From Bacteroidota bacterium (GTDB lineage: Bacteria > Bacteroidota > Bacteroidia > Chitinophagales > LD1), in the NCBI GenBank assembly GCA_040387015.1, contig JAZKEP010000044.1, positions 1 through 62,807 of the forward strand: DNA of 62,807 bases. The letters run 5' to 3'. Below the pieces are notes generated by a model. The model had not been told where the DNA came from. It made no database searches and saw only the letters and a program-made list of their open reading frames with translations. Made by a program: the position numbers and the translations under genes. Below, in pieces: positions 1 to 62,807 of this stretch. How positions within the stretch are numbered: position 1 is the first letter of the stretch; the number at the start of each line of letters is the position of its first letter.

Positions 1-1363
1 AACCAAGCACCAATATTCCGGCTACACAAATTAATACTGATGCCAACACAGTTGTTGTCAATGAAATCTTTTCGATTGGCTCACTGTTTTCATCTACAAA
101 CATTGCTCTAACAATTCGCAGATAATAGTAGAGCGATACAATCAGGTTCAAAGATGCAATGATGATGAGCCACCAGGTTCCTACCTGTGCTCCACTGGTG
201 AGCAGAAATAATTTCCCAAAGAAACCTGCTGTAGGTGGAATGCCCGCTAAAGAGAAAAGCGCGAGTGACATTACTAAAGCAAGTGTTGGATTAGAAGCAT
301 ATAAACCTCTGTAATCGTTCACGGTTTCTTTTCCCGTTTGTGAAGAGATAACCGAAATAATAGCGAATGCCGCTAAGTTAGTGAACACATAAATCAGGAT
401 AAAGTAAATAACACTTGCCACACCTATTTGCGAAGCCGATGCAATAGCAATCAACAAATAACCGACTTGTGCAATAGAAGAAAAAGCAAAGAAGCGTTTC
501 AGATTCTGCTGACGAATGGCAAATAGATTTCCAACGGTAATTGTGATAGCCGCAGAAACTGCGAGCATATAATACCAGGTCATAGCCAGCGCACCGAACA
601 CTGCATACAAAGTTGTGATGAACACAAACGCCATCGCTCCCTTTGAAACAACAGACAGATAAGCCGTAACCGCAACAGGAGCACCTTCATATACATCTGC
701 TGTCCATAAATGGAAAGGAACGATAGAAAGTTTAAAAGCGAAACCGGTGAACAGCAAAACAAAAGCAAGAACCTGTATTTGACTTCCATTCAGCATCATA
801 GGAACTTCAGAAAACTGAACGGTGCCTGTGCTTCCGTAAACGAGCGAAATACCAAACAACAAAATTGCTGATGAAAACGCGCTGCTCATTATCATCTTGA
901 AAGCAGATTCGCTCGAAACTTTTTTATCTAAATCGAAATTGCAAAGTGCCGCGAGTGGAATAGTTGAAAGTTCTAAACCCAGATAAAACATCAAAAGATT
1001 TCCGCTGCTGAGCATAAAAAAGAAACCAAGCAGACTCGAAATCAAGAGCATAAAAAACTCCGGCAAATGCTGATGCTTCTTCAACCAATCATAGCTGAAA
1101 AGTGAAATAAGAAGCACTGCTAAATTCAACACACTTTTTTCAATAGCGAGTAAAGGAGAAGTGCGAAACATTCCTCCGAAAACTTCCTGCGTTTCGTTTG
1201 TAAAAAATCCCAGTAGAAGATTCAGCAACAACAGTAAATTGGTTGTGCGCAGTATCGAAACATTACTCGCTCTTCCATCGATTTTTAAAAACAATAAAAG
1301 GAAGAGAATAAGCGTGATCGCCAGTTCGAATTTCATGGCGAGAAGCCATTGGGTTAATTCCAT
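1..1363 (-). CDS. nuoN: NADH-quinone oxidoreductase subunit N, C-terminus runs off the window edge (absent from the ORF track because no stop codon is in the window)
   Basis: Own minus-strand translation from ATG at 1363 stays open to position 2: MELTQWLLAMKFEL...YLGLELSTIPL...FHLWTADVYEGAP...SSIAQVGYLL...SLYYYLRIVRAMF. Polytopic antiporter-like subunit on the same strand as nuoM/L/K/J/I. Confidence 0.85.
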   Translation of the reverse strand, partial: MELTQWLLAMKFELAITLILFLLLFLKIDGRASNVSILRTTNLLLLLNLLLGFFTNETQEVFGGMFRTSPLLAIEKSVLNLAVLLISLFSYDWLKKHQHLPEFFMLLISSLLGFFFMLSSGNLLMFYLGLELSTIPLAALCNFDLDKKVSSESAFKMIMSSAFSSAILLFGISLVYGSTGTVQFSEVPMMLNGSQIQVLAFVLLFTGFAFKLSIVPFHLWTADVYEGAPVAVTAYLSVVSKGAMAFVFITTLYAVFGALAMTWYYMLAVSAAITITVGNLFAIRQQNLKRFFAFSSIAQVGYLLIAIASASQIGVASVIYFILIYVFTNLAAFAIISVISSQTGKETVNDYRGLYASNPTLALVMSLALFSLAGIPPTAGFFGKLFLLTSGAQVGTWWLIIIASLNLIVSLYYYLRIVRAMFVDENSEPIEKISLTTTVLASVLICVAGILVLG

Positions 1364-1441
1364 GCGGAACGGAAGTTTAAGTGGTTATAAAAACAAGATA
1401 AGAAAATTTATATCTCTAAAACTTCAGAAAATTTTAGAGAT

Positions 1442-2047
1442 ATGCTTTTTTCACAGTCTTCTATGCGCTGGGTTTTTCTTGTTTTTACTTGGGGTTTCTG
1501 TAACGCAACTTTTGCGCAAAAAATAGTGTACGATATGTCAGCCTTCGGTATTCATTTCGGAAAGATGACGGTGATAAAAACGAAAGAAGACGACAGCACC
1601 GACCTTTACACCCTCGATGCCAACGGTTATCTAAAAGTGTTGTGGATGGAGCGCAAAGACCAGACACTTTACGAAGTGCGCTACCGGAATGGTAAACTTA
1701 TTTCATCTTCATACACTCAAATTGAAACCGGAAAGGTTGGCAAATGGACCAAGGTTCATTTTGACGGAACAAAATATATGGTTGACTCTTACAGAGGTAA
1801 AAGAAGTTTTATCGAGGCTCCGGCATTCTCCATCATGACACTTTACTTCAACAATCCCAAAAATATCCACCGTATTTTTTACGAAGCTGAAAGCGATTTT
1901 ACTGAAATGAAACACCCGGATGAAAACACGGTGGAAATAAAAAGTTCCGATGGCAACAGGAGCATTTATCATTTTTTAAATGGCGTGATGAACAAAATGG
2001 AATTTCACATTTCCATTGCCACCGTTCACATGAAAAGGATTAACTAA
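1442..2047 (+). CDS. hypothetical secreted protein
   Basis: 201-aa ORF with a hydrophobic signal-like N-terminus (WVFLVFTWGFCNATFAQ) followed by beta-rich sequence. No catalytic motif recognised. Confidence 0.5.
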   Translation: MLFSQSSMRWVFLVFTWGFCNATFAQKIVYDMSAFGIHFGKMTVIKTKEDDSTDLYTLDANGYLKVLWMERKDQTLYEVRYRNGKLISSSYTQIETGKVGKWTKVHFDGTKYMVDSYRGKRSFIEAPAFSIMTLYFNNPKNIHRIFYEAESDFTEMKHPDENTVEIKSSDGNRSIYHFLNGVMNKMEFHISIATVHMKRIN

Positions 2048-2879
2048 GGACCGCGTTTCGCTTCTTTTCGTAATCGGCACGGCTGGTTTTGCAAACCTTA
2101 TCCCATATTGACGACACCTCGCCAAAGTTAGCGTTCACATCACTGTGATGAACATTGTGCCATGCCGAACTGTTGAGCCCTATGCGCGGAAGAATTTTTT
2201 CCAGCCAGTTAAAAGTAACTCCGCAATGGAGGTAAAGATTTAAAAATACAAACCCGGCAATAGCCGAAAAATAAAGCGGGGCAAAATGCTTAGCCGGTGG
2301 AAAGCAAATAAGTAAAAGCGGCCAAAAGGTAAGAACCGTTTCAACAGGACCTACTGCAAAACCAGCAAAAGGTGTGGGGTCGCGGAAAGAATGATGGAGT
2401 TTGTGAAAAGCAAAGAAAGCTTTAGTATGAAGCAAACGGTGCTTCCAATAAGTAAGCGCATCAACCGCTATAATACCTGCATACATTTCAAGAATTACAA
2501 GGGGCCAGCTTAATCCCATTTCGGTAAGCGTCCACGCCAAACCGGTGGGCATTCCTGTTCGATACATACCTGTTGGCCAGGCAGCCATGCATGCCACTAC
2601 AAACATAGCGCGTGCACTTCCGAAGGCCTCTTCAGCTATTGGAGGATTTTTGCTGCGTTCACCCTGTATCCGGTTGCCGTTTCTTTCCGAGAACCGGTAA
2701 ATAAGAAAAGCAAAAGTGAAAAGCGGAATAATGATGATTAAAAAGATGCGCCAGAAACTGTCGTAAAACATAACCGGTGAAGGGTGCAGCAGTCCGGACA
2801 GAAAAAACAAAACAACTACCGCCCAATCAATAAATACCGCTGTTCGGTGGGGATTAAAAAATTTTCTGGATGATTGCAT
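2040..2879 (-). CDS. sterol desaturase / fatty acid hydroxylase family membrane protein
   Basis: Histidine boxes HRLLHTKAFFAFHKLHHSF and WHNVHHSD within a multi-TM protein. Confidence 0.75.
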   Translation of the reverse strand: MQSSRKFFNPHRTAVFIDWAVVVLFFLSGLLHPSPVMFYDSFWRIFLIIIIPLFTFAFLIYRFSERNGNRIQGERSKNPPIAEEAFGSARAMFVVACMAAWPTGMYRTGMPTGLAWTLTEMGLSWPLVILEMYAGIIAVDALTYWKHRLLHTKAFFAFHKLHHSFRDPTPFAGFAVGPVETVLTFWPLLLICFPPAKHFAPLYFSAIAGFVFLNLYLHCGVTFNWLEKILPRIGLNSSAWHNVHHSDVNANFGEVSSIWDKVCKTSRADYEKKRNAVLS

Positions 2880-2922
2880 GGTTAAAACTTAGAACTGCGA
2901 AAATATTCCTTCTACATAAAAC

Positions 2923-4437
2923 TCAGAACGCGGCCCTTAAAATCTGTTTCGTTATTTCTTCGCTTCCCCCATCCACCAGCTTCTGCAATAAAAACGGAGC
3001 CACCCCAATCACCACAATTCCGGCAATCAGAATCACAGCCGCCAACTTTTCATTCCACTCCGCATCACCAAACGCAACGGCTGTTTCACCGTGAACCGTC
3101 AACTGTGAACCGTCAACCTGCAACTCCCCCCACATCACCTTCCCCAGCGCCCTCAAAATATAAACTGCCGTCACCACTATACTAGCGCAAGCAGCGATTG
3201 TTGCTAAGCGATACCACGTATCTGCATTCTGCCACGCGCCCATAAACACCGTCATCTCGGCAGCAAAACCGCTGAAACCCGGCAAGCCCAGCGAACACAA
3301 ACCCGCAATAAAAAACACCGTGCCTATAAACGGAGTAACCTTCAGCAGCCCGCCCATCTGGCTCACCATGCGCGTGTGCGTGCGCTCATACAACATGCCA
3401 ATGGCAGCAAAGAAAAGAGCCGTCATCAAACCGTGACTCACCATCTGCATCACCGCACCGGTAATGCTGGTTTTCGTCAGCATGCCAATACCCAGCAACA
3501 CAAAGCCGCAGTGGCTCACCGATGAATACGCATTGATGTATTTCAAATCCTTCTGCATCATGGTAGCAAACGCGCCATACAAAATGGCAATAGAAGCCAG
3601 CAGAATAATCAGCCACTGATACTCATGTGCCGCTTCGGGCATCAGGTAAGTGGCCACGCGCAGACAACCATAGCCGCCCAGCTTCATCGAAATACCCGCT
3701 AAGAACATCGAAGCCGCAGTAGGCGCGCTGCTGTGTCCGTCAGGCACCCAGGTATGAAACGGAAACAGCGCCCCGAAAATTCCGAAACCCGCAAACAACA
3801 GCGGAAAGAAAAACCGTTGCTGCTCCACCGGTATATGCATATGGCTCAGCGCCACCAAATCAAACGTTGGTGTGCCGTTGTAAAAATAAATTCCAAGCAG
3901 GCCCACAAACACCAGCGCACTGCCGCCCATCAGCATCAGCGCCAGTTTATTCGCGCTGTATTCCTTGCGGCCGCTGCCCCAAATAGCTATCAGCAAAAAC
4001 TTCGGTATAACGGCCAGCTCCAGAAAGAAAAACATCACAAACAAATCGAGCGACATAAAAAACCCGTAAGCCCCTGCCGAAAGAAACAGCAGCAGAAAGA
4101 AAAACTCCTTCGTCATCTTCTCCACCTTCCAGCTCACCAGCACACCCGCCACCACCACCAGTGCCGTCAGCCCCATCATCGCCACCGAAATACCATCCAC
4201 CCCCACGTAGTATTGAATATTAAAAGCCGAAAACCACACCGCGCGCTGCTCAAACAAAAACTGCGCGGCTGCTCCTGCGTTGCGCGCGTTCACATACGCC
4301 AGCGTCAGCCATCCTACCAGCGCCAACTGCAATACCGCGCCAATCAGCGACACCACCCGCACTTGCTTTGCATCGCGACACGTTAACACCACCAGCGAGG
4401 TAAGAACCGGTAAGAGGATTAAGAGAGATAAATTCAT
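2923..4437 (-). CDS. nuoM: NADH-quinone oxidoreductase subunit M
   Basis: 504-aa polytopic protein with FPFHTWVPDGHSSAPTAASMFLAG and SSVSHCGFVLLG, typical of NuoM/ND4. Confidence 0.9.
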   Translation of the reverse strand: MNLSLLILLPVLTSLVVLTCRDAKQVRVVSLIGAVLQLALVGWLTLAYVNARNAGAAAQFLFEQRAVWFSAFNIQYYVGVDGISVAMMGLTALVVVAGVLVSWKVEKMTKEFFFLLLFLSAGAYGFFMSLDLFVMFFFLELAVIPKFLLIAIWGSGRKEYSANKLALMLMGGSALVFVGLLGIYFYNGTPTFDLVALSHMHIPVEQQRFFFPLLFAGFGIFGALFPFHTWVPDGHSSAPTAASMFLAGISMKLGGYGCLRVATYLMPEAAHEYQWLIILLASIAILYGAFATMMQKDLKYINAYSSVSHCGFVLLGIGMLTKTSITGAVMQMVSHGLMTALFFAAIGMLYERTHTRMVSQMGGLLKVTPFIGTVFFIAGLCSLGLPGFSGFAAEMTVFMGAWQNADTWYRLATIAACASIVVTAVYILRALGKVMWGELQVDGSQLTVHGETAVAFGDAEWNEKLAAVILIAGIVVIGVAPFLLQKLVDGGSEEITKQILRAAF

Positions 4438-4589
4438 TTCAATTTATTTTTATGATGATGGGGGTTGCTGAAATTTTTTACTCCGTTTAATTTTTAATCG
4501 AAAAAAATTTCATCACCGCGTTTTCCGTTACAATCTTTTTTGTCCTCGCAAAAACATCCACGCACAAAAAAGGATTTACACTACAATCG

Positions 4590-5183
4590 CTACCCCGAAC
4601 AGCCGTCTTGCTTCGGCAAAAACTCCCTTATCTTTTCAACAAAAGGCAAATACAATTCTTCATGTTTAGATAGAAAATCCTTAATTAGATTTTTTAGTTT
4701 ATCTAGATCAACCGTATACTTCCCTTCCTCTTCCACTAAATAGGACTCAACATCGATTTTAAACAACTCATCAAACGCATTACTTGCCGTAAGAAGTGAA
4801 AAGTGATCTTTTACATGTTGGTATAGAGACTTTGAGTCTAGTGCTTTCATTCTTAATGTAGCCCAATTATCCAAATCTTTCCCGCCACCATTATTTGAAG
4901 AAAAACAGGTTTCAAAATCTTTTTTTAAAAAAATCGCTTCAACGAAACAGCCATAAGGTATTACAGCCAGTTTTTCTGCTATACTCACTACCGGCTTGTC
5001 GGGTTCTTCTCCCTCTGGTATTAAAGGAATAGTTGCTCCATCGTAATCTCTCCAAGGATGTTTGGATGGATAAATAACGATTTCCTTAGTTGCCCCCATG
5101 ACCCCAAAATTCTTAAGGTTTAGTTCACGAGCTATTAGGTGACCAAGTTCATGAAAGAAAACTGTTTTTACAGCAGGATGCAT
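4590..5183 (-). CDS. hypothetical protein with N-terminal HExxH (HELGH) zinc-peptidase-like motif
   Basis: 197-aa ORF. FFHELGHLIAREL lies at residues 9-21 and the remainder has no recognisable motif. AT-rich. Confidence 0.45.
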   Translation of the reverse strand: MHPAVKTVFFHELGHLIARELNLKNFGVMGATKEIVIYPSKHPWRDYDGATIPLIPEGEEPDKPVVSIAEKLAVIPYGCFVEAIFLKKDFETCFSSNNGGGKDLDNWATLRMKALDSKSLYQHVKDHFSLLTASNAFDELFKIDVESYLVEEEGKYTVDLDKLKNLIKDFLSKHEELYLPFVEKIREFLPKQDGCSG

Positions 5184-5337
5184 TTCTACTCTTTAAATTT
5201 TATTTGGCTGTATCTCTCCCCCAAAAAACAGATTTCATTGCGAGGAAAATTCCTTTAAAAAATCATCAGCGTATTTTCCGATCGACCGGTTCAGCGATTC
5301 AATATTAGTTTAAAGTATACCTGATAAGTATGACTTT

Positions 5338-6837
5338 TCAATTACATCCTTCCAAGCATTTCTCCTTACCAACTGAGCTGACGAAGTAAATGAATTTTTT
5401 ACCCTTCTCTTCTATACGGTAAAGATTGTTATTTATAAGTTCAATCATTCTTTCATCAGAATGAGAGAATACCTCAACACCTTCCATTGTAATTATGTTA
5501 CGAAATCTGAATGGTTGAAGTAGGTCTTCTGTTAATATATATTCGTTGCCATTTATGTCTTTGGTTAGCTTTCTATAAAGACAACTACCAATCATGGATA
5601 ACCCACCTAAAGGATTGGTAATAGAATCATAGATAGGAGAAATTTTTAGCTCACCTTTTCTATCAATAACACCAGTTCGCTTTGTTTTTGTATCGACTAC
5701 CTTATAATAATCATTAGAGAATTCTCCGATATTTAAGTATTTATCAGTTATTTTTTTTTCAAAATGGTCAATTATATAGTACACCACTCTGTTTAATGAA
5801 GTATCATAGCCTCCAATCAAAGCCGTACAACTATTATTTTCAAAGTTTGTCGCAAAAACATATTTAGTAGACCCCCAAGCACTTACGGAGTTGTCAATTT
5901 CTTCTGTAAGTTCAATATACCCAAACTTCATATTGAAAAAACCATAGGTTTGTTTTCGCCCCACCCGATATTTTCCACAAGATAGTGTATCGATTAAATC
6001 CCACCCTTCGGATATTATTTTATTGTCACGATTAATGAGATAAGATACGCCACTTGTCTTTTTTATAATTGAGCAGTAGTTTTGGTCAAGCGGTGTAAAT
6101 GATTCAACCTCGTGTAAAGTAGCAAGTTTTGTATTCTTCTTATCTATACAGTAAGCCCAATCAAATATTTTACACCAAGCTTTGCCTTTAGAAAATGCGC
6201 TCACTGAGTCATACTGGGCGGTAATTACTATATTTCCTTTAGTGTCAATAAAGCCGAATTTATTTTTGTATTTGAATGGTGCCATTCCTTCGCTGTAAGT
6301 ATATATGGTGTAGTCGCTATTGTCAATATATACACTATCAAACAAGACGTATCTGTTAACACTGTCACCTAAAATCCTTGCTCCGCCTTTGCGACATTTA
6401 AGGGTTTGGTTTTCTATACTGGCGGTTGTGAGTTTTTCATTCAATGCATTGGCATTGGATATTTTTGAAGAGTATTGGTCAACTAAAGCTCTGAGTATTT
6501 CACTAATAGAATCAGTATTAGATATAATAGCTTCAATGTTTTTTAACGCAGTAGTTTGTTCAATATGTTTCTTGACTTCTTCGTTTTTACGCGCATCCTG
6601 CAAAGTTAATATGGGTTGCAAGCTATCGGATACAGCCTTAAACAGATCTTTACTATTGCCTAAATCAACAATATTTCCGTTACCAATTAAATTGATATTG
6701 ATCACGCAAAGACTTCCGTTCGTGATATTTTGAATAGAGAAAATAGTATCTCTTGGTGAGACAGAAAAGCTCTTTAAAAACAACAAAATACTTGCAATAG
6801 ATAAGAGACAGGTTTTATTAATGTATTGTATTGCCAT
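5338..6837 (-). CDS. WG-repeat (KWG-type) protein with N-terminal hydrophobic segment and coiled-coil region
   Basis: Repeated F/YGFID.KGN..I...YD....F motifs (KFGFIDTKGNIVITAQYDSVSAFSKGKAW, TYGFFNMKFGYIEL, RTGVIDRKGELKISPIYDSI). N-terminus is CLLSIASILLFL. AT-rich. Confidence 0.6.
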   Translation of the reverse strand: MAIQYINKTCLLSIASILLFLKSFSVSPRDTIFSIQNITNGSLCVININLIGNGNIVDLGNSKDLFKAVSDSLQPILTLQDARKNEEVKKHIEQTTALKNIEAIISNTDSISEILRALVDQYSSKISNANALNEKLTTASIENQTLKCRKGGARILGDSVNRYVLFDSVYIDNSDYTIYTYSEGMAPFKYKNKFGFIDTKGNIVITAQYDSVSAFSKGKAWCKIFDWAYCIDKKNTKLATLHEVESFTPLDQNYCSIIKKTSGVSYLINRDNKIISEGWDLIDTLSCGKYRVGRKQTYGFFNMKFGYIELTEEIDNSVSAWGSTKYVFATNFENNSCTALIGGYDTSLNRVVYYIIDHFEKKITDKYLNIGEFSNDYYKVVDTKTKRTGVIDRKGELKISPIYDSITNPLGGLSMIGSCLYRKLTKDINGNEYILTEDLLQPFRFRNIITMEGVEVFSHSDERMIELINNNLYRIEEKGKKFIYFVSSVGKEKCLEGCN

Positions 6838-7174
6838 CTCCTATGATGTTAGTATTCTTTGTGTCCTTAGAATCCTTTGTCTTGTTGATTATACTTTTTG
6901 ACTGATGTATTGGTTTTGGAGCAGGAACTGGTTCGCTTTTTTTCAGGTCATTTAATTGGTTGCTCAATGCCATATTTGTTTGCTCAATATTCGATTTCTG
7001 CATTTTCAATTCTACATTTTCATTGGTCAATTTTTTATACTCGTCTATTTTAACGTATTGCCCGCTTGTTTGCAAAATACATTCCCGGAAAGTCCAACCT
7101 GTTGTAAGGCTCGGCACAACCATCAAAGCCACAGTCCACCATTTTAGCTGTCTAATTTCTTTAGGTATTTCCAT
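6818..7174 (-). CDS. small membrane-anchored coiled-coil protein (ORF track start 7264; ATG at 7174 preferred)
   Basis: MEIPKEIRQLKWWTVALMVVPSLTTGW is followed by a heptad-like KKLTNENVELKMQKSNIEQTNMALSNQLNDLKK. The 3' end overlaps the next ORF by 20 nt. Confidence 0.45.
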   Translation of the reverse strand: MEIPKEIRQLKWWTVALMVVPSLTTGWTFRECILQTSGQYVKIDEYKKLTNENVELKMQKSNIEQTNMALSNQLNDLKKSEPVPAPKPIHQSKSIINKTKDSKDTKNTNIIGDGNTIH

Positions 7175-7308
7175 TGAGTTGGTTGGTTTTTTGTGTCTCC
7201 CTAATCCTGTTTTTAAGCTTTTGGTGTTGTTACAAAACACCACCACCATCGCAATCACCCCCATAATAAACCAAATAGCAACGCCTGCACCTTTCCGCTT
7301 TCTGCGTT

Positions 7309-7671
7309 TTACTTCTTCAACTTCATCTTCGCCATCTCCACCAACTCCTTCAAATATTTATTCTCTTGTTCCATCAACTCCATCTTACGCTTCATCGCAT
7401 CCAACTCCGCATCTTTACCTTCATGCGGGTTTTGTATCGTTTCAGTATTCACCTTCTTCGGTACAAACAGCTCAAACAAATTGTATTTCAAAAAATCTCC
7501 TGCCGCAACCATCTCGCTTATCCGCCAATCCGTTCGTCTCAGCAGCTTATAAGCCGAGTCATTGCTCAGACCCATCGCATTAGCCAAATCAACTGCGGTC
7601 AGGCGTTTATCAAACAATAGTTTCTTCGCCACTTCATTTACTTTCGGTGTAGGATTCGTTATTTCTGCCAT
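7309..7671 (-). CDS. XRE-like helix-turn-helix protein with C-terminal coiled coil
   Basis: LTAVDLANAMGLSNDSAYKLLRR is HTH-like, followed by YNLFELFVP and the charged heptad tail DAMKRKMELMEQENKYLKELVEMAKMKLKK. Same layout as the protein at 34068..34469. Confidence 0.55.
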   Translation of the reverse strand: MAEITNPTPKVNEVAKKLLFDKRLTAVDLANAMGLSNDSAYKLLRRTDWRISEMVAAGDFLKYNLFELFVPKKVNTETIQNPHEGKDAELDAMKRKMELMEQENKYLKELVEMAKMKLKK

Positions 7672-7748
7672 GTTTTAGAGGTTTTATTGCAAAATAAAGC
7701 ACATTTCAGCCAAAGAATAACAAACTCACCTCTTCGCGAACAACATTT

Positions 7749-7983
7749 CCAATAACGCAAACTGCACTCACTATACCGCAAACCGTATATCCAATACCGC
7801 AATCTTCACAAACAATACTGCGAACTGCATATACAATACAACAAACTGCATCAACTATAAAGCAAACTTCACTCACTATATCCTGAACTTCACACCCAAT
7901 ACCGCTAACTTAACTCCCAATAACCCAATCTGCATTGCCAATACCGCAAACTGCACTCATGGTAGCGCGAACGCCATCGTCTG
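7749..7983. repeat. array A: about 11 head-to-tail degenerate 20-22 bp units, consensus CCAATACCGCAAACTGCACTCA
   Basis: Read directly. Units start at 7749, 7771, 7791, 7813, 7834, 7855, 7876, 7896, 7917, 7938 and 7960. Units 1 and 10 differ at one base. The array fills the gap between the nuoL stop (7984) and the HTH gene start (7671). Confidence 0.85.
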
Positions 7984-9924
7984 TCATGAAATAAACACAA
8001 AGGCAACAACCAATCCAATCACTCCTACCAAAAACCAAATAGCATACGCCTGCACCTTGCCACTTTGCCACACACTTAACTCATCGCTGCCGTCCTGCGC
8101 AAACATGCCGCCTGCATCTACCAAACCGTTCACCATATTTTTATCAATCCATGCCGCAGGCCTTCCAACCAGGTTAAAGAGGATGCGCTTCGTCACAAAC
8201 AAATACACCTCATCAATATAAAACTTGCGGTAAGCGCCCGCATACAAACCGCGCATAGCATCGGCAACACGCGCGGGCAAAGCACTCTCGCTTTTATACA
8301 TCACCAGCGCAATCAAAATTCCAATCAAGCCAAACGCAACCGGTGCAATGGCCATTTGCAAATGAAACTCGCTGTGCAGCGCTTCGCCATCGCTGCTCAC
8401 AAATTCTCCAAACGGAACAAAGCCCGTTACGATGGCCAGGACACCTAAAATTATCAGCGGCAACTTCATCGTAACTGGTGCTTCACCGTGATGATGTTCA
8501 TCGGCATGTCCGTGAACCACAAAATCTTTCTTCCAGAAAATAGAAAAGTAAAGCCGGAACATATAGAAAGCAGTCAGCCCCGCAGTAAACAGCGCCATGC
8601 CATAAATTAATTTGTTAGAATGAAAAGCAGCGGTGAGAATTTCTTCCTTACTAAAGAAACCACTGAGCGGAGGCACACCGGCAATCGCAAGGCACGCAAT
8701 CAAAAACGTAAGATGCGTCACTGGCATTTTCTTTCGCAGTCCGCCCATGTCGCCCATCTCATTCGAATGCACATAATGAATCACCGCGCCCGCACCGAGG
8801 AACAGCAACGCCTTAAACATGGCGTGTGTAAACAGGTGAAACATCGAAGCGGTAAAACCAAGTCCTTGCTCGCCATCGTAACCGCTCACACCCAACGCAA
8901 ACATCATATAACCGATTTGGCTCATGGTGCTATACGCCAGTACGCGCTTGATATCGGTTTGTGTGCAGGCAATCACTGCGGCAAACAGTGAAGACACCGC
9001 GCCCACATACGCCACCACCTCCAGCGCACCGGGGCACGAAAGCGCAAACACCGGAAACAAACGCGCCACTAAATAAACACCCGCCACCACCATGGTTGCC
9101 GCATGTATCAATGCCGAAACCGGAGTAGGACCTTCCATCGCATCGGGCAGCCAGATGTGCAACGGAAACATGGCGCTCTTTCCCGCACCGCCCATAAACA
9201 CAAGAAGCAATCCCCATGTAAGTGCGCTGATACCAAACAAGCCACCGGTGATAGCAGAATGTAATTGCGGAGAAGAAGAATCAGTCAAGCGTTGAATCAG
9301 AGTTGTGAAGTCAAGCGTCTCTGCATGAAAAGAAAGAATGAGAATGCCAATGAGAAAACCTAAATCGGCAAAGCGCGTAACGATGAATGCTTTTTTAGAA
9401 GCAGCCACCGCACTTGGTTTGTTGAAGTAATAACCGATAAGCAGAAACGATGAAACACCCACCAATTCCCAGAACATGTATATCTGAAAAATATTGGTGG
9501 ACAGCACCAAACCCAACATCGAAAAGGTAAACAGCGATAGGAAAGAATAATAAATAGAGAACCGTTCTTCGCCTTTCATATAGCCAAGCGAATAGATGTG
9601 CACCATCAACGAAACGAAAGTGACCACCACCAACATCATCACCGAAATAGGGTCGAGCAGCAAACCCATATCAATAGAAACACCGGGAGCAAATTGAAGC
9701 CAGGTAAATTTCAGCACTTCAACTTTCTGATAAACGCCATCCACTTTTCCTGAAACAAAAAAATAATTGTAAGCAGTCGACAACGACAACAATGCAGAAC
9801 CGGTTAGCGAAAGTGTGCCGATAATTCCTCCGCTCTTCGCAAAATATTTTTTACCGAACAAACCGAGCACAAGAAAACTTGCCAGTGGCAGAAGAGGAAT
9901 AAGAGCTATGATGATTGGTGACAT
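7984..9924 (-). CDS. nuoL: NADH-quinone oxidoreductase subunit L
   Basis: 646-aa polytopic protein with LHIWLPDAMEGPTPVSALIHAATMVVAGVYLVAR. Confidence 0.9.
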   Translation of the reverse strand: MSPIIIALIPLLPLASFLVLGLFGKKYFAKSGGIIGTLSLTGSALLSLSTAYNYFFVSGKVDGVYQKVEVLKFTWLQFAPGVSIDMGLLLDPISVMMLVVVTFVSLMVHIYSLGYMKGEERFSIYYSFLSLFTFSMLGLVLSTNIFQIYMFWELVGVSSFLLIGYYFNKPSAVAASKKAFIVTRFADLGFLIGILILSFHAETLDFTTLIQRLTDSSSPQLHSAITGGLFGISALTWGLLLVFMGGAGKSAMFPLHIWLPDAMEGPTPVSALIHAATMVVAGVYLVARLFPVFALSCPGALEVVAYVGAVSSLFAAVIACTQTDIKRVLAYSTMSQIGYMMFALGVSGYDGEQGLGFTASMFHLFTHAMFKALLFLGAGAVIHYVHSNEMGDMGGLRKKMPVTHLTFLIACLAIAGVPPLSGFFSKEEILTAAFHSNKLIYGMALFTAGLTAFYMFRLYFSIFWKKDFVVHGHADEHHHGEAPVTMKLPLIILGVLAIVTGFVPFGEFVSSDGEALHSEFHLQMAIAPVAFGLIGILIALVMYKSESALPARVADAMRGLYAGAYRKFYIDEVYLFVTKRILFNLVGRPAAWIDKNMVNGLVDAGGMFAQDGSDELSVWQSGKVQAYAIWFLVGVIGLVVAFVFIS

Positions 9925-9936
9925 TTTCTGTCCGGC

Positions 9937-10248
9937 TTAAAACTTTAATGAATCGGCATCTTCCACATCAATGTTTGAGTGGTCTCTGTAAATATGAATG
10001 ATGATGGCAATCGCCACCGCGGTTTCAGCAGCGGCAATGGCAATAATGAAAATGGTAAAAAACACTCCGTCCAGTTTTCCGCCCCACAAATATTTATTGA
10101 ACGCCACGAAGTTGATGTTCACTGCATTCAGCATCAGCTCGACTGCCATCAACATCGTAATCATATTTCTGCGCGTGAGAAAACCATACACGCCTATAAA
10201 GAAGAGCGCAGTGCTGACAAACAGTAAATGTGGCAATCCTATTTCCAT
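9937..10248 (-). CDS. nuoK: NADH-quinone oxidoreductase subunit K
   Basis: MEIGLPHLLFVSTALFFIGVYGFLTRRNMITMLMAVELMLNAVN. The start at 10248 gives a TGATG overlap with the nuoJ stop. The longer track ORF (to 10290) lies inside nuoJ. Confidence 0.85.
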   Translation of the reverse strand: MEIGLPHLLFVSTALFFIGVYGFLTRRNMITMLMAVELMLNAVNINFVAFNKYLWGGKLDGVFFTIFIIAIAAAETAVAIAIIIHIYRDHSNIDVEDADSLKF

Positions 10249-10763
10249 CAGATTTTTTCGGGGTTTGTTTTCATCGCAATTACAATACATCCAATCATTG
10301 CCGCCAATAGTAAAATCGAAACCACTTCAAACGGCAACACAAAACCGCCTTGATTATAGTTCAGCATTTCTTCGCCAATTCTGCGCACGCTTAATTCGCC
10401 CATCGGTTGGTCGGCATAAAATTCATTCCGCTTAATCACCTTCCAGAACAAAACAAAAGCGAACAAACTCGCCAGCCCTGCAAACAAACTTCGCCTGTAA
10501 GTTGGCTCAGGCAAATCGCTGCCCACACGATGCGTTAAGAAAATGGAGAAGATAATCAGCACGACAATGCCTCCCACATAAACTACAATCTGCACAGCCG
10601 CAATAAATTCAAACTGCAGCCAGAAATACAAGCCTGCAATACCAATCATGCCGAACAACAAATAAATCGCAGAGCGAAATATTTGTCTGGAGCTAACGGC
10701 AAGCGCACCGCTAACTAATATCAGCGTTGCGATTAAATAAAAAATTATGTCCCTAACTTCCAT
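10248..10763 (-). CDS. nuoJ: NADH-quinone oxidoreductase subunit J
   Basis: 171-aa 5-TM protein positioned between nuoI and nuoK. Size and topology fit NuoJ/ND6. Confidence 0.8.
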   Translation of the reverse strand: MEVRDIIFYLIATLILVSGALAVSSRQIFRSAIYLLFGMIGIAGLYFWLQFEFIAAVQIVVYVGGIVVLIIFSIFLTHRVGSDLPEPTYRRSLFAGLASLFAFVLFWKVIKRNEFYADQPMGELSVRRIGEEMLNYNQGGFVLPFEVVSILLLAAMIGCIVIAMKTNPEKI

Positions 10764-10779
10764 TTTCTATTTCTGGTTT

Positions 10780-11250
10780 CTACTCCACTCCCTCCATCAA
10801 TTTACTTCCCGGTGCATTCAGTTTCTTCGTCAATTGATTTCTATCGAACACACTATGCTCAAAACTCTGGGCCATCTTAATCGCATCTGTCGGACAAGCA
10901 ACAATGCATAAGTTACACATGGTGCAAAGTTCGAGGTGATACACAAAAGTGTCGAGTGCTTTTTTCTTTTTGCCATCGGGCTGCACTTCCATCTTCGTAA
11001 CAATCTTGATTGTCGCATTCGGACAAGCCAACTCACAAGCTGTGCAACCGGTGCACCGATGCTCGTTATTTTCATCGTGAATCATTACCACCTCTCCCCG
11101 AAAACGCTCCGGCAATTCCTGCTTTACATCGGGATACTGTTGTGTGATTATCTCTTTATGATTGAAGAAGTAGTAGCCTGTCATCCTCATTCCTTTCAGA
11201 AGTGAGGTGACTGAATTGTAAACCGTTTTCAGGTATTCTGTGATGAACAC
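10780..11250 (-). CDS. nuoI: NADH-quinone oxidoreductase subunit I (2x[4Fe-4S] ferredoxin)
   Basis: Two CxxCxxCxxxCP motifs: CTGCTACELACP and CTMCNLCIVACP. Confidence 0.85.
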   Translation of the reverse strand: MFITEYLKTVYNSVTSLLKGMRMTGYYFFNHKEIITQQYPDVKQELPERFRGEVVMIHDENNEHRCTGCTACELACPNATIKIVTKMEVQPDGKKKKALDTFVYHLELCTMCNLCIVACPTDAIKMAQSFEHSVFDRNQLTKKLNAPGSKLMEGVE

Positions 11251-11385
11251 AGGCTTGGGGTTAGGTTTTGAAATAAGCTATTCCGCTAATGTATAAGAAA
11301 AGGATAAAGAAGATAGTCGTATGTATGAAAATTATTCCAACACAAATTTTAGCATTGTCGGAATATCAGTTACAACGCGGTCGAG

Positions 11386-12462
11386 TTAAAAATTCACACC
11401 GCCTTCTTTCAGTTTCTCGGTTTGTTCAGCAACAGCAAGAGCATCAATCATTTCGCCAATGTTGCCGTCCATAAAAACTGTGAGATTATATATGGAAAGA
11501 TTAATGCGGTGGTCGGTAATTCTTCCCTGAGGATAATTGTAGGTGCGAATTTTTGCCGAACGGTCACCGGTGCTAACAAGTGTTTTTCTGCGCGCTGCAA
11601 TCTCATCTTCATGTTTTCGAACGGCAGATTCATAAATTTTTGTCTTCAACATTTTCATTGCGTGTTCACGGTTCTTATGCTGCGAACGCTCCTGTTGACA
11701 CTCCACGACAGTATTGGTGGGAATGTGCGTTAAACGAACGGCACTCTCTGTTCTGTTTACGTGCTGTCCACCAGCTCCTGACGCGCGAAACACATCCAGC
11801 CTGATATCTGCAGGATTGATGTACACTTCTACTTCATCAGCTTCTGGCAATACTGCAACAGTCACTGCAGAAGTATGCACTCGTCCTTTCGCTTCTGTTT
11901 CAGGAATACGTTGTACACGATGCACACCGCTTTCAAACTTCAATTTGCCGTAAACATTCTCTCCGGTAATTTCCAATACGACTTCTTTATAACCGCCAGC
12001 ACTTCCTTCGCTCGCGCTTGCCATTGCAACCTTCCATCCAAGCGTTTCGCAATAACGAGTGTACATACGAAAAAGGTCTCCGACAAAAATACTTGCCTCA
12101 TCTCCTCCTGTTCCTGCGCGAATTTCAACCAACACATTACGCTCATCTTCGGGTTCTTTAGGAACGAGTAACGTCTTTAGTCCTTCTTCTATTTTCTCTT
12201 TATCGGTTTCTAGTTGCGCTAAATCATTTTTTGCCAAATCGCGAAACTCTTCATCACTCTCAGTAGAAATAATCTGTTTGTTCGTTTCAATATTACCAAG
12301 CACGTTCCGATACTCATCATACAGCTTCACTACTTTCTCCAACTCACGATACTCTTTGTTGAGTTGAGTAAAGCGCTTCATGTCACTCATAGTGCTGGGA
12401 TCACTGAGTGTTTTACCTACTTCAATAAATTTTCCCTTTATATTTTCTAACTGACTAAACAT
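11386..12462 (-). CDS. prfA: peptide chain release factor 1
   Basis: SGAGGQHVNRTESAVRLTHIPT (GGQ motif) and RVQRIPETE (PxT tripeptide position). 358 aa. Confidence 0.9.
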   Translation of the reverse strand: MFSQLENIKGKFIEVGKTLSDPSTMSDMKRFTQLNKEYRELEKVVKLYDEYRNVLGNIETNKQIISTESDEEFRDLAKNDLAQLETDKEKIEEGLKTLLVPKEPEDERNVLVEIRAGTGGDEASIFVGDLFRMYTRYCETLGWKVAMASASEGSAGGYKEVVLEITGENVYGKLKFESGVHRVQRIPETEAKGRVHTSAVTVAVLPEADEVEVYINPADIRLDVFRASGAGGQHVNRTESAVRLTHIPTNTVVECQQERSQHKNREHAMKMLKTKIYESAVRKHEDEIAARRKTLVSTGDRSAKIRTYNYPQGRITDHRINLSIYNLTVFMDGNIGEMIDALAVAEQTEKLKEGGVNF

Positions 12463-12553
12463 TTCTTTTGACTGTGATTTTTCGAGGTGCTAAATTAAAA
12501 ATTAAGAGGAGGGAAGAGGCAATGTCTCTTCTTTAGGAAGTATGAAAGAAACG

Positions 12554-13387
12554 CTAATACTTATAGAAATCGACTTTCTCCTTCTTCAGAATTCCAAGAC
12601 GGTTCTTTTCCAACACAGCCAAAGAGACATCTGTTGTATCGGGAAGGGGAAGTGATTTCAATTCGAGCGTGAGTGGATTATACGAATTGAGTTGATTGTC
12701 TTTGAAAAAAACAATTTCATCCTGCAGTACCTGAAATTTTGTTAGCCCCTTCAACGGGATTGTTTTCGAATAGCTTCCGAAAATGTCAAACACCATAATA
12801 CCGATAGCAGTGTCATTTAAATACACTTTCCGATCGCGCTCAATCATAAAATTTGGATTAGGGGCTTTTTCAAGTAGCACATTTAATTGTTGACTTTCTA
12901 AAAACGTTTTTCCGGATTCATCAATCTTCTTTAGCTTAAAATCAATGTTGTCATAAAACCAGATTCGTCCGTCAGTAGAAGATGATATGGCGGAAATATT
13001 TTGATATCCCAGTTGGAAAAAATTATAGGTATTAATGGGTGCAAGAAATTTGTCTGTGATAACCACAGTCATAAAATCAGGGTAAAACACCAATATCTTC
13101 ATCGGATTGCTTACGTCCAGCATTCCTATTTTGCCATACCTGAACTCTTCATAGCGGTTAAGAAATTTTCCCTCCGGAGAAAACTTTAGAATTCCATTGT
13201 TTGAAGCAGAATAAAAATTGCTGAAATTATCTACGGCAATAATGCTCGCCTTTGTTTCGAAAGTATTAAGAAATGAAAAGGATGTAGTAGAAATAAAAAG
13301 GATACATGACAATAAGCACAAGGCAATAGTCAATACAAATCGCTTTGTATTGGACAGCGAACTACGAACCATGAATTTCCAACTCAT
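12554..13387 (-). CDS. hypothetical membrane-anchored/secreted protein
   Basis: 277-aa ORF with N-terminal hydrophobic segment FVLTIALCLLSCILFI and beta-rich remainder. Has a 4-nt overlap with lpxH upstream. Confidence 0.5.
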   Translation of the reverse strand: MSWKFMVRSSLSNTKRFVLTIALCLLSCILFISTTSFSFLNTFETKASIIAVDNFSNFYSASNNGILKFSPEGKFLNRYEEFRYGKIGMLDVSNPMKILVFYPDFMTVVITDKFLAPINTYNFFQLGYQNISAISSSTDGRIWFYDNIDFKLKKIDESGKTFLESQQLNVLLEKAPNPNFMIERDRKVYLNDTAIGIMVFDIFGSYSKTIPLKGLTKFQVLQDEIVFFKDNQLNSYNPLTLELKSLPLPDTTDVSLAVLEKNRLGILKKEKVDFYKY

Positions 13388-14145
13388 TTCTTATAATATT
13401 TCAGTTCCATTTTTTCTCCATCAAACACAACATAGCTGTTATACTCAAGCCAATCACCAGTGTTCAGATAACGGCTTTTTCCGTTCAATTGTACATCAAG
13501 CGGCAAGTGTCGGTGGCCGAAAACAAAAAAATCGAAATGTTCTTTTTTCAAAATATCTTTCGAAAATTGAACGAGCCATTCTTTGTTTTCATCTCTGAAC
13601 TCTTCAGCATCTTTTCTTTTTCCTTCATTTCCAAATCGGCTTTCGTATGAAAAATAATTGGCAATACGCGCGCCAATATCAGGATGCAGCCAACGAAACA
13701 AAAACTGACAAATAGGATTTGAGAAAACCGCTTTAATAAATTTATATCCATGGTCACCGGGCCCTAAGCCGTCACCATGACCGATGTAAAATTTCTTTCC
13801 GTTGAATTCACGTTGAATCGGCTGCTTGTAAACTTTAGCTCCTAACTCCTTCTCGAGATAACCAAACATCCACAAATCATGATTGCCGGTAAAAATGTGA
13901 ACTGGGATTCCCGCATCGCATAACTCGGCAATCTTTCCCTGCACCCGTACAAAGCCTTTCGGAATTACCGTTTTGTATTCGTGCCAGAAGTCGAAGATGT
14001 CGCCAATGATGAAAATTTCTCTTGCATCCGCTTTAATTTCATCCAGCCATTGAACAAAAAGTTTTTCCCTTTGTAAACTGGAAGCATGGTCGGGCGTACC
14101 GAGGTGAAGATCAGATGCGAAATAGATTTTTCCCGAGGATGACAT
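13384..14145 (-). CDS. lpxH: UDP-2,3-diacylglucosamine diphosphatase (calcineurin-like metallophosphoesterase)
   Basis: Motifs FASDLHLG, IIGDIFDFW, FTGNHDLW, IGHGD and FGHRH. Length is LpxH-like. Confidence 0.75.
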   Translation of the reverse strand: MSSSGKIYFASDLHLGTPDHASSLQREKLFVQWLDEIKADAREIFIIGDIFDFWHEYKTVIPKGFVRVQGKIAELCDAGIPVHIFTGNHDLWMFGYLEKELGAKVYKQPIQREFNGKKFYIGHGDGLGPGDHGYKFIKAVFSNPICQFLFRWLHPDIGARIANYFSYESRFGNEGKRKDAEEFRDENKEWLVQFSKDILKKEHFDFFVFGHRHLPLDVQLNGKSRYLNTGDWLEYNSYVVFDGEKMELKYYKK

Positions 14146-14174
14146 CGGGCTAAAAATAGAATTATTGCGGGAGT

Positions 14175-14981
14175 TTAAGGGCGCAGAGAGGGTGGAATAA
14201 CTTCATCCACGAGGAACACGTAAACATCTTCTGTCCCTTCGCTGTTTAAAATCAACCGTTGCTTATCGTAGAAGTGGCCCTTGTTACAAGAACCGAGTTT
14301 AATGATGGATGGCAATTCACCCTTGTTAAGTGCGGCAAATTTTTCAAGACCTTCTGGTTCACTTCCTGCAAGGTGGGCGATGTCGGTAATTATGATATGC
14401 GTTTTCGGAAAGCAATGTAATCTTCTGCGGGATGCCTGTTTAGGATTTAAGATAATAGTTCCATCATCGGCAATTAAATTTTCGCAGAGAGAAATAGCTG
14501 CGTCTGAATTTTCGATAGTGAACCCTATAGCACCTTTTTGAAAATTACTTTCGCAAAAGGCATCTTTAATTTCATTTTCCCAGCAGAAAACATGTGACCA
14601 TTTGTTTTCCAGTTTTAGCATCCGCACATTTTCAATCGCAGCTTTCATGCTCTCACAAAAAACAAACTTACCTCCCGCAGAAATAAATTTTGTAGCAAAG
14701 CGGATATCTAAGTCTTTTTCATTGGGCAAAGTATATGTGGGTGCCGTTACCGGCACTGTCCGCAATGAAATTTCATTTTCGGTTACGCTTATATCACTCA
14801 CCCGCGATGTGTAATTGAATCCTATAGTAGCAGGGGTTTCCTTCCCAGTGTTTGTTCCTATAGTCCTTCCGACAAACAAAGGAGGGTGATTAACTTCCTC
14901 ACCGCCACCTGATTTTTCCGAATACGAAAAAACATTCTTCATCTTATTAAAAAATCCAACTCGGTGTTGCTCAGAGTGCAT
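14175..14981 (-). CDS. LUD domain (LutC/YkgG-like) protein
   Basis: C-terminal region ISLCENLIADDGTIILNPKQASRRRLHCFPKTHIIIT resembles the LUD family core. The N-terminal extension is uncharacterised. Confidence 0.5.
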   Translation of the reverse strand: MHSEQHRVGFFNKMKNVFSYSEKSGGGEEVNHPPLFVGRTIGTNTGKETPATIGFNYTSRVSDISVTENEISLRTVPVTAPTYTLPNEKDLDIRFATKFISAGGKFVFCESMKAAIENVRMLKLENKWSHVFCWENEIKDAFCESNFQKGAIGFTIENSDAAISLCENLIADDGTIILNPKQASRRRLHCFPKTHIIITDIAHLAGSEPEGLEKFAALNKGELPSIIKLGSCNKGHFYDKQRLILNSEGTEDVYVFLVDEVIPPSLRP

Positions 14982-15054
14982 AGCGGAAATGTTTGTTTCG
15001 ATAAAACGTTCTATCGAAATCCAAAGGTAATACCGCTAGGGGTGAATGGAAGTT

Positions 15055-17100
15055 TTACGCGTGAGTATTCTCAACAGCAGAATTTTCAACGTCTGTGTTT
15101 TTAGACACGCTTGAAATTTCATTATCATTTATTGCTGGTTCGGGTTCCTGTTTATCAAAGGGGCGTTTGCCGATAAGTGTTTCCAAATCGTCTTTAAAGA
15201 GAACTTCTTTCTCTAATAAAAGTGAAGCTAAGGCGTCCAGTTCTTTTCTTTTCTCACGAAGAAGATTTTGCGCGCGGACATATTGTAATTCAATAATTTT
15301 TCTCGCTTCAACATCAATCATCTTAGAAGTTTCTTCGCTAAACGGTTTGCTGAATGAATTTTGATTTTGCATGTCATAGAACGAAACATTTCCCACTTTA
15401 TCATTCATACCAAAAATGGAAACCATGGCATACGCCACTTTTGTAACATGATCTAAATCATTTTGTGCGCCCGTAGAAATTTCGTCAAAAACAATTCTTT
15501 CAGCAGCTCTACCACCAAGCGTCATACACATACGATCAAGCATTTCATTTTCTCGCTCAATGTATTTTTCTTTAGGAAGATATTGCGCATAACCGAGTGC
15601 GGCAACACCACGAGGAATGATAGAAACTTTTAAAAGCGGATGTGCGTTTTCTAAGAACCAACCGCACACGGCATGGCCTGCCTCGTGATAAGCGATAATT
15701 TTTTTCTCCTCAGGAGAGATGATTTTATTCTTCTTTTCTAATCCACCAATTGCACGATCTATAGCATCATTAAAATCCTGCATATCAATTTCGGCTTTAT
15801 CCTGACGCGCAGCAATCAACGCAGCCTCATTGCAGATATTTGCAATATCTGCACCAACAAAACCAGGGGTAAGAGCAGCCAATTTTGTAACGCTTACTAC
15901 TGAACCTATCTTAATTGATTTCAAGTGCACTTTAAAAATTTGCTCGCGCCCCTTTAAATCAGGCTTGTCAATAGAAATTTGTCTATCGAATCTTCCAGGA
16001 CGAAGGAGGGCTGCATCTAATACATCGGGGCGGTTGGTAGCAGCAACAATAATTACTCCTTTCTCTGAGCTAAAACCATCCATCTCTACTAGCAACTGAT
16101 TCAATGTGTTTTCTCTTTCATCATTTCCCTGTACCAAATTTTTTCCGCGTGAGCGACCGATAGCATCAATCTCATCAATAAAAATTATACAGGGTGCTTT
16201 CTCTCTTGCCTGACGGAATAAATCACGCACACGAGATGCACCTACACCAACAAACATTTCTACGAAATCAGAGCCGCTGATGCTGAAGAAAGGAACCTGC
16301 GCTTCACCTGCCATTGCTTTAGCAATCAGTGTTTTTCCGGTTCCCGGAGGACCAATCAATAAAGCTCCTTTCGGAATTTTACCACCGAGAACGGTATATT
16401 TTTTGGGATTCTTTAAGAAGTTTACAATTTCCTGCACTTCTACTTTTGCCTCATCCAATCCTGCAACATCATCAAATGTGATATTGATTTTTTCATCCTT
16501 ATCAAAAAGAATGGCTTTCGATTTTCCTACGTTGAAGATATTTCCCCCGGGGCCACCGATACCACCACCGCCTGATCTGCGGAGCATGAAAACCCAGAAG
16601 CCTATTAATAAAACAATAGGAAGCAGCCAAGGCAAAGTATCGCGTACCCAATCCTGACGGGTTTCAAATTTTACGTTAACAGGGGCGAGTTCCGGCTTAT
16701 CCTTATAGAAACCATCTATTTGATCCTGAAATTTATCGGCTGATGCTACCGTGAAAAAGTAGTGCGGCCCTTTATTGACAGTACCGAAACGGTTGCGTGC
16801 TATCTTGCTGAATTTCTCTTTGTTCAACGAAGAGTCTTTCAGAAAGATTTCAGCAGCTTTCTGATTTACAATAATGATTTTATCTACATCGCCATCGTTA
16901 AGCCATTGACGAAGTTCGGTCATGTTGCTTTCCTTGGCGTTATCCTGAAAGAAGGAAAGATTGAATGAAATAATGATGAATGCGAAAATGATGGCGTATA
17001 CCCAGAAGTAGTTAAACTTCGGTCCATCCTCTAATAATTTCTTAGGGTTTAGCTTTTTGTCTTTCTTGTTATTCGTATTCTTTTTCTCCGGTGTTTCCAT
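15055..17100 (-). CDS. ftsH: ATP-dependent zinc metalloprotease FtsH
   Basis: Walker A GPPGTGKT, an AAA module, and the zinc site HEAGHA. N-terminal TM pair. Confidence 0.95.
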
Positions 17101-17175
17101 TTTTGTTTTTTAATGTCTCCTTCTGACGTTTCTTCTTTTTGTTTATTGTAATCTATTCACCTACTATTAATGTTC

Positions 17176-17535
17176 TCAGTTGTATTTCTCCAGTGTGGCA
17201 TCGTTCCACAATTCTTCGAGTGCGTAGTAATCTCTTTTGTCGCGATAAAAAATATGCACTACCACATCCACAAAATCTATAATAATCCATTCTCCGTTTT
17301 TGCCTCCTTCGGTATGGTAAGGCGTAAAACCATGTTTGGTAGTTTCGTCTATTACATGATTGGAGATAGCCCTTACCTGTGTGCTCGAATCACCATGCGT
17401 AATGATGAAAAAATCAGAAGAACTATCTTTTATCTTTTGAAGGTCGAGGCTGACTACATCGTTGCCTTTCTTGTCCAATATTGAATCAATCACTAACCGC
17501 TTTAAACTTTCTGTCCCTGATTTCTTTTTCGCCAA
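17176..17535 (-). CDS. rsfS: ribosome silencing factor
   Basis: 119 aa with WIIIDFVDVVVHIFYRDKRDYYALEELW, typical of RsfS/iojap. Confidence 0.8.
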   Translation of the reverse strand: MAKKKSGTESLKRLVIDSILDKKGNDVVSLDLQKIKDSSSDFFIITHGDSSTQVRAISNHVIDETTKHGFTPYHTEGGKNGEWIIIDFVDVVVHIFYRDKRDYYALEELWNDATLEKYN

Positions 17536-17609
17536 GCGCCTAGATTTTGTTGATAAAAAACTCTATCAATACTTCTCAAAAGTAATTAGTTTTCGAAAAC
17601 AGAAAAGTA

Positions 17610-18365
17610 ATGCCTATGAACCCCCTTTTTACAGGCAGTAATGTCATCGAATTAGAGACGGTTGACTCCACAAACAATTTTGCAAAAGATTTGTTGCAGC
17701 GCGAAAAACCAACGGAGGGAACGATCATTTATGCGCATGAACAGTCTCTTGGCAGAGGGCAAATGGGAAACATGTGGAAGAGCGAAAAGGAGAAGAACCT
17801 TACGCTGAGTATTATTCTGTACCCGCAGTTTTTAGATGCCGACAAACAGTTTTTTCTGAACATGGCAGTGTCGCTTGCGGTTAAGGATTTTTGTGAATCA
17901 GTTTTGGGCGAAGAAATAAAGATTAAGTGGCCTAATGATATTTATCATCATAACGATAAACTGGGCGGAATCCTGATTGAAAACACAATCATCGGAAGCA
18001 GAGTTACTTCATCGATAGTGGGCATTGGCATTAATGTGAACCAGCAGGATTTTGAAAAGGATATTCCAAACGCCACTTCTTTCAATTTGATTGCCGGCAA
18101 AGAATACCAGTTGAAGAGTCTAATCGAATTGCTTTCTTCTTTTATCGAAAAATATTATTTGCAGTTGAGGCAACTGCACTTTAATTTTTTGGATAAAGCA
18201 TATGTGGAAGCTCTTTATCGCTATCAGCAAACATTTGCCTTCAAAAAAGGTGCACAAACTTTCAGAGGCGAAATAAACGGAGTAACCAAAGAAGGCAAAC
18301 TGATTATTCATTGCAACGGAAAAGAGCAACGATATAGTTTTAAAGAAGTGGAGTATGTAATTTGA
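17610..18365 (+). CDS. birA: biotin--[acetyl-CoA-carboxylase] ligase (no N-terminal HTH)
   Basis: GRGQMGNMWKS (GRGRxGRxW-type motif) and WPNDIY. 251 aa. Confidence 0.8.
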   Translation: MPMNPLFTGSNVIELETVDSTNNFAKDLLQREKPTEGTIIYAHEQSLGRGQMGNMWKSEKEKNLTLSIILYPQFLDADKQFFLNMAVSLAVKDFCESVLGEEIKIKWPNDIYHHNDKLGGILIENTIIGSRVTSSIVGIGINVNQQDFEKDIPNATSFNLIAGKEYQLKSLIELLSSFIEKYYLQLRQLHFNFLDKAYVEALYRYQQTFAFKKGAQTFRGEINGVTKEGKLIIHCNGKEQRYSFKEVEYVI

Positions 18366-19436
18366 TTATTCCTTTAATCGAATCTTCATTTTCACCGGCT
18401 GGTGGTCGCTGAGATCAAAGCCCATATCCACTCCTTTTACTTCCACTACTTCAATATTCGGTGAGGTGAAGTAGTAATCAATAACGGTAGTAAAAGTTGT
18501 TTTAGGGTCGAAGACAAATTTGTTTTTGCGGTTGGTAGCAACGGTAGAGTCAAACACATAACTCCACCCGGGTACGTAGTTGGCATCGTTGTTTTTCAGA
18601 TAGAGCGCATCATCTTCCGGCTCTTTCTCCCAGGTGTGAACATTAAACGAAGGTGGTGCAATGTTCCAGTCGCCACCCATCACCACATAGTTTCCTTTGG
18701 CGTATTCTTCTTCCAGAATTTTTTTAGTCAAAGCCATCTGTTGCTTTTTCACACTGCCGTCATCATACGCTTCAAAGTGAGTATTAATAATAATTAAATC
18801 CTTTCCGTTGGCGAGATTATATCGCTGCATCAACAGGCAGCGTTCGAGATAAAATATTTTTCGGGGGAAATCTGAAATGCCCGGCAAGGCAATCCGCTTG
18901 CATTCTACCGGAATATATTTTGAAAGTGTTTGCAGCCCCCCGTAAACTTTTCCCATAGGGTCGGTAAATGGAAAGGGCAGATACTTTACATCGTAGTTGG
19001 CAGCAAAAGCATAATTGTGTTCGGGTAAAGCCTTTGCAAATTCTTCTGCTTGGTCAATCTTCCAGCTTCGTTTACTTTCCCTGTCCGACTCCTGTATCAT
19101 GATGAAATCGATATCGCGGTTCTGCCCGAAGAACTTAACCATACCCGCGTTATTCTTCAGCACATGTTCCTTAGGCGAGGTAACCATCTTGCCATCATCA
19201 TAAAAGAAATCAACTTCTTTACCTAAACCCCCATAGCCTACATTCCAAATAAGAAAAGAAAAAGTTGAATCGGTTAACGTTTTAGGACTTTCAATTGCTG
19301 ATTTCGGATTTACAACTGCCACCTCTTCCATGGGGGCTGGTTTAAACTTTGTCACCACTCCAAACAAAATCATTCCACCTACATATAGCATGGCACTCAT
19401 CAAAAGGATACCGACAAATAATAGCGCTTGTTTCAT
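18366..19436 (-). CDS. endonuclease/exonuclease/phosphatase (EEP) family protein, membrane anchored
   Basis: N-terminal TM and terminal LSDHQPV motif. WNVGYGG near the N-terminus. Confidence 0.65.
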   Translation of the reverse strand: MKQALLFVGILLMSAMLYVGGMILFGVVTKFKPAPMEEVAVVNPKSAIESPKTLTDSTFSFLIWNVGYGGLGKEVDFFYDDGKMVTSPKEHVLKNNAGMVKFFGQNRDIDFIMIQESDRESKRSWKIDQAEEFAKALPEHNYAFAANYDVKYLPFPFTDPMGKVYGGLQTLSKYIPVECKRIALPGISDFPRKIFYLERCLLMQRYNLANGKDLIIINTHFEAYDDGSVKKQQMALTKKILEEEYAKGNYVVMGGDWNIAPPSFNVHTWEKEPEDDALYLKNNDANYVPGWSYVFDSTVATNRKNKFVFDPKTTFTTVIDYYFTSPNIEVVEVKGVDMGFDLSDHQPVKMKIRLKE

Positions 19437-19500
19437 GCGTATAAATTTGTTGCAAGATAATTCTACATTTGAAAAACACTCAAATCATTAAATCATAATC

Positions 19501-20331
19501 ATGAATCATTTCGAATGGAGCTGGCAACAAGAGGGAGAAACATTTTTTGCGCAGGGATGGAACCCGCCACAAACAAAAGGTGTGGTTTGCATTGTTCACG
19601 GATTCAATGAGCACAGTACCCGCTATACACATGTAGCCGAAAGACTATGCGCGGCAGGTTATGCAGTTCTTACGTATGATGAATTCGGACATGGAAAAAC
19701 CACAGGCAAACGCGGTCACGCCCCATCGTATGATTCATTTCTTGATTCGGTAAAATTTGTTCTTGATGAGGCTGAAAATCGCTTCCCCGGTGTAAAGAAA
19801 TTTTTGTGGGGACACAGCATGGGTGGAGGGATTGTAACGAATTACGTATTGCGTAAACAGCCGAACATTGCAGGAGCAATTGCAACAGGTCCTCTTTTCA
19901 AATTAGGATTTGAGCCGCCCGCTTTCAAAGTTTTTCTTGCCAAGATGATGGTAAACATTTATCCCGCTTTCACCGAAAAGGCGGAATTAGATTCCTCGGC
20001 TATTTCGCGCGACCCGAACGAAGTGCGCAAATACGATGCTGACCCTCACAACCATGGAAAAATTACAGCAGGGACTTTTCTCGGATTTTTTGAGGCGGGC
20101 AAATGGGCGCTGGCGCATGCTTCGGAATTAAAAATTCCCATGTTGCTGATGCACGGTACAGCCGATAAACTAACTTCTCCGGTAGGCACTAAAGAATTTG
20201 CCGCCAATACTCCAAAGAATTTAGTAACCCTTAAACTTTGGGAGGGTTTCTATCACGAACTTCATAACGAACCGGAGCCCGATAGAACGGAGGCCATAGC
20301 TTATATCATCAATTGGCTTAACGGGAAATAG
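19501..20331 (+). CDS. alpha/beta hydrolase (lysophospholipase / monoacylglycerol lipase-like)
   Basis: Nucleophile elbow GHSMGG and HGFNEHS. Confidence 0.7.
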   Translation: MNHFEWSWQQEGETFFAQGWNPPQTKGVVCIVHGFNEHSTRYTHVAERLCAAGYAVLTYDEFGHGKTTGKRGHAPSYDSFLDSVKFVLDEAENRFPGVKKFLWGHSMGGGIVTNYVLRKQPNIAGAIATGPLFKLGFEPPAFKVFLAKMMVNIYPAFTEKAELDSSAISRDPNEVRKYDADPHNHGKITAGTFLGFFEAGKWALAHASELKIPMLLMHGTADKLTSPVGTKEFAANTPKNLVTLKLWEGFYHELHNEPEPDRTEAIAYIINWLNGK

Positions 20332-20353
20332 CTGGCCGATAGTTAGATATGTT

Positions 20354-20965
20354 ATGCGCAAAATCTTTATCCTGCTTCTTTTTTTATTGCTCATAACTTC
20401 TGTATCCTATTATTACCGGGCCCCCATACTTAGTTCCGTTGCAAAATTTTTGATAAAGGAAGATAGCCTGCAACAGGCCGATGCTTTATTTGTTTTGTCC
20501 GGAGCCGGATATGAACGCGGCAATGAAGCAGCTAAGATTTTTAAAAACGGATTTGTTCCTAAAGTTGTATGCACCGGGGCCAACCTTCAGGTAGAGTTCA
20601 AAGTATTCAATATTGACACACTCGAAAGCGATGTGACTGTAGCTAATCTTAAAAGATTAGGTCTTACCAATTCGCAGATTGTAAAAATTCCAGAAGGCAC
20701 CAGCACCCGCGAGGAATCAAACGTAATACTGGATTATTGCCTGAAGAACAATCTTAAAAGAATAATGATTGTTTCATCAAAGATGCACACACGCAGAGTG
20801 GGTACAGTTTTCAGAGAGAAGTTTGAAAATGCGGGAATACTCCTTATCGTGCGCGGTGCGCCTCCACTAAGCTTTGATGAAATGCGGTGGTGGCAACATG
20901 AAGACGGCATGATTGGCGTAAACAACGAGTGGATGAAAACTATATACTACTGGCTAAAATATTAA
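20354..20965 (+). CDS. YdcF/DUF218 family protein
   Basis: N-terminal TM. LFVLSGAGYERGNEAAKIF...KVVCTG resembles the DUF218 core. Confidence 0.55.
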   Translation: MRKIFILLLFLLLITSVSYYYRAPILSSVAKFLIKEDSLQQADALFVLSGAGYERGNEAAKIFKNGFVPKVVCTGANLQVEFKVFNIDTLESDVTVANLKRLGLTNSQIVKIPEGTSTREESNVILDYCLKNNLKRIMIVSSKMHTRRVGTVFREKFENAGILLIVRGAPPLSFDEMRWWQHEDGMIGVNNEWMKTIYYWLKY

Positions 20966-21870
20966 AACAAATTCAACTTATCTGCATTCAGCAAGTTAGG
21001 CCCCTTTAAGTGCAGGCCACATTTTTTATTCAACTTCTCAATCACATAAGCACTTAACTCCGGTGAGTACAACTCATCGTGCTGATGAATAAAAAAATAA
21101 AGTGTTTGCAAGCCGCTGCCTAACCATGTATCAATCCGGTTTATCCAGTCATCTATTCTTTGGTAATCGCTTTTATGTAAACTGTTTCCTACGAAACGGA
21201 TAAATGCCGTTGGTGTAGTCAGCTTCATATGCATCACATCTCTTCTTCCCGCAGTGTCGGTAATTACAGAACTTACTCCCAGCTCGCGCATAGCATCATA
21301 CGTTTCATTTACCTCGGTAGAATCAACACTAAAATCAGGATGACGGAATTCGATAGCCACATCAAAGTCGCGGGGAAGAGATTTTAAGTATTCCTGAATG
21401 CGGTCAGCAAACTTTGGTGCGAAACGTTCATCAAGCTGAATAAACGAAGTGCCGAGTTTTTTGCCGAAGGCAGAATAAGCATCGAGCAATTCATCAGTTT
21501 CTTTCTCTACATTATTTAATCGCTTGATGTGTGTAATGACGCTTGTGAACTTTGGACAAAATTTAAAATCATCGCCCGCAGTATTTGTCCATTTCTCTAT
21601 GGTGCTTTTCGGAAACAGGCGATAGAACAGCGCGTTTAGCTCAATGCTATTGTAATGCTCCACATAGTTTTTCAGGAAATCTGCTTCTTTCGTTTTAAGC
21701 GGATAAAGTTTTCCTATCCAGTCTTTTCTGCCCCATTTAGCACAGCCGATATATACTTCCGGCTTCGTATTTTTCTTTTTCAACTCTTTAAAAAGCTGAG
21801 TGGTAATGCGATGATCTTCAGGGAAAGTAAAGTCAACTTGGTTTACATCAGGAACGCGTCCAAAATCCAT
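20962..21870 (-). CDS. DUF72 family protein
   Basis: VYIGCAKWGRKDWIGKLYP N-terminal signature. 302 aa. Confidence 0.6.
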   Translation of the reverse strand: MDFGRVPDVNQVDFTFPEDHRITTQLFKELKKKNTKPEVYIGCAKWGRKDWIGKLYPLKTKEADFLKNYVEHYNSIELNALFYRLFPKSTIEKWTNTAGDDFKFCPKFTSVITHIKRLNNVEKETDELLDAYSAFGKKLGTSFIQLDERFAPKFADRIQEYLKSLPRDFDVAIEFRHPDFSVDSTEVNETYDAMRELGVSSVITDTAGRRDVMHMKLTTPTAFIRFVGNSLHKSDYQRIDDWINRIDTWLGSGLQTLYFFIHQHDELYSPELSAYVIEKLNKKCGLHLKGPNLLNADKLNLF

Positions 21871-21904
21871 AGCAAAATTTTAGACGTGAAAATAGAGAAA
21901 TCAT

Positions 21905-22786
21905 CTACACAATTTCGGGAACGGAGGCAATGAATTTCGAAATCTCTTCTGCCAAAACTTCACCTGCTTCTTCCTGCACAAAGTGACCTGCATTTTCTAT
22001 GGCTGTAAATCTGCTGTCAGGAAAATTTTCTTTCCACGTGGGTAATAAAACTACTGCAGGAACAAATTTATCTTTCATACCCCATAGGATATGCATGGGA
22101 ATATTTTTCAATCTATGTCGCTGATGCCATAGATATTGCATGTGCGTATGTTCACCTACTAATGATTTGGCAAGTGTGTAAGCAGCCCAACGTGCTTCGC
22201 GGCTTTGCATTGGCGCGAGGTAATGATTGTAAATTTCTGCCGGCAGGTTCTTTTTATCGGCATAAGAATTCTTGAGCATAAAACGTACAGAGAAATTGAG
22301 TTGTAGATAGAGAAATTTTCCGAACCAATTATTTACCACTTTATCGCCCGTATCAAAATGTTTAATTCCTTTCAGCGGCCACATCCAGGTGTTGAAGAGT
22401 GTTATGCTTTTTATGTTCTGCGGTTCTTCAATTGCATAACTCAAACCGATAGGCCCTCCAAAATCATGAACAACAAAATGGATATTTTTTAAATAGAGCT
22501 GATGAATAAAACTTTTCAGCCGCTCGGCATGAGCTGCAATGGTAAGTTCAGCACTTTCAGTTTTGTCGCTTAGGCCAAAGCCCAGATGGTCGGGTGCTAC
22601 ACAACGATAATTTTTCGAAAGCATCTTTATCTGTTCTCGCCAGCCAAAACTCCAATCGGGAATTCCGTGAACGAACAGAATCGTATCGCCTTTCCCTTCA
22701 TCTATATAATGTATTTTATGTCCATCAATATTCAGGTAACGATTCGTAAACGGATACTCCTTTGTATCGAGCCATGCAGGTTCCAT
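21905..22786 (-). CDS. alpha/beta hydrolase (haloalkane dehalogenase / epoxide hydrolase-like)
   Basis: LFVHGIPDWSFGWR and VHDFGG. Confidence 0.7.
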   Translation of the reverse strand: MEPAWLDTKEYPFTNRYLNIDGHKIHYIDEGKGDTILFVHGIPDWSFGWREQIKMLSKNYRCVAPDHLGFGLSDKTESAELTIAAHAERLKSFIHQLYLKNIHFVVHDFGGPIGLSYAIEEPQNIKSITLFNTWMWPLKGIKHFDTGDKVVNNWFGKFLYLQLNFSVRFMLKNSYADKKNLPAEIYNHYLAPMQSREARWAAYTLAKSLVGEHTHMQYLWHQRHRLKNIPMHILWGMKDKFVPAVVLLPTWKENFPDSRFTAIENAGHFVQEEAGEVLAEEISKFIASVPEIV

Positions 22787-22937
22787 GTGTTTGGTTTTAA
22801 TTAGAAGTCAAAAGTAAACACACCAAAAGCACTAGAGCAATTGATTTATCTGAACGGCTCTTAGAACAGCCTGACACAGCAGAATCTATGTTTGAGTGGG
22901 TTAAAACGACTAAATATCTTTCTTTTTGGTCAGTTAT

Positions 22938-23147
22938 GGCGAATCCTACTTCAAGCGTATCTAACTATACCTTAAAGGTTCGAAACTAATCATCAATTAT
23001 TCCTAACCGTTCTTTCAAAGTGGCTAACTATAGTTACGTTGTATATATCTTTACTTTTGAAGTGGGTACCTATACTTCTGAAGCGGGTATCTACACCTTG
23101 CTAGTATATAATTGTATCCTTTTCTTATATTCGGAAGGTAATTTCTG
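22938..23147. repeat. array B: about 10 strongly degenerate 21-bp units in register
   Basis: Units 7/8 (gggtacctatacttctgaagc / gggtatctacaccttgctagt) and units 2/5 (atctaactataccttaaaggt / ggctaactatagttacgttgt) each match at 13 of 21 positions at exact 21-bp multiples. Unit 3 contains TCGAAACTAAT, resembling the array A core. Confidence 0.4.
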
Positions 23148-23203
23148 CATAACCGGACAAAAGAAATGCTCATTTCAACGATTACTCATCAAAATCTAAA
23201 ATC

Positions 23204-23458
23204 ATGAAAAAGCTTACTGCCGAGGAAAAAGCCAAATTTATAACCCGACCGATGAAACGCCAAGGGTATGTCCGCACTTTACTAATGAATATGAAACCCG
23301 GGGACATCATTTTGCTGGAACTAGTGGAGTGGAAATGGAAAACAAAGTCGCCTTCCTTTTTATGCAGGCGGGTAGAAGAAGATAATACCGGATGGAAATT
23401 TGAGTGTGAAAAAATTGTACAGGGCGGTAGCGGATGGATTATAACGCGGACAAAATAA
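23204..23458 (+). CDS. hypothetical small protein
   Basis: 84-aa ORF with no recognised motif. Confidence 0.4.
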   Translation: MKKLTAEEKAKFITRPMKRQGYVRTLLMNMKPGDIILLELVEWKWKTKSPSFLCRRVEEDNTGWKFECEKIVQGGSGWIITRTK

Positions 23459-23464
23459 AACCCG

Positions 23465-24337
23465 CTAATTCCGGTGGTCGCTGCCCCAGTTCAATTTTGT
23501 TTTTAGGGCGGTAAGAAAACTTTGATCGGTAAGGCGCACCAAATGCGCATGGTAGTTTGCCTTTTTAATTGCTAACTGAAAAGAGGAATCAATGGCCTTG
23601 TAACGCGCATCGAGCGTGCAGAGAAAACTATCGCCACGCCCGGTTATTTCAAAAGAAAGAATTGAATCATCGTTCACCACCATAGGGCGCACATTAAGGT
23701 TGTGCGGGGCCACGGGAGTAATTACAAAATTGCCCGATGCCGGATAAAGTATGGGGCCACCGCAGCTTAGCGAGTAGCCGGTAGAGCCGGTAGGAGTTGA
23801 AATAATAACACCATCGGCCCAGTAAGTATTCAGCAACTCGCCATTCAAATAAGCATTCACTGTAATCATGCTGCTTTGGTCTCTTCGCTGAATGGTCATG
23901 TCGTTCAGCGCAATATTATCTTCAAACAAAGGCTTGTTGGTTTGAAGCTCAAGAAGGGTGCGCTTGTCAATCATGTAAGTGCCCTTTTCAATGGCATCTA
24001 CGGCCGCGTGAATTTGGTCTTTACCAAGGCTGGCAAGAAACCCCAGCCTGCCAAAGTTAATCCCAAGGATTGGGATTTCAGATTCTTTTATCATCACAAC
24101 AGCTTCGAGAATAGTGCCATCGCCACCCATGCTGAATACCACTTCGGTGTTTGCTTTCACATCATCGAAATTTTCAAACACATCGGCTTTAATATTCAGC
24201 TTCAAATCTTCTTTCATTAAGTGAAAGAATTTTTTCTCCACTACAAACTTCATTTTTTTCTGTTCCAGGTAATCGAACAGTTCTTGTGCGTGGACGGTGT
24301 TGTCTTTGTTGAAGGTTTTTCCGAAGATGGCAATCAT
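23465..24337 (-). CDS. nadK: NAD kinase
   Basis: GGDGT motif (SMGGDGTILEA) and PTGSTGYSLS. Confidence 0.9.
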   Translation of the reverse strand: MIAIFGKTFNKDNTVHAQELFDYLEQKKMKFVVEKKFFHLMKEDLKLNIKADVFENFDDVKANTEVVFSMGGDGTILEAVVMIKESEIPILGINFGRLGFLASLGKDQIHAAVDAIEKGTYMIDKRTLLELQTNKPLFEDNIALNDMTIQRRDQSSMITVNAYLNGELLNTYWADGVIISTPTGSTGYSLSCGGPILYPASGNFVITPVAPHNLNVRPMVVNDDSILSFEITGRGDSFLCTLDARYKAIDSSFQLAIKKANYHAHLVRLTDQSFLTALKTKLNWGSDHRN

Positions 24338-24363
24338 GATGGAAAAATAGAAATTGTTTTCTG

Positions 24364-26886
24364 TTAGAAGCTTGGTTTCAAAACAAATTTGATAGCCCAG
24401 TTCTGCCCGCCATTATTGCGGTAGGTAGCGCGCCATAAAAAATCTACACGAAACAGATAAAGAATATTTTCAATGCCAAAACCCACCTCTACATATGGAA
24501 TTTTACTGGGCGATGTCAACTCGGCAGGTACGGTCAACAGCTCCCTGTTTTTCTGAGTAAAGCTACCCATCAGTCCCTTAAAAATTATTATCTCCCGCAG
24601 TTTCAATTTATTAATACCCGGAATTTTGTTGAAGAAAAATCCGTTGAAGTGGTGTTCGACCCAAACCTGCGCGTACTGGTCGGTTACAAATTCAAATTCA
24701 CGCAACAGGTTATAGTTGTATCTGTCTAAAAACACACCGATATTACCCTGTGTCAAATAGCAGGACGTATAAGGTGCGCGACCCAAAACTTTTCCGGCTT
24801 TAACTTCGTAGTTGGTGTAGCCGATAGCCGAAAACAAACGCTGCTTGAAGGTAAAAAGCATATTATGCGAATTAAAATGCTGGCCTCGTATATCTCCTAT
24901 ATTGAGCGTGTACCGAAACATTACTACCGGGTATTTAGTAGTTGCGTAATAACGGTAAAACACTCCTGCTGTATATAAGGTTTTGCGCGAGTACCGGCTA
25001 TCAACGACAAACTCGGTCACATTAAATTTCTTAATGGGCAGCAAAACATTGTTTACTTCTTGAGAGAAATCAGAAACACCCGGCACATCGAAATAGGTTT
25101 TTTCTTTAAAACCAATAATGGTTGAAAAATCCTTAAACCAATCCTTATCAACCGAAATGCCGAATTCGGTCACCTTCATCAATTTACTAAAAACTCTTCC
25201 GCTGGCGAGGGTTATAACGTTATCAAACGAAAGAAGCGTTTGACTTTCATCCTGCCCCGGCACTTTAATATCATACCTGTAAAATGCTTCGAGCGAATTC
25301 CATCGGTCGTTTTTCCTTGGCAGGTTAATACGCATCAGGGCCATGTATTTATAATCTTTATCCTTAAACCCATAGGCGCCATAGCCGGTGAGATAAAAGG
25401 TGCGGAAGAAATTATTGACGGGTGTTCCTATTGGCATAAACCGCGAGCGGGTTTCTAAACCAAACCGAACCCGATATCCCTCTACATTATTTTTGCTGAT
25501 GAAATTCAGAACACGGCCTATGCTAACCGGCCCTGCATCGGCAAAGGCAGAGGTAAAAAATACTCCCAGCCATTGATACATTTTGAAGGCAGGTACTTTT
25601 TGAAAGGTGTCAGCAATTTCAAAAACTCTTTTCTGCGAGGGGCTTAAGGGAGAAAAACGCGCGGTGTCCCAATAAGAGCGAGGACGCAATCGAGCGCTGT
25701 CCAACAAAATTTTTTCCTCCGGACCCGAAAAGATAGTGTCAGGAAAGTCAACATTGGTTTCGAAATTTCTTTTCTCTACCAATTTCTGAATATACATCCC
25801 AAGCTTATTCCGCTTTTTGAAAAGCGAGCCAACCGAACTTATATCTTCTCGGCTCTTCATCCAATACTTTCCATCCACTAAAGTAAAATCCACCTTGGCA
25901 TCATAATCATTTACAAAATTCAAATTTGCTTTTTCATTAGGGCGATATTGTATGTAGCGAATTGCCCAGGTAGCGGAATCAATCCACGCGTAACCTTTTA
26001 ATGCCAGGTCTTCTTTTGTTTTTCCTACAAAATGAAGTTTATACGAAACCCTTCCGTCAATTTTCAAAGTATCGGTAAGGTAGTAATGATAAATACCCAA
26101 ACCTATCGGTGCAAACGGAGCGCTGAAAAAAGTTCTGGCAAAGTAGTACAGGTTATCATACGGATCATTTTCACGAAACTCCACCTCCACCAGATTATAG
26201 ACCGTAGGATTGTTTACACCTGTCATCTTTTCGGCTTTCATAATAACCCGCTGCTGTTTCCTCGGTTGGGTTCGGCTATATACATCGCTGATGTTTTCTT
26301 TAATCACACCAGGTATATACATGCTTCCCGTTTCGGTGGTATCTTTATTGGCAAACGCAAAACCAAATGGCCGGAACAAAGCAAAGTTCTGAAATTTTTC
26401 AGATGGATTTAATAAGGAGATTTGAAAGCGGTCATAGTTTTCGTATTTATAACTGACCAGATTATTTACTCTGTTTTGGTCTTTATGTTTAAGCACCTGA
26501 TAGAAAACATAATTTGCGGTTGTATCAATCACCCGTTTTTTTTTCTTCCCAGCCTTCACCGTAATCTCGACCAGTTTCAATTCATCTGAACCCATTTCAA
26601 TATTCAGCTCTTGTGTACCTCCTCGTTTTATGTGAACTGTTCTGGTTCTGAATCCGATGTATGAGAAGGAAATAGAATCAACTCTTTCCGAAGAACGAAT
26701 GCGATATTCACCTTTCGGATCGGTCAAAGTTGCCTTCAGTAAACCTAAGCGGACATTTACATAGGGTATTGGTTCCTTATTAGAGGCATCGATTACCGTT
26801 CCATAGATTTCCGTAACGATCTGAGCGGTTGAAACTTTCGTGAGAAGAACAAATAAAAAGAAAATGCAATGCCTGTGAATTCTCAT
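24364..26886 (-). CDS. CarboxypepD_reg-like domain plus DUF5686-like large outer-membrane-type protein
   Basis: Signal peptide and an N-terminal IYGTVIDASNKEPIPYVNVRL regulatory-like domain. 840 aa, beta-rich, ends in F. Confidence 0.55.
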   Translation of the reverse strand: MRIHRHCIFFLFVLLTKVSTAQIVTEIYGTVIDASNKEPIPYVNVRLGLLKATLTDPKGEYRIRSSERVDSISFSYIGFRTRTVHIKRGGTQELNIEMGSDELKLVEITVKAGKKKKRVIDTTANYVFYQVLKHKDQNRVNNLVSYKYENYDRFQISLLNPSEKFQNFALFRPFGFAFANKDTTETGSMYIPGVIKENISDVYSRTQPRKQQRVIMKAEKMTGVNNPTVYNLVEVEFRENDPYDNLYYFARTFFSAPFAPIGLGIYHYYLTDTLKIDGRVSYKLHFVGKTKEDLALKGYAWIDSATWAIRYIQYRPNEKANLNFVNDYDAKVDFTLVDGKYWMKSREDISSVGSLFKKRNKLGMYIQKLVEKRNFETNVDFPDTIFSGPEEKILLDSARLRPRSYWDTARFSPLSPSQKRVFEIADTFQKVPAFKMYQWLGVFFTSAFADAGPVSIGRVLNFISKNNVEGYRVRFGLETRSRFMPIGTPVNNFFRTFYLTGYGAYGFKDKDYKYMALMRINLPRKNDRWNSLEAFYRYDIKVPGQDESQTLLSFDNVITLASGRVFSKLMKVTEFGISVDKDWFKDFSTIIGFKEKTYFDVPGVSDFSQEVNNVLLPIKKFNVTEFVVDSRYSRKTLYTAGVFYRYYATTKYPVVMFRYTLNIGDIRGQHFNSHNMLFTFKQRLFSAIGYTNYEVKAGKVLGRAPYTSCYLTQGNIGVFLDRYNYNLLREFEFVTDQYAQVWVEHHFNGFFFNKIPGINKLKLREIIIFKGLMGSFTQKNRELLTVPAELTSPSKIPYVEVGFGIENILYLFRVDFLWRATYRNNGGQNWAIKFVLKPSF

Positions 26887-26951
26887 TTTTTCGAGGCGTA
26901 AAAATATAAGAATTAAGGATGGGTAAGCCGCAGTGAGTGAAAGAAAGTTAC

Positions 26952-27614
26952 TTACACATTCAGATAGCGCATCAATGAATCGTACCGGTCTTTCAGATCT
27001 TCGGTGTATTCCACATCGTTATAAACGGCTTTGACATGATACTCATAACGCTCGAAGGCAGCAACAATTGCGACCACTTCTGTTGTGTTTAGCTTTAGTG
27101 TTATTTCGGCCTTATTCTCCTCCTGATTGATGTGGGTATAAAGACAAAATATATCCGCTTCATTTTCTTCCACTATTCTGGAAATTTCAGAAAGAGAATA
27201 GTTGCTTACAGGAATCTCCAGCTCAATAATTCCTCCCGGATCTTTTACCGAATTCAAAACTGCGAAAGCGCGCAAACAACTTTCCGCAGAAATAAGCCCC
27301 ATGTATTTATGCTCTTCATCAATAACAGGAATTACCCGAACATTGAATTCGAGCGCTGCTTTCATTACATCAAAAATGTGGGCAGTATCTTTTACAAATG
27401 GCTGGCGAAATGCCTGACTGAAATTTTTGAGTGATTTACTCAAATGTTTCATGTTGATGATATCTTCCATAATTACCAAACCCGCGTAACTGTTTCCATC
27501 TACTACAGGTAGCTGGCTTACATTATACTCGTGCATAAGCATTAAAGCCTGCTCTCCGCTATCATCCATGTGAAGCGGAGGTATTGAGTGAGATATCAGG
27601 TGAGGAGCTATCAT
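26952..27614 (-). CDS. CBS domain pair protein
   Basis: Two CBS-like segments (VSQLPVVDGNSYAGLV and VRVIPVIDEEHKYMGLI). Confidence 0.6.
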   Translation of the reverse strand: MIAPHLISHSIPPLHMDDSGEQALMLMHEYNVSQLPVVDGNSYAGLVIMEDIINMKHLSKSLKNFSQAFRQPFVKDTAHIFDVMKAALEFNVRVIPVIDEEHKYMGLISAESCLRAFAVLNSVKDPGGIIELEIPVSNYSLSEISRIVEENEADIFCLYTHINQEENKAEITLKLNTTEVVAIVAAFERYEYHVKAVYNDVEYTEDLKDRYDSLMRYLNV

Positions 27615-27724
27615 TTTTATTTTAATACTATTATATAGACGTAAAAACCGTGCAAAAGGTTTAAATTTTTAGTTTGTAAAAGCATTATTGGCATAATATA
27701 ACATACCCGATTCATCGTACAACG

Positions 27725-28489
27725 TCACTTAGACGTATAGCGTATCAAAAAATTATCCAAAATATTATTGAACTCCACCGGCTGCTCCATCATTGGCGCA
27801 TGACAACATTTTTCTATCATATGTAGCTCGGAATCAGGCAGAAGCTTGTGAAATTCTTCAGCTACAAACGGAGGAGTAATTGTGTCCTCCTTTCCCCATA
27901 TCAAGCAAACCGGCACATTCATTTTAGGAACGTCCTCGCGAAGGTTATGACGCAACGCTGATTTTGCCATAGAAACAAGCCGGATTACTTTACCACGATT
28001 ATTCACTATTTCAAAAACTTCATCCGTCAGTTCTTTGGTAGCCATTGTAGGATCGTAAAAGGTTGCTTCGGTTTTCTTCCTCACATACTCATAGTCGCTT
28101 TTGCGAGGGTATGTGTCACCTAAAGAATTTTCAAACAAACCGGAACTACCGGTGAGTGTCATGGTTTTTACTTTTTCGGGTCTGCGCAAATAGTAAATCT
28201 GTGCAATATGCCCCCCCAGCGAATTGCCGATGAGATGGATTTTGTCATATCCTTTATACTCCACAAATTGATCTACATAATCAACCATGCCGGTTACAGT
28301 AGTTTGATCCAGCTCCAAATCATACAGAGGCAAAAGAGGAATGGATACTTTATACCGGGGAGAAAAATAATTAATGAGTTCGTTGAAGTTGCTGAGCGCA
28401 CCGAACAAACCGTGCAGCAAAACTATGGCCTCGCCATTTCCTTCTTCGCAGTATTTGAATTGTTGCTCATGCTTTACCAAAAAACTCAT
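27725..28489 (-). CDS. alpha/beta hydrolase
   Basis: LLHGLFG and nucleophile elbow GNSLGG. Confidence 0.7.
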   Translation of the reverse strand: MSFLVKHEQQFKYCEEGNGEAIVLLHGLFGALSNFNELINYFSPRYKVSIPLLPLYDLELDQTTVTGMVDYVDQFVEYKGYDKIHLIGNSLGGHIAQIYYLRRPEKVKTMTLTGSSGLFENSLGDTYPRKSDYEYVRKKTEATFYDPTMATKELTDEVFEIVNNRGKVIRLVSMAKSALRHNLREDVPKMNVPVCLIWGKEDTITPPFVAEEFHKLLPDSELHMIEKCCHAPMMEQPVEFNNILDNFLIRYTSK

Positions 28490-28592
28490 TGTGTGCTGTT
28501 GCTTCGGCCAAAAGTAATTTTTTGAAGAGAAAACAAAATCTGTTCCGTGTTAACTTATATGAACAGAATAAATTTCTTGTAGTATGCACTAA

Positions 28593-29156
28593 TCAAATCG
28601 AATCGAACCAATTCTTCATCAGCTGCAGACCGTTGGGGGTAAGCACAGATTCCGGATGAAACTGTACGCCTGCTATCTTCAATTCCGGATGAGCTATTGC
28701 CATTATCTCCTCTTCCTTTGTAGATGCAATGATTTGCAAATTCGTTTTCTCCACCTCTTTAAGAACAAGTGAATGATAACGCATTACTTCAAATTCATCC
28801 GGCAGATTTTTGAAGAGAGGATGGTTGGTATGTGTAATGTTCGATGTTTTTCCGTGCATCGGCTTTATTGCCTTTGCAAGTTTTGCTCCAAAGAATTCGC
28901 CTATTGCCTGATGACCGAGACAAATTCCAAGAATAGGTTTTGATGCGTGAAAGTGTTCAATAAACTTCATCGTTATCCCCGCGTGCTGCGGAGTTTTGGG
29001 CCCCGGAGAAATGATAGTTGATGAAAAATCAAGTTCCTCCATTTCTTCCAAACTCATTTCATCATTGCGCACCACTTTACATTCCAGACCTAACTGTAAA
29101 ACATAATCGCGGAGCATGTATGTGAAAGAATCGTAGTTGTCGAGGAGGAGAACCAC
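28593..29156 (-). CDS. glutamine amidotransferase, anthranilate/aminodeoxychorismate synthase component II
   Basis: GICLGHQ and FHPES catalytic motifs. 187 aa. Confidence 0.85.
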   Translation of the reverse strand: MVLLLDNYDSFTYMLRDYVLQLGLECKVVRNDEMSLEEMEELDFSSTIISPGPKTPQHAGITMKFIEHFHASKPILGICLGHQAIGEFFGAKLAKAIKPMHGKTSNITHTNHPLFKNLPDEFEVMRYHSLVLKEVEKTNLQIIASTKEEEIMAIAHPELKIAGVQFHPESVLTPNGLQLMKNWFDSI

Positions 29157-29158
29157 GG

Positions 29159-29692
29159 CTACGTTGATATTAAAGGCTTATCGAAAAGGTCATCGAATTT
29201 CTCGAAGGTGTCTTTAAACATGGGAACTACTTTTCCTGATATCTCCATAACTTTAGGAGCGAGATCATTTATATACGGATAGACATGCGAAGTTTCTTTC
29301 TGGCTTTGCGGAAACACTTCCATCTTATTCAGAAACCAGATGAACACACACAGCACATACACCCCAACCAGCGAATGAAGAAGACCTCCGAAAATCTGGT
29401 TAAACAGATTCATGGAAAAAGATTTCAGAATCTGTTCCAGTCCCCAGCCTATAAGTTTCATTAAGCCCACCACACAGGCCAGCACCAAAATGAAAGCAAC
29501 AATGGCAAGTGTTTTTAAACCAAGGTGCGCGTAATCGTGCAGCGTATCTACAATTAAATAGGAGAACTTAAGCGCGCCCACAATACCCAAAAACCAACCG
29601 AGGATAGAAAAGATGGAATAAATAATTCCGTTTTTGTAGCCCTGATAAAAGCCTAAGGCAATAAATAAAAGAAAGAGAATATCGAAAACCAT
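29159..29692 (-). CDS. CvpA family membrane protein
   Basis: 177 aa, 4 TM, MVFDILFLLFIALGFYQGYKNG start is typical of CvpA. Confidence 0.6.
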   Translation of the reverse strand: MVFDILFLLFIALGFYQGYKNGIIYSIFSILGWFLGIVGALKFSYLIVDTLHDYAHLGLKTLAIVAFILVLACVVGLMKLIGWGLEQILKSFSMNLFNQIFGGLLHSLVGVYVLCVFIWFLNKMEVFPQSQKETSHVYPYINDLAPKVMEISGKVVPMFKDTFEKFDDLFDKPLIST

Positions 29693-29833
29693 ATGGATGT
29701 ATAAATTCGAAAGCCGAAACTCTCAATTCGAAACAGATTTAAATAGCCAAAATTTAAACAGTAGAATGGCCTTGCGAAGAGTATTTAATACGGAATTGAA
29801 CAGGTTTCGTACTCCGGCATTGGCACTTCGAGG

Positions 29834-30283
29834 TTAAGCCAACAGGCTTTTCACCACATCAGCCACTAATTTATTATCCGCTTTGCCGGCTAACTGTTTT
29901 GATACTACACCCATCACCTTGCCCATTTCCTTTTGAGTAGCCGCACCGGTTGTGGCGATAGCCTGCTTTACTATTTCGCGCACTTCATCTTCGCTCATCA
30001 TAGCCGGCAGATATTTTTCAATGACCGACACTTCTGCTTTTTCCTTTTCAATTAAATCGGTGCGGTTAGCTTTTTCAAACTCGGTAATAGAGTCCCTGCG
30101 CTGTTTTACCATTTTCTGCAGCATCTGCACTTCCTTTTCAGGGCTGATAACTCCATTAGCACCTTTCTCGGTTTTAGCCTTAATTATTTCACTCTTAATA
30201 GCACGAACTGCCCTTAAGCCGGCTTCGTCTTTTGCCATCATGGCAGTTTTAATGTCGTTATTGATTGTTTCTTCCAGCGTCAT
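29834..30283 (-). CDS. GatB/YqeY domain protein
   Basis: 149 aa. LEETINNDIKTAMMAKDE...LIEKEKAEVSVIEKYLP matches the YqeY pattern. Confidence 0.75.
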   Translation of the reverse strand: MTLEETINNDIKTAMMAKDEAGLRAVRAIKSEIIKAKTEKGANGVISPEKEVQMLQKMVKQRRDSITEFEKANRTDLIEKEKAEVSVIEKYLPAMMSEDEVREIVKQAIATTGAATQKEMGKVMGVVSKQLAGKADNKLVADVVKSLLA

Positions 30284-30400
30284 GGTTTTAATTTTAGAGG
30301 CGGTAAAAATAGAAAATAATGCAAGCGCACTAAAAATTACAAATGACGGATTATTCTACATTTAGACCATGAACAGTGAGCAACGGCAAACTTTGTTTAA

Positions 30401-31726
30401 GTGAGCAATCTAATTCGCGGATTAAGTTTACGGCAGGCGGTGGCAATAAACACCATTGACATGGTGGGTATAGGCCCGTTCATTACTATCCCTTTTATAA
30501 TAGGAGCCATGAACGGACCGCAGTGTATTCTTGCCTGGGTGCTGGGCGCGGTTCTTTCTTTTGCGGATGGCTCGGTTTGGGCAGAGCTTGGAGCCAAGTG
30601 GCCCATGGCAGGAGGCAGTTACAACTTTCTTCAGAACCTTTATGGCAAAAAGAAATGGGGCCGGCTTCTTTCATTTCTATACATCTGGCAAACAATCATA
30701 CAGGCGCCTTTGGTGGTAGCATCGGGCGCTATCGGCTTTGCGCAGTACCTTACTTTTTTGGTTCCGCTGAGTGCTTTTGAGCAGAAAGCTGTTTCGGGTG
30801 GCCTGGTAATTCTTATTACTGTTTTACTTTATCGTAAAATAACCGAGATAGGAAAAATATCGGTGCTGATGGGAATGATAGTAGGCGGCACTATCCTTTG
30901 GCTGATTGTAAGCGCAGTGCCGCATTTTAAACCTGCACTCGCTTTTACCTACGCGCCCGGTGCTTTTGACCTTACACCTGTTTTCTTTTTCGGGCTAGGG
31001 CAGGCAAGCATCAAAACTGTTTACTCTTTTCTGGGTTATTACAATGTATGTCATTTGGGTGGCGAAATTAAAGACCCCGAGCGCAACATTCCGCGAAGCA
31101 TTTTTATTTCTATTGCCATTATTGCTGTGCTATATCTGCTGATGCAGGTTGCCATACTCGGTGTAATACCCTGGCAAGAGGCGAAAGATTCTCCCTTTAT
31201 TGTAAGCCTTTACTTTGAGCGCATCTACGGACATGCCACCGCACAGATAGCTACTGGATTGGTGCTGTTTATTGCTATCAGCTCTTTATTTGCGGTACTA
31301 CTCGGTTACTCGCGGGTGCCTTATGCTGCTGCCGCAGACGGCAATTTCTTTTCCGTATTCGCCAAACTACACCCCTCAAAACACTTTCCGCACGTAAGCC
31401 TGCTGGTGCTGGCAGGTATGGCTTTTGTTTTCAGCCTGCTGTTTAAAATGAAAGAGGTGATTACCGCCATCATTATCATGCGCATCATTGTTCAGTTCAT
31501 AGGGCAGGCCGTGGGTATTATTTTATACCATCAAAAAAAGAAACAGGAAAATTTTCCGTACCGCATGTGGCTGTATCCTTTACCCGCTGTGGCCGGAATT
31601 TTAGTGTGGGCATTCATCTTTTTTTCAGCCGAATGGATTTATATAGCTGGAGCGGTAGCTGTTATTGCGGTAGGATGGTTGGTGTATGTGTTAAAAGAGC
31701 TGATGCTTGGGCCGCGCTCGGCTTAA
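30401..31726 (+). CDS. APC family amino acid permease (GTG start)
   Basis: 441 aa, about 12 TM, N-terminal IGPFITIPFI...AELGAKWPMAGGSYNF. Confidence 0.75.
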   Translation: MSNLIRGLSLRQAVAINTIDMVGIGPFITIPFIIGAMNGPQCILAWVLGAVLSFADGSVWAELGAKWPMAGGSYNFLQNLYGKKKWGRLLSFLYIWQTIIQAPLVVASGAIGFAQYLTFLVPLSAFEQKAVSGGLVILITVLLYRKITEIGKISVLMGMIVGGTILWLIVSAVPHFKPALAFTYAPGAFDLTPVFFFGLGQASIKTVYSFLGYYNVCHLGGEIKDPERNIPRSIFISIAIIAVLYLLMQVAILGVIPWQEAKDSPFIVSLYFERIYGHATAQIATGLVLFIAISSLFAVLLGYSRVPYAAAADGNFFSVFAKLHPSKHFPHVSLLVLAGMAFVFSLLFKMKEVITAIIIMRIIVQFIGQAVGIILYHQKKKQENFPYRMWLYPLPAVAGILVWAFIFFSAEWIYIAGAVAVIAVGWLVYVLKELMLGPRSA

Positions 31727-31736
31727 ACGGAAATAA

Positions 31737-31922
31737 ATAAAAAACGGGGAGCGTTACCCACGCCCCCCGTCCATACTCACGGTTGATAAACCCATCACCA
31801 CAAAAGGCAACCGCTTTCTTTTTACTAACACACCTAAACCATGAAGTCAGAAATGGACTCTGACATCTTATAAACGTTACATACGAAGAAACCTTGCATC
31901 TGGATTTGTGAAGATTAGTTAA
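31737..31922 (-). ncRNA. candidate structured sRNA, tandem unit 1 (includes its upstream box)
   Basis: Box TTAACTAATCTTCACA (31922-31907). Hairpin 1 GTCAGA/TCTGAC (31864-31846). Hairpin 2 CGGTTG/CAACCG with loop CCTTTTGTGGTGATGGGT (31814-31779). GC-rich stem plus T-run terminator (31770-31737). Confidence 0.6.
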
Positions 31923-31931
31923 TGGCTGAAA

Positions 31932-32116
31932 GAATAAAAAAACGGGTGGTATTTGCATACCACCCGCCATACTCGCGGTTGATTACCCATCACCACAAAA
32001 GGCAACCGCTTTTTTATTAACACACCTAAAAAACCATGAGTCAGAAATGAATTCTGACAATTATATAACGCTATATCCGTGCCATTTGTTTTATGCCTGT
32101 TGTGAAGATTAGTTAA
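31932..32116 (-). ncRNA. candidate structured sRNA, tandem unit 2
   Basis: Identical 16-mer box (32116-32101). TGGCACGGATATAGC (32084-32070). Hairpin 1 at 32058-32040. Same invariant loop (32002-31986). Terminator CGGGTGGTAT-GCAA-ATACCACCCG plus T7. Confidence 0.65.
32070..32084 (-). promoter_or_regulatory. sigma-54-type -24/-12 element of unit 2 (TGGCACGGATATAGC)
   Basis: Matches TGGCAC-N5-TTGC at all but one position with correct GG/GC spacing. The -12 GC lies about 12 nt upstream of the first base of hairpin 1. Confidence 0.5.
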
Positions 32117-32121
32117 GCGGG

Positions 32122-32297
32122 GCAAAAATAAAACGGGCGGCATTTACATGCCACCCGCTTATCGCGGCTGTACCCATCACCACAAAAGGCAGCCGCATTT
32201 TACTAACACACTTAAACCCATGAAAATGCTTAAGCATCACAAACATAACATCAAACTTTCGAAATTGTTGCATTTAGTGTTGCAAACAAAAGTTAAT
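32122..32297 (-). ncRNA. candidate structured sRNA, tandem unit 3
   Basis: Only TTAACT of the box is kept. Hairpin 1 is replaced by ATGCTT/AAGCAT. Hairpin 2 stem is GCGGCTG/CAGCCGC (compensated) with the same invariant loop (32189-32173). Terminator CGGGTGGCAT-GTAA-ATGCCGCCCG plus T-run. Confidence 0.6.
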
Positions 32298-32319
32298 CCC
32301 CTCTGGTGCCGTGTTGACA

Positions 32320-32488
32320 TAAAAAAAACGGGCTAGCGTTTCCCACACCACCCGTTTAATACTCACCACTGTTATACAGCAGCTTTCTTTTTCACTATTG
32401 CAGAGCCAAATTCGCGCCTCTGACTCTGCTACATTAGTAACGCCACATACGTGCCAGACAGTATGTTTGCAATGTGAAGATTAGTTAA
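32320..32488 (-). ncRNA. candidate sRNA, tandem unit 4 (diverged copy)
   Basis: Identical 16-mer box (32488-32473). TGGCACGTATGTGGC (32456-32442). Hairpin GCAGAG/CTCTGC (32429-32400). Second hairpin has a different loop. Terminator stem plus T8 (32354-32320). Confidence 0.5.
32442..32456 (-). promoter_or_regulatory. sigma-54-type -24/-12 element of unit 4 (TGGCACGTATGTGGC)
   Basis: Same spacing and a one-mismatch match. Again about 12 nt upstream of hairpin 1. Confidence 0.5.
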
Positions 32489-32520
32489 GGTATAGATCAA
32501 GCGGAAGGGGAGAAATAAAG

Positions 32521-32700
32521 AAGGCAACCTCTTGCGAGATTGCCTCTTTTGTTATTCGATTTTACTCGTTTAACTGATTAGTATATTACAAGCACTATGC
32601 CACTGTGCCAAACCACGAAAAACTATGCTTTTAACAGCGATTCATGATTTTTCTATTGCTCTTTAAACACATCTTGGGGAATGGAATAAATTGCCACATA
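32521..32700 (-). other. terminator-bounded spacer unit without the conserved sRNA motifs
   Basis: Lies between the terminator of the 321-aa gene (32724-32699) and the hairpin GGCAATCT-CGCAAG-AGGTTGCC (32544-32523), which is flanked by T/A runs on both sides. No convincing ORF. Confidence 0.3.
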
Positions 32701-32724
32701 AAAAAACGGGGATGTGATATCCCC
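32699..32724 (-). terminator. intrinsic terminator after the 321-aa gene
   Basis: Minus strand reads GGGGAT-ATCAC-ATCCCC followed by T7, about 30 nt after the stop at 32754. Confidence 0.7.
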
Positions 32725-32753
32725 ATTCTTCCCTTAAAGATTTATTGCTGCTG

Positions 32754-33719
32754 TTAATTGTGCGCTGCTTTCCAGGGCATAGGAGTAGCATTCGGATTAT
32801 ACACATTCAACAGAGGCCGCGGAATATCGTAGCCTGCTGCCACTGCAATTACCTCCGCTGTGTCGCCTGGTGTTACACTTATTTGTATGGTGCTGGGGCC
32901 CGGGCTGCCGCCTTCGGTATCGCTGAAAAAGAAAATGATGGGACCTCCGCTGGGCGCCAGGTTGGTTAACAACAGATTGGTATCAGCCTGTATATCTTCT
33001 TCATCAAAAGGAATATTTACCCCCGTGCCCATGCCCACCGTTCCGGTAAGCACGTTGGTATCGGTTCCGCTTCCGCCCCCGCTGTTATCTATTGCCCGCG
33101 CCTGCAGATAAAGCAGGAACAACTCATTGTCCACCGCTTCAAAAGTAAGCATGTAAATATCCAGTTGATCGAGCAGCAAATCAGTTTGCTGAAACAGCTC
33201 ATCCACTTCCACACCCGACACCACTTTTTCGCCACGCTTTTCGGCAGGCAATTGTATCACATCAAAAAATGCGACCAGCGCATCGTTCAGTGCCGTTACA
33301 TCGGCAGGGCCACTGTTAAAACCGCTCAGGCTGGCCTGCACCACCAGCGCTTTCTTGTAAAGGTATTTTGCCTTTACATACAAATCGTTATCGCGCGAAC
33401 CTTCAAGATCGCTCTTAATATAGTCGGCCAGTTTTATGCTGCCCAAACTGCCAATGCTCAAAAAATAAGCGGCAGCAGCGCGGCTTACTTTCAGGGTTAT
33501 TACTTCTAAATCAACGCGCTCCTGCGCTTTTTCATCGGTGAAACCCGTGGTGTCGCTGGTGGCAACACCCGCTTCATCTACAATGGCCTCTATGTTATCG
33601 TCCAGCTCGGTTTTTATACCCGCAATTTGAGTTACCCCTGCCAGCTCGGTGGCTTTGGTATCCAGAAAAGAAGCGACCTTTTCAAACATGCCTAATTTAT
33701 CTTCCTGTTCATCTGTCAT
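32754..33719 (-). CDS. orphan hypothetical protein, helical N-terminal two thirds and Gly/Thr-rich beta-like C-terminal domain (start at MTDEQEDK preferred over the track start 33815)
   Basis: Long clean ORF with ordinary amino acid composition, no signal peptide and no recognised motif. Antisense ORFs in the track are shorter and low complexity. Confidence 0.6.
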   Translation of the reverse strand: MTDEQEDKLGMFEKVASFLDTKATELAGVTQIAGIKTELDDNIEAIVDEAGVATSDTTGFTDEKAQERVDLEVITLKVSRAAAAYFLSIGSLGSIKLADYIKSDLEGSRDNDLYVKAKYLYKKALVVQASLSGFNSGPADVTALNDALVAFFDVIQLPAEKRGEKVVSGVEVDELFQQTDLLLDQLDIYMLTFEAVDNELFLLYLQARAIDNSGGGSGTDTNVLTGTVGMGTGVNIPFDEEDIQADTNLLLTNLAPSGGPIIFFFSDTEGGSPGPSTIQISVTPGDTAEVIAVAAGYDIPRPLLNVYNPNATPMPWKAAHN

Positions 33720-33813
33720 GGTATGTGTGTTTTTAAATGATGAAATAATTTGATGACACAAATGAAAACACTTGCTGCCCTTCGCGCAATAGCAAAAGCC
33801 CCTTCCAAAGGGC

Positions 33814-34004
33814 ATATAGGCTGTTTCGTTACAGCTATAGGAAATTAAGTGAATGGTATAGGCTGTTTACCTACATGTTTCGGCCGTTCCATTAAACGTT
33901 CAGGCTGTTTCGTAGCCTATATAGGCAATTTAGTTACAGCCATCGGCTGTTTCGTAACGCTTATAGGAAATTTAATTACAACTATAGGTTGTTTCGAATA
34001 TGAA
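33814..34004. repeat. array C: 9 head-to-tail 20-22 bp units, two alternating subtypes (42-bp superperiod)
   Basis: ATAGGCTGTTTCGTTACAGCT-type units (33816, 33858, 33901, 33942, 33984) alternate with ATAGGAAATTTAATTACAACT-type units (33837, 33963; intermediate forms at 33879 and 33921). Located in the divergent intergenic region between 33719(-) and 34068(+). Confidence 0.85.
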
Positions 34005-34067
34005 AATATCGTCACGTCTTCCGCAATTCGCACTGCAATGAATTTTATAACCTAAAATCAAAACAGT

Positions 34068-34469
34068 ATGCTGGCATTCAACTTACGAAACGTTTTAAAG
34101 ATGAAAGGAATTGACGAACCTTATCCCTGGCTACGCAAGCGCGCTATCAGCGATGATATTATCAAGCGCTATTTAAGCGGCAAGGTGGTAAAGGTGGATA
34201 TGCGCCACCTCGAAATTTTTTGCTACGACCTTAATCTGCGGCCCAACGACTTTTTTATCTGGCAGCCTGACAGGCATACCCGCGATATTGAAAATCACGC
34301 GCTGCAGGAAATTCGCAGCGATCAGCCACTGCCCGATGTGGACAGCATTGCTAAAAAACTTTCAACCAAATCGCTGCGCAAGCTGGAAGAAGCCGCGCGC
34401 AAAATTGCCGAAGAGGAAATTGAAGAACGCAAAAAGAACATTGAGGCGAAGAAGAAAGGGAAGAAGTAG
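34068..34469 (+). CDS. XRE-like helix-turn-helix protein with charged C-terminal coiled coil
   Basis: LRNVLKMKGI...ISDDIIKRYLSG...LEIFCYDLNLRPNDFFIWQP, then KLEEAARKIAEEEIEERKKNIEAKKKGKK. Same architecture as 7309..7671. Confidence 0.55.
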   Translation: MLAFNLRNVLKMKGIDEPYPWLRKRAISDDIIKRYLSGKVVKVDMRHLEIFCYDLNLRPNDFFIWQPDRHTRDIENHALQEIRSDQPLPDVDSIAKKLSTKSLRKLEEAARKIAEEEIEERKKNIEAKKKGKK

Positions 34470-34496
34470 AGCGCTGCTTATAAGCACAAAAAATAA

Positions 34497-34518
34497 AGGC
34501 GGTTCTTGCGAACCGCCT
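34497..34518. terminator. hairpin AGGCGGTTC-TTGC-GAACCGCCT, probably bidirectional terminator
   Basis: 9-bp GC-rich stem. A-run upstream on the plus strand (T-run on minus) and a weak T-rich tail on plus. Lies between convergent genes 34068..34469(+) and 34683..35489(-). Confidence 0.5.
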
Positions 34519-34682
34519 CGTTACTATTTGATGTTACTCATTTAGTTGACTTGTAAATTGCAACAGCTGTGCCAAAGCAGTTAGCCGCAGAAACCCCGGT
34601 TTTTTGCCGCATTTAACAGCTATTGCTGGGGCGTTATAGAATATAGCTGGGGAAATTGAGAAGTATTTTCTCAGCGCGGGTA

Positions 34683-35489
34683 TTATTTCGTACCCGAAAC
34701 AATGAAGCAGGAATAGGAAGCAAAAAATTTGTCGTTTTTCAAATCCTGTTTCAGCACTTCCCACCAGGCAGCTATTTCGTTGGCAGTAAAAACGCCTTCG
34801 GAAACACCTGTTTGCAACACCCCCTCACAAATTTTTTTGGTTACATCCAGTTGGCGGTCGGTATAACTGAAGGGTTTCACTTTTACATCCTTAAAACCAT
34901 TGTCTTTTAAATAATGAAACAGCTCACCACCTACCCGCCCGCTGGGGAAACTGTCAGAAACATAGCGCACAATTTTTCGTGTCAGTGCTTTATCGGTATG
35001 GGCAATCATCATGGCATCCCAGTCGGTGTCGAACACCACCAGCCTGCCTCCCGGTTTCAGCAGTCGCTTAAATTCGGTAAACGCAGCAGCCGTATCTTTA
35101 ATATACATCAGCACCCTTTCGGTGCGCAGGCAATCGAAACTCTCACTTACAAAAGGCTGATGAACCGCATCGGCCACCATAAACTTTAGCGGCAGGCCCG
35201 AAGTTGCCGTGCTGTTTTGCGCAATATCAATCATGGCGGTGCTCAAATCGGTGCCGGTTACCATTCCTGTTTTACCCACCAGCGCGGCCATCTCTTTTGC
35301 CTGCACACCAATGCCGCAACCAATATCGAGCACCTGGTCGCCTTCGTGTATCTCGAGCAGGCCGAGTTGTATCTCAAAACTTTCGCGCACATGCTGCCGC
35401 TTGCTCACCTCCTCCAGAAAGTTTTTCAGAAACTCGGGTTGCGTATTGTCAACGTTTAAAAATCCGCTGATGATGTTTTGCTTTTCCAT
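34683..35489 (-). CDS. class I SAM-dependent methyltransferase
   Basis: Motif I VLDIGCGIGVQ. 268 aa. Confidence 0.75.
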   Translation of the reverse strand: MEKQNIISGFLNVDNTQPEFLKNFLEEVSKRQHVRESFEIQLGLLEIHEGDQVLDIGCGIGVQAKEMAALVGKTGMVTGTDLSTAMIDIAQNSTATSGLPLKFMVADAVHQPFVSESFDCLRTERVLMYIKDTAAAFTEFKRLLKPGGRLVVFDTDWDAMMIAHTDKALTRKIVRYVSDSFPSGRVGGELFHYLKDNGFKDVKVKPFSYTDRQLDVTKKICEGVLQTGVSEGVFTANEIAAWWEVLKQDLKNDKFFASYSCFIVSGTK

Positions 35490-35518
35490 TTTCAGTTTAC
35501 TATAGTAAAGATAGATTG

Positions 35519-36358
35519 CTAATTAAATAGATTGGTTTGACCTCCATCATCATTCAAATATTTAAACTGCTCAGGATCTCTTACATCTTGTATCCCTCCA
35601 TACTTATTAACGGTTTCTCTCACAATATTGATTGAGCCATTTAAATCTTCCTCAATATCCTTACTTGTAAAACGAAGCACTGACCAGCCCTGGCTTTCGA
35701 GAAGATTATTTCTCTGCTTATCATTTCTTACAGCAGTTGAATCCATATGGTAAAAGTCACCATCAGTTTCGATATTGATATTTTTATTCTTACAGAATAC
35801 AGCAAAGTCAAGAAAGAAATTTCTACTGCTAACCGAAATAAAATACTCGCGTTCAGCGTATATATTACGTTTCAGCATTTCATTCCAAAATCTATCACCT
35901 AATGAACTATTGTTGAAAAGGAAGTTTAGCTCTTTCGAGCCAAAAAATTTTTCTTCTGTGGTAGGAATAAATAAAACTCTTCTTGGTCTTAAACTGATAA
36001 TGGGAATTGGCAGTTGCATTAATGTTTTAAACTCGACTTTGAAATATTCGTTTTCTGTTTTCGCATTTCTAACTTCTTTTGGAAACAACTCACTCCTTTT
36101 AACAACAGATATTTTTCTTATCTCGCCAAACCACTGAATGGTAAATTTTTCCTTTTCAAACTCGCTTGTATGATAGAATGATATCAACTTAGCCTTTCCT
36201 TCTTTGATAATTGGAGGTGCGTTTTTTACAGGTATTCGGTACCATAACTTTTCTTGAGCAATCAGAAAATCTTTTTGATTGTTCATTAAGGCAACAAGAA
36301 CATTGTTTTGAGGCTTAGCCAAAACAGATAGATTTATAAACAAAAGTAAAAGAAGCAT
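35519..36358 (-). CDS. DUF559/Vsr-like (PD-(D/E)xK fold) endonuclease domain fused to an uncharacterised N-terminal domain
   Basis: C-terminus FFLDFAVFCKNKNINIETDGDFYH...RNDKQRNNLLESQGWSVLRF fits the DUF559 pattern. N-terminal 170 aa contains QEKLWYRIPVK. Alternative start at 36286. AT-rich. Confidence 0.6.
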   Translation of the reverse strand: MLLLLLFINLSVLAKPQNNVLVALMNNQKDFLIAQEKLWYRIPVKNAPPIIKEGKAKLISFYHTSEFEKEKFTIQWFGEIRKISVVKRSELFPKEVRNAKTENEYFKVEFKTLMQLPIPIISLRPRRVLFIPTTEEKFFGSKELNFLFNNSSLGDRFWNEMLKRNIYAEREYFISVSSRNFFLDFAVFCKNKNINIETDGDFYHMDSTAVRNDKQRNNLLESQGWSVLRFTSKDIEEDLNGSINIVRETVNKYGGIQDVRDPEQFKYLNDDGGQTNLFN

Positions 36359-36470
36359 TCACTTCCTTACCCTTAATGCGACTCATATTATAACTGCGCT
36401 GCTCTTTGGTATGTACATCGGCCATACTGCTAATTTAGTTCTCTTATTTATTTTTTAAGTTCGCCCTAAC

Positions 36471-36962
36471 GTGACAAAAGAAGAGTTCGACACTACGTAT
36501 AAAAAAGCAAAGCAACAATATGAGCAGGCAACAGACCTGATGGTTAACGATGCCCATTTTATGGAGCAGCTTCCGCAACAGACAATAACCATCCTGACAA
36601 AAATAAGGGCCCTGCTTAACGACACCCTGTTGAGCAAAACGGGTCAGGAGGCGCTTACTAAAGCAAGTATGCTTAAAGATACAATAACCGCTTTTACGCA
36701 GCTCGATAACGATATGCTTACCTTCGCTAACCAAACCCAAAGCGACTGGGCGAGGCTTGCGGAACTTATACAAATTTATACCTCGCACTGCAACCTAGGA
36801 GAACTGCCCAAAACCAAAGAAGGTGCAACCGAATGGGTAATCCAACTGGATGAAACCTCGGAGGAAATGCTCGGCATATACACAAAACTTCAACCTCAAA
36901 TTAAATCTATGCGGCAGCGACACAACAAGCTGCTGTTAGAAGCACAGCCCTACCTGAATTAA
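36471..36962 (+). CDS. hypothetical helical protein (GTG start)
   Basis: 163-aa ORF with balanced composition. The competing minus ORF 36444..36788 is Cys/Leu-rich and implausible. Confidence 0.45.
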   Translation: MTKEEFDTTYKKAKQQYEQATDLMVNDAHFMEQLPQQTITILTKIRALLNDTLLSKTGQEALTKASMLKDTITAFTQLDNDMLTFANQTQSDWARLAELIQIYTSHCNLGELPKTKEGATEWVIQLDETSEEMLGIYTKLQPQIKSMRQRHNKLLLEAQPYLN

Positions 36963-37003
36963 GAATAGCCTGTTCAAATTGAATAAGTATTTTTGAGCAC
37001 TCA

Positions 37004-37474
37004 ATGCCTCTTACCTTCCATACTGCCGATGTAAAGTTCTCTTTAAAGGAAAAGAAGAAGCTGAAGGAGTTTATCAAACATCAGATATCAGACACCGGAC
37101 ATCAGACCGTAAATCTTTCTTTCATTTTCTGCTCCGATGAATACCTGCTTAACATCAACAAAAAATTTTTGAACCACGATTACTATACCGATATCATCAC
37201 CTTTCCGCTTTCAGATGAGAAGGATAAAATAGAAGCAGAGATTTATATATCGGTGGAGAGGGTAAAGGAGAATAGCTTGCAGTTGAAAGATAGAAAATCA
37301 GAAATCAGAAGTCAGAAATCAGAAAGCGAGGAAAGGTTTAGCAAAGAGCTTCACCGCGTTATGTTCCATGGGGTTTTGCATTTGTTGGGCTATAAGGACA
37401 AAACCAAGGTTCAAAAGGCTGAAATGAGGAAGATGGAGGATAAATGGCTGAAACAGATGGCAAATTTCAAATAA
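37004..37474 (+). CDS. ybeY: rRNA maturation RNase YbeY, with an internal K/S/E-rich insertion
   Basis: HGVLHLLGYKD zinc motif and ISVERVKEN. Confidence 0.85.
   Translation: MPLTFHTADVKFSLKEKKKLKEFIKHQISDTGHQTVNLSFIFCSDEYLLNINKKFLNHDYYTDIITFPLSDEKDKIEAEIYISVERVKENSLQLKDRKSEIRSQKSESEERFSKELHRVMFHGVLHLLGYKDKTKVQKAEMRKMEDKWLKQMANFK
37292..37327 (+). repeat. heptanucleotide microsatellite (AGAAATC-like, 5 units) inside ybeY
   Basis: agaaaatc agaaatc agaagtc agaaatc agaaagc read directly. Encodes RKSEIRSQKSES. Confidence 0.8.
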
Positions 37475-37526
37475 TAGACCAGCCAATTTCATGTAAAGCA
37501 TTTATAATCAATTATTTACAACAAAA

Positions 37527-37619
37527 TGTTCTATGTGGAACAATTTTTTTTCTGGTTTTGTGCTGTTCCTGCGGGTTGTGTGCTGTGAATGCTGGTCTTT
37601 TTCTGTTCCACGTAGAACA
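37527..37619 (+). promoter_or_regulatory. two copies of a TGTTC-N6-GAACA palindromic box 77 bp apart (or a 16-bp long-range helix) in the ybeY-mnmG spacer
   Basis: TGTTCTATGTGGAACA (37527-37542, followed by T9) and TGTTCCACGTAGAACA (37604-37619). The two boxes are also fully complementary to each other. Confidence 0.4.
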
Positions 37620-37674
37620 ATTCCCGATTATTCTAATAAACGATTAACTATTAACCATTCCCTATATTCGCGCC

Positions 37675-39618
37675 ATGTTTAAAGAATATGATGTTATAGT
37701 GGTAGGTGCCGGTCACGCAGGTTGCGAGGCGGCCGCTGCGGCTGCCAATATGGGCAGCAGTGTGCTGCTGGTTACTATGAACATGCAAACCATTGCCCAA
37801 ATGAGTTGCAATCCTGCTATGGGCGGTATAGCTAAAGGCCAGATAGTGCGGGAAATTGATGCCCTTGGGGGGTATTCGGGAATAGTGAGCGATAAGAGTA
37901 TGGTGCAGTTTCGGATGCTTAACCGCAGCAAGGGCCCTGCCATGTGGAGCCCCCGCACTCAGAACGATCGGATGATGTTTGCAAGTGTGTGGAGAAGCAT
38001 GCTGGAGGACACTAAAAATGTGGATTTCTGGCAGGATATGGTTGGTGGGCTGTTAGTAAAGGGCGGAAAAGTGTGCGGAATCCTCACTTCAATGGGGATA
38101 GAGATACCGGCTAAATCGGTGGTTTTAACCAACGGAACCTTCCTGAACGGACTTATTCATATCGGTGAAAAGAACTTTGGAGGGGGCAGGGCAGGAGAAA
38201 AGGCGGCACATGGTATTACCGAGCAATTGGTGGAACTTGGCTTTGAAGCGGGTAGAATGAAAACAGGAACTCCGCCACGTTTAGATGGTCGCAGCCTTGA
38301 TTACTCCAAAATGGAGGAGCAGTTCGGAGATGAAGAAGTAACGGGGTTTTCTTTTAAGAAAGGGATGAATCCGTTTGCAAAAAAAGATGTCACCCTGAGC
38401 GAAGCCGAAGGGTCAAGACAAGGCGGTTTCGACTACGCTCAACCTGACATGCCCCGTAAGCAACTGTCTTGCCACATCACCTATACCAACCAAAAGGTTC
38501 ACGACATCCTCCGCACAGGATTCGATAAAAGCCCCATGTTCAGTGGTAGAATAAAAGGACTTGGCCCACGTTATTGTCCCTCAGTGGAAGATAAGATTGA
38601 CCGGTTTGCTGATAAGGAAAGGCATCAGCTGTTTGTGGAACCCGAAGGGTGGAACACCGTGGAAATCTACATTAATGGATTCTCTACCTCTCTGCCTGAA
38701 GATGTGCAATACAAGGCTTTGAAGGAGGTTTCGGGTTTTGAGAATATGAAGATGTTCCGCCCAGGCTATGCTATTGAATATGATTATTTCCCACCTACGC
38801 AGCTCAATTTAACCCTGGAGACTAAGCTGGTGAAGAATCTGTTCTTTGCAGGACAAATAAACGGCACTACAGGTTATGAGGAAGCGGCATGCCAGGGGTT
38901 AATGGCAGGAATAAACGCACACAAAGCCGCTAAGGATGAAGAGCCGCTGATTTTAAAGCGCTCTGATGCCTATATTGGAGTGTTGATTGATGACCTTATC
39001 AATAAAGGTACCGAGGAGCCCTATCGCATGTTTACCAGCCGTGCAGAGTTTCGTATTCTCCTGCGCCAGGACAATGCTGATTTGCGGCTTACTGAGCTTG
39101 GCTACGGTATTGGACTGGCAGATGAAAGCCGGGTAGAAAGAGTGCGGGAAAAGAAACAAGCCTTAAAAGAAATAAAAGACTTCTTCGCTCAATCAAGCGC
39201 TGAGCCAGGTGAAATTAATACCACCCTGGAAGAAGCTGGGACTGCAGTTATTAGCCAGAAAGTAAAACTCGATAAGGTATTAATGCGACCGCAGGTAAGT
39301 ATGGCATTACTAAGGAATGGCGTGAAAGCGGTAGATCAATTCCTGTCTAAATATGATAAGGATTTTATTGAGTCGGCTGAAATAGTGATGAAATATGAGG
39401 CCTATATAGAGAAGGAAATGGAGCTGGTTCAAAAAATGGGCAAGCTGGAAGACATAAGCATACAGGCTGACTATGATTATAGCAAGTTGAAATCGCTGAG
39501 CATCGAAGCCCGGCAAAAGCTAGCTAAAATAAGACCTACTTCACTTGGCCAGGCAAGCCGCATTAGCGGGGTTTCCCCGGCCGATGTTTCGGTTTTACTG
39601 GTTCATATGGGAAGATAA
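37675..39618 (+). CDS. mnmG: tRNA uridine 5-carboxymethylaminomethyl modification enzyme MnmG, with an in-frame insertion
   Basis: VVGAGHAGCEAA FAD motif, GPRYCPS, and the C-terminal LGQASRISGVSPADV. Confidence 0.95.
   Translation: MFKEYDVIVVGAGHAGCEAAAAAANMGSSVLLVTMNMQTIAQMSCNPAMGGIAKGQIVREIDALGGYSGIVSDKSMVQFRMLNRSKGPAMWSPRTQNDRMMFASVWRSMLEDTKNVDFWQDMVGGLLVKGGKVCGILTSMGIEIPAKSVVLTNGTFLNGLIHIGEKNFGGGRAGEKAAHGITEQLVELGFEAGRMKTGTPPRLDGRSLDYSKMEEQFGDEEVTGFSFKKGMNPFAKKDVTLSEAEGSRQGGFDYAQPDMPRKQLSCHITYTNQKVHDILRTGFDKSPMFSGRIKGLGPRYCPSVEDKIDRFADKERHQLFVEPEGWNTVEIYINGFSTSLPEDVQYKALKEVSGFENMKMFRPGYAIEYDYFPPTQLNLTLETKLVKNLFFAGQINGTTGYEEAACQGLMAGINAHKAAKDEEPLILKRSDAYIGVLIDDLINKGTEEPYRMFTSRAEFRILLRQDNADLRLTELGYGIGLADESRVERVREKKQALKEIKDFFAQSSAEPGEINTTLEEAGTAVISQKVKLDKVLMRPQVSMALLRNGVKAVDQFLSKYDKDFIESAEIVMKYEAYIEKEMELVQKMGKLEDISIQADYDYSKLKSLSIEARQKLAKIRPTSLGQASRISGVSPADVSVLLVHMGR
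38389..38448 (+). repeat. 60-bp palindromic repeat element inserted in frame in mnmG
   Basis: GTCACCCTGAGCGAAGCCGAA ... TTCGACTACGCTCAACCTGAC. The arms are inverted repeats matching at 16 of 21 positions. Encodes VTLSEAEGSRQGGFDYAQPD. Confidence 0.7.
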
Positions 39619-39627
39619 ATTCAAGCA

Positions 39628-41343
39628 ATGGAATACCGGAATAAAGGAACGATGAAAAGAAGGTATGGGTTTTTCCCTTACTCTCTCGATCCCATATTTC
39701 TATCTTATTGCTGTAAAATAGCACTAATTTTCGTCCTGTTCACCCGCTGTGCTAATGAGAGCGTACCCCAAGGCGGAAAACAGGATGCTGTACCCCCGGT
39801 TTCAAAAAAAATATCTCCACCTGATAAAAGCCTGCAATTCAAGGAGGACAAAATTCACATCACTTTTGATGAATTTATAAAGCCTTCAGGGTTTGCACAA
39901 ACAATAATTTCGCCACCTCTCGAGAAACGCCCGGATTTTACCGTATCCGGAAAGACCCTTACTATAAAATTAAAAGGTACGCTTCGCACAAACACCACCT
40001 ATACCATCAATTTTGCAGAGGATATTAAAGATCTTAACGAGGGAAACACTGCCAATAATTTTACTTACGTATTCTCAACCGGAGATTTCATTGACTCGCA
40101 AAGTGTAAGTGGTAAAGTGATTCTAGCCAAGGATAACAAGCCCGCAGAGGCTGTTGTGGTTGCACTTTACCCTGAGGATTCTATTAATGGAATCTTGAAA
40201 ACAAAGCCCTATTACTTCGCAAAGACCAATACACAAGGGCAGTTTCAAATCAGCAATATTAAGGCTGGAAAATATTTTGTCTATGCTTTACAGGATCAGA
40301 ATTACAACTACTTATATGATCAACCAAATGAAATGATAGCGTTTTCAGACTCTATATTAAAGCTTACAGATTCAGTTTCATCGACAATAAATCTTCTACT
40401 GTTTGATGAAAACAAAAATAAGTTGAAACTTAATGAGGTCCGCTCCATCGCTCCCGGTCATTTACAAATAAGTTACACCCAACCAATTAATAACTTTAAG
40501 TTGAACGGAGAACTCTTCTCAGACGGGGACTTTGCCCTTTTCTATGACTCCAATGACACCATAAACTACTGGTATTCAAATCATTACATAAACAAAACAG
40601 ACATCTACCTGATTGCCAATGATACTCTTTTTGATACCTCCAGAATAGAATTAAAGTTCATTTCAAAAGATTCTTTGCTTACAAACAGAGCTAATTCATT
40701 AAGTATTGTAAACCAGCTAGTTACAACCAAAGATAAGGCTGAAAATAAAGACATTTGGAACGTGGCAGACCTTTATAAGCCGCTTAAAATAAATCTGTCC
40801 CGTCCTGTCACTTATATAAACCAGTCTAAACAGCTTCAGATTATCGATTCATCAGGCCATGTTGTGGAACACAAATTTTCTTTAGATGAGAAAACTAAAC
40901 AGACCCTTTTGTTTGAGCTTGAAAAAAAAGAAAATACTCTATACTCACTTGAAATACCGGACTCCACTTTTCAGGATATTCTTGGAACATGGAATAAAAA
41001 AACAATATATAAGTTCCGAACCACTGGAAAAGATAATTATGGCAACCTGCGGATTACACTGAAAACCGACCACCCTGAGAACTATTATATTGTAAGATTA
41101 TTGAATGCAAATGATGAAATCATGAAAGAATTTCTTTTTACTGGCAACGGGGAAAGAAAAGTAAGTGTAGAAAATATCTTATCCGGTAGCTATAAGTTTC
41201 TTGTGATCGATGATAAAAATCGAAATGGTAAGTGGGATACTGGTAATTTCAAAAACAAAATTCAGCCGGAAAAAATGTTTATTTATAAAGATACGTATCA
41301 GCTTAAAGGAGGTTGGGACCTGGACGCTGAAGTCAAATTCTAA
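39628..41343 (+). CDS. Ig-like (SbsA/Big_5-type) domain lipoprotein-like protein
   Basis: N-terminal hydrophobic segment ending in Cys (LFTRCAN), then PPVSKKISPPDKSLQFKEDKIHITFDEFI, typical of this family. An internal start at 39652 is possible. Confidence 0.45.
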   Translation: MEYRNKGTMKRRYGFFPYSLDPIFLSYCCKIALIFVLFTRCANESVPQGGKQDAVPPVSKKISPPDKSLQFKEDKIHITFDEFIKPSGFAQTIISPPLEKRPDFTVSGKTLTIKLKGTLRTNTTYTINFAEDIKDLNEGNTANNFTYVFSTGDFIDSQSVSGKVILAKDNKPAEAVVVALYPEDSINGILKTKPYYFAKTNTQGQFQISNIKAGKYFVYALQDQNYNYLYDQPNEMIAFSDSILKLTDSVSSTINLLLFDENKNKLKLNEVRSIAPGHLQISYTQPINNFKLNGELFSDGDFALFYDSNDTINYWYSNHYINKTDIYLIANDTLFDTSRIELKFISKDSLLTNRANSLSIVNQLVTTKDKAENKDIWNVADLYKPLKINLSRPVTYINQSKQLQIIDSSGHVVEHKFSLDEKTKQTLLFELEKKENTLYSLEIPDSTFQDILGTWNKKTIYKFRTTGKDNYGNLRITLKTDHPENYYIVRLLNANDEIMKEFLFTGNGERKVSVENILSGSYKFLVIDDKNRNGKWDTGNFKNKIQPEKMFIYKDTYQLKGGWDLDAEVKF

Positions 41344-41378
41344 TCCTGCATATTCGCTTTTATTCGTATCATAACCTT

Positions 41379-41984
41379 ATGCTTCTTACGCATTATCAGG
41401 ACAAATTTATTGAAGCAGGCTGCGATGAAGCAGGCCGGGGCTGCCTTGCAGGACCTGTCTTTGCTGCAGCTGTCATTCTTCCTACTGACTTTAAGAATGA
41501 AATACTGAACGACTCGAAAAAATTATCTCGTAAGCAACGTGAAGGACTTAGATTTCTTATTGAGAAAGAAGCCTTGAATTATGCTGTAGCAAGTATTGAC
41601 AACTTCAAGATTGATGACATCAATATTTTGCAAGCCTCATTAATGGCAATGCACGTGGCACTGGATAATCTTACACTGCCCTTTCACTTTATTGCGGTGG
41701 ATGGCAACTGCTTTCATACGTATAAAAGCATTGCTCATAAAACCATTGTTAAAGGCGATGGTAAATACATGAACATTGCTGCTGCCTCCATCCTGGCTAA
41801 AACATACCGTGATGATTTTATGGAAAAGGCTCATTCGAAATATCCTCATTACGACTGGATAAACAACAAGGGATACGGTACCGAAAAACACAGAAAGGCC
41901 ATTATAAAACACGGCCATACTCCCCTACACCGCAAGAGTTTTGTACTCAAACAACTGCAACCCCAATTACTTCAAAGCCTGTAA
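41379..41984 (+). CDS. rnhB: ribonuclease HII
   Basis: GCDEAGRGCLAGPV and DSKKLS motifs. 201 aa. Confidence 0.9.
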   Translation: MLLTHYQDKFIEAGCDEAGRGCLAGPVFAAAVILPTDFKNEILNDSKKLSRKQREGLRFLIEKEALNYAVASIDNFKIDDINILQASLMAMHVALDNLTLPFHFIAVDGNCFHTYKSIAHKTIVKGDGKYMNIAAASILAKTYRDDFMEKAHSKYPHYDWINNKGYGTEKHRKAIIKHGHTPLHRKSFVLKQLQPQLLQSL

Positions 41985-42074
41985 CCTTTTTCGGCCTCAG
42001 ACGTATTCTATCTTGTATCTAACGGGGACTTTTGGTCTCAGTCTTACGTATTCTGAAATTCCATAAGAGTAATC

Positions 42075-42854
42075 ATGAACAAAAATCGTGTGCTTCTATT
42101 ATTTTTTACCTTACTTCTCTGCTCTTGTGCATTTTCTCAAGCCGGTGAGATAATTATCACCAACGGAAGCTACGATGGCGGCTATAAAGACGGAAAAATG
42201 CATGGCTACGGACAAGCTCTTCTGAATGATGGATCTATGTATAGCGGTGACTGGAAAAACGACAAACGAAATGGTCTTGGTCGTGCGGGTTTTAAGGATG
42301 GCTCTTCTTACTACGGTGATTGGGTGGATGATAAACGAAGTGGAAAAGGGACATATGAGTTTGCTAACGGAGATAAATACACCGGTCAGTTTGTAAATGA
42401 TCACATTCAGGGATGGGGCTCCTACTTATACATCAATGGTATCCGCTACGTTGGTGAGTTTACAATGGATAGCGTGACCGGAAAGGGAACTGTCTTCTAT
42501 GCAAGTGGAGAACGTTATGAAGGGATGCTTCTCAATGGCATGAAGGCCGGTAAAGGAAAATATTTCTACAGGAATGGTAATGTATTTGACGGAACATTTG
42601 TAGCAGACAAAAAAGAGGGCTTCGGAAAATTAACTATGGCAAATGGCGATGAATATGCGGGTGAGTTCACCAATAACAGCCGAACAGGTAAAGGTACCTT
42701 TACTTGGGCCAATGGTGATAAATATGAAGGTGCGTTCACGAGTGGCAAAATGCATGGTGAAGGGACATTCACATGGGCGGATGGCGAGAAGTATTCCGGC
42801 ACCTGGACTAACAACGTACAAAACGGCACACTCGTTAGCAAATCCGGAGATTGA
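42075..42854 (+). CDS. MORN repeat protein, secreted
   Basis: Signal peptide and about 9 repeats of Y.G.W/F.....G.G. Confidence 0.8.
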   Translation: MNKNRVLLLFFTLLLCSCAFSQAGEIIITNGSYDGGYKDGKMHGYGQALLNDGSMYSGDWKNDKRNGLGRAGFKDGSSYYGDWVDDKRSGKGTYEFANGDKYTGQFVNDHIQGWGSYLYINGIRYVGEFTMDSVTGKGTVFYASGERYEGMLLNGMKAGKGKYFYRNGNVFDGTFVADKKEGFGKLTMANGDEYAGEFTNNSRTGKGTFTWANGDKYEGAFTSGKMHGEGTFTWADGEKYSGTWTNNVQNGTLVSKSGD

Positions 42855-42874
42855 GCTGTTCTTGTGTACTTACA

Positions 42875-45385
42875 CTAACCCAAATCCTGCTTTTTCAATT
42901 TTCTCCTATTCGTTACCTCCTTCAATTGGGCGTAATCCAAATAGTAGATTACCTTAAGTGAAACCATGTTCGCTTGGGGTGTTTCAAAAGTCTTACCCAC
43001 ATTAGCAATGTAATTATCTTCTACTGCCTGATCGCTTTGAGAAATGTTCTGTTTCCAAGTGAAAATTAAATTACTACCCGGTGCAAATTGCCAATTGTAT
43101 ACCAAATCAACATTCCACAAATTGAAACTCTGGTTGCTGTTAGTATTCCACTCTCTTTTCTGAATCTCACCGGCTTCATCTAAAGAGTAGAAATCCATAT
43201 AATTTACTCTACTCCAATAGTGTCGTGCCCTAAACATCACATTCATGATCGGGGTTATAAAAAACTTTGCATTAAAAGTATTGGTAACAGTCCTTAGTTT
43301 GCGGGCGCCTATAACCGGATTTCCTTCCTCATCGAGATCTGCAAAGCCGAAATTTTTGAAATCGGTATTCCATGTAACACTATGTGATAGTATCGCTCTG
43401 TCCTTTATGCGCACATTAGGGGTGACAGCAGCTTCAAAATATGGATCATTTGGAATAGGCGATTCAGCAAAGCCAATATTCACATCCATATAAAAGGCCT
43501 TCCGGTTATCGCTGCCCGCATACCAATTGATATACCAGTTTTCAGGTCTGAGATACTTCACGCCTTCAGTTCTTGCTTCATAATAATCGTAGTATCGAAC
43601 GGGTTTAGCTGTTGTAAAAAAACCGGTATACCAAAAATTAGTAAACAACAAATCCAGTCCGGCATTTGCCGTTACATCCTGGTACGCAAAGGGTTTATAC
43701 AGCGATGTTTGCTGAAGACTTATATAAGCGTCCCAACTATTCAATTTTCCTTTTGGAATAAACTCAAAGTACTTTAAACCAATAAAATTTGAGACTTCAT
43801 TAGCATGATATAGTATACCCAAATCATTCTGGTCATACTTATCGCTCATAATATATTGTTCAAAATCCATTCTGAAATTGCCACTGATTTTTGAAAACTG
43901 GTAGTCGGTATAAAACCCCAACTGAGGCTTATAGCTGATTGATTTATCATAAATCTGTGACAGGTTTGTAAAGCCGCTGTGTGAAAACGTGTTGGTCTTA
44001 TCTCTGATCTGAAAATTAAGTGAAGTAACATTAGCATCGCGCCAGTCGCCCTTGCGTATAACGTTCGTATTCGTTAATCCAATGCGCGAATTATTCTTTA
44101 AAGACTGGTCAATAACCAATACGTTGTAATTAGCCAAGGGCTCAGTTTGTTCCTTTCTTTTGGCTCCGGAGATTTCATCCTCAATAACGGCATGCATAGG
44201 AGCAGTAACCGAATTGAGCATTCCAATTCCCAAACCTTTATTCGTTCTTCCTGACAATTTAGTGGCATTGTAAAGTTGAGTAGCTCCAGGATTCGATTTA
44301 AGTACCTCCTTTTCTTTTAAAAAGTATGGCGCATTGTAATACAGTGTCGGCACGTCCCCTATTCTGCGCGAATAGAATAGTTGGCCGGGTGCAAGACTTA
44401 TTCTTCTATTAAACAACTCAATTCCCTCCGTGAAGAAAGGCCTTCGTTCGCTAAATTGCTGTTCGAAAGGTCCCAGCACCAAAACCTTATTATCACTCTG
44501 AACTTGCCCAAAATCGGGAATCAGAGTTGTATTAAGGGTAAAGCTTTCATTGATTCCCCAGTTAATATCCATTCCCCCACTGATAATTTTTCTATTAGCC
44601 ATTACCTTAGGAACCATAGAAACTGGATCGCGTTGGAAGCCTGCTGTAAAATAAGGAATGAATGATAAGCGTAGTGGTGGGCTGATATTAATCAAATGCT
44701 CCAACCTCCCCCATTGATTAACGACTCCATCAATCTTCGGATTTACAGGACTCCATGAAGACACTTCATTAATGCGCTGGACAAACCGCACAAACTGCAA
44801 ACCCCAGGTTTGATCTTCCCTCTTAGGAAAGCGAAGTGCTGAATAAGGAATTTTAATCTCAGCAACCCACCCATCCTCTTTCATACTTACTTTCGAGAAC
44901 CACACTGCATCCCAATTTACATCATTACTTCCTGGGGATAATCGCGTATCACTTTGAACCCCTGCTGCACTAACCTGAAACCGAAAGCCGTTCAGCTTGT
45001 CATTGTAAGTATCAAACCCAACTGCAAACAAATCGGCATTAGAGGTTTCATCCCTTCCAGCGAGCTGACAGGAAACCTTGCTACACTCCTTGTCGAAAAG
45101 ATAGGCACCTATGTAAACCGCATTATCATCGTACAAAATTTTCACTTCAGTTCTAAAAGCGGAGGGTTTGCCAAACTCCGGTTGATTGGTAACAAAATCG
45201 GTGCTAACCTCTACATTACTCCAACATACATCATTCAGGTTGCCATCAATTTTGGGAGGCGTTAACGCCTGTGAGGTAATTTTAGGAACCTCTATTGTGC
45301 GTATAGTTGCCATATGTGTTTCTATCGGTGGCGGAACTAAACTGGTGGCCGTAAGAAAGGGGCCTAATAAAAGAAGCTTAAACAT
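42875..45385 (-). CDS. carbohydrate-binding family 9-like plus DUF5916-like outer-membrane-type protein
   Basis: PKIDGNLNDVCWSNVEVSTDFVTNQPEFGKP...TEVKILYDDNAVYIGAYLFD N-terminal signature. 836 aa, beta-rich. Confidence 0.55.
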   Translation of the reverse strand: MFKLLLLGPFLTATSLVPPPIETHMATIRTIEVPKITSQALTPPKIDGNLNDVCWSNVEVSTDFVTNQPEFGKPSAFRTEVKILYDDNAVYIGAYLFDKECSKVSCQLAGRDETSNADLFAVGFDTYNDKLNGFRFQVSAAGVQSDTRLSPGSNDVNWDAVWFSKVSMKEDGWVAEIKIPYSALRFPKREDQTWGLQFVRFVQRINEVSSWSPVNPKIDGVVNQWGRLEHLINISPPLRLSFIPYFTAGFQRDPVSMVPKVMANRKIISGGMDINWGINESFTLNTTLIPDFGQVQSDNKVLVLGPFEQQFSERRPFFTEGIELFNRRISLAPGQLFYSRRIGDVPTLYYNAPYFLKEKEVLKSNPGATQLYNATKLSGRTNKGLGIGMLNSVTAPMHAVIEDEISGAKRKEQTEPLANYNVLVIDQSLKNNSRIGLTNTNVIRKGDWRDANVTSLNFQIRDKTNTFSHSGFTNLSQIYDKSISYKPQLGFYTDYQFSKISGNFRMDFEQYIMSDKYDQNDLGILYHANEVSNFIGLKYFEFIPKGKLNSWDAYISLQQTSLYKPFAYQDVTANAGLDLLFTNFWYTGFFTTAKPVRYYDYYEARTEGVKYLRPENWYINWYAGSDNRKAFYMDVNIGFAESPIPNDPYFEAAVTPNVRIKDRAILSHSVTWNTDFKNFGFADLDEEGNPVIGARKLRTVTNTFNAKFFITPIMNVMFRARHYWSRVNYMDFYSLDEAGEIQKREWNTNSNQSFNLWNVDLVYNWQFAPGSNLIFTWKQNISQSDQAVEDNYIANVGKTFETPQANMVSLKVIYYLDYAQLKEVTNRRKLKKQDLG

Positions 45386-45511
45386 AAAATAGAGTTTAGA
45401 TGAATTTCTTCTTAACTTGGTGTTACGGTTTGCGGAGCGAGGCCAAAGGCAGAAATGGAGATTTGCGATACCCTATTTTCTTAACCCAAAAGCCCGCCCG
45501 CAACCGATTTT

Positions 45512-46630
45512 TTATTGAACAAACACTGATATGATTACTGAAACCTGTTTGACATAGTGCATCAAATGAAACATGGAAATATCAGGCAGCGCAAAATTTG
45601 ACTTGTTCAACAACAATGACATGTACCCTGCGAAAACTGTGGCTGTAATCAAAGCCAGAATCAAGCTCGACAAATCCAAAGTCATTTTTATTGTGCACCG
45701 CTGGTAATCTCCGCTCGGCACTTCCTCCGAGATTTTGAAACCAAAATCCTCATACAGTTTCAAAGCACTTTCTAACTTTCTGCTGGTTTCCAGTTCAAGT
45801 ACCTTAGCCTTTTTAGTCTTTGCAAAATCAACCGCTTTACTCATCAACAATCGCCCAACACCTTTCATCTGGAATTTTTCTGTGACGGCCATCTTTAGTA
45901 ATTCATACGTTTTCGGAGTGGTCTTCTTAACAGCACAAGTGCCTATTACCTCATCTCGGTAAAGAGCAAAAAATACTTGCCCGTCCCTTTCTAAAATTTC
46001 CTTTTCGGGATTGTTCAATACTCTTTCATCTACTGGCTCCACTGTAAAGTATTTTTTTAGCCATTCAACATTGAGCTTTTTAAAATCCTCTTTATATGCC
46101 GTTGAGAAATTCACTATTTCAACTTCTCTTCTGAAAGCATTCGCGAGCTTCTCATTCACTCGCTTGTACATGCTCTTTATTTCAAGTTGTTTTTCCATCT
46201 TTTCAACAATTCCTAAAACATCTGATCCTGATTCCCGCAGAAATTCCCTGTTGGCCATTTCTATTTCATGTAGAATAGGTTCAATTCCCTGGAATATGTT
46301 TTTCCCTTTTGCTGTCAATTGAATCAATTTTCTGCGTGCATCCTTTTTGTCCTTAACAAAAACAACCAATTTTTTTGCCTGCATCTGCTCTCCAAACTGA
46401 ATAATGGCGGGGTGGGTTAGCTTCAAAAGATTAGAAAGCTCTATAACGCTCATCGACTCATTATGATAAAGAGCATATAACATAGTGAACCATTTGGGTT
46501 CAAAGTCCACGTTCATTTCACGATAAATTCTGCCCACATCTGCTTGAAGTGATTCTGCCAGCCTCTTCAATCTTGTCGCAAAAGCCAATTCACCTAGATG
46601 CTTGATTAAGTCCGTCCCTGTTTTACTCAT
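45512..46630 (-). CDS. MarR-type winged-helix plus GNAT N-acetyltransferase fusion with a hydrophobic C-terminal tail
   Basis: N-terminal MSVIELSNLLKLTHPAIIQFGEQMQAKKLV (wHTH). GNAT core FQMKGVGRLLMSKAVDFAK. About 55 extra C-terminal residues include LILALITATVFAGYMSLLL. Confidence 0.65.
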   Translation of the reverse strand: MSKTGTDLIKHLGELAFATRLKRLAESLQADVGRIYREMNVDFEPKWFTMLYALYHNESMSVIELSNLLKLTHPAIIQFGEQMQAKKLVVFVKDKKDARRKLIQLTAKGKNIFQGIEPILHEIEMANREFLRESGSDVLGIVEKMEKQLEIKSMYKRVNEKLANAFRREVEIVNFSTAYKEDFKKLNVEWLKKYFTVEPVDERVLNNPEKEILERDGQVFFALYRDEVIGTCAVKKTTPKTYELLKMAVTEKFQMKGVGRLLMSKAVDFAKTKKAKVLELETSRKLESALKLYEDFGFKISEEVPSGDYQRCTIKMTLDLSSLILALITATVFAGYMSLLLNKSNFALPDISMFHLMHYVKQVSVIISVFVQ

Positions 46631-46648
46631 AATGCGAATATAAAAGTA

Positions 46649-46670
46649 TTTATGTAAGTGGTTACATAAA
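46649..46670. promoter_or_regulatory. perfect 9-bp inverted repeat TTTATGTAA-N4-TTACATAAA, candidate MarR-type operator
   Basis: Read directly. Begins 19 bp from the start codon of the MarR-GNAT gene, in the divergent region shared with the TerC family gene. Confidence 0.5.
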
Positions 46671-46752
46671 AATAATGCCCTCGTACTTTACCCAAAATTC
46701 CGGCTTTCCACTACGCAAATATCTATATTGGGCAAAATCCTATTTTCGCCCT

Positions 46753-47520
46753 ATGGATTTTGACTTCTCAGTTTTCAGCACACCGGATGCGTGGATCAGT
46801 TTACTAACTCTCACCTTCTTGGAAATTGTTCTTGGTGTAGATAACATCATCTTTATCTCTATTACAGCAGCAAAACTGCCAAAGGCTCAGCAAGCCCGCG
46901 CCCGCACTCTTGGATTGTTTATGGCGCTGATCATGCGCCTGATATTACTTACACTTATCGGGTTTGTAATAGGCCTCACAGAACCGCTGTTCACTTTGCC
47001 GCTTCAGTCAATTTTTGAATCCATCAAAATGGACCATGCTGCTGAAGCCGCAGCTATTTCAGGGCGTGATTTGATTTTAATACTGGGTGGGTTTTTCCTG
47101 CTTGCTAAATCAACTACTGAAATTCATGGTAAAGTTTCGGGTAAGCACGAGGCTACCAAAAGTATAGCGGCCACGGCATTTTGGTCTATCATACTTCAAA
47201 TAGTCTTTATTGATATTGTGTTTTCCTTCGATTCGATCCTTACAGCTGTAGGCCTTACCAAACATGTAATTGTAATGATGGCGGCTGTAATCATCTCCAT
47301 AATAGTGATGATGTTTTTTGCAGGGGCTATTTCCAATTTCATTAATAAATATCCAACGCTACAGATTCTTGCGCTTTCGTTTTTAATTATGATTGGCTTA
47401 ACACTAGTGCTGGAAGGATTTGAGGCTCATGTAAACAAAGCCTTCGTTTACATTTCTGTGTTGTTCTCGCTGTTTGTAGAGTTTCTGAATATACGTTTCA
47501 GAAAGCAGGAAGCTGATTAA
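46753..47520 (+). CDS. TerC family integral membrane protein (start at MDFDF preferred)
   Basis: LEIVLGVDNIIFIS and SFDSILTAVG motifs. Confidence 0.8.
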   Translation: MDFDFSVFSTPDAWISLLTLTFLEIVLGVDNIIFISITAAKLPKAQQARARTLGLFMALIMRLILLTLIGFVIGLTEPLFTLPLQSIFESIKMDHAAEAAAISGRDLILILGGFFLLAKSTTEIHGKVSGKHEATKSIAATAFWSIILQIVFIDIVFSFDSILTAVGLTKHVIVMMAAVIISIIVMMFFAGAISNFINKYPTLQILALSFLIMIGLTLVLEGFEAHVNKAFVYISVLFSLFVEFLNIRFRKQEAD

Positions 47521-48314
47521 ACATTTCCCAATACATACATCTTCTCCATTGTGGGAACTGATTTTCCTCCGAGTGGCTCAAGGGTAATAGCAAACGCTAC
47601 TGCATTCTTCACTTGTTTCATTTCTGCGAAGGATGTATCCTTATTTATTACTCCTAAATCCACCGGCTTTCCATCAACAATTGCCCAAAGCTGAAACTGT
47701 TCGTTAGCAGCTATTTGAGGAAGGGCCGAGGCATTGATAAAAGTGTTCCCTTCTTCTTTATTCCAAAACACTATAGCTTTTGATGTTGGTGAAATTGGAA
47801 GGCCATTAAGTAAGATATGCTGATGAGCAGGATTTGAAACAACCGCTATCTCATTCTTCAATTGTTCACTTTCACTAGTGATGTGTTTAACCTGGTTAGC
47901 CAGTACTGACTGCTCTGATTTAAGCGACAATAACTCGTTATTGGTGCTGTTGTAGCGGTTAACGAAATAAACAGTAGTTACAGATAAACCGAGTATCAAT
48001 ACAACTCCGGCAGCAGCAGCAAAGCGCATTACCGGACGCAAGTGAACAATAATGGTTTTAATATTGTCCATATCTAAATCCAATTCGACTCCAAAACCAA
48101 TTCGTGCTGCTATTTCATCTTTCAACTCTGCCTTAGGATGCAGCGATTGCGCAAAGGCAAACTCCTCCAAAGCGCTTTCTATACGATGAATTTCATCGTT
48201 CACTTCTTTGCTGGTTTTGCGCAACTCATCAATCTGCTTCATTTCTTCGGCAGGGAGTGAGCCCATCACATACAGTTCAAGCGAACCTGATTCTATAAGT
48301 TGTTTTGCTTCCAC
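47517..48314 (-). CDS. anti-sigma factor, RskA-like C-terminal domain
   Basis: Single TM (AAAGVVLILGLSV) and C-terminal FQLWAIVDGKPVDLGVI...AFAITLEPLGG. Directly downstream of an ECF sigma gene. Confidence 0.7.
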   Translation of the reverse strand: MEAKQLIESGSLELYVMGSLPAEEMKQIDELRKTSKEVNDEIHRIESALEEFAFAQSLHPKAELKDEIAARIGFGVELDLDMDNIKTIIVHLRPVMRFAAAAGVVLILGLSVTTVYFVNRYNSTNNELLSLKSEQSVLANQVKHITSESEQLKNEIAVVSNPAHQHILLNGLPISPTSKAIVFWNKEEGNTFINASALPQIAANEQFQLWAIVDGKPVDLGVINKDTSFAEMKQVKNAVAFAITLEPLGGKSVPTMEKMYVLGNV

Positions 48315-48315
48315 G

Positions 48316-48876
48316 TTATATAAAGTATTTTCTGAGTTTATTCATAGCTAATCGTACTCTGCTCTTTACCGTTCCTAATGGTATGCTTAGTTCTTCTGCC
48401 ACTTCACTTTGAGTAAATCCTCTGAAATACAACAGGTCAATAATATCCTTCTGCTCTTTCTCCAATTGGTCAACCATTTTTTTTAATCCAATACCATCTA
48501 CAAACTGCGATGTGGTAGCATGTATATTCCTTGCAAAATCTTTGTCTCTTTTTAGTTCATGCTCGCCTTTCATTGCTTTGGAGCGCAACTTATCAATGGC
48601 GTGGTTGCGGGCTATGTTCATCATCCAGGTATAAAGGCGTGAACGCTGTGGGTCGTAGGATTCGAAGTTGTTCCAAATTTTTACAAATACCTCCTGCAAT
48701 GCATCGTTGCTTGCTTCTTCGTGGTGAAGTATATTAAAAATAACTCCATATAATGCGGGACTATAGTTATCATACAGATATTCAAACGCAAGTTTGCTTT
48801 TGCTCTTTAGCTCAGAGCAAAGAAACTCTTCTGTATATTTTTTTGATTGGGCCAGGTATGCTGTTGTTGCTGTCAA
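48316..48876 (-). CDS. ECF-type RNA polymerase sigma-70 family factor (TTG start)
   Basis: Region 2 (ALQEVFVKIWNNFESYDP...LYTWMMNIARNHAID) and region 4 (FRGFTQSEVAEELSIPLGTVKSRVRLAMNKLR). Confidence 0.85.
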   Translation of the reverse strand: MTATTAYLAQSKKYTEEFLCSELKSKSKLAFEYLYDNYSPALYGVIFNILHHEEASNDALQEVFVKIWNNFESYDPQRSRLYTWMMNIARNHAIDKLRSKAMKGEHELKRDKDFARNIHATTSQFVDGIGLKKMVDQLEKEQKDIIDLLYFRGFTQSEVAEELSIPLGTVKSRVRLAMNKLRKYFI

Positions 48877-48903
48877 ATATATTGTATTAAGTGAGTTAGT
48901 TTG

Positions 48904-48930
48904 AAAAAGTCAGGGGCTTTCGCCCCTGAC
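48904..48930 (-). terminator. intrinsic terminator after the CHRD gene
   Basis: Minus strand reads GTCAGGGGC-GAAA-GCCCCTGAC followed by T5. Confidence 0.7.
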
Positions 48931-48982
48931 CATGAACCCACATATGAACAAAAAGAACGACAGAGATTGATTCAAGTATCTT

Positions 48983-49438
48983 TTACGGTGCGTTGCTTCC
49001 TATATTTCCTACTAACACATAAGATGTAAGCGGATCGGCTGCCTGCGGATTATGAGCCACAAAGCATCCGTTAAAAGCAATCATTTCATCGTAATCATTA
49101 GTAACTGTTTTATCACTGGTTGTCATACCACCACTCGATGCAAACGGGCCAAGATCAATATTCACTCCACCCGGAGCTGTTATAGGTCCGTTATGTATGT
49201 GGGCAGGATAGCTAAGGCCATCCATGGTGCCCATCATGTGTGTATGAATAGTAGTGCTTCCGTTTTCGTTTTCTTTAAACTCTACCGTTCCGCTTATACC
49301 CGAATTATCATACGTGCTCATGGTATAAGACTTAGAGCGTAAAATTTTATCCTCTTCCTTTTTGCAGGAAGAAATTCCTGCAACTGTAACTGCCAGTAAA
49401 GCGACAATGCTTATACGAATTATATTATTTGGTTTCAT
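48983..49438 (-). CDS. CHRD domain lipoprotein (start at MKPNNII preferred)
   Basis: Lipobox-like LAVTVAGISSC and PAHIHNGPITAPGGVNIDL, typical of CHRD. Confidence 0.55.
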   Translation of the reverse strand: MKPNNIIRISIVALLAVTVAGISSCKKEEDKILRSKSYTMSTYDNSGISGTVEFKENENGSTTIHTHMMGTMDGLSYPAHIHNGPITAPGGVNIDLGPFASSGGMTTSDKTVTNDYDEMIAFNGCFVAHNPQAADPLTSYVLVGNIGSNAP

Positions 49439-49553
49439 TTTGTTGTTGTTTAATTTCTGCTCATTAGAATACCCGGGAAAACAAACTCGCAGAGGTTTAG
49501 AAATTAAATACAACAACAATTACGCAGGGAGTTCGAAGTTGGATCACTGCACT

Positions 49554-49592
49554 ATAAAAAAAATGTTCCAGTTCTTAAAGAAGTGGAACATT
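49554..49592 (-). terminator. intrinsic terminator after the ABC-F gene
   Basis: Minus strand reads AATGTTCCAC-TTCTTTAAGAA-CTGGAACATT followed by T8. Confidence 0.65.
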
Positions 49593-49601
49593 AAATACAA
49601 T

Positions 49602-49634
49602 ATCCTTCGCTGCGCAAAGCTGCGCTCAGGATGA
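49602..49634 (-). repeat. solo arm of the same palindromic element family as in mnmG
   Basis: Minus strand reads GTCATCCTGAGCGCAGC-TTT-GCGCAGCGAAGGAT. Compare GTCACCCTGAGCGAAGCCGAAGGGT at 38389. Confidence 0.55.
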
Positions 49635-49648
49635 CAAAATAAATTCGA

Positions 49649-51583
49649 TTATACTTTCTCGAGTTGTGCTGAAAGTGATTCCCAGTTTTTCATCTCGCTC
49701 TCCAATTGCTTTTTAAGCAATTCGTAATTGGAAAAGAAATTAGGGTCTTTGGTGAGTAGTGTATATTGTTCGGAGTTGAGGAGCTTTTTATCAGTATTCG
49801 AAATTTGTGTTTCGAGTTCAGAAATTTTCTTTTCGCTTTTCTCGATATCAGTTTTCAGCTTCTTTACTTCCTTTTCTTTCTCTTTACTCTTATCCGCTGA
49901 AACTGTATTCTCCTGTGTTTTTGATTTCACCTCCGGCTTCTTCACCTCATCCTTCTTCGCCAGCAAGCGCATATCTTCTACCTGCTTCTTTGCTAAGAAA
50001 TCGTTGATGTCACCAATGTGTTGCTTAATACCTTCTCTGGTAAACTCAAATGTTTTGGTCGTCAGGTCATGAAGGAAATCTCTATCGTGCGAAACAATAA
50101 TCACGGTTCCTTCAAATTGCTTTACCGCATTCTTCAAAATCTCTTTCGACATCATGTCTAAGTGATTCGTAGGCTCATCGAGCACTAAGAAGTTACGCGG
50201 CTCCAGAATCATTTTGCAAAGTGCCAAGCGTCCTTTCTCTCCACCGCTTAATACTTTTACTTTCTTAAATACATCATCGCCTTTAAAAAGAAAGGCGCCA
50301 AGCATATCGCGCAGCTTGGTGCGAATATCACCAGTAGCAACTCTATCTACTACTTCAAGCACGGTATCTTTTCCGTCCATTGAATCGGCAGCGTGCTGTG
50401 CGTAGTAACCAACGGTAACATTATGGCCAAGTGTGAATGTTCCTTCATGGTTAAGCCCGTCAACCAGAATTCTTGTAAGCGTGGTTTTACCCATTCCGTT
50501 CTTCCCTACAAATGCAATCTTCTCTCCACGGTCAATCTGAAAACTCTGATCAACAATTACTTTTTTCTCACCAAAACTTTTTGAAATATGTTTTGCTTCC
50601 ACTACTGTTTTACCCGATGCCTGAGCCCCCGGAAATTTCAGATTCATGGCAGAAGCATCTTCTTCTTCCACTTCAACCCTATCCATTTTATCTAACTTCT
50701 TAATCAACGACTGCGCGAAAGTTGCTTTACTAGCCTTGGCGCGGAAGCGATCAATGTTTCGTTCTATCTGCGCAATTTCACGGTCCTGATTTTTCTTAGC
50801 GCCAATTAATTGCTCGCGTCTTTCTTTGCGCAGCTCAATGTATCTGGTGTAGGGCGCGTTGTAATCATCAATATTTCCATTGCCTACTTCAACCGTGCGC
50901 TTGGTGATGTTATCGAGAAAACTTCTGTCGTGCGAAACCATGATGATTGCGCCCGGATAATCTTTCAGAAATTTTTCCAACCATAAAACCGATTCAATAT
51001 CTAAGTGGTTAGTAGGCTCATCTAACAAAACTAAATCGGGTTTGGCAAGAAGAATCTTTGCCAACTCCACGCGCATTTGCCATCCACCGCTCAGGGTTTT
51101 CATTGGCTTCTCAAAATCTACCGGGTCGAAGCCGAGGCCTTTTAATACGCGTTCGGTTTGTTCTTCTACACCGTAACCATCATGCAATTCAATTTGATGT
51201 TCCACTTCGCCCAGACGCTCAATCAACTGCATGTAGGCATCGCTTTCGTAGTCGGTGCGGGTTTCCATCTGGTGCATGATGTCTTCCTTCTCGTTGTTGT
51301 ATTGCGTTACCAGCTCAAACGCCTTTTTGGTTTCTTCAATTACCGAAAGGTCGGACTGCGAGTGTAACTCCTGTGGCAGGTAGCCAATTACCGTTCCTTT
51401 GGGATACATGATATCGCCACCGTCAATTTGCTGAATGCCCTTGAGCACTTTAAGCAGGGTTGATTTACCGGCACCGTTACGGCCTGTAAGACCTATTTTA
51501 TCATTGTCGTTGATAAGAAAAGATATCTTATCGAACATCACCCGTCCGCTAAAATGTAGTTCGATATTGGAAACAGCTATCAT
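49649..51583 (-). CDS. ABC-F family ATPase (two ABC domains, no TM)
   Basis: Walker A GRNGAGKST and GKNGMGKTT. Signatures LSGGWQMR and LSGGEKGR. C-terminal coiled coil. Confidence 0.9.
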   Translation of the reverse strand: MIAVSNIELHFSGRVMFDKISFLINDNDKIGLTGRNGAGKSTLLKVLKGIQQIDGGDIMYPKGTVIGYLPQELHSQSDLSVIEETKKAFELVTQYNNEKEDIMHQMETRTDYESDAYMQLIERLGEVEHQIELHDGYGVEEQTERVLKGLGFDPVDFEKPMKTLSGGWQMRVELAKILLAKPDLVLLDEPTNHLDIESVLWLEKFLKDYPGAIIMVSHDRSFLDNITKRTVEVGNGNIDDYNAPYTRYIELRKERREQLIGAKKNQDREIAQIERNIDRFRAKASKATFAQSLIKKLDKMDRVEVEEEDASAMNLKFPGAQASGKTVVEAKHISKSFGEKKVIVDQSFQIDRGEKIAFVGKNGMGKTTLTRILVDGLNHEGTFTLGHNVTVGYYAQHAADSMDGKDTVLEVVDRVATGDIRTKLRDMLGAFLFKGDDVFKKVKVLSGGEKGRLALCKMILEPRNFLVLDEPTNHLDMMSKEILKNAVKQFEGTVIIVSHDRDFLHDLTTKTFEFTREGIKQHIGDINDFLAKKQVEDMRLLAKKDEVKKPEVKSKTQENTVSADKSKEKEKEVKKLKTDIEKSEKKISELETQISNTDKKLLNSEQYTLLTKDPNFFSNYELLKKQLESEMKNWESLSAQLEKV

Positions 51584-51705
51584 AAGAGGGCGCGAAGGTA
51601 GTGCTAGATTTTGATAATTACAGGATAGCCGTCAGAAATTGTGTAAAACATCAGGTTCTTGTTTTAGAAGACCATTTTGTATTTTTGGTGGAAAGGAAAA
51701 GTCCT

Positions 51706-52461
51706 ATGTCAGAAACAACAAATTTCCAGTTGGCTTTAGATAACGGTCATTTAAACCGAATTATAGCCCTACTGATTGAGCAAAATGATGGTTTGAAGAA
51801 GGAAAATGAGTGGTTGAAAATGCATATAGGGCTGAAAGAGCAAGGTATGCCCGATGCGCAAATACATGAGGCGTTTACAGCGTTCTGGAAGTCCCACATG
51901 CAAACTAATGTAGGACTAACCGAAGCTAGACAATCCTATGTGCAAATGCATGTAGGGCTTACTGAGCTTAGTCAATCCAACCCACAAATGCGTGTAGGGC
52001 ATCCTGAATTTAATCAATCCCACATGCAAACTGATGTAGGGCAAACCGAAGTTAGACAACCCTACGTGCAAATGCAGGTAGGATTATCTAAGCAGAGTTT
52101 ACCTACCACGCAAATGCATGTGGGGCAAACCACAGAAAATAGCCCACTTCCGGCAGTTATTCAGCCGGACAGCCAGTTAATTTCGGCCCTGGTTAAAACT
52201 CTTAAAGAGGCCGGCTTTAAACATGCGGAGGTTTCTACAGTGCGCAACGCTGCCACGTTGATGTTTCATTTCTATAACAAGGGCGGGGGAAGTTATCAGG
52301 AATTGAAAAAAATAACGAACCTTTCTATGGGCGGCCTAAGCAAGTTCATGACCTCCTTTAGAAGAAGAGGATTGATAAAGCGCTATGCGTTTCAAAAATT
52401 TGAGCTTACACCGCATGGCCTAAACCTGCTGCAGCAGGCGTATAGTAAAGTGAAAAAATAA
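51706..52461 (+). CDS. repeat-containing DNA-binding-like protein: N-terminal zipper, 14-aa tandem repeats, C-terminal winged-helix-like domain
   Basis: LIEQNDGLKKENEWLK, then 6-8 repeats of the ..QM.VG.TE..QS type, then SYQELKKITNLSMGGLSKFMTSFRRRGLIKR. The track start (GTG 51601) is less likely than ATG 51706. Confidence 0.5.
   Translation: MSETTNFQLALDNGHLNRIIALLIEQNDGLKKENEWLKMHIGLKEQGMPDAQIHEAFTAFWKSHMQTNVGLTEARQSYVQMHVGLTELSQSNPQMRVGHPEFNQSHMQTDVGQTEVRQPYVQMQVGLSKQSLPTTQMHVGQTTENSPLPAVIQPDSQLISALVKTLKEAGFKHAEVSTVRNAATLMFHFYNKGGGSYQELKKITNLSMGGLSKFMTSFRRRGLIKRYAFQKFELTPHGLNLLQQAYSKVKK
51811..52145 (+). repeat. array D: 8 units of 42 bp (2 x 21), inside the ORF above
   Basis: Unit boundaries at 51811, 51853, 51895, 51937, 51979, 52021, 52063 and 52104. 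Core is CAAA(C/T)..ATGTAGGGC ... AGACAATCC. Confidence 0.8.
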
Positions 52462-52543
52462 CATTGCAGCGCGTGCAAATCATGCAATTATCATTTTGCT
52501 ATTTCTCATTTTGCCTTACATTCGCCCCCGAAATAATTACAAT

Positions 52544-52774
52544 ATGAGCAAAGTAATAGCAGGCATTTTTACTATCGTAGGTGGTTTATTAACCCTCTAC
52601 TACACTTTCGTGATGCATAATTCTTCATACAACCACGAATACAACGACCCGAAACTGCACATGAGCATGTTTCAAACAGGTCACATGATTCCATTAGTGC
52701 TTGGCCTTTTTCTATTGACTATAGGCTTAACTTTCTTCTTTGTAGCTAGAGAGTCGAATCCGAATATTAAGTAA
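52544..52774 (+). CDS. small two-TM membrane protein
   Basis: MSKVIAGIFTIVGGLLTLYY ... IPLVLGLFLLTIGLTFFFV. Confidence 0.5.
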   Translation: MSKVIAGIFTIVGGLLTLYYTFVMHNSSYNHEYNDPKLHMSMFQTGHMIPLVLGLFLLTIGLTFFFVARESNPNIK

Positions 52775-52809
52775 ACCCCTAAATTCCCTAAAGGGGACTT
52801 TTAGAATAC

Positions 52810-52857
52810 AAAATGCAAAGAGCGTTTCAGTTTTAATTGAAACGCTCTTTGCATTTT
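52810..52857. terminator. 20-bp perfect-stem hairpin, bidirectional terminator between convergent genes
   Basis: AAAATGCAAAGAGCGTTTCA - 8 nt - TGAAACGCTCTTTGCATTTT, with A/T runs forming both arms' ends. Confidence 0.7.
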
Positions 52858-52888
52858 ACATTACCATCCTAACCCGGGCAACAGGATT

Positions 52889-54447
52889 TTAGAACTGATA
52901 CCTGAATCCACCGCTTACTCCAACATTGTATTTACGCCTTTCCTGCCTGCCTATTTCGTTCAGGCTCATATAGAACATGGGCTCCGTAAAAAATATGTAT
53001 TTCTTTTTGTGGATATATTCCACTCCTGCCGAAGCATAGAAGGAAGCATAGTAACGCCTTAAGCCGCGCATACCGAAATACTCTGCCTGTTCCCCTTCGG
53101 TGTAAGAAGCATTTTCAACGATGCTTTTATTATTGCCCGCCATAAACGGATTGTCGTTACTGGAAACAAATACATTGTCAGCCCAAATGTTGTTAGGAAT
53201 AACACGCGGTCGTTTTTCGGTCACAAACTCTTCCGTAAACTTAATATGATTGATAAAGCTGGCTGCTACATAAAAACGGAAGCGCTCTTTTACAACGGGG
53301 TAAACCTTTATTCCTATTGGAATCTGTAACTCATGAATTTTCGAAATATAGCTTTTTGTAACCCCTTCTGTGTCGATCGGTGCCTTGGGTCTGCATATTT
53401 TGAAAGCCGTATGCGAATACAAAATTGAATTGGTAATGGCCACCCGTTTGCCGAACAGAAAATCGTGTGTAATACCTACTGCGTAAGAAGGTTTTTCGTA
53501 ACACGATTTGCATGCGTTTAAGCTATCGAGATACATACGCTTACCTCCTACTATGGTGGCCGAAATATTTGCAAGCACACCCAATGAATATTGAAACTTC
53601 TTCTTCTTTGCCTTAGCCAATGTTTCCTCGTTCGCCTTGTTGATAGAGGTTTCCTCCGAAGTAGTTTCCAGCAAGCCCGTCCTTCTATCCATTTCTATCC
53701 TTTGCTCTACTAAACTCTTTGATGAAACAACAGAAGCAACTGTTTCAGTTTCCTCACGTGGCACATTTTTCTCAAACTGCTGTATGGTAGTATTCGCACC
53801 ACCCTGTTTCGCTTTTTGCAGCAGGCTATTTTTTCTCCTTTGCTTTTGCGCATCTTTTGATGATAAAGCAAAAGATGTTTCATCTGAAAAAGAATCCTCC
53901 GTTTTGCTAGAAGAAGTTTGCTTTTCTGAATGATTACTCAGTAAAGAATTACCGGATGGTGATTGATTATAGTTTACAACAGCTCTTTTCTTCTTCCCTA
54001 TAGCCTTAGCCTCATTCCCTGCTATCTGATTTGCCTTTTGTGTTACTGCTGCTTCCGTGTTCTTGTTGTTTCTTGTTTGCTCTTTTGTACCTGCGTGTTT
54101 TGAAGTGGCTGTAGGCTGCTGTGCAACACTTTCATTTAATTGGTTGCTATTGCCTCCGTTGTTATTACCCTGTTCTGATACTTCATTTCCCCTTTCCGGT
54201 TTACTGTGTTCAGTTACCGGTACATCTTTGTGTTTCGCTTCAGTATGTTGTTTAATCCCAACTCATAGCCTATTACCCCAACCAACAAAAGCGATGCTGC
54301 AATACCCCCTGCCCACAACCAGAAAAAACCTCTGCGTTTTTTCTTTTTATCGAGCATGACTTCCATGTTCTCCCACGCCTTCGGGTCAAAAGGGGGTTCA
54401 ATACCCTTTAGTTTGTCGCGTAACTGTTTGTCTGAATTATTTTCCAT
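52889..54447 (-). pseudogene. anti-sigma-like TM protein with C-terminal outer-membrane beta-barrel-like domain, split by a frameshift
   Basis: ORF 54447-54214 (MENNSDKQLRDKLKG...TM...) and the frame open from 54262 to 52889 (ending GFRYQF) overlap by 49 nt in different frames. The total length of 1559 nt is not a multiple of 3. The start overlaps the upstream ECF sigma gene. Confidence 0.6.
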
Positions 54448-55006
54448 ACATATTTACATTAACCGTATTCATTTTAATTATTTTCTCCTGCAATTTTGCT
54501 CTTGCCTTTGCCAGGTTCGACTTTGAAGTTCCCTCGTTTATGCCGAGCAGCTCACCTATCTCGTTATGGTTGTATCCTTCCACTACATACAGGTTGAAAA
54601 CTGTTCTGTAAGCCGGTGAAAGCTGGTTGACCATTTCCAAAATCTGCGCTGCACTTAAGTCCGAAATCACATCTGCAGCATCTTCCACATAAACCGATTT
54701 CTCAATGTCACTGTGCTGATGTCGAATTTCTGCGCGCAGGTAATCAATAGCGGTGTTCACCATTATCCTGTAAATCCAGGATTCCAGATTTCCTCCCTTA
54801 TCAGCAAACTTCTTTATAGAGTCGAACACTTTAAAAAAACCCATGTTCAACATTTCTGTTGCCTGCTCACGGTGCGAAGCATAGCGCATGCACGTCCCCA
54901 TCATCTTGCCGAAATAGCGTTCATACAGGCGCTTTTGAGCAAGGCGTTCGTTTTTGATACAGCCTTTGATGAGTTCTTCTTCCGTCACATTGAATATAAT
55001 TCGCAT
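54437..55006 (-). CDS. ECF-type RNA polymerase sigma-70 family factor
   Basis: Region 2 (FFKVFDSIKKFADKGGNLESWIYRIMVNTAIDYLR) and region 4 (VEGYNHNEIGELLGINEGTSKSNLAKARAKLQ). Confidence 0.85.
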   Translation of the reverse strand: MRIIFNVTEEELIKGCIKNERLAQKRLYERYFGKMMGTCMRYASHREQATEMLNMGFFKVFDSIKKFADKGGNLESWIYRIMVNTAIDYLRAEIRHQHSDIEKSVYVEDAADVISDLSAAQILEMVNQLSPAYRTVFNLYVVEGYNHNEIGELLGINEGTSKSNLAKARAKLQEKIIKMNTVNVNMYGK

Positions 55007-55054
55007 CGAAGTTTATGAGTAGATCTCGTTTTTGAAATTTCCCCTTTGCACTCA

Positions 55055-56332
55055 TTACTTCTCTACAACAATCCTACTGAGCAACGAAATATTCTGCACG
55101 TTCGAATAATCGTATTGATACAAACCATCCTCGCCAATCATCAGCAGCTTATTGTTGAACGGAATTACATCCGTTGCCTGAATATTTGAAAAAGTAACCG
55201 TTGGTGTTGTAGAAATGTTCGTAGGATTGGTAGCATCAAAAACTTTCAAACCTGCACTTCCATCGCAGATGAAAAGCGTAGCGCCATCTTTCCCCAAGCC
55301 ATGCGGATTAGTCATTTGCACCGTGTGGCTCAAAGTAGGAGAAGCAAGATTCTGAATGTTTACTACCTCTAATTGATTGAATGTAGTGTTACAAGGTGTG
55401 CCGCTGCGCAAGGTGATGTAAGCATAATTGTCATCCACCACTACCGGGTCGCAGGCAGTGCCATGCGTATAAGTTGATACGTACGAAGGACTTGTCGGGT
55501 TGCTGATGTTATAGATAAACATTCCGTTGGTAGAACCGATAAACAAATGGTTGTTATATGGGAAGATGGTTTCGATATTTCTTCCAACATAACTAGTTCC
55601 CAGTGAAGAAAGTCCTCCGCTGATACTAAACATTCGCAGCGAAGATTGGTCAACAACATATAAGGTATTATTGGCTATTGTAAATCTTGCCATCGAACCG
55701 CCAATGCCGGGGGATGCTTTAGTAAATGTATTCGGGACCATCACTCCTCCATTAGAGTTAAGCACATCACCTTCCATCCACGGGCCTCTACCCCACCATC
55801 CACCACCGCCATTACAATCGGTACTTACCTTTTCAGTTACAATTTTCTCTACCCATTCTGTTACTACTCCCTTTGTTGCGTCCGCAGAATAGCCGCTGGA
55901 ATAAATTCTATCAGGCAAAGCATTTTCAACCCGCTTGGTAATAGTAACACTCAAAGGGTTAGAAATATCCAAGGACAGCAAATCAATATAGCTATCGGCA
56001 TACAGGGTGTTTCCTATTGCCGCTATATCCATATTACCAGGTATGCTTATGAAAGAAATATTTTGCGGTGAAGAAGGATTTGTGTTGTCGATGATGTGTA
56101 TACCCTTATCAACTTCATTCACAAATATGTAATTGCCTTTCAGGTAAATTTTGCCCGGTTTCTTTAGTGCCTGAGCGGGCTCTGACTTTACGGAATTCCG
56201 CAAATCTTCATAACTCATGTATACAGGCTCATAATTTTTGTAAGTAATAGTCTGTTCGCATTTATCCTTTTTGCAGGAAGAAAACATGAACAGGCTAAGT
56301 ATCAGAATGGAGGGAAGTGTAATTGATTTCAT
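55055..56332 (-). CDS. LVIVD-repeat-like beta-propeller lipoprotein
   Basis: Lipobox LFMFSSC and repeated hydrophobic ...D(I/V)SNP-type segments (LLSLDISNP, LEVVNIQNLASP, LKVFDATNPTN). Confidence 0.5.
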   Translation of the reverse strand: MKSITLPSILILSLFMFSSCKKDKCEQTITYKNYEPVYMSYEDLRNSVKSEPAQALKKPGKIYLKGNYIFVNEVDKGIHIIDNTNPSSPQNISFISIPGNMDIAAIGNTLYADSYIDLLSLDISNPLSVTITKRVENALPDRIYSSGYSADATKGVVTEWVEKIVTEKVSTDCNGGGGWWGRGPWMEGDVLNSNGGVMVPNTFTKASPGIGGSMARFTIANNTLYVVDQSSLRMFSISGGLSSLGTSYVGRNIETIFPYNNHLFIGSTNGMFIYNISNPTSPSYVSTYTHGTACDPVVVDDNYAYITLRSGTPCNTTFNQLEVVNIQNLASPTLSHTVQMTNPHGLGKDGATLFICDGSAGLKVFDATNPTNISTTPTVTFSNIQATDVIPFNNKLLMIGEDGLYQYDYSNVQNISLLSRIVVEK

Positions 56333-56423
56333 AGCTTTTAGTTTTGTTTTGATGATAAGGCAACGGTTTTCGATAATAAAACGTTTCTTTTGGAAATACC
56401 GTTGCCTGTCTAAAAATATTTTT

Positions 56424-57218
56424 ATGAAAAAGATTTCTCTACTCCTGTCTCTGCTTGTATCATCATTCGCTTTTTCTCAAACTAATATAGAGGATGTGGT
56501 TTACCTAAAAAGCGGCAGCATTGTGCGCGGAAAAATAACCGAGCATAAGTACGGGGTGGTTAAAATTGAACTTACCGGAGGCAGCTTATTTGTTTTTCAA
56601 CCTGGAGAGATAGACAGTGTAAAAAAAGAGAACGTTGTCAAAAGAAATATAAAAGCCATTCGCAAGAATTACTTTCGAAAAGATCGCGGCTATCGTAACA
56701 TGACCGAGTTCGGCATTATCTACGGAACCGATCTAAAGAGAGATAACAACGACCCTTATTACTACTACTATAACAATAATCCGGATGACTTTGGACTATC
56801 TCTTCACACGGTTAATGGGTATCAGGTGTGGCCATATTTATATGCGGGGGCAGGAATAGGAGTTGAGCGGTTTATTTCACTCAAGCAAACCTTTTCTCCT
56901 TTCTACCTTCGTGTTGCTTCTGAGTTTTTGAAAAAACGCGTTACTCCCTATGCCTTTTTAGATGTTGGCTATTCTCACCTTTGGAAACAGAAAAGCAATG
57001 AGTACATAAGCTACCAAAACAAAGGAGGTTTATATCTTACTGCTGGTGGAGGAGTAAGAATCTACACGCAAAGCCGCGCCTCTGTTGTATTAAGTCTTGC
57101 TTACAAACGAAACCAAAGCGAAAGCAAATGGTGGTACACCCAAAGTGTTGACGGCTCCTTCTATACGATTAAGAGAACTTACCAGAGGCTGGTGATGAGT
57201 GTTGGGGTAACCTTCTAA
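56424..57218 (+). CDS. hypothetical secreted / outer-membrane beta-barrel-like protein (start at MKKISLLL)
   Basis: Signal peptide LLLSLLVSSFAFSQ, alternating beta pattern, and C-terminal VGVTF. Confidence 0.5.
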   Translation: MKKISLLLSLLVSSFAFSQTNIEDVVYLKSGSIVRGKITEHKYGVVKIELTGGSLFVFQPGEIDSVKKENVVKRNIKAIRKNYFRKDRGYRNMTEFGIIYGTDLKRDNNDPYYYYYNNNPDDFGLSLHTVNGYQVWPYLYAGAGIGVERFISLKQTFSPFYLRVASEFLKKRVTPYAFLDVGYSHLWKQKSNEYISYQNKGGLYLTAGGGVRIYTQSRASVVLSLAYKRNQSESKWWYTQSVDGSFYTIKRTYQRLVMSVGVTF

Positions 57219-57265
57219 TTCAAATCATTCATTCTCTTAAATTTGCCGTTCCTAATTACGCAGGT

Positions 57266-57778
57266 ATGGCTTTAATTGTTCCGGTAAATGGCATTCACCC
57301 TAAGTTTGGCAACAACTGTTTTCTTGCTGAAAACAGCACTGTGACAGGTGATGTGGTAATGGGTGACAATTGCAGTGTTTGGTTTACTGCTGTTGTGCGT
57401 GGCGATGTTCATTACATCCGACTAGGCAATAAAGTGAACGTCCAAGATGGAGCTATAATCCATTGCACGTATCAAAAAGCGCCAACTAATATTGGTAACA
57501 ATGTTTCAATAGGGCATCGGGCTATTGTTCACGGTTGCACAGTTCATGATAATGTTCTGATTGGAATGGGTGCCATTGTTATGGACCATGCAGTGATTGG
57601 TGAAAATTCGATCATAGCTGCAGGTGCAATTGTTTTAGAAAACACAGTTGTGGAGCCCGGCAGTATTTATGCGGGTATTCCCGCAAAACGAATCAAAGAT
57701 GTTGACAAGGAAAATTTCAAACACCTGATTGAGCGAATCAGTAATAATTATGTGATGTATTCCGAGTGGTATAAATAA
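57266..57778 (+). CDS. gamma-class carbonic anhydrase-like left-handed beta-helix protein
   Basis: Hexapeptide repeats. NVSIGHRAIVHGCTVHDNVLIGMGAIV. 170 aa. Confidence 0.8.
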   Translation: MALIVPVNGIHPKFGNNCFLAENSTVTGDVVMGDNCSVWFTAVVRGDVHYIRLGNKVNVQDGAIIHCTYQKAPTNIGNNVSIGHRAIVHGCTVHDNVLIGMGAIVMDHAVIGENSIIAAGAIVLENTVVEPGSIYAGIPAKRIKDVDKENFKHLIERISNNYVMYSEWYK

Positions 57779-57783
57779 CGGGT

Positions 57784-58317
57784 ATGGAAGATTTAAATAA
57801 AGAAGAAATGGTTGTGCTGGTGGATGAAGAAAACACCGTGCTTGGTTATGTAGGTAAATTAGAAGCGCACAAAAAAGCCTTGTTGCACCGCGCTATCAGT
57901 GTAATTATTTTTAATAGCAAAGGCGAAATGCTAGTTCAGCAACGCGCCTTAGCTAAATATCACTGGGCTGGAATATGGAGCAATACCTGTTGCAGCCACC
58001 CGCGAAAAGACGAAAGCTTTCATGCTGCTGCCGAAAGAAGAGTATTTGAAGAACTTGGAATTAAAACTCCCTTGAAAGAAGAGTTTCATTTTATCTACAA
58101 AGCCTATGACGAGCCGAGTGGCCTCACCGAATGGGAGTATGACACTGTATTTACAGGAACATTTGATGATGACTTTGAGTTCAACAAAGATGAAGTCGCA
58201 GCCGTGCGATGGATGAAAACGGATGACCTGTTAAATGATATTCAAAAAAATCCTGAGCAGTATTCTTTCTGGTTTAAGATTATTCTGGAGGAAATGAAGA
58301 AGAGGGGAACCATCTAA
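57784..58317 (+). CDS. idi: isopentenyl-diphosphate delta-isomerase, type 1 (Nudix)
   Basis: LLHRAISVIIFN, WSNTCCSHP and TEWEYD motifs. Confidence 0.85.
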   Translation: MEDLNKEEMVVLVDEENTVLGYVGKLEAHKKALLHRAISVIIFNSKGEMLVQQRALAKYHWAGIWSNTCCSHPRKDESFHAAAERRVFEELGIKTPLKEEFHFIYKAYDEPSGLTEWEYDTVFTGTFDDDFEFNKDEVAAVRWMKTDDLLNDIQKNPEQYSFWFKIILEEMKKRGTI

Positions 58318-58327
58318 AAATTTCATT

Positions 58328-58966
58328 ATGCATTTAGTATCGCAGCAACTTGAAAACTACATTGAACAATTTTCTTCACCTGAAGATGACGTGTTGCGTG
58401 AACTGTCCCGCGAAACACACTTGAAGATTCAAATGCCGCAGATGGTTTCTGGAAACATGCAGGGACAGTTCCTGGAAATGATAAGCAGACTGATTCAACC
58501 TAAGAGGATTCTGGAAGTTGGAACTTTTACGGGTTATTCAGCCATTTGCCTTGCTAAAGGCTTAGTCAATGATGGCTTGTTATATACAATAGATGTTAAT
58601 GAAGAGCTTCAACCCATGTGCGCAAGGTATTTTGAAAAGGCAAATCTCTCTTCAAAAATCAAGCAACTTCTTGGTGATGCAACAAAAATAATTCCTGAAC
58701 TGAATGAAACTTTTGACCTTGTTTTTATTGATGCCGACAAAGTAAATTACTCGAACTACTACGATCTGGTTTTTGACAAAGTGCGCGTTGGCGGCTACAT
58801 CGTAGCAGACAATGTATTGTGGAGCGGCAAAATAGTGGAAGATAAAAAGGATAAAGACACGCTGGCGATTCACCAATACAATCAGAAGGTTTCTTCTGAT
58901 GTTCGTGTTAAAAATTTCATTCTCTCTCTCAGAGATGGACTAAATATTGCACAAAAAATTTCCTGA
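58328..58966 (+). CDS. class I SAM-dependent O-methyltransferase (caffeoyl-CoA OMT-like)
   Basis: ILEVGTFTGYSA motif I and FDLVFIDADK. Confidence 0.8.
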   Translation: MHLVSQQLENYIEQFSSPEDDVLRELSRETHLKIQMPQMVSGNMQGQFLEMISRLIQPKRILEVGTFTGYSAICLAKGLVNDGLLYTIDVNEELQPMCARYFEKANLSSKIKQLLGDATKIIPELNETFDLVFIDADKVNYSNYYDLVFDKVRVGGYIVADNVLWSGKIVEDKKDKDTLAIHQYNQKVSSDVRVKNFILSLRDGLNIAQKIS

Positions 58967-59042
58967 CGAACAACATTTTGTAGAAAGCCATCGTTAAAAG
59001 AAACCAGGTATTCGTTACTTTTGGCAGTAGGTAGGTTCCATT

Positions 59043-60245
59043 ATGAAGGTTGTTCCATCCATTCTTAGTCTTTTCCTTACGCTATCGGTTTTTGCCCAGC
59101 AGAAACCGGAAGTGATAAGTTATATAAAGCAGTTCAGGCATATTGCAATAGATGAAATGGTCCGCACCCGAATACCTGCCAGTATTACTATGGCCCAGGG
59201 CCTACTTGAATCCGGGTTTGGTAAATCTCCTTTATCGCGCCAAGCAAACAATCACTTTGGGATTAAATGCAAAAGCGAATGGACGGGAAAGAAATTTTTT
59301 CAGGATGACGATGAAGCACAGGAATGCTTTCGGGTTTACGAACATGCCGAAGCATCTTATGTAGATCATTCTGATTTTTTGCTAACACGATACCGCTACG
59401 CTACGCTTTTTCAACTCCCTCCCACTGATTATAAAGCATGGGCAATTGGATTGAAAGAAGTTGGTTATGCCACTAATCCAAAGTATGCCGGCATCCTTAC
59501 AACATTTATTGAAACTTACAACCTGCACGAGCTTGATCTAATTGCTCTTGCACAAATTGAAGAGAAAGAAAAACTCATACTGCTTTGTGAATCTGTCGAG
59601 CCTTCAGCGATAAAAACAGAACCGGTACCCACAGCAACAAAATCGAAACATGTAGAAGTGCAACTGCTGAAATCAAATGGTCCAGTGGCTGTTTCAGGAG
59701 GACGAGAAGAATTTATTGTCAACGGGGTTAGGGCAGTCAAAGCAGTAGGTAATGAGGATCCGTTCAAGATCGCCTTTGACTATAATATCGACTATTCTTT
59801 TGTTTTGAATTTTAATGATCTGAACAAAGGTGAGCAGTTTAAAGATGGGGAATTCATTTTCCTGCACGCCAAGAAGAATGCCGGTGAAGAGCCAACATAC
59901 AAAGTGCGGAGCGGAGAATGTATGCGCGATGTTTCACAACGGCTTGGAATTAAAATAAAAGACCTGTATGCTAAGAATTTAATGAAGCCCAACGAACAGG
60001 TTTATGCAGGTGAAATATTGAACCTTCAGAACACAAAAACACAACCTCCGCGAACTTTGTCTTACTACGAATTTCTGAAAACACAAGGCCAAATTTCCAG
60101 GAGCAGTCAATATCAGGTTCAGCAAACAGATACGCTTTATTCAATTGCTAAGAAATTTAATACCACCATTGAGCAATTGAAAGTGCTCAACAACCTCGAA
60201 TCAACCGATTTGAAACCCGGACAGACTTTAGTTGTTTCAAGATAA
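59043..60245 (+). CDS. glucosaminidase domain plus two LysM domains (peptidoglycan hydrolase)
   Basis: AQGLLESGFGKS...NHFGIKC. LysM-like YKVRSGECMRDVSQRLGI and YQVQQTDTLYSIAKKFNTTIEQLKVLNNL. Confidence 0.75.
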   Translation: MKVVPSILSLFLTLSVFAQQKPEVISYIKQFRHIAIDEMVRTRIPASITMAQGLLESGFGKSPLSRQANNHFGIKCKSEWTGKKFFQDDDEAQECFRVYEHAEASYVDHSDFLLTRYRYATLFQLPPTDYKAWAIGLKEVGYATNPKYAGILTTFIETYNLHELDLIALAQIEEKEKLILLCESVEPSAIKTEPVPTATKSKHVEVQLLKSNGPVAVSGGREEFIVNGVRAVKAVGNEDPFKIAFDYNIDYSFVLNFNDLNKGEQFKDGEFIFLHAKKNAGEEPTYKVRSGECMRDVSQRLGIKIKDLYAKNLMKPNEQVYAGEILNLQNTKTQPPRTLSYYEFLKTQGQISRSSQYQVQQTDTLYSIAKKFNTTIEQLKVLNNLESTDLKPGQTLVVSR

Positions 60246-60308
60246 CGCCATTCGGATTTTCAGAACTTTGTAAGGTCTCTTTTGTTCCCCCGACTGAACA
60301 AACAAAAA

Positions 60309-60977
60309 ATGCGTTTACATTTTTCAAATTTTATACTGAGTATTGCCTTGCTGTTATCGCTTGATTCCTGTGGACAGAAAAGCGGTTCATCTAAAATATA
60401 TTCATCCAATAATAATTCAGTTAGTATGAGTGAAAATACAAAGCTTGATACCATCACATTCGGAGGTGGTTGCTTTTGGTGCACAGAAGCAATTTTTCAA
60501 AGATTAAATGGTGTTGTTTCTGTAGCCTCCGGTTATTCGGGGGGCAAAATTAAAAACCCTACCTATAAAGAAGTTTGCAGCGGCATGACCGGACATGCCG
60601 AGTGCACACAAATAGTTTTTGATGCTAACACTATCTCGCTGGCTGAAATTCTGGAAGTGTTTTTCAAAACGCATGACCCAACAACACTTAATCGCCAGGG
60701 AGGTGACGAAGGCACTCAGTATCGCTCTGTTATTTTCTATAAAAATGAAGAGCAGAAAAAAATTGCAGAAGATATTAAACAAGGGTTGGATAAAAGCGAG
60801 GCGTTCAACGATCCCATTGTAACGGAGGTTTCTCCCTTAGGTGTTTTTTATAAAGCCGAAGACTACCATCAGAATTATTACAACGACAACAAAACCAAGA
60901 ACTCCTATTGTTCGTATGTGATTGTGCCTAAGGTAGAGAAATTTGAAAAGTACTTTGCCGATAAACTAAAGAAGTAG
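60309..60977 (+). CDS. msrA: peptide-methionine (S)-S-oxide reductase, lipoprotein form
   Basis: GGGCFWCTEA active site. N-terminal ALLLSLDSC lipobox. Confidence 0.9.
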   Translation: MRLHFSNFILSIALLLSLDSCGQKSGSSKIYSSNNNSVSMSENTKLDTITFGGGCFWCTEAIFQRLNGVVSVASGYSGGKIKNPTYKEVCSGMTGHAECTQIVFDANTISLAEILEVFFKTHDPTTLNRQGGDEGTQYRSVIFYKNEEQKKIAEDIKQGLDKSEAFNDPIVTEVSPLGVFYKAEDYHQNYYNDNKTKNSYCSYVIVPKVEKFEKYFADKLKK

Positions 60978-61027
60978 AGGGCATCCGTACTGGCGAAAAT
61001 TTCACATATTTGGCGAACTAATTCATC

Positions 61028-61570
61028 ATGGAAAAGCTGGTAAAGCTTAACGACAGATCTTTCCGGTTATTCAAAAGCGAAAGCGAAATAATATCGGCTG
61101 TCAGAGACATCGCTAATCAAATTAACGATGACTATATCGGCAAGCGCCCGTTGTTGGTTCCCGTTCTTAACGGGTCTTTTATGTTTGCCTCTGATTTGAT
61201 TAAGGAGTTGATGCTCGACTGTGAGATTTCATTTGTTAAGGGTTCTTCTTATACGGGAACAAACTCGACCGCTAATTTTAATACACAAATTGGGCTGGAA
61301 GAAATTGTGGAAGGGCGGCACATAATTATTATTGAAGATATAGTTGATACTGGAAATACGCTGGCACAAATACTTCCGGGTTTTAGAGCAGGAAATCCTG
61401 CTTCTCTAAAAATTGCCTCCCTACTTTTAAAACCATTGGCCCTTCAACACGACCTGAAAATAGATTACGTTGGCATGGAAATTCCTAACCAGTTTGTTGT
61501 GGGATACGGCTTAGATTACGATGGACTAGGAAGGAACCTACGCGATATCTATCAGGAAGCGCCCGAATAA
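61028..61570 (+). CDS. hpt: hypoxanthine phosphoribosyltransferase
   Basis: PRPP motif IIIIEDIVDTGNTL. 180 aa. Confidence 0.9.
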   Translation: MEKLVKLNDRSFRLFKSESEIISAVRDIANQINDDYIGKRPLLVPVLNGSFMFASDLIKELMLDCEISFVKGSSYTGTNSTANFNTQIGLEEIVEGRHIIIIEDIVDTGNTLAQILPGFRAGNPASLKIASLLLKPLALQHDLKIDYVGMEIPNQFVVGYGLDYDGLGRNLRDIYQEAPE

Positions 61571-61576
61571 TCATTA

Positions 61577-62794
61577 ATGAAAAAACAGGTTGTTGTTATT
61601 GGCGGTGGGGCTGCCGGGTTCTTTGCGGCTATTACCTGTGCCGAAAAAAATCCCGATTTCAATATTACCATTCTTGAAAAGTCACCACAGCTTCTTTACA
61701 AGGTAAAAATAAGCGGGGGCGGAAGATGCAACGTAACGCATGCCTGCTTCGAGCCGAAGCAATTAGTAAAGAATTATCCTCGTGGCGAAACACAACTGCT
61801 GGGCCCCTTCACCCGGTTCAATCCTACTAATACGATTGACTGGTTCGAAACCCGGGGTGTAGAATTAAAGGCAGAAGATGATGGCAGAATGTTTCCTGCT
61901 ACCGATACATCGCAAACCATTATTGACTGTTATTTACGAGAAGCGAAAAGACTGAAGATAAAAATTGAAACGCTGATTGGTGTTGATAGTTTACAGATGA
62001 CAGATGACAGATGGCGGTTAAATACAAGTAAGGGAGAAATTTGTGCGGACGCGGTGATTGTTGCTTCCGGGTCTTCTTCCCGCATGTGGACTGCGCTCGA
62101 AAAAATAGGTCACTCTATTGTTCCTGCCGTGCCCTCGCTCTTTACCTTTAATATTAAAGATGAAAGAATAAAAGGGTTGGAAGGTTTATCGGTTGACCAG
62201 GCAAAGGTTACGGTTGTTTCCAAACAAAAATTAAACGCAACGGGGCCCTTGCTAATAACCCACTGGGGAATGAGCGGGCCGGCTATACTTCGTTTGTCGG
62301 CCTGGGACGCCAGGGAATTAGCTGCTACAAATCATAAATTCGAAATTGAAGTAAACTGGATTAACAAAGAGGCGAGTGAGGTAAAGGATACCTTGAAACT
62401 TTTCAAACAAAATCATCCAAAGAAAAACGTAGTGGCTAATCCGCTGTTCAGCATTCCAAGGCGTCTTTGGGAAAGGCTGGTGAGTGGTAATTCTTTAAAC
62501 AGTAACTTTAATTTTGCAGACCTATCCAACAAACAAATTGAATTGCTAGCTGAGACTTTCACAGCCTCCCGTTTTTCGGTCAGCGGTAAATCGACTTATA
62601 AAGATGAATTTGTAACTGCCGGTGGAATAGATTTGAACGAAGTGGATTTCAAGACCATGCAGAGTAAAAAATGGCCGGGCTTATTCTTTGCCGGTGAGGT
62701 GCTGGATATTGATGCCATTACCGGTGGTTTCAATTTTCAGGCGGCATGGACTACCGGATGGATTGCGGGAACCTCTATTGGTAGTATGCCATAA
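61577..62794 (+). CDS. NAD(P)/FAD-dependent oxidoreductase, HI0933/BaiN-like flavoprotein
   Basis: VIGGGAAGFFAA Rossmann motif, GGGRCN, and C-terminal FAGEVLDIDAITGGFNFQAAW. Confidence 0.8.
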   Translation: MKKQVVVIGGGAAGFFAAITCAEKNPDFNITILEKSPQLLYKVKISGGGRCNVTHACFEPKQLVKNYPRGETQLLGPFTRFNPTNTIDWFETRGVELKAEDDGRMFPATDTSQTIIDCYLREAKRLKIKIETLIGVDSLQMTDDRWRLNTSKGEICADAVIVASGSSSRMWTALEKIGHSIVPAVPSLFTFNIKDERIKGLEGLSVDQAKVTVVSKQKLNATGPLLITHWGMSGPAILRLSAWDARELAATNHKFEIEVNWINKEASEVKDTLKLFKQNHPKKNVVANPLFSIPRRLWERLVSGNSLNSNFNFADLSNKQIELLAETFTASRFSVSGKSTYKDEFVTAGGIDLNEVDFKTMQSKKWPGLFFAGEVLDIDAITGGFNFQAAWTTGWIAGTSIGSMP

Positions 62795-62807
62795 TCTATA
62801 CAACGCT

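Follow-up and report, generated by a model that had tools for sequence, protein, structure and literature searches.

In the window, by which we mean the whole 62,807-nucleotide stretch of DNA analysed here, a gene for a 120-aa helix-turn-helix (HTH) protein, HTH-A, lies inside a nuo operon on a 120-kb contig. The gap between nuoL and nuoM measures 3.5 kb, with a GC content of 33-36% versus 42-54% for the nuo genes. It holds a periodic repeat array (array A), the HTH-A gene, three cargo genes and a right-end module that contains the Rfam motif Flavo-1. Array A and the HTH-A gene most likely form the 5′ head of a low-GC foreign island wedged into the nuo operon. An earlier note on this DNA, made from the sequence alone, had drawn attention to the array and to the gene beside it; the island between nuoL and nuoM and its Flavo-1 end are absent from that note. 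The features of the locus, in their order along the minus strand, are as follows.

nuoL, 7984..9924, minus strand: 646 aa, with Pfam Proton_antipo_M (1.2e-80) and Proton_antipo_N; its stop abuts array A
Array A, 7743..7973, minus strand: 11 strong units of exactly 21 bp each, gene-sense consensus AGTTTGCGGTATTGGnnnTGC (register of the earlier note, 7749-7983)
Promoter-like block, 7690..7714, minus strand: TTTG at 7711-7714 and TATTTTG at 7690-7696, about 19-25 nt before the ATG
HTH-A gene, 7309..7671, minus strand: 120 aa, Cro/C1-type HTH, flexible linker and leucine-zipper-like C-terminal helix (as modelled)
Cargo gene 1, 6818..7264, minus strand: 148 aa, with a coiled-coil segment, not placed in any family
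Cargo gene 2, 5338..6837, minus strand: 499-aa WG-repeat protein, Pfam WG_beta_rep (2.4e-17), GC 33-36%
Cargo gene 3, 4590..5183, minus strand: 197 aa, with a HELGH (HExxH) motif, not placed in any family
Island right-end module, 4460..4612, minus strand: CGGCTGTTCGGGG, then Flavo-1 (4510-4598), then a conserved tail ending CAGCAACCCCC
nuoM, 2923..4437, minus strand: 504 aa, NCBIfam TIGR01972 NDH_I_M (6.3e-127), resuming 22 nt after the island

Array A is a contiguous block of phased 21-bp units

Tandem repeat analysis with TRF placed array A at 7750-7959, with a period of 21, 10.0 copies and 66% matches, and a repeat search recovered 10 copies from 7735 to 7972 whose start-to-start spacing was always 21. 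Chaining of the units in the gene-sense register yielded 11 strong units running from 7973 down to 7743, free of indels. Weaker units in the same 21-bp phase flank these on both sides and extend to the nuoL stop. Units of 20-22 bp had previously been described at 7749-7983; the sequence there is as claimed and the period of 21 holds, but the length range does not, every unit being 21 bp long. Units 1 and 10 (7749-7770 versus 7938-7959) do differ by a single base, as had been noted.

The borders of the array also agree with the earlier description, which had it begin at the nuoL stop (7984-7986) and end 77 bp from the gene, whose ATG lies at 7671; on this second side it borders the promoter-like block. 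In the 400 nt upstream of the HTH-A gene, the fraction of matches at lag 21 was 0.52 (z = 10.2 against shuffles), and no periodicity was detected there at lags 10 or 11. A search of the window with the 17-mer consensus GCAGTTTGCGGTATTGG found seven occurrences at ≤3 mismatches, all within array A, for a chance expectation of 0.26. The sense strand of the array is strongly skewed in composition (C 10%, G 33%).

An ORF of 56 aa covers eight of the units; none spans the whole array, in line with the earlier account. A coding repeat was ruled out: the sense frames contain stops and the conserved unit positions (0-4, 7-9 and 12-15) are not 3-periodic, which together indicate that array A is non-coding. 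A CRISPR array was likewise rejected, as the units are contiguous and 60-70% alike, with no spacers between them. An Rfam scan of array A matched no family and no CRISPR repeat, and RNA folding of the array gave no signal (z = -1.05 and -0.33).

HTH-A and its promoter

The AF2 model of HTH-A (pLDDT 77.5, about 90 over residues 11-60) has five helices spanning residues 11-68; residues 75-83 form a linker modelled with low confidence, and a single long helix occupies 83-119. Foldseek matched this model to SinR (the closest), CapH, DdrO, C.Esp1396I and 434 Cro, with probability 1.0, TM-scores normalised to the target of up to 0.77 and E-values of about 1e-2. As modelled, the N-terminal domain is a five-helix Cro/C1 fold, which upholds the XRE-like label first given to the 120-aa protein. 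At the C terminus, ENKYLKELVEMAKMKLK is invariant among HTH-A relatives; in our heptad reading Asn104 presumably takes the 'a' position, as in dimeric leucine zippers.

The window protein scores 15.4 bits against Pfam HTH_26/HTH_3 (cut-off 22), and no Pfam or NCBIfam model reached threshold for it; in the wider family, 14 of 30 aligned members match HTH_26 at E up to 0.01, the best at 1.9e-8. An exhaustive profile search gathered 156 clusters at 50% identity, all 105-135 aa long and all sharing the order HTH, NFF motif and LEQENxYLKE. The PADLOC defence models and PHROGs returned nothing meaningful for HTH-A. Searches of IMG/VR, GenBank phages and PLSDB (72,556 plasmids; tblastn, blastn) revealed no relatives at the protein or DNA level, and a phage or plasmid origin of the module was rejected on the strength of this absence.

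Upstream of the gene, the promoter-like block TTTGGCTGAAAnnGCTTTATTTTG, or its TTTATTTTG part, recurs in most loci at an unchanged distance from the ATG, and the last repeat core lies 55-58 bp from the -7-like box in the loci measured. This block may resemble the Bacteroidota -33/-7 consensus.

The window holds a further array, array C, and the protein beside it (HTH-C) had been regarded as the same regulator type as HTH-A. This did not survive comparison: hhalign gave probabilities of 0.5% (A1) and 0.2% (A2), BLASTP returned only a 13-residue chance match, and homology between HTH-A and HTH-C was rejected. The proposed common architecture persists in outline, as an HTH_26-like N-terminus and a long C-terminal helix in both proteins, but not as homology. 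Because the two are not homologous on profile comparison, the suggested comparison of their recognition helices with the repeat cores GCAAAC and CGAAAC lacks a homologous frame. HTH-C has one homologue in the searched collection, on a contig that ends 21 bp upstream of the gene.

Phased arrays accompany HTH-A relatives across genomic contexts

HTH-A has 17 relatives of 52-73% identity in a collection of 5.8 billion sequences, and further ones on genome and metagenome contigs. A periodic array lies directly upstream at all 14 distinct loci that combine an HTH-A relative (52-100% identity) with readable upstream DNA, and these loci span at least six different genomic contexts. Thirteen of the arrays have a 21-bp period (z = 6.4 to 13.1); the degraded copy L018, the sole exception, has a period of 42 bp. 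The earlier note had argued for a functional module rather than chance, and the presence of an array next to every such orthologue (14/14 loci) bears this out.

With spacings of 18-24 allowed without penalty and units only 60-70% alike, all 103 spacings between strong units proved to be exact multiples of 21 (89 of 21, 11 of 42 and one each of 63, 84 and 105). The number of strong units is 9-13 at all 14 loci. Even L028, whose protein is only 21% identical to HTH-A, has 12-13 units upstream in 21-bp phase; the distant or marginal family members L027 and L029 have no array upstream. A phase kept this strictly over diverging units is an exceptionally clear natural example of selection acting on spacing and not on sequence.

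A sliding lag-21/42 scan of 318 kb located arrays upstream of HTH-A relatives and at five other places only, and the control lags 17, 19, 20, 22, 23, 25, 40 and 44 produced nothing in the same scan. The five places are window arrays B, C and D, a second array in L007 (15853-16184, between convergent genes and away from the HTH-A family) and the array upstream of the distant L028 member. Since 21-/42-bp arrays thus occur outside the HTH-A family, the process that forms or binds them may be more general in these genomes.

Unit cores vary together with the HTH-A protein

Pooling 57 units from seven arrays revealed TATTG at positions 0-4 (74-89%), G at position 8 and AGTT at positions 12-15, with the last five positions free. 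Across arrays only the short core TATTG..AGT..AGTT is common, and the remainder of the unit is array-specific. Units are more alike within one array than between arrays, which suggests concerted evolution, and the orthologous arrays of L001 and L025 differ by one whole unit. Both features would suit a neutral slippage minisatellite without function. Such a reading is nevertheless hardly credible, given the complete lack of single-base indels in 103 spacings despite 30-40% unit divergence, the constancy of unit number and promoter distance, and the retention of the array at all 14 loci, where protein identity falls as low as 52%, and also beside a relative that is only 21% identical.

The core itself takes three forms. 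In L014, L015 and L016 it reads CAATAG, a core inverted in place between flanks that keep their orientation, and in L017 and L021 it reads GCTTTyGnGAAA. The recognition helix SNDSAYKLLRR is nearly invariant: TATTG arrays pair with proteins having ...DLAxAM...SNDSAYKLLRR, CAATAG arrays with proteins having a 'GR' variant in helix 2, and the GCTTTyGnGAAA arrays of L017 and L021 with a GWSYD(A/S)GYKLLKR helix variant (WSYD). This covariation, seen in sequences from about three clades, fits recognition of the core by the adjacent protein. The idea that the helix tracks the repeat core, raised earlier for HTH-A and HTH-C, was checked within the HTH-A family: the variants do go together, but they are confounded with common descent, since array and gene are adjacent and inherited together.

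The in-place inversion of the core in L014-L016 fits recognition of double-stranded DNA rather than RNA. On the minus strand, no terminator-like site was found from nuoL through array A to nuoM, so array A is probably transcribed, and it could in principle work as RNA, through nuoL read-through or an antisense transcript, for example as a protein sponge or Rho loading site. The strong strand skew adds to this possibility, as an antisense RNA would be C-rich and unstructured. We nonetheless judge an RNA function very improbable: L014-L016 have the core inverted with respect to the gene, L003, L007 and L015 have a divergent gene upstream and hence no read-through, the fold signal and a matching Rfam family are both absent, and exact double-helical phasing would be meaningless for RNA.

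In a further reading the adjacent protein does not recognise the array, whose effect would come from DNA shape or a general host factor, by phased intrinsic bending, as an upstream promoter element or as a nucleation site for a nucleoid protein. Consistent with it, window arrays A, C and D have different cores, a common 21-bp phase and a position 72-77 bp upstream of small genes, and TAT(T/A)G-like cores recur in all three. It is quite improbable in the light of the clade cores (TATTG, CAATAG, GCTTTyGnGAAA), which differ markedly and go with the protein variants; intrinsic bends, moreover, normally involve A-tracts with a 10-11 bp period, and lags 10 and 11 are blank here.

A low-GC island ending in Flavo-1

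An array directly after nuoL is also present in L014 and L021. Related modules lie between nuoC and nuoD in L001 and L025, and those of L003, L007, L012 and L020 have TauD on one side and a TP_methylase gene on the other; in L022 only the TP_methylase side is visible, the contig ending within the array, and still other sites are occupied elsewhere. The full layout of array, HTH gene, cargo and Flavo-1 recurs at nuoC|nuoD and elsewhere, and L003, L007, L016, L017 and L022 have arrays without cargo and without Flavo-1. Between the window and L014, NuoL is 88% identical and HTH-A only 61%.

Cargo in other islands includes a MntA/HepT pair, a trypsin-like protease and an ORF6N protein. When 15 cargo proteins were compared with one another by all-against-all BLASTP, no match emerged between islands, and a conserved partner gene downstream of HTH-A was discarded, the cargo being unrelated from island to island. 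No recombinase was detected among the island ORFs (Pfam, NCBIfam) or among the called genes of related loci, no integrase or transposase was seen in any related locus, and reading of the island junctions showed no terminal inverted or direct repeats and no target duplications. An integron gene cassette was set aside, there being no integrase in the island ORFs or related loci and the 3′ element being Flavo-1. Searches of the literature on 21-bp arrays in Bacteroidota and on nuo insertions yielded nothing relevant.

Flavo-1 (RF01705) is the sole Rfam family in the whole window, where it lies between the last cargo gene and nuoM on the minus strand and scores 52 bits versus a gathering score of 42. 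It stands likewise at the island 3′ end, on the HTH strand, in L014, L025, L001 and L015 (46.6-59.5 bits); the 175 kb scanned held no copy beyond these five island ends, and loci with little or no cargo lack it. The right-end module is near-identical at nuoL|nuoM (window, L014) and at one nuoC|nuoD site (L025), with a tail ending CAGCARCCCCC, and L001 keeps the Flavo-1 part with a different tail. As the module is near-identical at different sites and the sequence past it is site-specific, the tail is part of the island, and in the window this puts the island's right edge at about 4460.

Flavo-1 has been described as an orphan motif whose Flavobacterium hits are sense or antisense to transcripts (PMC2864571, PMC9723704). 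Here it matches the island 3′ end in five loci, and it is broader than the module and separate from the array. Five genuine copies in viral contigs have neither an array nor an HTH gene nearby, so that specificity of Flavo-1 for the array/HTH-A module was rejected and the link between them runs one way only. The Flavo-1 boxes GATTGTAGTGGAAA and GATTGGAACGGAAAGC resemble array units of L025 and L001. As additional HTH-A sites these boxes were dropped, because they are unchanged in L014 despite its CAATAG core and hence show no covariation.

The island structure bears on the possibility that the array marks one end of a mobile cassette, a multi-site terminus for a recombinase, transposase or accessory factor encoded elsewhere, in which case HTH-A might be a directionality or architectural factor like P2 Cox, Apl or RdfS. 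The island ends are discrete (array on the left, Flavo-1 and tail on the right), the island has no recombinase of its own and is set precisely between one gene's stop and the following gene's start, and the same right-end tail occurs at two different nuo junctions. The unrelated cargo and the difference between the NuoL and HTH-A identities point in the same direction, and small HTH proteins are known to coat att regions as oligomers (PMC11963761). We consider this account unlikely all the same: arrays also stand without cargo and without Flavo-1 at the five loci listed above, integrases and transposases occur at no locus, the junctions show neither terminal repeats nor target duplications, and the fixed distance between array and promoter points to transcription control.

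Comparison with known repeat-array systems

The array/HTH-A system works like known systems of repeat arrays and DNA-binding proteins and is a member of none. StbA/stbS of plasmid R388 is alike in combining a small HTH protein with ten repeats in its own operon promoter in an NTPase-free layout; StbA autoregulates, binds ten direct repeats in its own promoter cooperatively and has no plasmid-encoded NTPase partner (bioRxiv 10.1101/2022.04.29.490116). The stbDR repeats are 9-bp units with an 11-bp period in two sets of five, whereas array A is one block with a 21-bp period. StbA is plasmid-borne and acts in plasmid segregation and conjugation control, whereas the HTH-A module is chromosomal, and its homeodomain-like or PadR-like fold, taken from the published description, sets it apart from the Cro/C1 fold modelled for HTH-A.

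ParR/parC of R1 and Rep iterons also resemble the present system, in that direct-repeat arrays on one DNA face lie beside the gene of the binding protein. Plasmid iterons are typically spaced about 22 bp apart. These plasmids have ParM/ParA or a Rep initiator, whereas HTH-A loci have none; an iteron-type replication origin was rejected, with no Rep match in Pfam or NCBIfam and a 120-aa XRE-zipper as the adjacent protein. Neither an AT-rich unwinding element nor DnaA boxes were noticed beside the repeats, which border the nuoL stop and the promoter.

Such parallels raise the question of whether the array serves for DNA pairing or as a centromere-like element, after the pattern of StbA/stbS, ParR/parC, omega or KfrA, with HTH-A coating it to position, pair or handcuff DNA more than to control transcription. 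The layout in which the gene of a small DNA-binding protein has about ten direct repeats in its promoter is indeed that of stbS/StbA (bioRxiv 10.1101/2022.04.29.490116) and of parC/ParR, where parC has 2 × 5 iterons around the promoter (PMC2241845); the constant unit number and a coiled-coil tail that could bridge DNA would also agree with such a role. The HTH-A module, however, is chromosomal, single-copy and set within housekeeping operons, and a 3.5-kb island embedded in a chromosome has no evident need of partition. A partition NTPase (ParA, ParM, TubZ) is encoded neither in the island nor in related loci, and relatives are absent from the 72,556 plasmids and the phage and viral collections, which leaves a centromere-like role improbable.

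The C repressor of phage P2 is similar as a small HTH protein acting on non-palindromic direct repeats two helical turns apart (PMC1904263, PMC2995052). The HTH dimer binds at direct repeats separated by 22 nt, or two turns (PMC1904263), and bends the DNA in doing so (PMC1904263, PMC2995052). P2 C comes from a phage and has only two half-sites, which overlap the early promoter; in HTH-A arrays 9-13 units precede the promoter, and the loci have no phage context.

The best structural matches, SinR (PDB 1b0n, 3zkc), CapH and DdrO, share with HTH-A a Cro/C1 HTH followed by a C-terminal helical multimerisation part. The SinR-type repressors are only 15-25% identical to HTH-A, and the ENKYLKELVEMAKMKLK zipper is specific to the HTH-A family. 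Repressors of the SinR-type XRE group bind a few sites, inverted or tandem, and are not known to bind a strictly phased 11-unit array.

A putative docking platform for HTH-A

Starting from the observed array, its exact phase and its conservation with the gene family, together with the protein fold and the island structure, we propose, with a probability of roughly 0.55, that array A is the cognate multi-site docking platform of the downstream HTH-A, a phased operator or iteron-like array. Each 21-bp unit would offer a conserved face of roughly 16 bp (TATTG..AGT..AGTT) followed by a free spacer of 5 bp. With a period of 21 bp, equal to two turns of the helix, the 11 sites all fall on a single face of the DNA over about 230 bp. 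HTH-A is probably a parallel dimer in which the HTH domain is tethered by a flexible linker to the zipper-like helix, and its zipper-linked HTH domains may fill neighbouring sites cooperatively, building one continuous nucleoprotein complex. P2 C, StbA/stbS and ParR/parC provide precedents for such an arrangement.

This complex would end beside the -33-like box of HTH-A's own promoter and would control how the HTH gene and the variable cargo that follows are expressed. When the island lies within an operon and points the same way, as here after nuoL, the complex could also gate transcription reading in; lacking a minus-strand terminator-like site between nuoL and nuoM, the locus would expose it to transcription from nuoL. 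Binding of HTH-A to array A, its dimerisation and cooperativity, and the regulatory outcome and its sign are putative elements of this scheme.

Plain steric repression is unlikely, because the strong units stop short of the core promoter. The remaining options are activation, upstream wrapping or a roadblock to read-through. The eleven sites reach 300 bp upstream, far more than autoregulation needs, which counts against the docking reading, as do the arrays outside the HTH-A family and the lack of an array at L027 and L029.

On a wider and more tentative view, which we hold to be possible but doubtful, the array, HTH-zipper gene, cargo and Flavo-1/tail may together represent an unrecognised class of compact, recombinase-free Bacteroidota gene cassette. 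Such cassettes would fit, to the base and in the direction of transcription, into the gaps between neighbouring genes of strongly expressed housekeeping operons (nuoL|nuoM, nuoC|nuoD) and would ride on their transcription, with the coated 21-bp array as the 5′ gate and Flavo-1 as the 3′ end or hand-back element.

Plasmids and phages already provide examples of direct-repeat arrays bound by a neighbouring small protein, in the form of centromeres, iterons and operators. What differs here is the strict two-turn phase, which stays free of indels while the unit sequences turn over; the partner differs as well, an uncharacterised XRE-zipper family of 156 clusters without a Pfam or NCBIfam model, and so is the setting, in which the array/HTH pair heads small foreign islands that lie inside the complex I operon and end in Flavo-1. 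A function for Flavo-1 has been lacking since 2010, and if the cassette reading is true, this orphan motif gains its first functional context. If HTH-A does bind the array, the system would provide a compact natural model of cooperative, phase-dependent assembly on DNA, and it could reveal how an essential operon takes in accessory genes and stays intact.

Flavo-1 marks the 3′ end of cargo-bearing islands

Every island combining an array and an HTH gene with cargo, in the window and at loci L014, L025, L001 and L015 from other genomes or metagenomes, terminates at its 3′ end in Flavo-1, the orphan Rfam RNA motif RF01705, on the same strand:

Window 4510-4598, (-): Flavo-1
L014 9099-9207, HTH-gene strand: Flavo-1
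L025 5035-5126, HTH-gene strand: Flavo-1
L001 10874-10986, HTH-gene strand: Flavo-1
L015 6763-6912, HTH-gene strand: Flavo-1

A conserved tail accompanies the motif at both the nuoL|nuoM and the nuoC|nuoD junctions. Flavo-1 is also present in the viral contigs L031-L035, which carry it without the array/HTH module.

The last cargo gene of the window island encodes a protein with a HELGH motif:

Window 4590-5183, (-): last cargo gene, HELGH zinc-peptidase-like motif

No Pfam family matched this gene, and it is not kept in the other islands. XRE repressors frequently have ImmA/IrrE-type peptidase partners, and DdrO is among the fold matches of HTH-A, the HTH protein encoded 3′ of array A.

Further arrays within the window

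Three other arrays occur in the window:

33809-33997: array C, nine units, exactly phased at 21 bp
22945-23112: phased 21-bp array, more degenerate, with units like CTATACTTnnAAGnGGGTAnC
51892-52127: array of 42-bp period containing the palindrome CCTACrTGCAAATGCATGTAGG

Array C alternates TATAGGCTGTTTCGTTACAGC and TATAGGAAATTTAATTACAAC, giving a 42-bp super-period, and 72 bp past its end begins the gene (34068-34469) for an HTH_26 protein of 133 aa that has a long C-terminal helix; the searched collection contained a single homologue of this protein. About 1.6 kb from array C lies a tandem repeat (31766-32216; 194-bp period, 2.4 copies, 78% matches). The degenerate array stops ~74 bp before an 84-aa ORF (23204-23458, +) with no Pfam match, a geometry identical to that of arrays A and C. 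The 42-bp-period array falls within a mechanically called ORF (51601-52461) whose C-terminus gives a weak winged-helix match; it may encode a 14-aa repeat, or else be an array lying 5′ of a shorter wHTH gene.

Repeats and insertions at other loci

Features at the other loci are as follows:

L007 15853-16184 (= L010 10051-10382): 21-bp array, about ten units of CTTTGTATATGCTCAAAGGnn
L018 462-946 and 917-1150: degraded-looking HTH-A paralogue and array, same MAG as L014 and L015
L001 7634-7666, 8358-8389, 9323-9354, 9723-9754: ATTGCGG runs
L001 12386-12769 and 13891-14292: two inserted 23S_rRNA_IVP-family genes

Each unit of the L007 array contains an internal inverted repeat, and the array is flanked by two convergent genes, with no HTH-A relative adjoining. 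The L018 paralogue looks degraded: its tblastn match is limited to residues 43-120, and the rest of the coiled coil seems to lie in a different reading frame. A 42-bp palindromic array (CATTGTATCAATACAATG) extends into the position expected for the N-terminus.

In L001, runs of the heptamer ATTGCGG (4.6-4.7 copies) come after the nuoC stop and after every gene inserted in that island. The same nuo operon carries the 23S_rRNA_IVP-family genes at nuoD|nuoH and nuoH|nuoI, and in the L001 lineage this operon appears to act as a general insertion target for small foreign genes.

Follow-up and report, generated by a model that had tools for sequence, protein, structure and literature searches.

To our knowledge, post-transcriptional regulation in Bacteroidota outside gut Bacteroides is almost uncharted, and soil and water are rich in environmental Chitinophagales-like lineages. 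Several described RNA systems resemble the locus analysed here. Qrr1-5 of Vibrio (RF00378) are multicopy small RNAs (sRNAs) of similar length with a conserved seed, and their dispersed genes depend on sigma-54 and Hfq and are switched on by LuxO from distal sites. Tandem sRNA genes, each having a promoter and a terminator of its own, encode LhrC1-5 of Listeria (RF00616) as well as PrrF1/2 of Pseudomonas (RF00444), whose seed is exposed in loops or a linker. We know of no general occurrence of Hfq, nor of ProQ, in Bacteroidota. In the same phylum, Bacteroides has FopS/GibS, a family of RbpB-associated paralogous sRNAs present in several copies, whose candidate seed is conserved and single-stranded and whose terminators are Rho-independent (PMC11697453), and the FopS consensus structure was deposited in Rfam according to its authors (PMC11697453). 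The dCas12f-sigmaE system, also from Bacteroidetes hosts, recognises a 14-16-bp target and starts transcription 46 bp downstream of the target-adjacent motif with no promoter motifs; its guide arrays and hth-associated ncRNAs are tandem structured RNAs of ~100 nt (PMC13472631).

The window, by which we mean the whole 62,807-nt stretch of DNA analysed, comes from an uncultured member of Bacteroidota and carries on its minus strand a tandem array of four units (31737-32488). We propose, with a probability of about 0.6, that the four units are paralogous genes encoding a multicopy sRNA that is non-coding, trans-acting and restricted to this lineage. The initial annotation could not place the units in a named family and suggested a comparison with Rfam. 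None of the 4227 covariance models of Rfam 15 reached its gathering threshold on the units, including those of Qrr, LhrC and PrrF, and the units thus have no sequence or structure match to FopS. The only gathering-level match in the window was Flavo-1 at 4510-4598. In a permissive scan of 31500-32800, the best matches overlapping the units had E-values of 0.46 or worse and were all far below gathering; they comprised L20_leader (terminator only), GcvB (15.5 bits against a threshold of 42), mir-4766 (E 1.1) and mir-2208 (E 7.7).

The array also departs from each of these systems in its organisation. FopS consists of a 5' single-stranded seed and a terminator only, whereas the array RNA would form three hairpins; FopS copies are dispersed and have canonical sigma-ABfr promoters, whereas the array copies are strictly tandem, with a 16-bp box and heterogeneous core promoters. 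Qrr genes are sigma-54 dependent, and sigma-54-like boxes, TGGCACG-N4-TNGC, are suitably spaced in units 2 and 4, but only these two of the four window copies have one. The loops of LhrC are CU-rich (UCCC) and directed against SD regions, whereas those of the array are G/U-rich; PrrF is Fur-regulated, whereas no Fur-box-like palindrome was found at the array. The 14-16-bp DNA element of the dCas12f-sigmaE system, at a fixed distance from a motif-less start, resembles the geometry of the 16-bp box. However, its guides lie directly downstream of dcas12f and vary in the 3' guide (PMC13472631), whereas no dcas12f gene was detected among the window ORFs searched, the 3' end of each array RNA would be a GC-rich terminator with a T-tract, and the variable part is the upstream DNA.

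Architecture of the array

The four head-to-tail, terminator-bounded units described in the initial annotation were recovered by reading the sequence, by TRF (period 194, 2.4 copies, score 488) and by an nhmmer search of the window, which gave four minus-strand matches with E-values from 1.5e-52 to 8.7e-39. All units follow a common plan: a 16-bp box lies upstream, followed by a hairpin at the 5' end, a conserved linker rich in G and U, another hairpin that presents an invariant loop and, last, an intrinsic terminator. The features are as follows.

30401..31726, plus strand: amino-acid permease gene (APC family), convergent with the array; Pfam AA_permease_2, E 3.4e-38
31739..31864, minus strand: unit 1 predicted RNA; fold z -4.98; CM 140.1 bits; terminator scan
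31846-31864, 31815-31845, 31779-31814 and 31739-31772, minus strand: unit 1 hairpin 1, linker, hairpin 2 with loop, and terminator
31907..31922, minus strand: unit 1 upstream 16-bp box, exact match
31936..32058, minus strand: unit 2 predicted RNA; fold z -5.26; CM 132.9 bits; terminator scan
32040-32058, 32010-32039, 31975-32009 and 31936-31968, minus strand: unit 2 hairpin 1, linker, hairpin 2 with loop, and terminator
32070..32084, minus strand: unit 2 sigma-54-like box TGGCACGGATATAGC, 9/10
32101..32116, minus strand: unit 2 upstream 16-bp box, exact match
32124..32237, minus strand: unit 3 predicted RNA; CM 94.8 bits
32226-32237, 32197-32225, 32164-32196 and 32124-32159, minus strand: unit 3 palindromic 5' element, linker, hairpin 2 with invariant loop, and terminator
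32239-32246, minus strand: unit 3 TATGTTTG box (TAnnTTTG, 6/6), 1 nt upstream of the palindrome
32281..32296, minus strand: unit 3 upstream box variant TTAACTTTTGTTTGCA, 11/16 bases
32321..32429, minus strand: unit 4 predicted RNA body, diverged copy; fold z -4.76; CM 29.7 bits
32400-32429, 32365-32383 and 32321-32357, minus strand: unit 4 11-bp 5' hairpin, hairpin 2 stem with 3-nt loop, and terminator
32442..32456, minus strand: unit 4 sigma-54-like box TGGCACGTATGTGGC with -24 GG and -12 GC; 9/10 to TGGCAC-N5-TTGC
32473..32488, minus strand: unit 4 upstream 16-bp box TTAACTAATCTTCACA, exact match, 43 nt upstream of hairpin 1

The 18-nt loop CCTTTTGTGGTGATGGGT is, as had been claimed, identical in units 1-3. 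It has no further occurrence in the window, and none of 100 shuffles reached its three occurrences. The view of unit 4 as a diverged copy without this loop also stands and can be refined, in that the loop has been deleted while the stem of hairpin 2 is kept through compensated changes (GCUGCUG/CAGUGGU). A CRISPR array was rejected as an explanation of the repeats: such arrays have short identical repeats of about 24-48 bp between unique spacers, whereas here the conserved part takes up ~140 nt of each 180-194-nt period and is itself divergent, and the domain searches detected no cas genes in the window.

A search for homologues, reached via relatives of the permease gene, yielded orthologues in two other assemblies, each directly adjoining the permease orthologue at its 3' end. 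The relative with 94% identity (L117) has a partial array, composed of the unit 1 orthologue and a second terminator at the contig end that is identical over 30 nt to the terminator of unit 2. The relative with 86% identity (L016) has a single copy immediately downstream of the permease gene in convergent orientation.

RNA structure, strand and coding potential

All four units fold more stably than their shuffled versions (z from -4.1 to -5.3), as does the L016 copy (z -3.1). In a model-fitted alignment of six copies from three closely related lineages, 93.8% of cells are paired and both-side changes occur in 10 of 25 pairs, spread over all three helices; these counts reflect few independent events because no more than these six copies are known. 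None of 500 shuffles reached the observed values, and the slid controls were 37-53% paired. Together with block-wise conservation above the neutral level, these data bear out the signature of a structured RNA, an invariant loop combined with covarying stems, that had been read from the units. The T>C change matched by A>G in hairpin 2 is real, giving GCGGCUG/CAGCCGC in unit 3. Covariation of hairpin 1 was likewise recovered, except that the unit 3 version, ATGCTT/AAGCAT, is a contiguous palindrome able to form at most 4 bp with a tetraloop, and in the fold preferred by RNAfold this 5' element pairs with the linker over 10 bp instead of forming the hairpin. The canonical terminator ascribed to each unit was called by the terminator scan in units 1-3, on the minus strand only, where the T-tracts also lie; in unit 4, the sequence and RNA fold indicate an imperfect hairpin with one bulged base, followed by T8. 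G·U pairs are found in the terminators, in hairpin 1 of unit 1 and L117, and in hairpin 2, where unit 1 and L117 have them and unit 4 has three. Read from the plus strand, these pairs would become C·A mismatches, which identifies the minus strand as the RNA strand.

The absence of a conserved reading frame, already suspected from indels between the units, is confirmed by the comparison with the relatives. The L016 copy has a 2-nt deletion inside the most conserved block, and indels of 1 and 3 nt separate the copies in the linker upstream of the invariant block, which together exclude a conserved ORF. We give very little credence to the idea that the units encode small peptides, either RLPFVVMG-containing products or a micro-ORF starting at the AUG of UCAUGG. 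Frame a does read KRLPFVVMG in units 1-3, and the AUG is conserved in five copies and opens 14-15 codons in unit 3 and L117. Against this, the deletion turns the L016 product into RLHCGDG and then a stop, the frame opened by the conserved AUG closes after 2-3 codons in L016 and in units 1 and 2, and the C-terminal continuations are unrelated among the copies, reading through the terminators with no common stop codon. Concatenated translations of five ORFs from both strands matched none of 5.8 billion proteins, and the covariation maintains pairing rather than codons.

We propose that each gene gives rise to a minus-strand RNA of ~110-140 nt (roughly 125 nt) with three hairpins, as judged from sequence and folds. 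Its 5' stem-loop is probably protective. The conserved linker, UCAUGG-UUUAGGUGUGUUA-(A-rich), would be single-stranded and G/U-rich, and hairpin 2 (GCGGYUG/CARCCGY) would present a conserved loop of 15-22 nt with the core UUGUGGUGAUGG, before a Rho-independent terminator closes the RNA. The linker and/or the loop are candidate seeds, which might act by pairing with C/A-rich mRNA stretches. A target search in the 62.8-kb window (118 tests) gave no convincing target; the best duplexes, with z of about -3 among these tests, involved the loop and the 5' region of the gene at 2923-4437 (-21.8 kcal/mol), and the linker and the 5' UTR of the permease gene (-21.2 kcal/mol). The latter was rejected as a conserved target, its site being degraded in L117 and absent in L016.

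The G/U-rich linker and loop might instead bind an RNA-binding protein, for example an RRM-type protein similar to RbpB, with the tandem copies providing the high dosage of a sponge or decoy, in the way that CsrB and RsmZ titrate CsrA. Each RNA has two similar G/U-rich single-stranded motifs, GGUGUGUUA and GUGGUGAUGG, and is encoded in several gene copies, and the lack of a conserved mRNA target within the window would fit such a role. Moreover, multicopy sRNAs of Bacteroides are major ligands of RbpB (PMC11697453). However, classic sponges carry many motif instances instead of just two per RNA, domain searches linked no candidate binding protein to the locus, and the same features fit seed regions equally well. 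We therefore regard a sponge as unlikely compared with the base-pairing sRNA that we favour.

The upstream box and putative core promoters

The 16-mer TTAACTAATCTTCACA at the 5' edge of the units is exact in units 1, 2 and 4, as described in the initial annotation; unit 3 retains more of it than the TTAACT noted there, namely 11 of 16 bases. Its bipartite form, TTAACNNNNSTTYRCA, matches each of the four units and no other site in the window (0.11 matches expected), and the box was confined to array units throughout the window and 120 loci. The spacer that follows, reported as non-conserved and 33-35 nt long, is actually 42-43 nt long, and all six known copies keep hairpin 1 at this distance from the 16-mer. 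Its sequence has indeed diverged, but the spacer is better described as a promoter region of fixed length with copy-specific core elements. No match of at least 12 nt to the 42-nt spacers exists elsewhere in the window. A long-range helix between the 16-mer and the linker was considered and discarded, as it had no RNAalifold support.

Each gene would have its own promoter region. The box, TTAAC-N4-CTTCACA, 42-43 bp upstream of hairpin 1, would lie at about -35 to -59 from the likely start. No other upstream element is strongly conserved, so the box most likely serves to bind a dedicated transcription regulator, which would control all copies together. The putative core promoters differ among the copies. 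A sigma-54-like motif, TGGCACG-N4-T[AG]GC, occurs at identical positions in units 2 and 4 (9/10 each) and was not found in units 1 and 3, L016 or L117; judging from its position, transcription would begin with the first base of hairpin 1. The sigma-A-type Bacteroidetes motif TAnnTTTG occurs in unit 3 and in the L016 orthologue, where TTTT-N16-TACATTTG ends 13 nt before hairpin 1. In unit 1 and its orthologue, no core promoter could be recognised. Inspection by eye and a motif scan for ECF-type (AAC...CGT) and sigma-70-type (-35/-10) elements found nothing conserved upstream across the copies. Heterogeneous promoters within one family are unusual, and the motif matches could be fortuitous. Taken at face value, the difference in core promoters suggests dosage amplification combined with differential inputs, and the mixture of sigma-54-like and sigma-A-like elements on paralogues would offer a clean case, found in nature, of signals being integrated through duplication of an sRNA gene.

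The rigid distance of 42-43 bp, the neutral-like intervening DNA and the lack of a common core promoter would be explained jointly if the 16-bp box were the DNA address of a sequence-guided initiation system, either of the dCas12f-sigmaE type or an analogue yet to be described. In that case, the start would fall ~12 nt before hairpin 1, and a guide RNA from another locus of the genome would activate the array as a battery of sRNAs. We consider this very improbable. Pfam searches of all ORFs of at least 350 aa and most smaller ones detected no Cas12f/TnpB-like protein in the window, and no guide is visible, because nothing else in the window matches the 16-mer. Two ECF sigma genes do lie 16-22 kb from the array; one is canonical, with an RskA-type anti-sigma partner, whereas the other has no identified partner. 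Recognisable core promoter motifs are present in the spacers of at least three of the six copies, and an ordinary DNA-binding activator would explain the same geometry.

Distribution, neighbourhood and selection

Judged by sequence comparison, the units look like a real, new and narrowly distributed RNA family. The RNA was not found in the relatives L015, L017-L033 and L118-L120, nor next to the permease gene in at least eight relatives of similar distance. Since exact-pattern scans would miss diverged copies, the following searches concern close matches. An exact 19-mer from the loop did not reveal the family in 185,579 species-representative genomes, which evidently do not include the species of the window; the 14 loci retrieved belonged to unrelated phyla and were all chance matches, 19-26 nt long with no more than 23 nt exact. 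Gapped patterns gave 51 loci in JGI metagenomes (the 20-base pattern GTGTGTTA-N10-30-TTGTGGTGATGG) and 32 in IMG/VR (GTGTGTTA-N10-30-GTGGTGATGG), none of which was confirmed by nhmmer. A selectively maintained battery of four sRNA genes with a dedicated box would be a tractable entry to a regulon in this lineage. With its distribution limited to three related assemblies, the immediate impact is modest.

The permease gene is the only neighbour common to all three carrier genomes. In the window, unit 1 ends 13 nt from the permease stop codon, and this distance is 6-40 nt across the three carriers. This proximity, and the fact that no plus-strand intrinsic terminator of the permease gene was found at its 3' end, might point to a cis-acting or antisense element that serves the permease gene as a roadblock, terminator or insulator, or through convergent transcription modulating the 3' end of its mRNA. 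Such a role appears distinctly unlikely, since the roadblock or terminator function would account neither for the dedicated box and the covariation of the 5' hairpin nor for the conservation of the linker and the invariance of the loop, the terminators are unidirectional, and the eight or more relatives mentioned above keep the permease gene without such an element. The adjacent 353-aa protein could be assigned to no family in Pfam, NCBIfam or PHROG, and its place beside the RNA is not conserved in L016; therefore, we propose no functional link to it.

The tandem arrangement with a repeated boundary motif and the location in a variable region, where an island at 32.7-36.4 kb is absent from relatives, could also be features of a selfish repeat, a MITE or a recombination cassette bounded by the 16-mer and devoid of cellular function. 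There is scarcely any chance that this is correct. The units lack terminal inverted repeats, no integrase or transposase gene is adjacent to the array, and no matches were found in plasmid or phage collections. The initial annotation had allowed for remnants of a terminator or MITE dispersed through the genome; neither the window nor ~267 kb of DNA from relatives yielded additional copies in nhmmer and CM searches, and the RNA is restricted there to the array and its orthologous site. Furthermore, selection acts on the internal blocks, in contrast to the saturated flanks.

This selection is best seen by comparison with the neutral background. Between the window and L016, four-fold sites are 46% identical and the promoter spacer 33% (14/42), as against 82% (14/17) for the 16-mer, 81% for hairpin 1, 84% (26/31) for the linker and 81% (29/36) for hairpin 2 with its loop. 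Between the window and L117, the unit is 90% identical (167/186) and four-fold sites 60%. With identities far above those of neutral four-fold sites, these alignments show the conserved blocks to be under purifying selection. The paralogous units 1 and 2 show the same block pattern, with identities of 38% in the spacer, 100% in the 16-mer and 92% in hairpin 2, from which it follows that the duplications are old and that the blocks have been maintained since.

Tandem units and RNA structure

Sequence reading of 31400-32900 confirmed that the minus strand carries four head-to-tail units, as the initial annotation had claimed, with spacings of 192, 180, and 194 nt between unit starts. TRF gave a period of 194 for the array, with 78% matches and a score of 488. 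When the 62.8-kb window was searched with an HMM made from the units, it matched the minus strand at exactly four places (E 1.5e-52 to 8.7e-39).

30401-31726 (+): convergent APC-family permease gene
31737-32488 (-): array, with unit 1 nearest the permease stop and unit 4 farthest from it

Units 1-3 carry the loop 18-mer CCTTTTGTGGTGATGGGT without mismatch, as described; three exact copies were reached by 0 of 100 shuffles, and the 18-mer is absent elsewhere in the window even when up to three mismatches are allowed. The upstream 16-mer TTAACTAATCTTCACA, the 16-bp box, is indeed identical in units 1, 2, and 4, and unit 3, thought to keep only TTAACT, retains 11 of its 16 bases. The bipartite box TTAAC-N4-STTYRCA occurs in all four units and at no other site in the window (0.11 expected). 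The spacer from the box to hairpin 1, put at 33-35 nt, measures 42-43 nt and is rigid in all six copies compared, namely units 1-4 and homologous units at two relatives' loci, L016 and L117. A terminator had been assigned to every unit; the scan called three of them (units 1-3), exclusively on the minus strand, and missed that of unit 4, a hairpin with one bulged base that precedes T8 and is present in the RNA fold. The hairpin 1 proposed for unit 3 is a contiguous palindrome, in place of which RNAfold puts a helix with the linker. Unit 4 has diverged as stated in that its loop is gone by deletion, but its hairpin 2 stem is still there, with compensated changes.

All window units fold far below shuffles (z -4.1 to -5.3), and RNAalifold recovered hairpin 1, hairpin 2, and the terminator, leaving the 16-bp box paired with nothing. 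In a covariance-model alignment of the six copies, paired cells amount to 93.8%, with both-side changes in 10 of 25 pairs, a count drawn from few independent events and from a model-fitted alignment; this pairing was equalled by 0 of 500 shuffles, and slid controls pair at 37-53%. G·U pairs in each of the three helices, together with T-tracts confined to the minus strand, fix that strand as the functional one.

The claim that no reading frame is conserved was also borne out. The L016 copy has a 2-nt deletion in the most conserved block (GCATTGTGGTGATGG versus GCCTTTTGTGGTGATGG), the linker contains indels of 1 nt and 3 nt, the conserved AUG of UCAUGG meets a stop 2-3 codons later in three copies, and the longer frames all diverge and all read through terminators. 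Five concatenated ORF translations from both strands found no match among 5.8 billion proteins. Measured from hairpin 1 through the T-tract, the predicted RNA would be 109-126 nt long, preceded by a leader of 0-13 nt, with its parts in the following order.

Part 1: 5' stem-loop; sequence wholly replaced in units 3 and 4, hairpin still there
Part 2: single-stranded conserved UCAUGG(N)UUUAGGUGUGUUA, then an A-rich run
Part 3: hairpin 2, GCGGYUG/CARCCGY; loop core UUGUGGUGAUGG invariant in the five loop-retaining copies
Part 4: terminator; arm changes compensated

Distribution and conservation

No known family lies on the array in Rfam 15 (gathering threshold, whole window), and a permissive scan of the array region returned only noise (E 0.18 or worse). 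The sole gathering-level Rfam match in the window is a Flavo-1 RNA (RF01705) at 4510-4598 (-), scoring 52 bits (gathering score 42), where its neighbours are an orphan ORF of 197 aa and a nuoN-like gene (Proton_antipo_M). A blastn search with two units found no match among PLSDB plasmids and INPHARED phages, and exact-pattern scans found no true homologue in a species-representative genome collection, JGI metagenomes, or IMG/VR.

Homologues of the array, which belongs to an uncultured Bacteroidota genome, were sought by walking out from homologues of the permease, which matches an NCBI MAG protein at 100% identity and has its closest named relatives in Chitinophagales. Two loci emerged in this way.

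L016 (GCA_964631835.1): permease 85-86% identical; a single minus-strand unit, beginning 20 nt past a SnoaL-like gene and stopping 6 nt short of the convergent permease stop
L117 (Logan ERR3200803): permease 92-94% identical; unit 1 orthologue in the same cvpA-yqeY-permease synteny, the contig ending in a terminator that matches that of unit 2 over 30 identical nt

At least eight other permease lineages (83-88% identity) lack the unit, with thrA or other genes following the permease, and a covariance-model search of 267 kb of these relatives' DNA turned up no additional copy. With two homologous loci against these lineages, the family is narrow and patchy, as far as the tools used can see, but real.

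Table. Identity by segment; 4-fold sites were taken from the adjacent permease gene.
Window vs L016: 4-fold 46%; spacer 33% (14/42); 16-bp box 82% (14/17); hairpin 1 81% (17/21); linker 84% (26/31); hairpin 2 + loop 81% (29/36); whole unit 67% (126/188)
Window vs L117: 4-fold 60%; spacer 83% (35/42); 16-bp box 100% (17/17); hairpin 1 86% (18/21); linker 91% (29/32); hairpin 2 + loop 92% (33/36); whole unit 90% (167/186)
Unit 1 vs unit 2 (no 4-fold value): spacer 38% (16/42); 16-bp box 100% (17/17); hairpin 1 86% (18/21); linker 76% (26/34); hairpin 2 + loop 92% (33/36); terminator 50% (19/38); whole unit 69% (129/188)

The segment identities between units 1 and 2 indicate that the paralogues are old duplicates in which specific blocks have been maintained.

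Upstream box and promoters

The 16-bp box was found solely at these units in the window and 120 loci searched. Paralogues have diverged to saturation in the spacer, which nevertheless holds core elements specific to individual copies. That of L016 is a textbook sigma-A promoter of the Bacteroidetes type, TTTT-N16-TACATTTG, which, by the published -33/-7 consensus, would start transcription about 5-9 nt upstream of hairpin 1. In unit 3, TATGTTTG stops 1 nt short of the 5' element. Units 2 and 4 carry TGGCACG-N4-T[AG]GC at the same position, matching the sigma-54 consensus at 9 of 10 bases; from this box, transcription is predicted to begin with the first base of hairpin 1. Compared by eye, units 2 and 4 agree at 14/18 positions inside this sigma-54-like box versus 3/16 in the preceding spacer, and the box thus appears selectively conserved between them. 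Neither type of element was seen in unit 1 or its L117 orthologue, between which the spacer is 83% conserved versus 60% at neutral sites. Apart from the array, a perfect sigma-54 consensus, TGGCACAGCTGTTGC (TGGCAC-N5-TTGC), lies at 34560-34574 (-), antisense into the 3' end of an HTH_26 gene; about 0.1 exact matches are expected in the window.

The core elements place the spacer in the promoter rather than the transcript, and hence the 16-bp box at roughly -35 to -59. Read conservatively, the box would be a dedicated activator or repressor site common to all copies, and different paralogues might take different sigma inputs. A more exotic reading, in which the box is an address for RNA-guided transcription, fits the geometry of dCas12f-sigmaE, a system that uses a target of 14-16 bp, starts transcription 46 bp away from the target-adjacent motif, and needs no promoter motifs (PMC13472631). 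We consider it very improbable, as Pfam scans of all window ORFs of 350 aa or more, and of most shorter ones, revealed no Cas12f-like gene, and the window offers no local support. The ECF sigma at 48316-48876 is canonical and is paired with an RskA-type anti-sigma, no such partner was seen for the one at 54437-55006, and both are without the C-terminal extension or Cas12f partner of RNA-guided transcription systems.

47517-48876 (-): region of the first ECF sigma gene, with the RskA-type anti-sigma gene following
54437-55006 (-): second ECF sigma gene

Probable function and neighbouring region

In silico, the array holds up as a structured, non-coding family of tandem genes that is maintained by selection and not represented in Rfam, and both the initial observation and its interpretation as an sRNA family were upheld at this level. 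The array is most likely a multicopy regulatory sRNA. Its mode of working probably resembles that of tandem or multicopy sRNA batteries. LhrC and PrrF are likewise tandem with their own promoter and terminator per copy, Qrr is multicopy and sigma-54-dependent, and FopS is a multicopy sRNA of the same phylum. However, none of these gave a covariance-model match, so the array is not a member, and UCCC loops, a Fur box, the R1 seed, and Hfq dependence are absent or inapplicable. Membership tests rejected a CRISPR array, a dCas12f guide array, a MITE, and a peptide gene. The family is well supported and its promoter architecture unusual, but it is lineage-restricted.

The two exposed G/U-rich segments are candidate seeds, which might base-pair with C/A-rich mRNA sites; the main alternative, that the RNA acts as a protein sponge, seems rather unlikely. 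Target prediction inside the window gave two duplexes (z about -3), and since the site in the permease 5' UTR is not conserved in L016, we propose no target. The longest exact complement of the invariant loop in the window, 13 nt (ACCCATCACCACA) at 18675-18687 (+), is probably due to chance; it is antisense to the Exo_endo_phos gene 18366-19436 (-) and therefore outside that mRNA.

Several further features lie beyond unit 4.

32513-32610 (-): "unit 0", a short terminator-bounded segment between unit 4 and the terminator (32700-32724) of a 353-aa gene
32754-36358: island of lineage-specific genes downstream of the array
33816-33994: iteron-like direct repeats, ATAGGCTGTTTCGTWACAGC, about 8 copies in 21-nt phase with a 42-nt super-period

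Unit 0 has a duplicated TGGCA[CT]AG box (TGGCACAGTGGCATAGTGCTTGT), followed after about 40 nt by the hairpin GAGGCAATCTCGCAAGAGGTTGCC and a T-rich tail. HMM and covariance-model searches found no homology to units 1-4, and a weak match to BTnc231 (E 0.59) was dismissed as noise; unit 0 could be another, putative small RNA. The island encodes the orphan 353-aa protein (without Pfam, NCBIfam, or PHROG family), HTH_26, a SAM methyltransferase, and a DUF559/REase_MTES_1575-like protein in a 33.5% GC patch. All relatives compared lack the island at this position, which marks the site 3' of the permease gene as a variable hotspot. The iteron-like repeats occupy the divergent intergenic region between the 353-aa gene (32754-33815, -) and the Cro/C1-type HTH_26 gene (34068-34469, +), and may serve the HTH protein as an operator array.

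Follow-up and report, generated by a model that had tools for sequence, protein, structure and literature searches.

The window is the whole stretch of 62,807 nucleotides of Bacteroidota DNA that was analysed, and the genome to which it belongs (G000) is a draft of 3.84 Mb, which the public names of homologues place among uncultured Chitinophagales. The locus of interest comprises an array of direct repeats, named array C, and the genes around it: a gene of a protein family which we call family X, a regulator gene of the HTH_26 family, a methyltransferase gene, and a gene for a DUF559 protein. The X gene and the HTH gene are divergently oriented and are separated by a spacer of 348 bp (33720–34067), the middle of which is occupied by array C. 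The features are the following:

32754–33719, minus strand: family X gene, 321 aa, divergent, on the opposite side of array C from the HTH gene
33720–33814, minus strand: X-proximal control region with CTATTGC at 33786–33792 (X-sense, −33-like) and TCATTTG at 33759–33765 (−7-like)
33815–34003, plus strand: array C, nine direct 21-bp units, with orthologous nine-unit arrays at the equivalent position in relatives
34004–34067, plus strand: HTH-proximal control region with the conserved TTTTATAACCTAAA at 34043–34056
34068–34469, plus strand: XRE/Cro-C1-type regulator, 133 aa, HTH_26, CylR2-like, the proposed reader of array C

The start of the X gene is likely the ATG at 33719 and not at 33815. 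Between the HTH gene and ybeY the window holds a SAM methyltransferase gene and a DUF559/MTES_1575 endonuclease-like gene (34683–36358). Other genes are found here instead in each relative, so that this is a variable spot beside a conserved module.

Read directly from the sequence, array C extends from 33815/33816 to 34003/34004 and consists of nine units in exact 21-bp register. The units are, in order, TATAGGCTGTTTCGTTACAGC, TATAGGAAATTAAGTGAATGG and TATAGGCTGTTTACCTACATG (units 1–3), TTTCGGCCGTTCCATTAAACG, TTCAGGCTGTTTCGTAGCCTA and TATAGGCAATTTAGTTACAGC (units 4–6) and CATCGGCTGTTTCGTAACGCT, TATAGGAAATTTAATTACAAC and TATAGGTTGTTTCGAATATGA (units 7–9). An earlier reading made from the sequence only had described nine phased 21-bp units which alternate with a 42-bp period, and the phasing could be confirmed. 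The segment score of the spacer is 29.4 at a lag of 21 and 52 at a lag of 42, compared with a maximum of 16.8 in 500 shuffles over all lags from 10 to 44, and the scores at lags 10, 11, 20, 22, 31, and 32 are at most 9. Likewise, a position weight matrix (PWM) built from the units matches nine times, at 33815, 33836, and so on to 33983, with every step exactly 21 bp. Tandem Repeats Finder (TRF) reports a period of 21 bp with 8.7 copies (33815–33996, 55% matches) and in a second row a period of 42 bp with 2.3 copies (33902–33996, 81%). The odd units are of the GGCTGTTT(CG) type and units 2, 6, and 8 of the GGAAATT/GGCAATTT type. As unit 4 is intermediate, the 42-bp alternation is real but imperfect. 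On the strand in sense of the HTH gene the conserved core reads GG(C)TGTTT(CG). Units 6–7 and 8–9 are probably a recent 42-bp duplication, judged from their sequence identity of 81%; apart from this the array is old and degenerate, as only 55% of the positions match at the 21-bp period.

The resemblance to a further repeat array, array A, that had been pointed out before is found at the level of the short core, which reads GCAGTTTGCGG in array A and GCTGTTTCG in array C when both are taken in sense of the HTH gene. Between the 120-aa HTH protein of array A and the family of the 133-aa protein no homology was detectable outside the helix-turn-helix (hhalign probability 1.3%). When the 3.84 Mb were scanned with the PWM, clusters of the array C motif were found at only two places, array C itself and positions 4936–5099 of contig C266. 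This excludes REP/BIME elements, a MITE or a dispersed satellite. The C266 array is the sole other array of the genome with this motif and has eight units, TAGGCTGTTTCGTAGC; its contig stops about 70 bp beyond. A join of C266 with contig C174, which has an HTH gene at its end, was considered and is doubtful, as the two contigs do not overlap and the orthologues of the C174 HTH gene carry a different, AGTTTG-type array.

On both sides of array C conserved boxes point outwards. The CTATTGC and TCATTTG boxes on the X side are kept in the spacers of the loci L031, L038, L035, L032, and L033, and TTTTATAACCTAAA on the HTH side is kept in L031, L038, L032, L035, and L036. By comparison with the published −33/−7 promoter consensus of Bacteroidota, in which TCATTTG corresponds to the TAnnTTTG type, the outward-pointing boxes are the predicted core promoters of the X gene and of the HTH gene. 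Array C stops about 25 bp short of the −33-like box of X on the one side and 64 bp short of the ATG of the HTH gene on the other, and would thus fill the room between two divergent promoters and overlap neither of them. A sigma-54 promoter ahead of X was rejected because the spacing from GG to GC is inconsistent among the orthologues.

The 133-aa protein matches Pfam HTH_26 (PF13443) with residues 6–68 (24.0 bits, cut-off 22). It is composed of a CylR2-like HTH domain (residues 1–67) and a charged C-terminal helix (residues 100–131). The AF2 model has a pLDDT of 86–94 across residues 1–60 and places helices at 6–12, 18–23, 29–36, 45–55, and 59–62 with flanking beta strands; the helix-turn-helix of the model is formed by helices 18–23 and 29–36. 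Foldseek retrieves SaPI2 Stl, 3bs3, and CylR2 with a probability of 1.0 and an rmsd of 2.1–3.0 Å, and the profile search against the PDB finds Stl (7.7e-5). By profile and fold the nearest solved relatives are therefore SaPI2 Stl, CylR2, and an XRE protein of Bacteroides fragilis. In an alignment of 357 cluster representatives at 50% identity the scaffold and the family motif H.E..C..LNCTPNDL..W.PD....HPLQ are conserved, and the most variable residues of the HTH domain are 29–31 and 33, that is, the start of the recognition helix. This hypervariability parallels the diversity of the unit cores described below. No match to the protein was found by tblastn in 72,556 plasmids or in 50,697 phages.

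Family X has about 37–46 members in the genome (roughly 40). For the X protein of the window Pfam, PHROGs, and NCBIfam give no family. The AF2 model (pLDDT 86) consists of an N-terminal bundle of long helices followed by a C-terminal jelly-roll, for which Foldseek against PDB and BFVD finds generic jelly-roll matches only; the long-helix N-terminal domain is novel. Among the paralogues in the genome the C-terminal beta domains are interchangeable, with a jelly-roll here and CarboxypepD_reg in others, and they have no signal peptide. The family is as strongly linked to 21-bp arrays as the HTH genes are, which had been overlooked in the sequence-only reading. DNA with a 21-bp period precedes about 24 of 37 X genes (roughly two thirds of the family), and all 17 TRF arrays that adjoin an X gene lie upstream of it. 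Most of the array-bearing X genes have no HTH gene of the 133-aa family nearby; genes found beside them comprise those of LytTR and NarL response regulators and of a different HTH family.

The module of X gene, array, and HTH gene is conserved across related uncultured Chitinophagales. It is found beside ybeY and a conserved gene of 647 aa in at least four related genomes (G022, G018, G041, and G008), in synteny with the window, with identities of 80–87% for the 647-aa gene, 52–61% for X, and 37–57% for the HTH protein. These modules are vertical orthologues of a fast-evolving locus. Thirteen distinct modules were recovered in genomes of the same genus, and the genome of the window itself has three: array C, C44:107.3–109.0 kb, and C163:18.2–19.9 kb. 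The arrangement is thus chromosomal and recurs, both in synteny across several species and as several modules per genome, as had been proposed. In the orthologous spacers the number of units is about nine (9, 9, 9, 9, 9–11, 7–9 ...), the distance from the array to the ATG of X is ~95 bp and that to the ATG of the HTH gene ~65–100 bp. The orthologous unit core is G-rich-N-(G/A)TTT on the strand in sense of the HTH gene, and the remaining ~13 positions of each unit are free. In more distant paralogous modules the architecture is kept, usually with nine units, each lineage has a core of ~8 bp of its own, and the cores are unrelated (ACCTCC, TATTCATT, TTACCGGTT..CAT, AGCGCGTTTC, and TTTTCCTTCCGGC).

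The close pair G041 and G053 allows a comparison of the arrays at short distance. Their arrays are 60% identical, which is about the neutral level as given by the dS of the neighbouring genes (0.41–0.56). Even so, the 189 bp are practically free of indels and the columns of the core are kept. This pattern points to selection on the spacing and on a short core, and this is what a phased protein-binding array predicts. In most of the units several core columns have changed in concert between the two genomes, TTTACAC to TTTATAC and GCG to AGG, and the recognition helices differ at 5 of 11 residues (residues 28–33 read PSRSAI in the G041 type and SRDCAL in the G053 type), a co-variation of helix and core that is confounded by common descent. 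At the same pair of loci, L033 (G041:C17) and L034 (G053:C158), the dS is 0.12 for X, 0.56 for the adjacent HTH gene, and 0.41 for the next gene. The anomalously conserved X gene could reflect a recent exchange or conversion of X alone.

The link between the HTH family and the arrays extends beyond the orthologous locus. A segment with a 21-bp period lies in the 500 bp ahead of ten of the 16 HTH_26 genes in the genome, compared with 39 of 746 random genes (~5%), which corresponds to an odds ratio of 30 (p = 2.9e-9). The proposed association of arrays with HTH genes is borne out by this enrichment. All four paralogues of the 133-aa protein in this genome for which upstream DNA is available carry a 21-bp array, as do 22 of the 33 homologue loci in the genus. 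A near-complete genome from another family of the order (G027, GC 35%) has four copies of the HTH gene, and the three homologues sampled all have an array directly upstream, against a background of about seven arrays per 360 kb, or about one per 50 kb; in addition, two X-like genes follow arrays in this genome. Homologues in three further lineages have arrays of 10–12 units which end 30–58 bp before the ATG, and no X gene is present. A widespread single-copy subfamily of the HTH proteins has short or weak arrays only. The orthologues of the C174 HTH protein belong to this subfamily (L071, L074, L018, and related loci) and are preceded by short (A)GTTTG-type runs at 21-bp spacing; TTTG is also a promoter motif of Bacteroidota. 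For the closest homologue of the 133-aa protein (86% identity) the contig begins 21 bp before the gene and the array is lost.

Array C is also a member of a much larger class. TRF finds 184 arrays with a period of 21, 42, 63, or 84 bp in the genome, of which 177 are non-coding; these ~177 arrays, which mostly do not lie beside HTH genes, had likewise been overlooked before. Sorted by period, the TRF rows of the 3.84-Mb draft number 210 at 21 bp, 119 at 42 bp, and 6–7 at 20 or 22 bp, with almost nothing at 10/11 and 31/32 bp. The lag analysis finds a 21-bp period in 142 of the 981 spacers that are 150 bp or longer, and among the spacers of 350–800 bp the share is 23–35%. All configurations of spacers contain arrays, 41 of which lie between convergent genes, and only about a fifth of the ~177 adjoin HTH_26 or X genes. 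Thus, array C belongs to a genome-wide, non-coding class of 21/42-bp arrays with locus-specific units, and most of this class is unexplained. Since 21/42-bp arrays are found in G027 as well, the phenomenon extends beyond the genus. A literature search for 21-bp arrays in Bacteroidota or Chitinophagales found none.

Two further kinds of locus with such arrays were noticed. A family of 126-aa HTH proteins with an excisionase/MerR-like N-terminus has 21/42-bp arrays directly downstream, and not upstream, of the gene (C130:11306–11686, C174:4074–4451, C36:38315–38695, and C6:59309–59749). In the window, the open reading frame 51601–52461 contains a 42/126-bp array (51892–52127) in frame, and its C-terminus is a winged HTH similar to HTH_45; paralogues on C132, C216, C143, and C35 have an array just upstream or in frame. 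Either this array encodes a repeat of 14 aa (xQMxVGxxExxQSx) or it represents a further module of gene plus array. Thirteen arrays of the genome touch contig ends, and the HTH genes on C174 and L107 (JAWVHG010133203.1) lie 7 and 21 bp from the contig end. The arrays break short-read assemblies, and the array counts given here are therefore lower bounds.

Taken together, we suggest that array C serves the adjacent 133-aa HTH_26 protein as an operator with many sites on one face of the DNA that are bound cooperatively. The protein would control its own gene and the X gene, and we regard this as a reasonably likely reading. It starts from what is observed, namely the array with its phase and conservation, its association with HTH genes of this family and the strong variability of the recognition helix. 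In addition, a transcriptional operator is suggested by the place of the array, precisely between the two predicted promoters, which diverge. From these observations we infer binding and its stoichiometry, and the regulation may be either repression or activation. Each 21-bp unit would present one core of ~8 bp (GGCTGTTT), and since the units are two helical turns apart all cores would lie on one face of the DNA. The protein is probably dimeric through the conserved W.PD..HPLQ region and the C-terminal helix, and the dimers would bind the units cooperatively, with one subunit reading the core and the other contacting the DNA non-specifically, as proposed for the C repressor of phage P2. The result would be a nucleoprotein assembly of roughly fixed size (nine units, about 189 bp) which fills the space between the promoters and may control both of them, the HTH gene's own and that of the X gene.

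The P2 C repressor (PDB 2XCJ) is an XRE-type dimer which binds cooperatively to 8-bp direct repeats 22 bp apart (PMC2995052). One subunit has been proposed to read the sequence, and only part of each footprint of ~21 bp is specific (PMC2995052), in agreement with the ~8-bp core in each 21-bp unit of array C. Array C resembles the P2 operators O1 and O2 in that the gene of a small XRE-type protein lies beside non-palindromic direct repeats of ~8 bp whose centres are two turns apart. In P2, however, there are two repeats which overlap the −10 region of one promoter, whereas the nine units of array C, or up to 12 in its relatives, lie between two divergent promoters and leave the core boxes free. 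Moreover, the nearest sequence and fold matches of the 133-aa protein in the PDB are SaPI2 Stl and CylR2, and array C is chromosomal and not part of a phage. Multimerisation of small HTH proteins on direct repeats, as we propose it for the 133-aa protein, is also seen for BldC of Streptomyces and for StbA on stbS of R388. On direct repeats of varying number BldC assembles head to tail along one face of the DNA, which it distorts (PMC5859096). BldC is, however, MerR-like and binds 2–4 repeats of 9 bp without spacers, and the StbA repeats of 9 bp have a period of 11 bp, compared with nine units at a period of 21 bp in array C. Within the genome-wide class of 21-bp arrays, one sub-class is tied to HTH_26 and family X, with a conserved number of units and with evidence for co-variation of recognition helix and core.

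Since long arrays of phased repeats here accompany small DNA-binding proteins, a likeness to plasmid iterons and centromere-like sites had been suggested. Iterons are found in the γ origin of R6K (7 × 22 bp) and in pSC101, RK2, P1, and F, where they are bound by Rep initiators, and type II centromeres comprise parC of R1 (10 × 11 bp) and the 20-bp repeats of pSK41; further centromeres are sopC of F with its binding protein SopB and tubC with TubR. When ParR coats parC, a ring or superhelix whose size is defined is formed, and the promoter is repressed. As regards geometry the likeness stands: array C and its relatives, with 5–12 direct repeats at a period of ~20–22 bp beside a small DNA-binding gene whose promoter region they overlap, are close to R6K, pSC101, and the parC sites of R1 and pSK41. 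Like iterons, which come in 5–9 copies about two turns apart, array C combines a conserved core with a free spacer and lies beside the putatively autoregulated gene of its putative binder; like parC, it is a phased array upstream of the operon of the putative binder. The fixed length of about nine units suggests a complex of defined size, as with ParR. A function of array C as an origin or a partition centromere that has come to lie in the chromosome, with the HTH protein as a Rep-like or a ParR/ParB-like adaptor, is nevertheless very improbable. No Rep, ParA, ParM, or TubZ gene was found at the locus with Pfam, PHROGs, and NCBIfam; in particular a winged-helix Rep is absent, and nothing hints at an origin context. 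Whereas ParR, which is of the ribbon-helix-helix type, works with the ParM motor, the locus has no NTPase and is not on a plasmid, and the X protein is modelled as a helical bundle with a jelly-roll. The site is a chromosomal one, syntenic with ybeY and the 647-aa gene in four other genomes. At least four HTH–array modules are present in the genome of the window, and not one per replicon, and the tblastn search described above gave no plasmid or phage relatives. The earlier reading was thus partly right: a phased candidate binding array is tied to a small HTH gene and recurs on the chromosome, and the plasmid analogy seems to be wrong as a statement on function.

The operator reading has to be weighed against three more explanations. 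The array could be mainly an upstream element of X, which is read by another protein or acts through intrinsic curvature, so that the HTH gene merely shares the spacer. Candidate readers would be a regulator encoded at another place, the X protein, or else a nucleoid protein or a general binder of arrays, and curvature is conceivable since a bend in each unit that is repeated every two turns adds up. As many X genes have arrays upstream and no HTH gene nearby, array C could indeed belong to the control of X by another factor; the strict upstream position of the arrays beside X, the X-like genes that follow arrays in G027 and the start of the array ~25 bp upstream of the −33-like box, a position suited for an activator or an UP-like element, fit with this. 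However, homologues of the HTH gene carry arrays in several lineages where X is absent. Each module has specific core sequences of its own, which speaks against both a general reader and curvature alone, and a recognition helix as variable as this one would suit a dedicated reader that is encoded in cis. We hold this explanation to be possible, at a rather low probability. Still less probable is a neutral or selfish minisatellite which arose by lineage-specific, sequence-blind tandem duplication of 21 bp and is functionless here. The genome-wide periods of 21, 42, 63, and 84 bp with almost nothing at 10/11 or 31/32 bp, the contigs that break at arrays and the apparent recent duplication of units 6–7 and 8–9 (81%) would be in line with such a process, and since ~80% of the ~177 arrays lie beside neither family and 41 are between convergent genes a sequence-blind cause of the 21-bp quantum may exist. 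On the contrary, syntenic orthologues with protein identities of no more than 44–61% share the register, the number of about nine units, the position and the core of this old and degenerate array, the arrays of G041 and G053 have diverged to the neutral level with essentially no indels, and arrays are strongly enriched beside two specific gene families.

It is also hardly to be expected that array C acts as RNA, as tandem hairpins in a 5′ leader or as an sRNA. The array folds better than shuffled sequences on both strands (z = −3.0 and −2.3), which is due to ACAGC-N5-GCTGT dyads with one compensated pair (ACAAC/GTTGT). However, z is ~0 in four of six orthologous arrays (L038, L036, L035, and L032) and negative only in array C and in that of one relative, the only match in Rfam is ssnA with 16.8 bits against 37.3 (E = 0.31), and the conserved boxes that resemble promoters flank the array and face away from it.

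The operator reading of array C may be part of a wider picture, which we put forward as a tentative proposal with a low probability of being correct: a chromosomal "array-reader" system of this Chitinophagales lineage with well over 100 arrays per genome, each with a private core, whose fast-diversifying small readers form particles of fixed size that gate the members of family X. The recognition helices of the HTH_26 proteins and of other readers would co-evolve with their arrays, the reader would polymerise into a particle of nine units and about 189 bp, perhaps one closed turn, and one regulator would address one paralogue of the 40-gene family X. If the 21-bp quantum were the footprint of one reader dimer, this would explain why the length of the unit is fixed and its sequence free. 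The addressing of one paralogue by one regulator would, if true, be without a described counterpart.

For practical purposes the arrays matter in that they break short-read assemblies, and several contigs stop immediately at an array. Should the 133-aa protein indeed coat the nine-unit array of 189 bp, array C would stand out among bacterial operators by its large size and its fixed stoichiometry, with an ordinary XRE fold as the building block. Naturally occurring variants of specificity, residues 29–33 of the helix on the one hand and the unit core on the other, are already paired in the genomes and offer a system for studying the co-evolution of HTH proteins and their sites. If the proposal is true, the 133-aa protein would be the first concrete reader for a part of the unexplained genome-wide 21-bp arrays in uncultured Bacteroidota and would provide a handle on the 40-member protein family X.
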